A stretch of 7,764 nt of DNA, from the IMG/VR virus record IMGVR_UViG_2737471839_000007. The stretch is one strand, 5' to 3'. The stretch is from a virus. Taxonomy: Duplodnaviria > Heunggongvirae > Uroviricota > Caudoviricetes. Made by a program: the position numbers and the translations under genes. A model generated the notes under the pieces. The model did no database searches, was not told where the DNA came from, and was given only the letters and a program-made list of their open reading frames with translations. This document shows positions 1 to 7,764 of this stretch, piece by piece. The number at the start of each line of letters is the position of its first letter. The first letter of the stretch is position 1.

Positions 1-839
1 AGGCCGCTGGTTTTTACCCGGACAACGAAATCAACGGCTTTTTTCGTCGGGGCCAGCACCATCGTGTCCTTCGCTGTCACCGGGCGGACTTCCTCAATAT
101 GTGCCAGCACGGCATTAATCAGTTCCTGCGAGGGAAGGTCATTGGCTGACGTAATGGCCACGTCAACCGTCCCCAGTCCACGACGCAATGGCTCCACATA
201 TGCCGAGGTAACGCCATCCACTTCCAGTGCCCAGCGTTTGTAATCATATTTATTACCGCCAGCGGGCGGCCTGCGCAGAATATCCAGATAACGCGCCAGC
301 AGGTCGGCATCACTTTCCCTGTCCGTTCCGCCGGTCAGGGATTTAATCGTCACCGTGCTGTTGATGCCTTCCGGCGGGCTGACCAGCGTTGCCGTCTGCG
401 TCGTGGATGCATTCGTCTGTGCACCCGTGGTGGTGCTTTTTACCGCCACCTCTGCGCTGCCTTCATCACCGATGGTGCAGTCTGCTGTGGTGGCCACGCT
501 GACACCTTCACCACGAATTTCCGCACCGGCTGGCAGCGTCTTACCGGGTGTGCCGGTAATCACTGCCTGACCGGATGAGGCCGTTGCTTTTTTACGAAAA
601 ACGTTGCGCGTGCGACAGTGCAGCTCCAGATATTCAGGGTCTGCCGTGTCAGGAAACACCTGCCGGAGTATCCACCCCTGATGCATATAAAGCCCGTCCG
701 CCACGCCGGATACGGCATTTGCACGAATGCGGTAATCGCTGTCTGCGCCGGTATCGATGGTTTCTCCCGGCAGGGCATTAGCGATATCACGTAGCTGGCG
801 TTCTGTGTTTTCAGCAACGCCCGGAACAGGAAACGGCAT
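1..839 (-). CDS. Baseplate J-like protein (Mu gp47/W-like), 5' portion only; gene continues beyond the window start
   Basis: ATG at 839-837 on the minus strand overlaps the TAA stop (841-839) of the upstream gene as ATGTAATG. I checked every minus-strand codon in this frame from 839 to 1 by hand and found no stop. Translation begins MPFPVPGVAENTERQLRDIANALPGETIDTGADSDYRIRANAVSGVADGLYMHQGWILRQVFPDTADPEYLELHCRTRNVFRKKATASSGQAVITGTPGKTLPAGAEIRGEGVSVATTADCTIGDEGSAEVAVKS. Position directly after the GP46-family gene matches Mu-like order. The ORF track omits it because the stop lies outside the window; its 119..313 and 560..817 minus ORFs are in a different frame. Confidence 0.65.
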   Translation of the reverse strand, partial: MPFPVPGVAENTERQLRDIANALPGETIDTGADSDYRIRANAVSGVADGLYMHQGWILRQVFPDTADPEYLELHCRTRNVFRKKATASSGQAVITGTPGKTLPAGAEIRGEGVSVATTADCTIGDEGSAEVAVKSTTTGAQTNASTTQTATLVSPPEGINSTVTIKSLTGGTDRESDADLLARYLDILRRPPAGGNKYDYKRWALEVDGVTSAYVEPLRRGLGTVDVAITSANDLPSQELINAVLAHIEEVRPVTAKDTMVLAPTKKAVDFVVRVKTSG

Positions 840-1189
840 TACATAATCCTCACAGGGTGTTCAAACGTCTGCGGTGTGCCCGCGTTATCCGTGACGGTGA
901 TTAACAGCAACAGCCAGCCGCGCTGGCCCGCTTTCGTGTCAACGGTAATGGATTTTGCCCGCCCGTCATCGAGCAGTGGCTGAAGTGCCTGGCTGGCATA
1001 CTGCGCCGCCAGTCTGTGAACACGGGGAACGTCTTTTTCCCGCTTCAGCTCGTGCAGGCGTGACCCCAGCGACGCATCCGCCCAGTAACTGCCAAGCGGT
1101 GTCGCCAGTCGCAGATAAACCGCGTTATGGAGTGTGTAAATCCGGCGGCGTTCGTAGTCGCCGGTTGCAGGTGAAATCGTCTGGTCCAT
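839..1189 (-). CDS. Phage GP46-family baseplate protein (Mu gp46-like)
   Basis: 116-aa ORF from the track. It carries a GSYWAD...GSRLHELKREK stretch that resembles the conserved core I recall for GP46-family proteins. It sits between the gpV-like spike gene and the baseplate J-like gene, and its stop overlaps the next start. Confidence 0.6.
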   Translation of the reverse strand: MDQTISPATGDYERRRIYTLHNAVYLRLATPLGSYWADASLGSRLHELKREKDVPRVHRLAAQYASQALQPLLDDGRAKSITVDTKAGQRGWLLLLITVTDNAGTPQTFEHPVRIM

Positions 1190-1242
1190 GCCGCCAGTCT
1201 GGCAGCATGGACAGGTCAGAATCAGATGAGTGTGTTCAGCAC

Positions 1243-1896
1243 TTAATTAACGGGGGTATCAGACATGCCGTCAGGTGTGTTATGCTTATGGGTTCCGATT
1301 TTAACGCCATTAACGGTGACGTCAACGGAGGTAATCACACCACCCACATGGCTGATGTTGCCTTCAAAGGTGGCGGCGTATTTCTTGCCCCCACTGATGG
1401 CCATGCCACCGTTGCCGGTGATTTTACCTTCCACCGTCAGCTTATCGCTGGCCGTCAGTAACGGTGTCGTGAATGCGGCACTTTCCTCTGCCTCAACCTC
1501 ATAGCGTTTGCATTTCACGCGATAAACATCACATTCATGCTCAATAACCCGCCCGCGCTTCAGTACGATTTTCGCGCCTTCGTCGGTATACAGCGCCACC
1601 TCGCCGGGTTTCAGTTCCGTCAGGCGATATGCGCCGTGCTCTGTGGCCACGACGACGGTATGGGAGGTATTGCCATTCAGCGGAACGGCAATACCCATTG
1701 AGCCGGGCGGCGGGGATGTGGTGAGGCCGTAATGCTGAAAATACTCCGCACCGTCCAGCTGTTCGCCTGCCAGCCCGTTCAGCTGGAGAAGCTGAACTTT
1801 GGTCGAACTGTCCACAGTACCGGTCACCACCCTGAATGCCTGGCGAACGGCGGCCAGTGCCTGCTGTACGCGCTGATTAACCTTGTCCCACATCAT
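1243..1896 (-). CDS. Baseplate assembly protein V / central spike (Mu gp45/Q-like)
   Basis: 217-aa ORF; size, position after the gpD-like hub and overall sequence character fit gpV-family spike proteins. Start ATG 1896-1894 overlaps the upstream TGA (ATGA). There are tandem Met codons (1896 and 1893); the second has better spacing from the GGGAG Shine-Dalgarno at 1899-1903, so the true start may be 1893. Confidence 0.65.
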   Translation of the reverse strand: MMWDKVNQRVQQALAAVRQAFRVVTGTVDSSTKVQLLQLNGLAGEQLDGAEYFQHYGLTTSPPPGSMGIAVPLNGNTSHTVVVATEHGAYRLTELKPGEVALYTDEGAKIVLKRGRVIEHECDVYRVKCKRYEVEAEESAAFTTPLLTASDKLTVEGKITGNGGMAISGGKKYAATFEGNISHVGGVITSVDVTVNGVKIGTHKHNTPDGMSDTPVN

Positions 1897-3104
1897 TTCT
1901 CCCAGACCTTAACAATGGCGACCTCTTTTTTCTTTTTGCCCCTGCGGTGATGGCGTTTCTTCTCGCGCGGGAAGGCGTCAGGTATCCACACGCCGTCCTC
2001 CTTAAAGCGGAGCCGGGTTGTCTTCCCGTTACGGCCTCCGCTGAACTCACGCCCCATCAGGAAAAAGATGGCGTCGATGCCGTGGGGTTCGCTGACAATC
2101 CGCACACGCTGCCCGGGCTGCCACAGGACACCGTCCGCCGTGCGATGACCTGCAACCAGTGCGACGATATCCAGCCCCGACAGGCGGGCATCACTCATCA
2201 TTTTTTTGGCGCGCCAGTTCACCTGCTCCATGTTACTGGTGTCGCCCTGGGTAATTATCTGCGGGCGGTAATAATCCACGGTGGGGTCGGTGGCCACGGC
2301 TTTCATGTTATGAATACCTGTCTGGCCATTGTCAGTATTACCGCCGTCCCGCCCGGATAACGTGCGCACGCTGCCGTCCTCGTTCCAGATATCGAGTGGC
2401 ACCACGGCCAGTTGTTTTTTGCTGTCTGCGCGGCGGGCGTGGCTTTGAGCCAGTACCGTAAGTTCGGAGAAGCAGCCGTTAATGGACCGGGTATCGTCCA
2501 GCTCCATCACGTTGTTCCCGGTGCCGTCCAGCTTCAGAATCAGCGTATCCACCGGCGTGGTGGTGTAGTCAGGGCCACCCACAACCAGCGTCCCGTCAGG
2601 CTCAAACCATGGCCATAAGCCGCGACCGGCGGCAGCTTTGGCCAGTGCATCCCACGCACGCATCCCCGGCTCTATAACGACCTTGTCATTACGTGACACA
2701 CCGGACGCCTGAATACGGATGCGCTGTATCCCCAGCGGTCTGACAATCCTGTCGATGACCTCGTCCAGCGTCAGCTGATTGGCGCTGAACACCGGCGCGG
2801 CACAGTCCACCAGAATGGCGGCATCATCACGCCCGGACAGGGTCAGCGTGCAGCTCTGACGGGATACACTGCGGCGCACGCTGTCCACGCGACCACTGAG
2901 AACCGTCTCGTCTCCCACCTGTAACCGGATTTGCGCCCCACGGACGATATCCGCCGGGAACACCTTTTCAGGCAGTCCCAGCTGAAGCTGCCAGCCGTCG
3001 GCGGCTTTCAGAAAATCGCTGTCAATACGATAACTGCTCCAGTCAGAATGCGACCTTCCGGCAATGACCAGACTGATTTTGTCGTCGTTATTTTGCGTAG
3101 GCAT
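1893..3104 (-). CDS. Phage late control gene D-like protein (P2 gpD / Mu gp44 P-like baseplate hub)
   Basis: 403-aa ORF; size and position between the N-like gene and the gpV-like spike match the Mu P / P2 D slot. The start overlaps the 3' end of the N-like gene by 17 nt and the stop overlaps the V start. Confidence 0.6.
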   Translation of the reverse strand: MPTQNNDDKISLVIAGRSHSDWSSYRIDSDFLKAADGWQLQLGLPEKVFPADIVRGAQIRLQVGDETVLSGRVDSVRRSVSRQSCTLTLSGRDDAAILVDCAAPVFSANQLTLDEVIDRIVRPLGIQRIRIQASGVSRNDKVVIEPGMRAWDALAKAAAGRGLWPWFEPDGTLVVGGPDYTTTPVDTLILKLDGTGNNVMELDDTRSINGCFSELTVLAQSHARRADSKKQLAVVPLDIWNEDGSVRTLSGRDGGNTDNGQTGIHNMKAVATDPTVDYYRPQIITQGDTSNMEQVNWRAKKMMSDARLSGLDIVALVAGHRTADGVLWQPGQRVRIVSEPHGIDAIFFLMGREFSGGRNGKTTRLRFKEDGVWIPDAFPREKKRHHRRGKKKKEVAIVKVWEK

Positions 3105-4437
3105 TAATCACCATCCCGGCGGTTATGTTGTTCGGGTCACGCAGCTGCGGGTTCAGACGTTGCAGCTCTGCCGCACGGCTGTAATCACCGTACCACTGCC
3201 ACGCCAGCAACAGCAGACAGCTGTCCGCCTGCACCTGTTTCTGCGTCAGCGGTGGGCGGCGTGACAGAACCAGCAGACCGACATCCTGCACGGATGCCGC
3301 CACGTTCTTCATGCTCTGAATGATTTCCGGGTACATCAGCCCCAGCGGTGATGCGGTTTCGGTTATCCGTTCGCGTTCGCCTTCATAGCGTTCACGGAAC
3401 AGCGTGATGGCTGTCTGTAAGCGGGTGCGCACATCTCCGACCAGTCGCCCGATATCCGCCGGTATAAGCTGCTCTGACTGGGCCTCATCTGACAGTATCG
3501 CCGTCGCCACGCTGGCCAGCTCTGAGGCCGCCAGAACCGCATAAGCCACTTTCACATCCTGCACGTCTTCCACGGACGCATCCGGCGGAAGTGCCACAGA
3601 CGGCGTTTTATCACCGCTGACCAGTGCGACCGGCAGCGCGACCAGCTCATCCATATCTGCCATCACCTCATTCCAGCAGGTCATCACGGTCGCAGAACTG
3701 GCGACGCTGTCTTCTCCGGTCAGTCCGGTCGTGGTGGCGGAATCAGTACGTTCCAGCACCGGCACCGCGTGCCCGACATCTGACGTGTGGATTTCCAGCA
3801 CCTCTGCCAGCCCGCCAATAAATTTCCCGGGTTCGCTGGCCAGCGACATCATATTGTCGATGGATGAGAGAAAATCGCTTTTGAACGTCAGCAGGGTATT
3901 TACCAGTGTGGCGCGCACTGTCTGGATTTTTTTTATCACGCTGTTAATGGTCTTTAAAGGGGCTGTAACAGCGTCAAATAATTCGCTTAACTGTGCCAGT
4001 AACTTATCCAGTTCTTCAAATAACTGCTGTGCAAACAACTCCGGTAACGGGGTGCTGAACAACGCGCTGCCGGTGCGGTTCTCCAGAAAGCTCATGTCGA
4101 TGGTGCAGCTGTCCGGGCTTTCTGCGTCATGGCGAATGCTGTAGCCGGTCACAATCACCGACGGAACGGAGCCGTAAACCGGGTGAATCAGCTCACCATC
4201 GCCGCCTTTATCCAGGGCGGCGATCAGCTTTTCGAGTTTATATTCGTAATACTCCCCCCACAGGAACGCCGTCATGCGGAACGGTCGCGCCTTGCGCCCG
4301 AGGTCGTGCAAATCCGCCCCGTCAACAAACGGGTATTCATAGACCGCATGGTCGCGGCTGATTTGTTCATCCGTGTTCAGTACATCAAACTGCACACCGC
4401 GAAAGGAGGCGTTTTGCAGGTTTTCAGCCCAGCCCAT
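3088..4437 (-). CDS. DNA circularization protein N-like (Mu gp43 N-like; DNA_circ_N family)
   Basis: 449-aa ORF with N-terminus MGWAENLQNASFRGVQFDVL. The W..L.nASFRGV.F start is the hallmark I recall for the Mu N / DNA circulation N-terminal domain. It lies immediately after the tape measure gene with an ATGA overlap at 4437. Confidence 0.7.
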   Translation of the reverse strand: MGWAENLQNASFRGVQFDVLNTDEQISRDHAVYEYPFVDGADLHDLGRKARPFRMTAFLWGEYYEYKLEKLIAALDKGGDGELIHPVYGSVPSVIVTGYSIRHDAESPDSCTIDMSFLENRTGSALFSTPLPELFAQQLFEELDKLLAQLSELFDAVTAPLKTINSVIKKIQTVRATLVNTLLTFKSDFLSSIDNMMSLASEPGKFIGGLAEVLEIHTSDVGHAVPVLERTDSATTTGLTGEDSVASSATVMTCWNEVMADMDELVALPVALVSGDKTPSVALPPDASVEDVQDVKVAYAVLAASELASVATAILSDEAQSEQLIPADIGRLVGDVRTRLQTAITLFRERYEGERERITETASPLGLMYPEIIQSMKNVAASVQDVGLLVLSRRPPLTQKQVQADSCLLLLAWQWYGDYSRAAELQRLNPQLRDPNNITAGMVINAYAK

Positions 4438-6674
4438 CAGTAAGTTCCTCCCGTGCCTCTGTTGCCGTCCTGAAGGTTGTATTTGTTCACTGCCTCCGCC
4501 ACGACCTGACCATCGAGCACCAGTTGTGTGGTGAAATTTATGGGGCTGGCAGGTGGTCCCCAGTGCGTGAGGTATTCCGGCTGGGTGATGCGTCCGGGTT
4601 GTTCTGATGCCGGTTCAGACGTTGTGTTTCCTGCGGCTTTGTTCACCTGCTCCGGTGATGGCAGAGCATCAGCTGCGGCTTTCAGCTCATTATCCCGTTT
4701 AAGCATTCCTTCACGGGTAAAGAACAAGGAGCCATCGTCTGCAAAAAACAAACCATGATTATCTGTAAAGTTCTTGATGGTATCGCCAACAACAGCCCCA
4801 TAAAGTTCTTCTGCGGCCTCATAGCCTGCGTAAATGGTTGCAATTTTTCCGGCTGCGCCCATTATTTTTCCCAGACGTCCCTGATTGCCGGAAGCGACTT
4901 CACTGATATCTTTAACTTTGGATGCAGTATCCCCAGTATCATCGGGTTTATCTGCTCCTCCGGACACTGGATTACCGGTAATAAGTTTCAGCCCCGCAAA
5001 CGTGACGGCCGCTGCTGTCATCGCTTTAATGGCTGTGGTAGCTGTCACCACTGCTGTGGTCAGCCCCGGAAATTTTTCACCCGCCCAGCTTATGGCATCG
5101 GCCACAGTCCCGGATGCATCAGCTAGTTTTTTCACGCCATCCATTTGTGAAAATTCAAGCGTGTTTTTAGCCTGCCCGGTTTTAAAATCATTCGTGTCTG
5201 ATATGAATTTAAAATCCACATCACCCGCGCGCTGACCTTCCGGCAGGGTGCGCTGCTGATTAATCGCGTCTTCAACCTTTTTCCGGTATTCCGGGTTGTT
5301 ACGATAAGCCAGCAACGCCTTTAACGCCTGTTGGTCTGCAACCAGCTTTCCGACACCAAAACCTTCAAGGAGTTTTACCATCGAATCATAAACAGCCGTC
5401 TGCTCGCCTTTGTCCCGGGCGGATGCCAGTTTCTTTTGCAACTCCTGATAGCGTTTATCGCTGGCAACGATTTTGTCTATCAGGCTGGACAGCGCGTCTA
5501 TCGGATCAAGCCCGTTCTTGCGCGCTTCTACCAGCGTGCCTGCAAAGTCGATGCCCTTACCGTTGTAATTTATTCCCGCAGCCGCTGTTTCAATATCCTT
5601 ACTGGTCAGTTTTGCCAGCAGGTTAAATACGTTATTTCCGGCTTCGCTGCTGTTACCAGCTGTAATCGCTGCGGCTTCATTCAGCGCCAGAATCTTGACG
5701 AAATCATCCTTGCCTTTCATCCCGGCATTGGCAGCAGCCCCCAGTTGTGACGATAAATATTGCGCCATATCGTTCAGTTCAAAGCTGCCTTCTTTCCCCG
5801 CTGCAATCGCCATATTCAGAACGGTGGAAATATCTTCATCCCTGAATCCAAACGTCTTTTTTCCTTTGACCATTACGTTGGCCAGGTCTGTTGCAGATGC
5901 ACCGGAAGCCGTGGCGTATTTCATCAGTTCAGGTAGCCACTTGTTGGCTGTTTCAAATGAAATGCCGTCTTTCAGCAGGGCATCCAGCGTTTCGGCTGCA
6001 TCCTCTTTCGTGCCACCACCATAGGTCACCGCGTTACGGATGCTGCTTTTCATCTGCTCAAGACCAGCCCTGCGCCCCTCCAGTCCGCCATCACTGAAGG
6101 CGGTATTGGCCATCATTGCCAGCTGGCGTTCGTAGCTCATCTGCTTTTTGACCGGCTGCGCCATAATGGCAGCACCTGCTGCAATACCACCGCCTATTGT
6201 CACGGCATTCCCGCCAAATGCAGCCGCACGGGCAAAACGCCCCCGTTCAGGGATAACAGGCGTTTTCGCCATCTTCATCTGAGCCTGAGTAACGCCATCC
6301 AGTTCACGCTTGAGTGCCCGGGCTTTTTCCCGGGTGGCCTGCATGGCGCGCTCCTGCTCCTGCGCAGATTCAAAACCGGCGCGGGCCAGACGGTTATAAC
6401 TGGCAACCGTCAGATAAATTTCACGCCGGATCTCGCGTTCTGCACGAATACCGAGCGTTTCCCGGGCACGGGCGGCACGCTGTATCTCTTTTGCGGCCTT
6501 TTTCGTGCTGTTAATGCTTTCCTGCCCGGTACGCTTCTGCTCTGCGCCTGCCTTCCGGGTTGCCTTTGTTACACCTTCGGTGGCTTTGATAACCTGTTTT
6601 TGTCCCTTTTCCAGAACCTGCGAGGCTTCGTCCTTCGCAGTCAGGGTCATGCCAACTTTGAAATTACCGGCCAT
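4437..6674 (-). CDS. Tail tape measure protein
   Basis: 745 aa, the largest ORF in the operon. It is Ala/Gly/Lys/Glu-rich with long predicted helical stretches and hydrophobic Gly/Ala-rich segments (e.g. AAAFGGNAVTIGGGIAAGAAIMAQPV). It sits directly after the chaperone frameshift extension and before the baseplate genes. An AAGG Shine-Dalgarno lies about 11 nt upstream of ATG 6674. Confidence 0.75.
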   Translation of the reverse strand: MAGNFKVGMTLTAKDEASQVLEKGQKQVIKATEGVTKATRKAGAEQKRTGQESINSTKKAAKEIQRAARARETLGIRAEREIRREIYLTVASYNRLARAGFESAQEQERAMQATREKARALKRELDGVTQAQMKMAKTPVIPERGRFARAAAFGGNAVTIGGGIAAGAAIMAQPVKKQMSYERQLAMMANTAFSDGGLEGRRAGLEQMKSSIRNAVTYGGGTKEDAAETLDALLKDGISFETANKWLPELMKYATASGASATDLANVMVKGKKTFGFRDEDISTVLNMAIAAGKEGSFELNDMAQYLSSQLGAAANAGMKGKDDFVKILALNEAAAITAGNSSEAGNNVFNLLAKLTSKDIETAAAGINYNGKGIDFAGTLVEARKNGLDPIDALSSLIDKIVASDKRYQELQKKLASARDKGEQTAVYDSMVKLLEGFGVGKLVADQQALKALLAYRNNPEYRKKVEDAINQQRTLPEGQRAGDVDFKFISDTNDFKTGQAKNTLEFSQMDGVKKLADASGTVADAISWAGEKFPGLTTAVVTATTAIKAMTAAAVTFAGLKLITGNPVSGGADKPDDTGDTASKVKDISEVASGNQGRLGKIMGAAGKIATIYAGYEAAEELYGAVVGDTIKNFTDNHGLFFADDGSLFFTREGMLKRDNELKAAADALPSPEQVNKAAGNTTSEPASEQPGRITQPEYLTHWGPPASPINFTTQLVLDGQVVAEAVNKYNLQDGNRGTGGTY

Positions 6675-6942
6675 TTTTCTGCTTACCTTTTCTGCGTTTC
6701 TTTCTGAGGGATTTAAATGACTGGCGGGTGGTCTGTGAGGTGTCCTTTCTTCCTGAGCCGCCGCCGTTCAGCCTGTCAACGGCGGCAAGCCAGCCGTCCA
6801 GCTCGGGACGGCTCATGGTCATGATTTGCTCTTCGGTTATTCCGTAGCGCCCGAGGATAAGGACTGCGAGCCGGAGTCCGGCGAGCCGGGATTCCCGCCG
6901 TTCCGCTTTACCTTCAGGACGTTGCGTGATGCCAGCAGAATA
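6664..6942 (-). CDS. Minus-one frame extension of the tail assembly chaperone (putative frameshift product, GT/E+E'-like)
   Basis: By hand translation the -1 frame relative to the chaperone is open from 6942 (after an in-frame TAA at 6945-6943) down to a TAA at 6666-6664. It therefore overlaps the last 103 nt of the chaperone ORF and ends 8 nt inside the tape measure ORF. Translation: ...GITEEQIMTMSRPELDGWLAAVDRLNGGGSGRKDTSQTTRQSFKSLRKKRRKGKQKNGR. The other alternative frame terminates at 6778-6776. The exact slip site is not identified. Confidence 0.4.
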   Translation of the reverse strand, partial: YSAGITQRPEGKAERRESRLAGLRLAVLILGRYGITEEQIMTMSRPELDGWLAAVDRLNGGGSGRKDTSQTTRQSFKSLRKKRRKGKQKNGR

Positions 6943-7220
6943 TTAAAATCGTCCGGCGTCATGTTGTCGTGCAACAGCTCCGCCGTCAGTTCTTCCTGCG
7001 GAATATCCCCCAGACGGACCAGCGTTGCCGCCATCACCGCACAGCGGTAGTAATAATCCGCCGCGAAGCCATCCACCGTCTGAAAGCGTTCTTCGGTTTC
7101 TTCCAGTGCCTGCCCGTTATCACGCATGACTGGCAGACGCAGCTCAAAGTTTTTATGAACGGTGCCGTTAAACACCACGCCATCAGACAGTTCGCCGGTC
7201 TGTGTATTAATCAAAGTCAT
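6837..7220 (-). CDS. Tail assembly chaperone (Mu gp41 / lambda G / P2 E analogue), zero-frame product
   Basis: 127-aa ORF between the tube and tape measure genes, with an acidic, low-complexity Gly/Ser-rich C-terminus (NGGNPGSPDSGSQSLSSGATE). Start ATG 7220-7218 overlaps the tube TGA (ATGA); an AGGAAGG Shine-Dalgarno lies 7 nt upstream. Confidence 0.55.
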   Translation of the reverse strand: MTLINTQTGELSDGVVFNGTVHKNFELRLPVMRDNGQALEETEERFQTVDGFAADYYYRCAVMAATLVRLGDIPQEELTAELLHDNMTPDDFNILLASRNVLKVKRNGGNPGSPDSGSQSLSSGATE

Positions 7221-7591
7221 CCTGTCACCTTCCTGAGTGCAGCCATTTTGATATCAATTTTCGCTTCACTGTCGACGGTGTATTTCTCACCCACTTCGGT
7301 TGTGAAGCAGTCCAGATAGGAGGTGCGCTTGCCGCTGTTGCTGAGCGGATAAATTGAGATTTTCACACCTTCCAGATTTTCCCAGTCCGGCTCGTTGGTA
7401 TCAGGGATCACCGCCGAAACTGAAATATCGTAAGTGGCAATGCCACGGGCAAAGCCTTTGGCCCTGCCGGTTTTGTTCATGGTCTTGACCAGCTTTCGCC
7501 CGGTGTTGATCTGAACATCGAAGTCGGTGATCTCGATTTCCTGGCTGTCCACCTCCAGCACAATCGAGCCGACATATTCTTTAATGGACAT
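7217..7591 (-). CDS. Tail tube protein (Mu gpM-like)
   Basis: 124-aa ORF immediately after the putative sheath gene and before the chaperone; size and position fit a myovirus tail tube. A strong AAGGAG Shine-Dalgarno lies 8 nt upstream of ATG 7591. Confidence 0.55.
   Translation of the reverse strand: MSIKEYVGSIVLEVDSQEIEITDFDVQINTGRKLVKTMNKTGRAKGFARGIATYDISVSAVIPDTNEPDWENLEGVKISIYPLSNSGKRTSYLDCFTTEVGEKYTVDSEAKIDIKMAALRKVTG
7228..7234 (-). promoter_or_regulatory. Shine-Dalgarno (AGGAAGG) for the tail assembly chaperone gene
   Basis: Minus-strand AGGAAGG, 7 nt upstream of ATG 7220, lying inside the 3' end of the tube gene. Confidence 0.5.
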
Positions 7592-7599
7592 TTACCGCG

Positions 7600-7605
7600 C
7601 TCCTT
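7600..7605 (-). promoter_or_regulatory. Shine-Dalgarno (AAGGAG) for the tail tube gene
   Basis: Minus-strand AAGGAG, 8 nt upstream of ATG 7591; it overlaps the stop codon of the upstream sheath gene. Confidence 0.6.
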
Positions 7606-7764
7606 ACAAAATCATGTCGATGCGACCGGCAAACACATGCAGGCCGTTAACCACATCCGCCGGAACCACGCAGTCGAGACGGTTTGCATCTTTCCCGTTT
7701 CGCTGAACGCGCAGCTTTGCCTTGTTCGCTTCCACGTTCTCCAGAATCTCCGCTTCCTCCAGCT
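7604..7764 (-). CDS. Tail sheath protein, C-terminal end only (Mu gpL-like); gene starts beyond the window end
   Basis: Open minus-strand frame from the window end down to a TAA at 7606-7604. Hand translation of the C-terminus: LEEAEILENVEANKAKLRVQRNGKDANRLDCVVPADVVNGLHVFAGRIDMIL*. It is called sheath only because it directly precedes the tube gene in Mu/P2-type order. Confidence 0.45.
   Translation of the reverse strand, partial: LEEAEILENVEANKAKLRVQRNGKDANRLDCVVPADVVNGLHVFAGRIDMIL

What the first reader, a model, noticed from the sequence alone, without database searches (positions are those of the whole stretch)
6664..6942. Probable programmed -1 translational frameshift in the tail assembly chaperone, with no canonical slippery heptamer
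The -1 frame of the chaperone gene is open for 93 codons, from 6942 down to a stop at 6666-6664. It overlaps the last 103 nt of the chaperone ORF and ends just inside the tape measure ORF. That is the geometry of the conserved chaperone frameshift of tailed phages (lambda G/GT, P2 E/E+E'). I could not find a textbook X_XXY_YYZ heptamer in the zero frame between 6840 and 6942. The recoding site may therefore be non-canonical, or the extension may be made another way, for example from the internal ATGs at 6822-6820 or 6816-6814.
Basis: partly seen in the sequence, partly recalled or inferred. Interest (0 to 1): 0.5.

Follow-up and report, generated by a model that had tools for sequence, protein, structure and literature searches.

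The report
Tail chaperone -1 frameshift at A_AAG
An E. coli prophage with a Mu-like tail almost certainly makes a longer version of its tail assembly chaperone by a programmed -1 ribosomal slip at a degenerate site (G_GUA_AAG); this is a well-known phage trick, used here at a non-textbook slip sequence that genome annotation has missed.

Summary
On the minus strand, the -1 frame of the chaperone gene (7220-6837) is open for 92 sense codons (6942-6667, stop 6666-6664), and the overlap contains no X_XXY_YYZ heptamer.

- **Homologous site:** relatives carry textbook heptamers at the same position: A_AAA_AAG in a Klebsiella phage clade and a Ralstonia phage clade, and lambda's G_GGA_AAG in one 60%-identical contig.
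- **Conservation:** in 14 non-redundant enterobacterial relatives A_AAG is invariant, while the middle base of the preceding codon takes all four values.
- **Upstream bound:** in two relatives the -1 stop directly abuts the heptamer.
- **Selection:** purifying selection switches from frame 0 to frame -1 exactly at the site (pN/pS 0.42 vs 1.60 upstream; 1.1-1.5 vs 0.26-0.49 downstream). This includes 27 codons that have no start codon.
- **Internal ATGs:** they have no Shine-Dalgarno sequence.
- **Structure:** the modelled chaperone fold ends at residue 106.

The predicted fusion is 185 aa. A conserved 3' hairpin is plausible but unproven. No experiment exists. This is a new member of a known kind, unannotated in RefSeq.

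The parts
7217..7591 (-). Tail tube gene (124 aa), immediately upstream of the chaperone. Its stop overlaps the chaperone start (ATGA).
   Evidence: phrog_185 tail tube protein, E 3.4e-35; ORF list.
6837..7220 (-). Tail assembly chaperone, zero-frame product (G-like, 127 aa). The folded domain is residues 1-106; residues 107-127 form a disordered Ser/Pro/Gly-rich tail.
   Evidence: phrog_508 tail assembly chaperone, E 4.5e-40. AlphaFold2 model pLDDT 84.2, last helix 89-106, residues after about 110 below pLDDT 50. Top PDB fold hit is 2OB9, the HK97 tail assembly chaperone, which is a weak match (E 0.068, prob 0.92).
6943..6945 (-). TAA that closes the -1 frame upstream. This is the 5' limit of the possible shift window in this sequence.
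   Evidence: In relatives this stop moves to 1-4 codons before the AAA of the site.
6906..6912 (-). Proposed shift site G_GUA_AAG (zero-frame codons GUA 6911-6909 and AAG 6908-6906). tRNA-Lys slips from AAG to AAA (6909-6907), and the next codon read is GCG (6906-6904).
   Evidence: It is the only productive Z_ZZN motif in the overlap. A_AAG plus CG is invariant in 14 non-redundant relatives. It is homologous to A_AAA_AAG in L025, L026, L094, L095 and L098, and to G_GGA_AAG in L048. The selected frame flips here.
6664..6906 (-). -1-frame extension (T-like part): 80 codons, AERRESRLAGLRLAVLILGRYGITEEQIMTMSRPELDGWLAAV...KKRRKGKQKNGR, plus the stop at 6666-6664. Fused to residues 1-105 it gives a predicted 185-aa product.
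   Evidence: pN/pS in frame -1 is 0.26-0.49 against 1.1-1.5 in frame 0. The C-terminal 52 codons match phrog_3114 (E 9e-19), and phrog_2768 matches weakly (E 0.0012) across residues upstream of the ATG.
6872..6905 (-). Candidate 3' stimulatory hairpin. The inner stem CGGCGGG (6900-6894) pairs with CUCGCCG (6885-6879) around an 8-nt loop, starting 5 nt after AAG. The outer stem is CGGA (6905-6902) with UCCG (6875-6872).
   Evidence: It is in the MFE fold and recurs in most relatives, with 92.9% of cells paired. However, z = -0.27 against shuffles and there are no compensatory changes. The 24 nt after the site are about 4.6-fold more conserved than the gene body, which dual coding could also explain. 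Status: inferred, unproven.
6837..6839 (-). Zero-frame TAA stop of the chaperone, 162 nt before the tape measure start.
6814..6822 (-). Two in-frame Met codons of the -1 frame (6822-6820 and 6816-6814). RefSeq starts a separate 52-aa 'hypothetical protein' at the first one. Only the second Met is conserved in relatives.
   Evidence: RefSeq WP_000178828.1; alignment; anti-SD duplex -2.1 kcal/mol for both.
4437..6674 (-). Tape measure protein gene (745 aa). Its ATG (6674-6672) lies 8 nt upstream of the -1-frame stop codon (ATGGCCGGTAA), an arrangement conserved in nearly all relatives.
   Evidence: PF10145, E 9.7e-20; phrog_794, E 2e-223.

Best explanation
This is the G/GT-type programmed -1 ribosomal frameshift of a tail assembly chaperone, in an E. 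coli prophage with a Mu-like contractile tail.

Most ribosomes read the chaperone gene to its stop at 6839-6837 and make the 127-aa protein. A minority slip back one base at G_GUA_AAG (6912-6906). The Lys-tRNA reading AAG re-pairs with the overlapping AAA, and decoding continues with GCG in the -1 frame for 80 more codons, to the stop at 6666-6664. The result is a 185-aa fusion: residues 1-105, which are the folded, tape-measure-binding chaperone domain, followed by a T-like extension.

By analogy with lambda gpG/gpGT, the fusion would be the rare species that links the chaperone-coated tape measure to the tube protein. The site is a degenerate form of the canonical heptamers found at the same position in relatives. 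The P-site tRNA (Val, or Ala or Glu in relatives) cannot re-pair properly, so the event is effectively a single-tRNA (tetranucleotide or 'hexanucleotide' NNA_AAG) slip. It is probably helped by the GC-rich hairpin that starts 5 nt downstream.

Shown here: the geometry, the homology of the site, the switch of the selected frame, and the absence of a start codon or SD. Inferred: that the slip occurs, its efficiency, the role of the hairpin, and the function of the extension.
For: 1. **Context.** The order is tube, chaperone (phrog_508, E 4.5e-40), tape measure, then Mu N/P/gp45/gp46 homologues.
2. **Open frame.** The -1 frame is open in all 21 IMG/VR relatives, in 9 metagenome contigs, and in genomic relatives down to 53% identity.
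3. **Upstream bound.** In L054 the -1 frame reads TAA GGC AAA GCG, and in L025 it reads TAA AAA AAA GCG, so the shift cannot occur 5' of the heptamer.
4. **Homologous canonical sites.** A_AAA_AAG CGG occurs in Klebsiella phage ST405-OXA48phi1.1 and its relatives at 89% and 71% identity, and in Ralstonia phage YO374_1 and a relative. G_GGA_AAG occurs in L048. Homologous -1 peptides follow in each case.
5. **Conservation of the motif.** A_AAG and the next two bases (CG) are invariant in 14 non-redundant relatives, while the middle base of the P-site codon is U, C, A or G.
6. **Selection.** For the 24 codons upstream, pN/pS is 0.42 in frame 0 and 1.60 in frame -1. Downstream, frame -1 gives 0.26 (codons 1-8), 0.49 (9-21), 0.41 (9-27) and 0.33 (29-48), while frame 0 gives 1.13-1.50. 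Substitutions in the overlap fall 14/7/20 on -1-frame codon positions 1/2/3.
7. **No independent start.** There is no ATG, GTG or TTG in the first 27 -1 codons in any relative, and the internal ATGs have no SD. There is no internal promoter.
8. **Domain boundary.** The modelled fold ends at helix 89-106 and the zero-frame tail is disordered. Distant tblastn hits align only to residue 106.
9. **Literature.** A_AAG is by far the most shift-prone tetramer in E. coli, reaching 5.6% with a strong 3' pseudoknot (PMC4066793). NNA_AAG 'hexanucleotide' sites are used by IS1222 (G_CGA_AAG) and IS3 (PMC5009743). Lambda G/GT works at a roughly 30:1 ratio (PMC5009743).
Against: - There is no experimental evidence for the fusion protein here or in any relative.
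- No database protein spans both halves.
- Without a stimulator, tetramers including A_AAG are barely above background in E. coli, about 0.15% against 0.11% (PMC4066793). The candidate hairpin folds no better than shuffled sequence (z -0.27) and shows no covariation.
- After a -1 shift the P-site tRNA-Val would face a mismatch at the middle position on GGU.
- The pN/pS values are pooled over non-independent pairs from 13 sequences.
- In the first 8 codons after the site both frames are conserved. Selection alone therefore places the shift only within about 6912-6882. A_AAG is singled out because it is the only slip-capable motif there and because of its homology to canonical sites.
- Many 132-aa relatives have the chaperone stop overlapping a -1-frame ATG (A TAA TG), which could allow some coupled re-initiation (sequences).
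Confidence: 0.8

Rival explanations
1. The downstream ORF is made only as an independent small protein of 50-52 aa. It would start at ATG 6822 or 6816, either by weak direct initiation or by re-initiation of ribosomes that have just terminated at the chaperone stop 15-21 nt upstream. There would be no frameshift.
For: RefSeq and gene callers annotate it this way (WP_000178828.1). PHROG phrog_3114 is built from such ORFs. The Met at 6816 is invariant in relatives. In many 132-aa relatives the chaperone stop overlaps a -1-frame ATG as TAATG, a classic coupling arrangement (sequences).
Against: It cannot explain purifying selection on the 27 -1-frame codons upstream of the first Met (pN/pS 0.26-0.49, with frame 0 at 1.1-1.5). 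Those codons contain no start codon in any relative. It cannot explain the invariant A_AAG, or the canonical heptamers at the same spot in distant relatives. It also cannot explain the -1 stops that abut the heptamer but never fall inside the overlap. The anti-SD duplex is -2.1 kcal/mol, below the background mean. The first Met (6822) is absent in L048, L054, L056, L025 and L026. A T-only peptide made in addition to the fusion is not excluded.
Confidence: 0.07
2. A fusion is made, but not by a -1 slip of tRNA-Lys on A_AAG. The alternatives are a shift elsewhere in the conserved GC-rich block (6905-6882), a +2 event, or transcriptional slippage by RNA polymerase.
For: In the first 8 codons after A_AAG both frames are conserved, so selection does not resolve the exact position. 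Phage Mu itself uses a verified -2 shift at CGG GGG CGA (annotation). L096 has its T-like peptide in the +1/-2 frame, so this family is mechanistically plastic. L025 has a run of 8 A that could support polymerase slippage in that phage.
Against: No other Z_ZZN or heptamer motif exists in the zero frame between 6908 and 6851, and the longest homopolymer in the overlap is 3 nt, too short for transcriptional slippage. A_AAG is invariant while neighbouring bases vary. The homologous position carries canonical -1 heptamers in other clades.
Confidence: 0.08
3. The open -1 frame is a chance or relic feature: a decayed gene or an indel-split chaperone with no current function.
For: A 111-codon open -1 run occurs by chance inside the gp45-like gene of the same window. 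The expected number of runs of 92 or more codons among 139 runs is about 0.3.
Against: The two-frame arrangement is kept in 55 E. coli genomes and in relatives down to 38% identity in Klebsiella and Ralstonia phages, with coding-type selection on the -1 frame. Its stop always sits at the tape measure start.
Confidence: 0.02

Closest known systems
Phage lambda gpG/gpGT tail assembly chaperone frameshift (Levin et al. 1993; Xu et al. 2004, 2013, 2014, as summarised in PMC5009743)
   Same: A chaperone gene lies between the major tail (tube) gene and the tape measure gene. [quoted passage not shown] The extension has no start of its own and ends at the tape measure gene. The slip codon is AAG, read by tRNA-Lys. 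The window's heptamer differs from lambda's G_GGA_AAG at one base, and relative L048 has exactly G_GGA_AAG.
   Different: The P-site codon is GUA, not GGA, so tandem re-pairing is not possible. This is a myovirus (Mu-like) tail, not a siphovirus tail. No sequence similarity to gpG or gpT was detected, and the fold similarity to the HK97 chaperone is weak. There are no experimental data.
Tetranucleotide or 'hexanucleotide' NNA_AAG -1 frameshift sites of E. coli and IS elements: IS3 (CCA_AAG with pseudoknot), IS1222 (G_CGA_AAG), B. subtilis cdd (A_CGA_AAG). See Sharma et al. 2014 (PMC4066793) and Atkins et al. 2016 (PMC5009743), which cite Licznar et al. 2003.
   Same: There is an A_AAG slip without a re-pairing P-site codon. 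The low expected efficiency suits a minor product. The 5' codon varies, and according to the review this modulates efficiency. A GC-rich structure is predicted a few nucleotides 3' of the site.
   Different: Those cases are transposase or cellular genes, and this one is a phage structural gene. The stimulator here is unverified. GUA_AAG and GCA_AAG efficiencies could not be looked up because the primary paper is not held.
Phage Mu gp41/Mu_56 tail assembly chaperone frameshift (verified -2; Xu et al. 2004, as annotated in AF083977)
   Same: The tail module architecture and gene order are the same (sheath, tube, chaperone, tape measure, N, P, gp45, gp46), and so is the two-product logic.
   Different: Mu shifts -2 at CGG GGG CGA, whereas the window's extension is in the -1 frame at A_AAG. 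The window's chaperone gave no tblastn hit to Mu in the phage collection.
E. coli dnaX A_AAA_AAG frameshift
   Same: The same slip codon and tRNA-Lys are used. The distant relatives L025 and L026 carry exactly A_AAA_AAG.
   Different: dnaX has a full heptamer, an upstream SD-like enhancer and a strong hairpin, and shifts at about 50% (background knowledge). Here there is no SD-like element 10-14 nt upstream (sequence read directly), the heptamer is degenerate, and the expected efficiency is low.

Membership tests
Conserved tailed-phage tail assembly chaperone frameshift (lambda G/GT type, Xu et al. 2004) | Two overlapping ORFs located between the major tail or tube gene and the tape measure gene | tested here: met
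   Tube 7591-7217, chaperone 7220-6837, -1 ORF to 6664, tape measure 6674-4437.
Conserved tailed-phage tail assembly chaperone frameshift (lambda G/GT type, Xu et al. 2004) | The upstream ORF is a tail assembly chaperone | tested here: met
   phrog_508 'tail assembly chaperone', E 4.5e-40. The structural support is weak: 2OB9 HK97 chaperone is the top PDB hit (E 0.068), and several BFVD chaperones match at E 2e-3 to 1e-1. There is no Pfam hit.
Conserved tailed-phage tail assembly chaperone frameshift (lambda G/GT type, Xu et al. 2004) | The downstream frame lacks its own initiation signals and is under coding selection from within the overlap | tested here: met
   There is no start codon in the first 27 -1 codons and no SD at the internal ATGs. 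pN/pS flips at the site.
Conserved tailed-phage tail assembly chaperone frameshift (lambda G/GT type, Xu et al. 2004) | The arrangement and a slip site are conserved in homologues | tested here: met
Conserved tailed-phage tail assembly chaperone frameshift (lambda G/GT type, Xu et al. 2004) | Both products are made, with the fusion as the minor species, and both are needed for tail assembly | not testable with these tools
   This needs a western blot, mass spectrometry, a reporter assay and genetics.
Canonical tandem-slippage heptamer X_XXY_YYZ | The P-site and A-site tRNAs can both re-pair in the -1 frame | tested here: not met
   G_GUA_AAG: the A site (AAG to AAA) can re-pair, but the P site (GUA to GGU) mismatches at the middle base. 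The feature is met in relatives L025, L026, L094, L095 and L098 (A_AAA_AAG) and in L048 (G_GGA_AAG).
Z_ZZN tetramer or NNA_AAG hexanucleotide -1 frameshift sites | A Z_ZZN motif in the zero frame that allows cognate re-pairing of one tRNA | tested here: met
   A_AAG at 6909-6906 is the only productive tetramer in the overlap and is invariant in relatives.
Z_ZZN tetramer or NNA_AAG hexanucleotide -1 frameshift sites | A flanking stimulator (3' hairpin or pseudoknot, or 5' SD-like element), which tetramers need for appreciable shifting | tested here: inconclusive
   A 7+4 bp GC-rich hairpin lies 5 nt 3' of AAG and is kept in most relatives. However, z is -0.27 and no pair shows a compensatory change. 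No Rfam family matches.
Phage Mu gp41 -2 frameshift | Extension in the -2/+1 frame, with a shift at CGG GGG CGA | tested here: not met
   The extension is in the -1 frame. The +1 frame across the chaperone stop is open for only 43 codons in the identical locus L003 and was not examined further. The Mu site is absent.

The most novel reading that the evidence does not exclude
In this enterobacterial clade the chaperone frameshift has moved from tandem two-tRNA slippage to pure single-tRNA (Lys) slippage on A_AAG. The P-site codon is free to drift (GUA, GCA, GAA, GGA), and the loss of P-site re-pairing is compensated by an ultra-conserved, dual-coding GC-rich 3' hairpin. The clade would then be a natural allelic series showing how the identity of the P-site codon tunes the G:GT ratio in a phage structural gene.
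Probability: 0.35. Interest if true: 0.45.

Novelty: new member of a known kind. Interest (0 to 1): 0.3.

Why it matters
**Annotation.** The 185-aa fusion is missing from RefSeq. There the 3' part is called a separate 52-aa hypothetical protein, in at least 55 complete E. coli genomes. No protein in a 5.8-billion-sequence collection spans the junction. Heptamer-based frameshift finders will miss it.

**Biology.** The family offers a natural series of slip sites at one homologous position: A_AAA_AAG, G_GGA_AAG, G_GAA_AAG, G_GUA_AAG, G_GCA_AAG and A_GCA_AAG, plus a -2/+1 relative. This could be used to test how much P-site re-pairing matters for low-level programmed frameshifting in E. coli, and how the chaperone-to-fusion ratio is set. 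It does not change the general picture of tail assembly chaperone recoding.

Tried and rejected
- **Megablast against phage genomes:** no match. The element is known only as an unnamed prophage.
- **Genome-contig scan with the alignment:** the patterns were too degenerate and it returned only one locus.
- **Metagenome and viral scans with the conserved 22-mer:** only close relatives, all with G_GUA_AAG. This added no diversity.
- **tblastn of the T-like peptide against phages:** one hit, the same Klebsiella phage.
- **Rare-codon pause at CGG after AAG:** weakened, because relatives have CGC (L048, L054) or CGA (L052) there.
- **Hairpin as a proven stimulator:** rejected as proven. z is -0.27 and no pair covaries. 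A loop-to-downstream CCGG pseudoknot was considered, but the 3' CCGG is not conserved in the relatives (sequences).
- **Upstream SD-like enhancer:** there is none at 10-14 nt. The AAGG just 5' of the site is too close and simply encodes the conserved Leu-Lys (sequence read directly).
- **Internal promoter or terminator:** none on the coding strand. Rfam found nothing.
- **T_TTT at 6947:** rejected as a shift site, because the next -1 codon is the TAA at 6945-6943.
- **G_GGC at 6851:** rejected, because it lies 3' of -1 sequence that is already under selection.
- **Odd-length database proteins P0033, P0041 and P0042:** these are indel-ridden assemblies, not natural fusions.
- **Primary papers Licznar 2003 and Mejlhede 2004:** not held. 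The ranking of GUA_AAG and GCA_AAG among NNA_AAG motifs therefore could not be checked. My recollection that tRNAs with cmo5U34 (Val GUA, Ala GCA) are favourable 5' codons is unverified.
Full report
**1. What the window is.**
All long ORFs are on the minus strand. The order is:
- tail tube (7591-7217; phrog_185, E 3.4e-35)
- a 127-aa protein (7220-6837; phrog_508 'tail assembly chaperone', E 4.5e-40)
- a tape measure protein (6674-4437; PF10145 and phrog_794)
- homologues of Mu N (DNA_circ_N), Mu P/gp44, gp45 and gp46

The segment is 100% identical to a prophage in E. coli OkiPb017xx strains. At 90% identity or more it is present in 56 of 5,426 complete E. coli genomes. No deposited phage genome matches at the DNA level.

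RefSeq annotates the chaperone as 'hypothetical'. It calls the 3' part of the -1 frame a separate 52-aa hypothetical protein (WP_000178828.1) and annotates no ribosomal slippage.

**2. The observation.**
There is a TAA at 6945-6943, then 92 sense codons, then a TAA at 6666-6664.
- The frame is -1 relative to the chaperone. It overlaps the chaperone's last 103 coding nucleotides and ends 11 nt inside the tape measure ORF.
- There is no X_XXY_YYZ heptamer in the zero frame of the overlap, and no homopolymer longer than 3 nt.
- An open run of this length has P of about 0.0024 per run, given this window's -1-frame stop frequency. One unrelated 111-codon run exists in the gp45-like gene. Openness alone is therefore only suggestive.

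**3. Conservation of the arrangement.**
- The -1 frame is open across the chaperone stop in all 21 IMG/VR relatives, in 9 metagenome contigs, and in relatives at 53-75% protein identity from E. coli, E. albertii, Yersinia, Enterobacter, Trabulsiella and Intestinirhabdus.
- Its 5' limit tightens in relatives. The -1 stop lies 1-4 codons before the AAA of the proposed site in L004, L019, L021, L022, L053 and L054. In L054 the -1 frame reads TAA GGC AAA GCG.
- The zero-frame motif LK[VAE]KR.GGNPGSPD is nearly invariant, with K105 and R106 invariant.

**4. Where the shift is.**
- The only productive slip-capable motif is A_AAG at 6909-6906, inside G_GUA_AAG. T_TTT at 6947 leads straight into the -1 TAA. 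G_GGC at 6851 lies 3' of -1 sequence that is already under selection.
- In an alignment of 14 non-redundant relatives, AAAGCG is invariant, while the middle base of the preceding codon takes all four values:
  - GUA in WIN, L016, L018, L022 and L052
  - GCA in L021, L024, L046, L050, L053, L054 and L056
  - GAA in L051
  - GGA in L048
- L048 therefore carries lambda's canonical G_GGA_AAG.
- Two distant clades align with the chaperone only as far as residue 106, at 38-40% identity. They carry A_AAA_AAG CGG at the homologous position. These are Klebsiella phage ST405-OXA48phi1.1 with its relatives at 89% and 71% identity, and Ralstonia phage YO374_1 with one relative.
- In the Klebsiella phage the -1 stop abuts the heptamer (TAA AAA AAA GCG). 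Its downstream -1 peptide (LSGLRRATLILGRFGISGDRIEGMTVSELTSWL...KKGKR) is recognisably homologous to the window's (LAGLRLAVLILGRYGITEEQIMTMSRPELDGWL...KGKQKNGR). tblastn gives 48% identity over 48 residues.
- The window's site is therefore a degenerate descendant or sibling of canonical heptamers. It keeps the A-site slip and has lost P-site re-pairing.

**5. Which frame is translated.**
Minimum substitution counts per codon position follow the coding pattern pos3 > pos1 > pos2:

| Region | Frame counted | pos1 / pos2 / pos3 |
|---|---|---|
| Chaperone body | 0 | 115 / 88 / 219 |
| Extension after the zero-frame stop | -1 | 52 / 38 / 82 |
| Overlap | -1 | 14 / 7 / 20 |

In the overlap, this means the most variable position is the second base of the zero-frame codons.

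Nei-Gojobori estimates pooled over 13 relatives show the same switch:

| Region | pN/pS frame 0 | pN/pS frame -1 |
|---|---|---|
| 24 codons 5' of the site | 0.42 | 1.60 |
| Extension codons 1-8 | 1.13 | 0.26 |
| Extension codons 9-21 | 1.50 | 0.49 |
| Extension codons 9-27 | 1.45 | 0.41 |
| Extension codons 29-48 | 1.11 | 0.33 |

- The selected frame switches at the site. The 27 codons before the first Met are as constrained as those after it.
- These pooled values are not independent, so I use them as effect sizes rather than P-values.
- In the first 8 codons both frames are conserved. Selection therefore bounds the shift to about 6912-6882, and the motif and the homology arguments pin it to A_AAG.

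**6. Independent initiation.**
- No ATG, GTG or TTG occurs in the -1 frame in the first 27 codons after the site in any relative.
- The two ATGs (6822, 6816) have best anti-SD duplexes of -2.1 kcal/mol. The values are -7.3 to -10.3 for five of the window's gene starts, -3.9 for the tape measure start and -4.8 for the gp46-like start. The background mean is -3.2.
- The first Met is not conserved, but the second is.
- There is no promoter-like site.
- In many 132-aa relatives the chaperone stop overlaps a -1-frame ATG (TAATG). Some coupled re-initiation giving a T-only peptide cannot be excluded, but it cannot account for the selection upstream.

**7. Protein structure.**
- An AlphaFold2 model built on 17 homologues has pLDDT 84.2 and pTM 0.73. 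It shows a beta-hairpin plus helices, ending with helix 89-106. Residues after about 110 fall below pLDDT 50.
- The shift after K105 therefore replaces a disordered, fast-evolving Ser/Pro-rich tail with the T-like extension, exactly at the domain boundary.
- Foldseek's top PDB hit is the HK97 tail assembly chaperone 2OB9, a weak match (E 0.068, prob 0.92, TM 0.40/0.47). BFVD returns several tail or tape measure chaperones at E 2e-3 to 1e-1. This is supportive but not strong.

**8. Stimulators.**
- The 24 nt after the site show about 0.29 changes per nt, against 1.34 in the gene body.
- They can form a hairpin starting 5 nt after AAG. The inner stem is CGGCGGG/CUCGCCG with an 8-nt loop, and the outer stem is CGGA/UCCG. 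The same fold is predicted in most relatives.
- The fold energy is no better than that of shuffles (z -0.27 for 76 nt and -0.12 for 46 nt).
- On the alignment, 92.9% of cells pair, but with zero compensatory changes, and every change that occurs breaks a pair. Dual coding can explain the conservation equally well.
- No Rfam family matches.
- The codon after AAG is CGG in most relatives but CGC or CGA in three, so a rare-codon pause is not a conserved feature.

**9. Comparison with what is known.**
- The chaperone frameshift is conserved among tailed phages, and lambda makes gpG and gpGT at about 30:1 (PMC5009743, citing Levin 1993 and Xu 2004, 2013, 2014).
- Phage Mu, whose tail module this prophage resembles, uses a verified -2 shift at CGG GGG CGA (annotation of AF083977 citing PMID 15469818). 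The mechanism here is different, and the chaperones are not detectably similar.
- Sharma et al. 2014 (PMC4066793) measured all 16 tetramers in E. coli. A_AAG is far the best at 5.6% with the IS3 pseudoknot, but tetramers are barely above background without a stimulator.
- Atkins et al. 2016 (PMC5009743) describe NNA_AAG 'hexanucleotide' sites: IS1222 G_CGA_AAG, B. subtilis cdd A_CGA_AAG, and IS3 with C_CA before A_AAG. They note that the 5' codon modulates efficiency through the wobble behaviour of its tRNA.
- PRFect (PMC10885494) reports that many annotated chaperone frameshifts lack the canonical motif.
- The present case thus combines two known things: the G/GT chaperone frameshift and an A_AAG single-tRNA slip site. 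A search with the hypothetical 185-aa fusion found no protein that covers both halves, with a maximum of 63% coverage. The product is therefore unannotated.

**10. Verdict.**
- The best explanation is a programmed -1 frameshift at G_GUA_AAG (6912-6906) that yields a 185-aa G-T-type fusion. My confidence is 0.8.
- What remains inferred is that the slip really occurs, at what frequency, and whether the hairpin stimulates it.
- Novelty: a new member of a known kind. Interest is modest. The finding corrects annotation and offers a natural series of P-site variants, but it does not change the general understanding of tail assembly chaperone recoding.

Noticed in passing
L096 (IMGVR_UViG_3300048576_000612), about 1180-1420: A 30%-identity relative of the Klebsiella-phage chaperone has its T-like peptide (LLALLKLGFSYTEALAMPWSEAFAYLDAV...) in the +1/-2 frame rather than the -1 frame, as in phage Mu. 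The direction of the shift is therefore not conserved across this chaperone superfamily.
   Followed up: partly
window 6664-6674 (minus strand): The tape measure ATG (6674) lies 8 nt upstream of the -1-frame stop (ATGGCCGGTAA), and 12 of 14 relatives with a detectable start keep this exact overlap. The zero-frame chaperone stop is 141-165 nt upstream, and the tape measure SD is weak (-3.9 kcal/mol). Tape measure translation might be partly coupled to ribosomes finishing the -1 frame. This was not tested.
   Followed up: partly
L021, L022, L024, L046, L050, L053 (end of the chaperone ORF): In the 132-aa chaperone variants the zero-frame stop overlaps a -1-frame ATG as TAATG, a coupling-type arrangement. 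This is probably why gene callers annotate a separate small ORF. The window itself has a 15-nt gap instead (sequences).
   Followed up: partly
window 1544-1876 (minus strand, inside the gp45-like gene): There is a 111-codon stop-free run in the -1 frame, rich in Arg, Gly and Ala. It looks like a compositional accident of a GC-rich gene and served here as a chance control.
   Followed up: no
window 6840-6905 (zero-frame tail of the chaperone): After GGNPGSPD, the zero-frame C-terminal tail keeps only its Ser/Pro/Asp-rich composition and varies in length (126-133 aa). It is predicted to be disordered. The GGNPGSPD block itself is nearly invariant in both frames, so it may have a role of its own in the short product, or as RNA.
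   Followed up: partly
P0033, P0041, P0042 (NCBI assemblies): Several deposited E. coli assemblies carry this region with multiple indels that scramble the frames, probably from long-read homopolymer errors. The result is spurious 'fusion-like' proteins.
   Followed up: yes
L025 (Klebsiella phage ST405-OXA48phi1.1), about 1795-1815: Its slip site lies within a run of eight A (CTT AAA AAA AAG). In that phage transcriptional slippage could contribute alongside ribosomal frameshifting.
   Followed up: no
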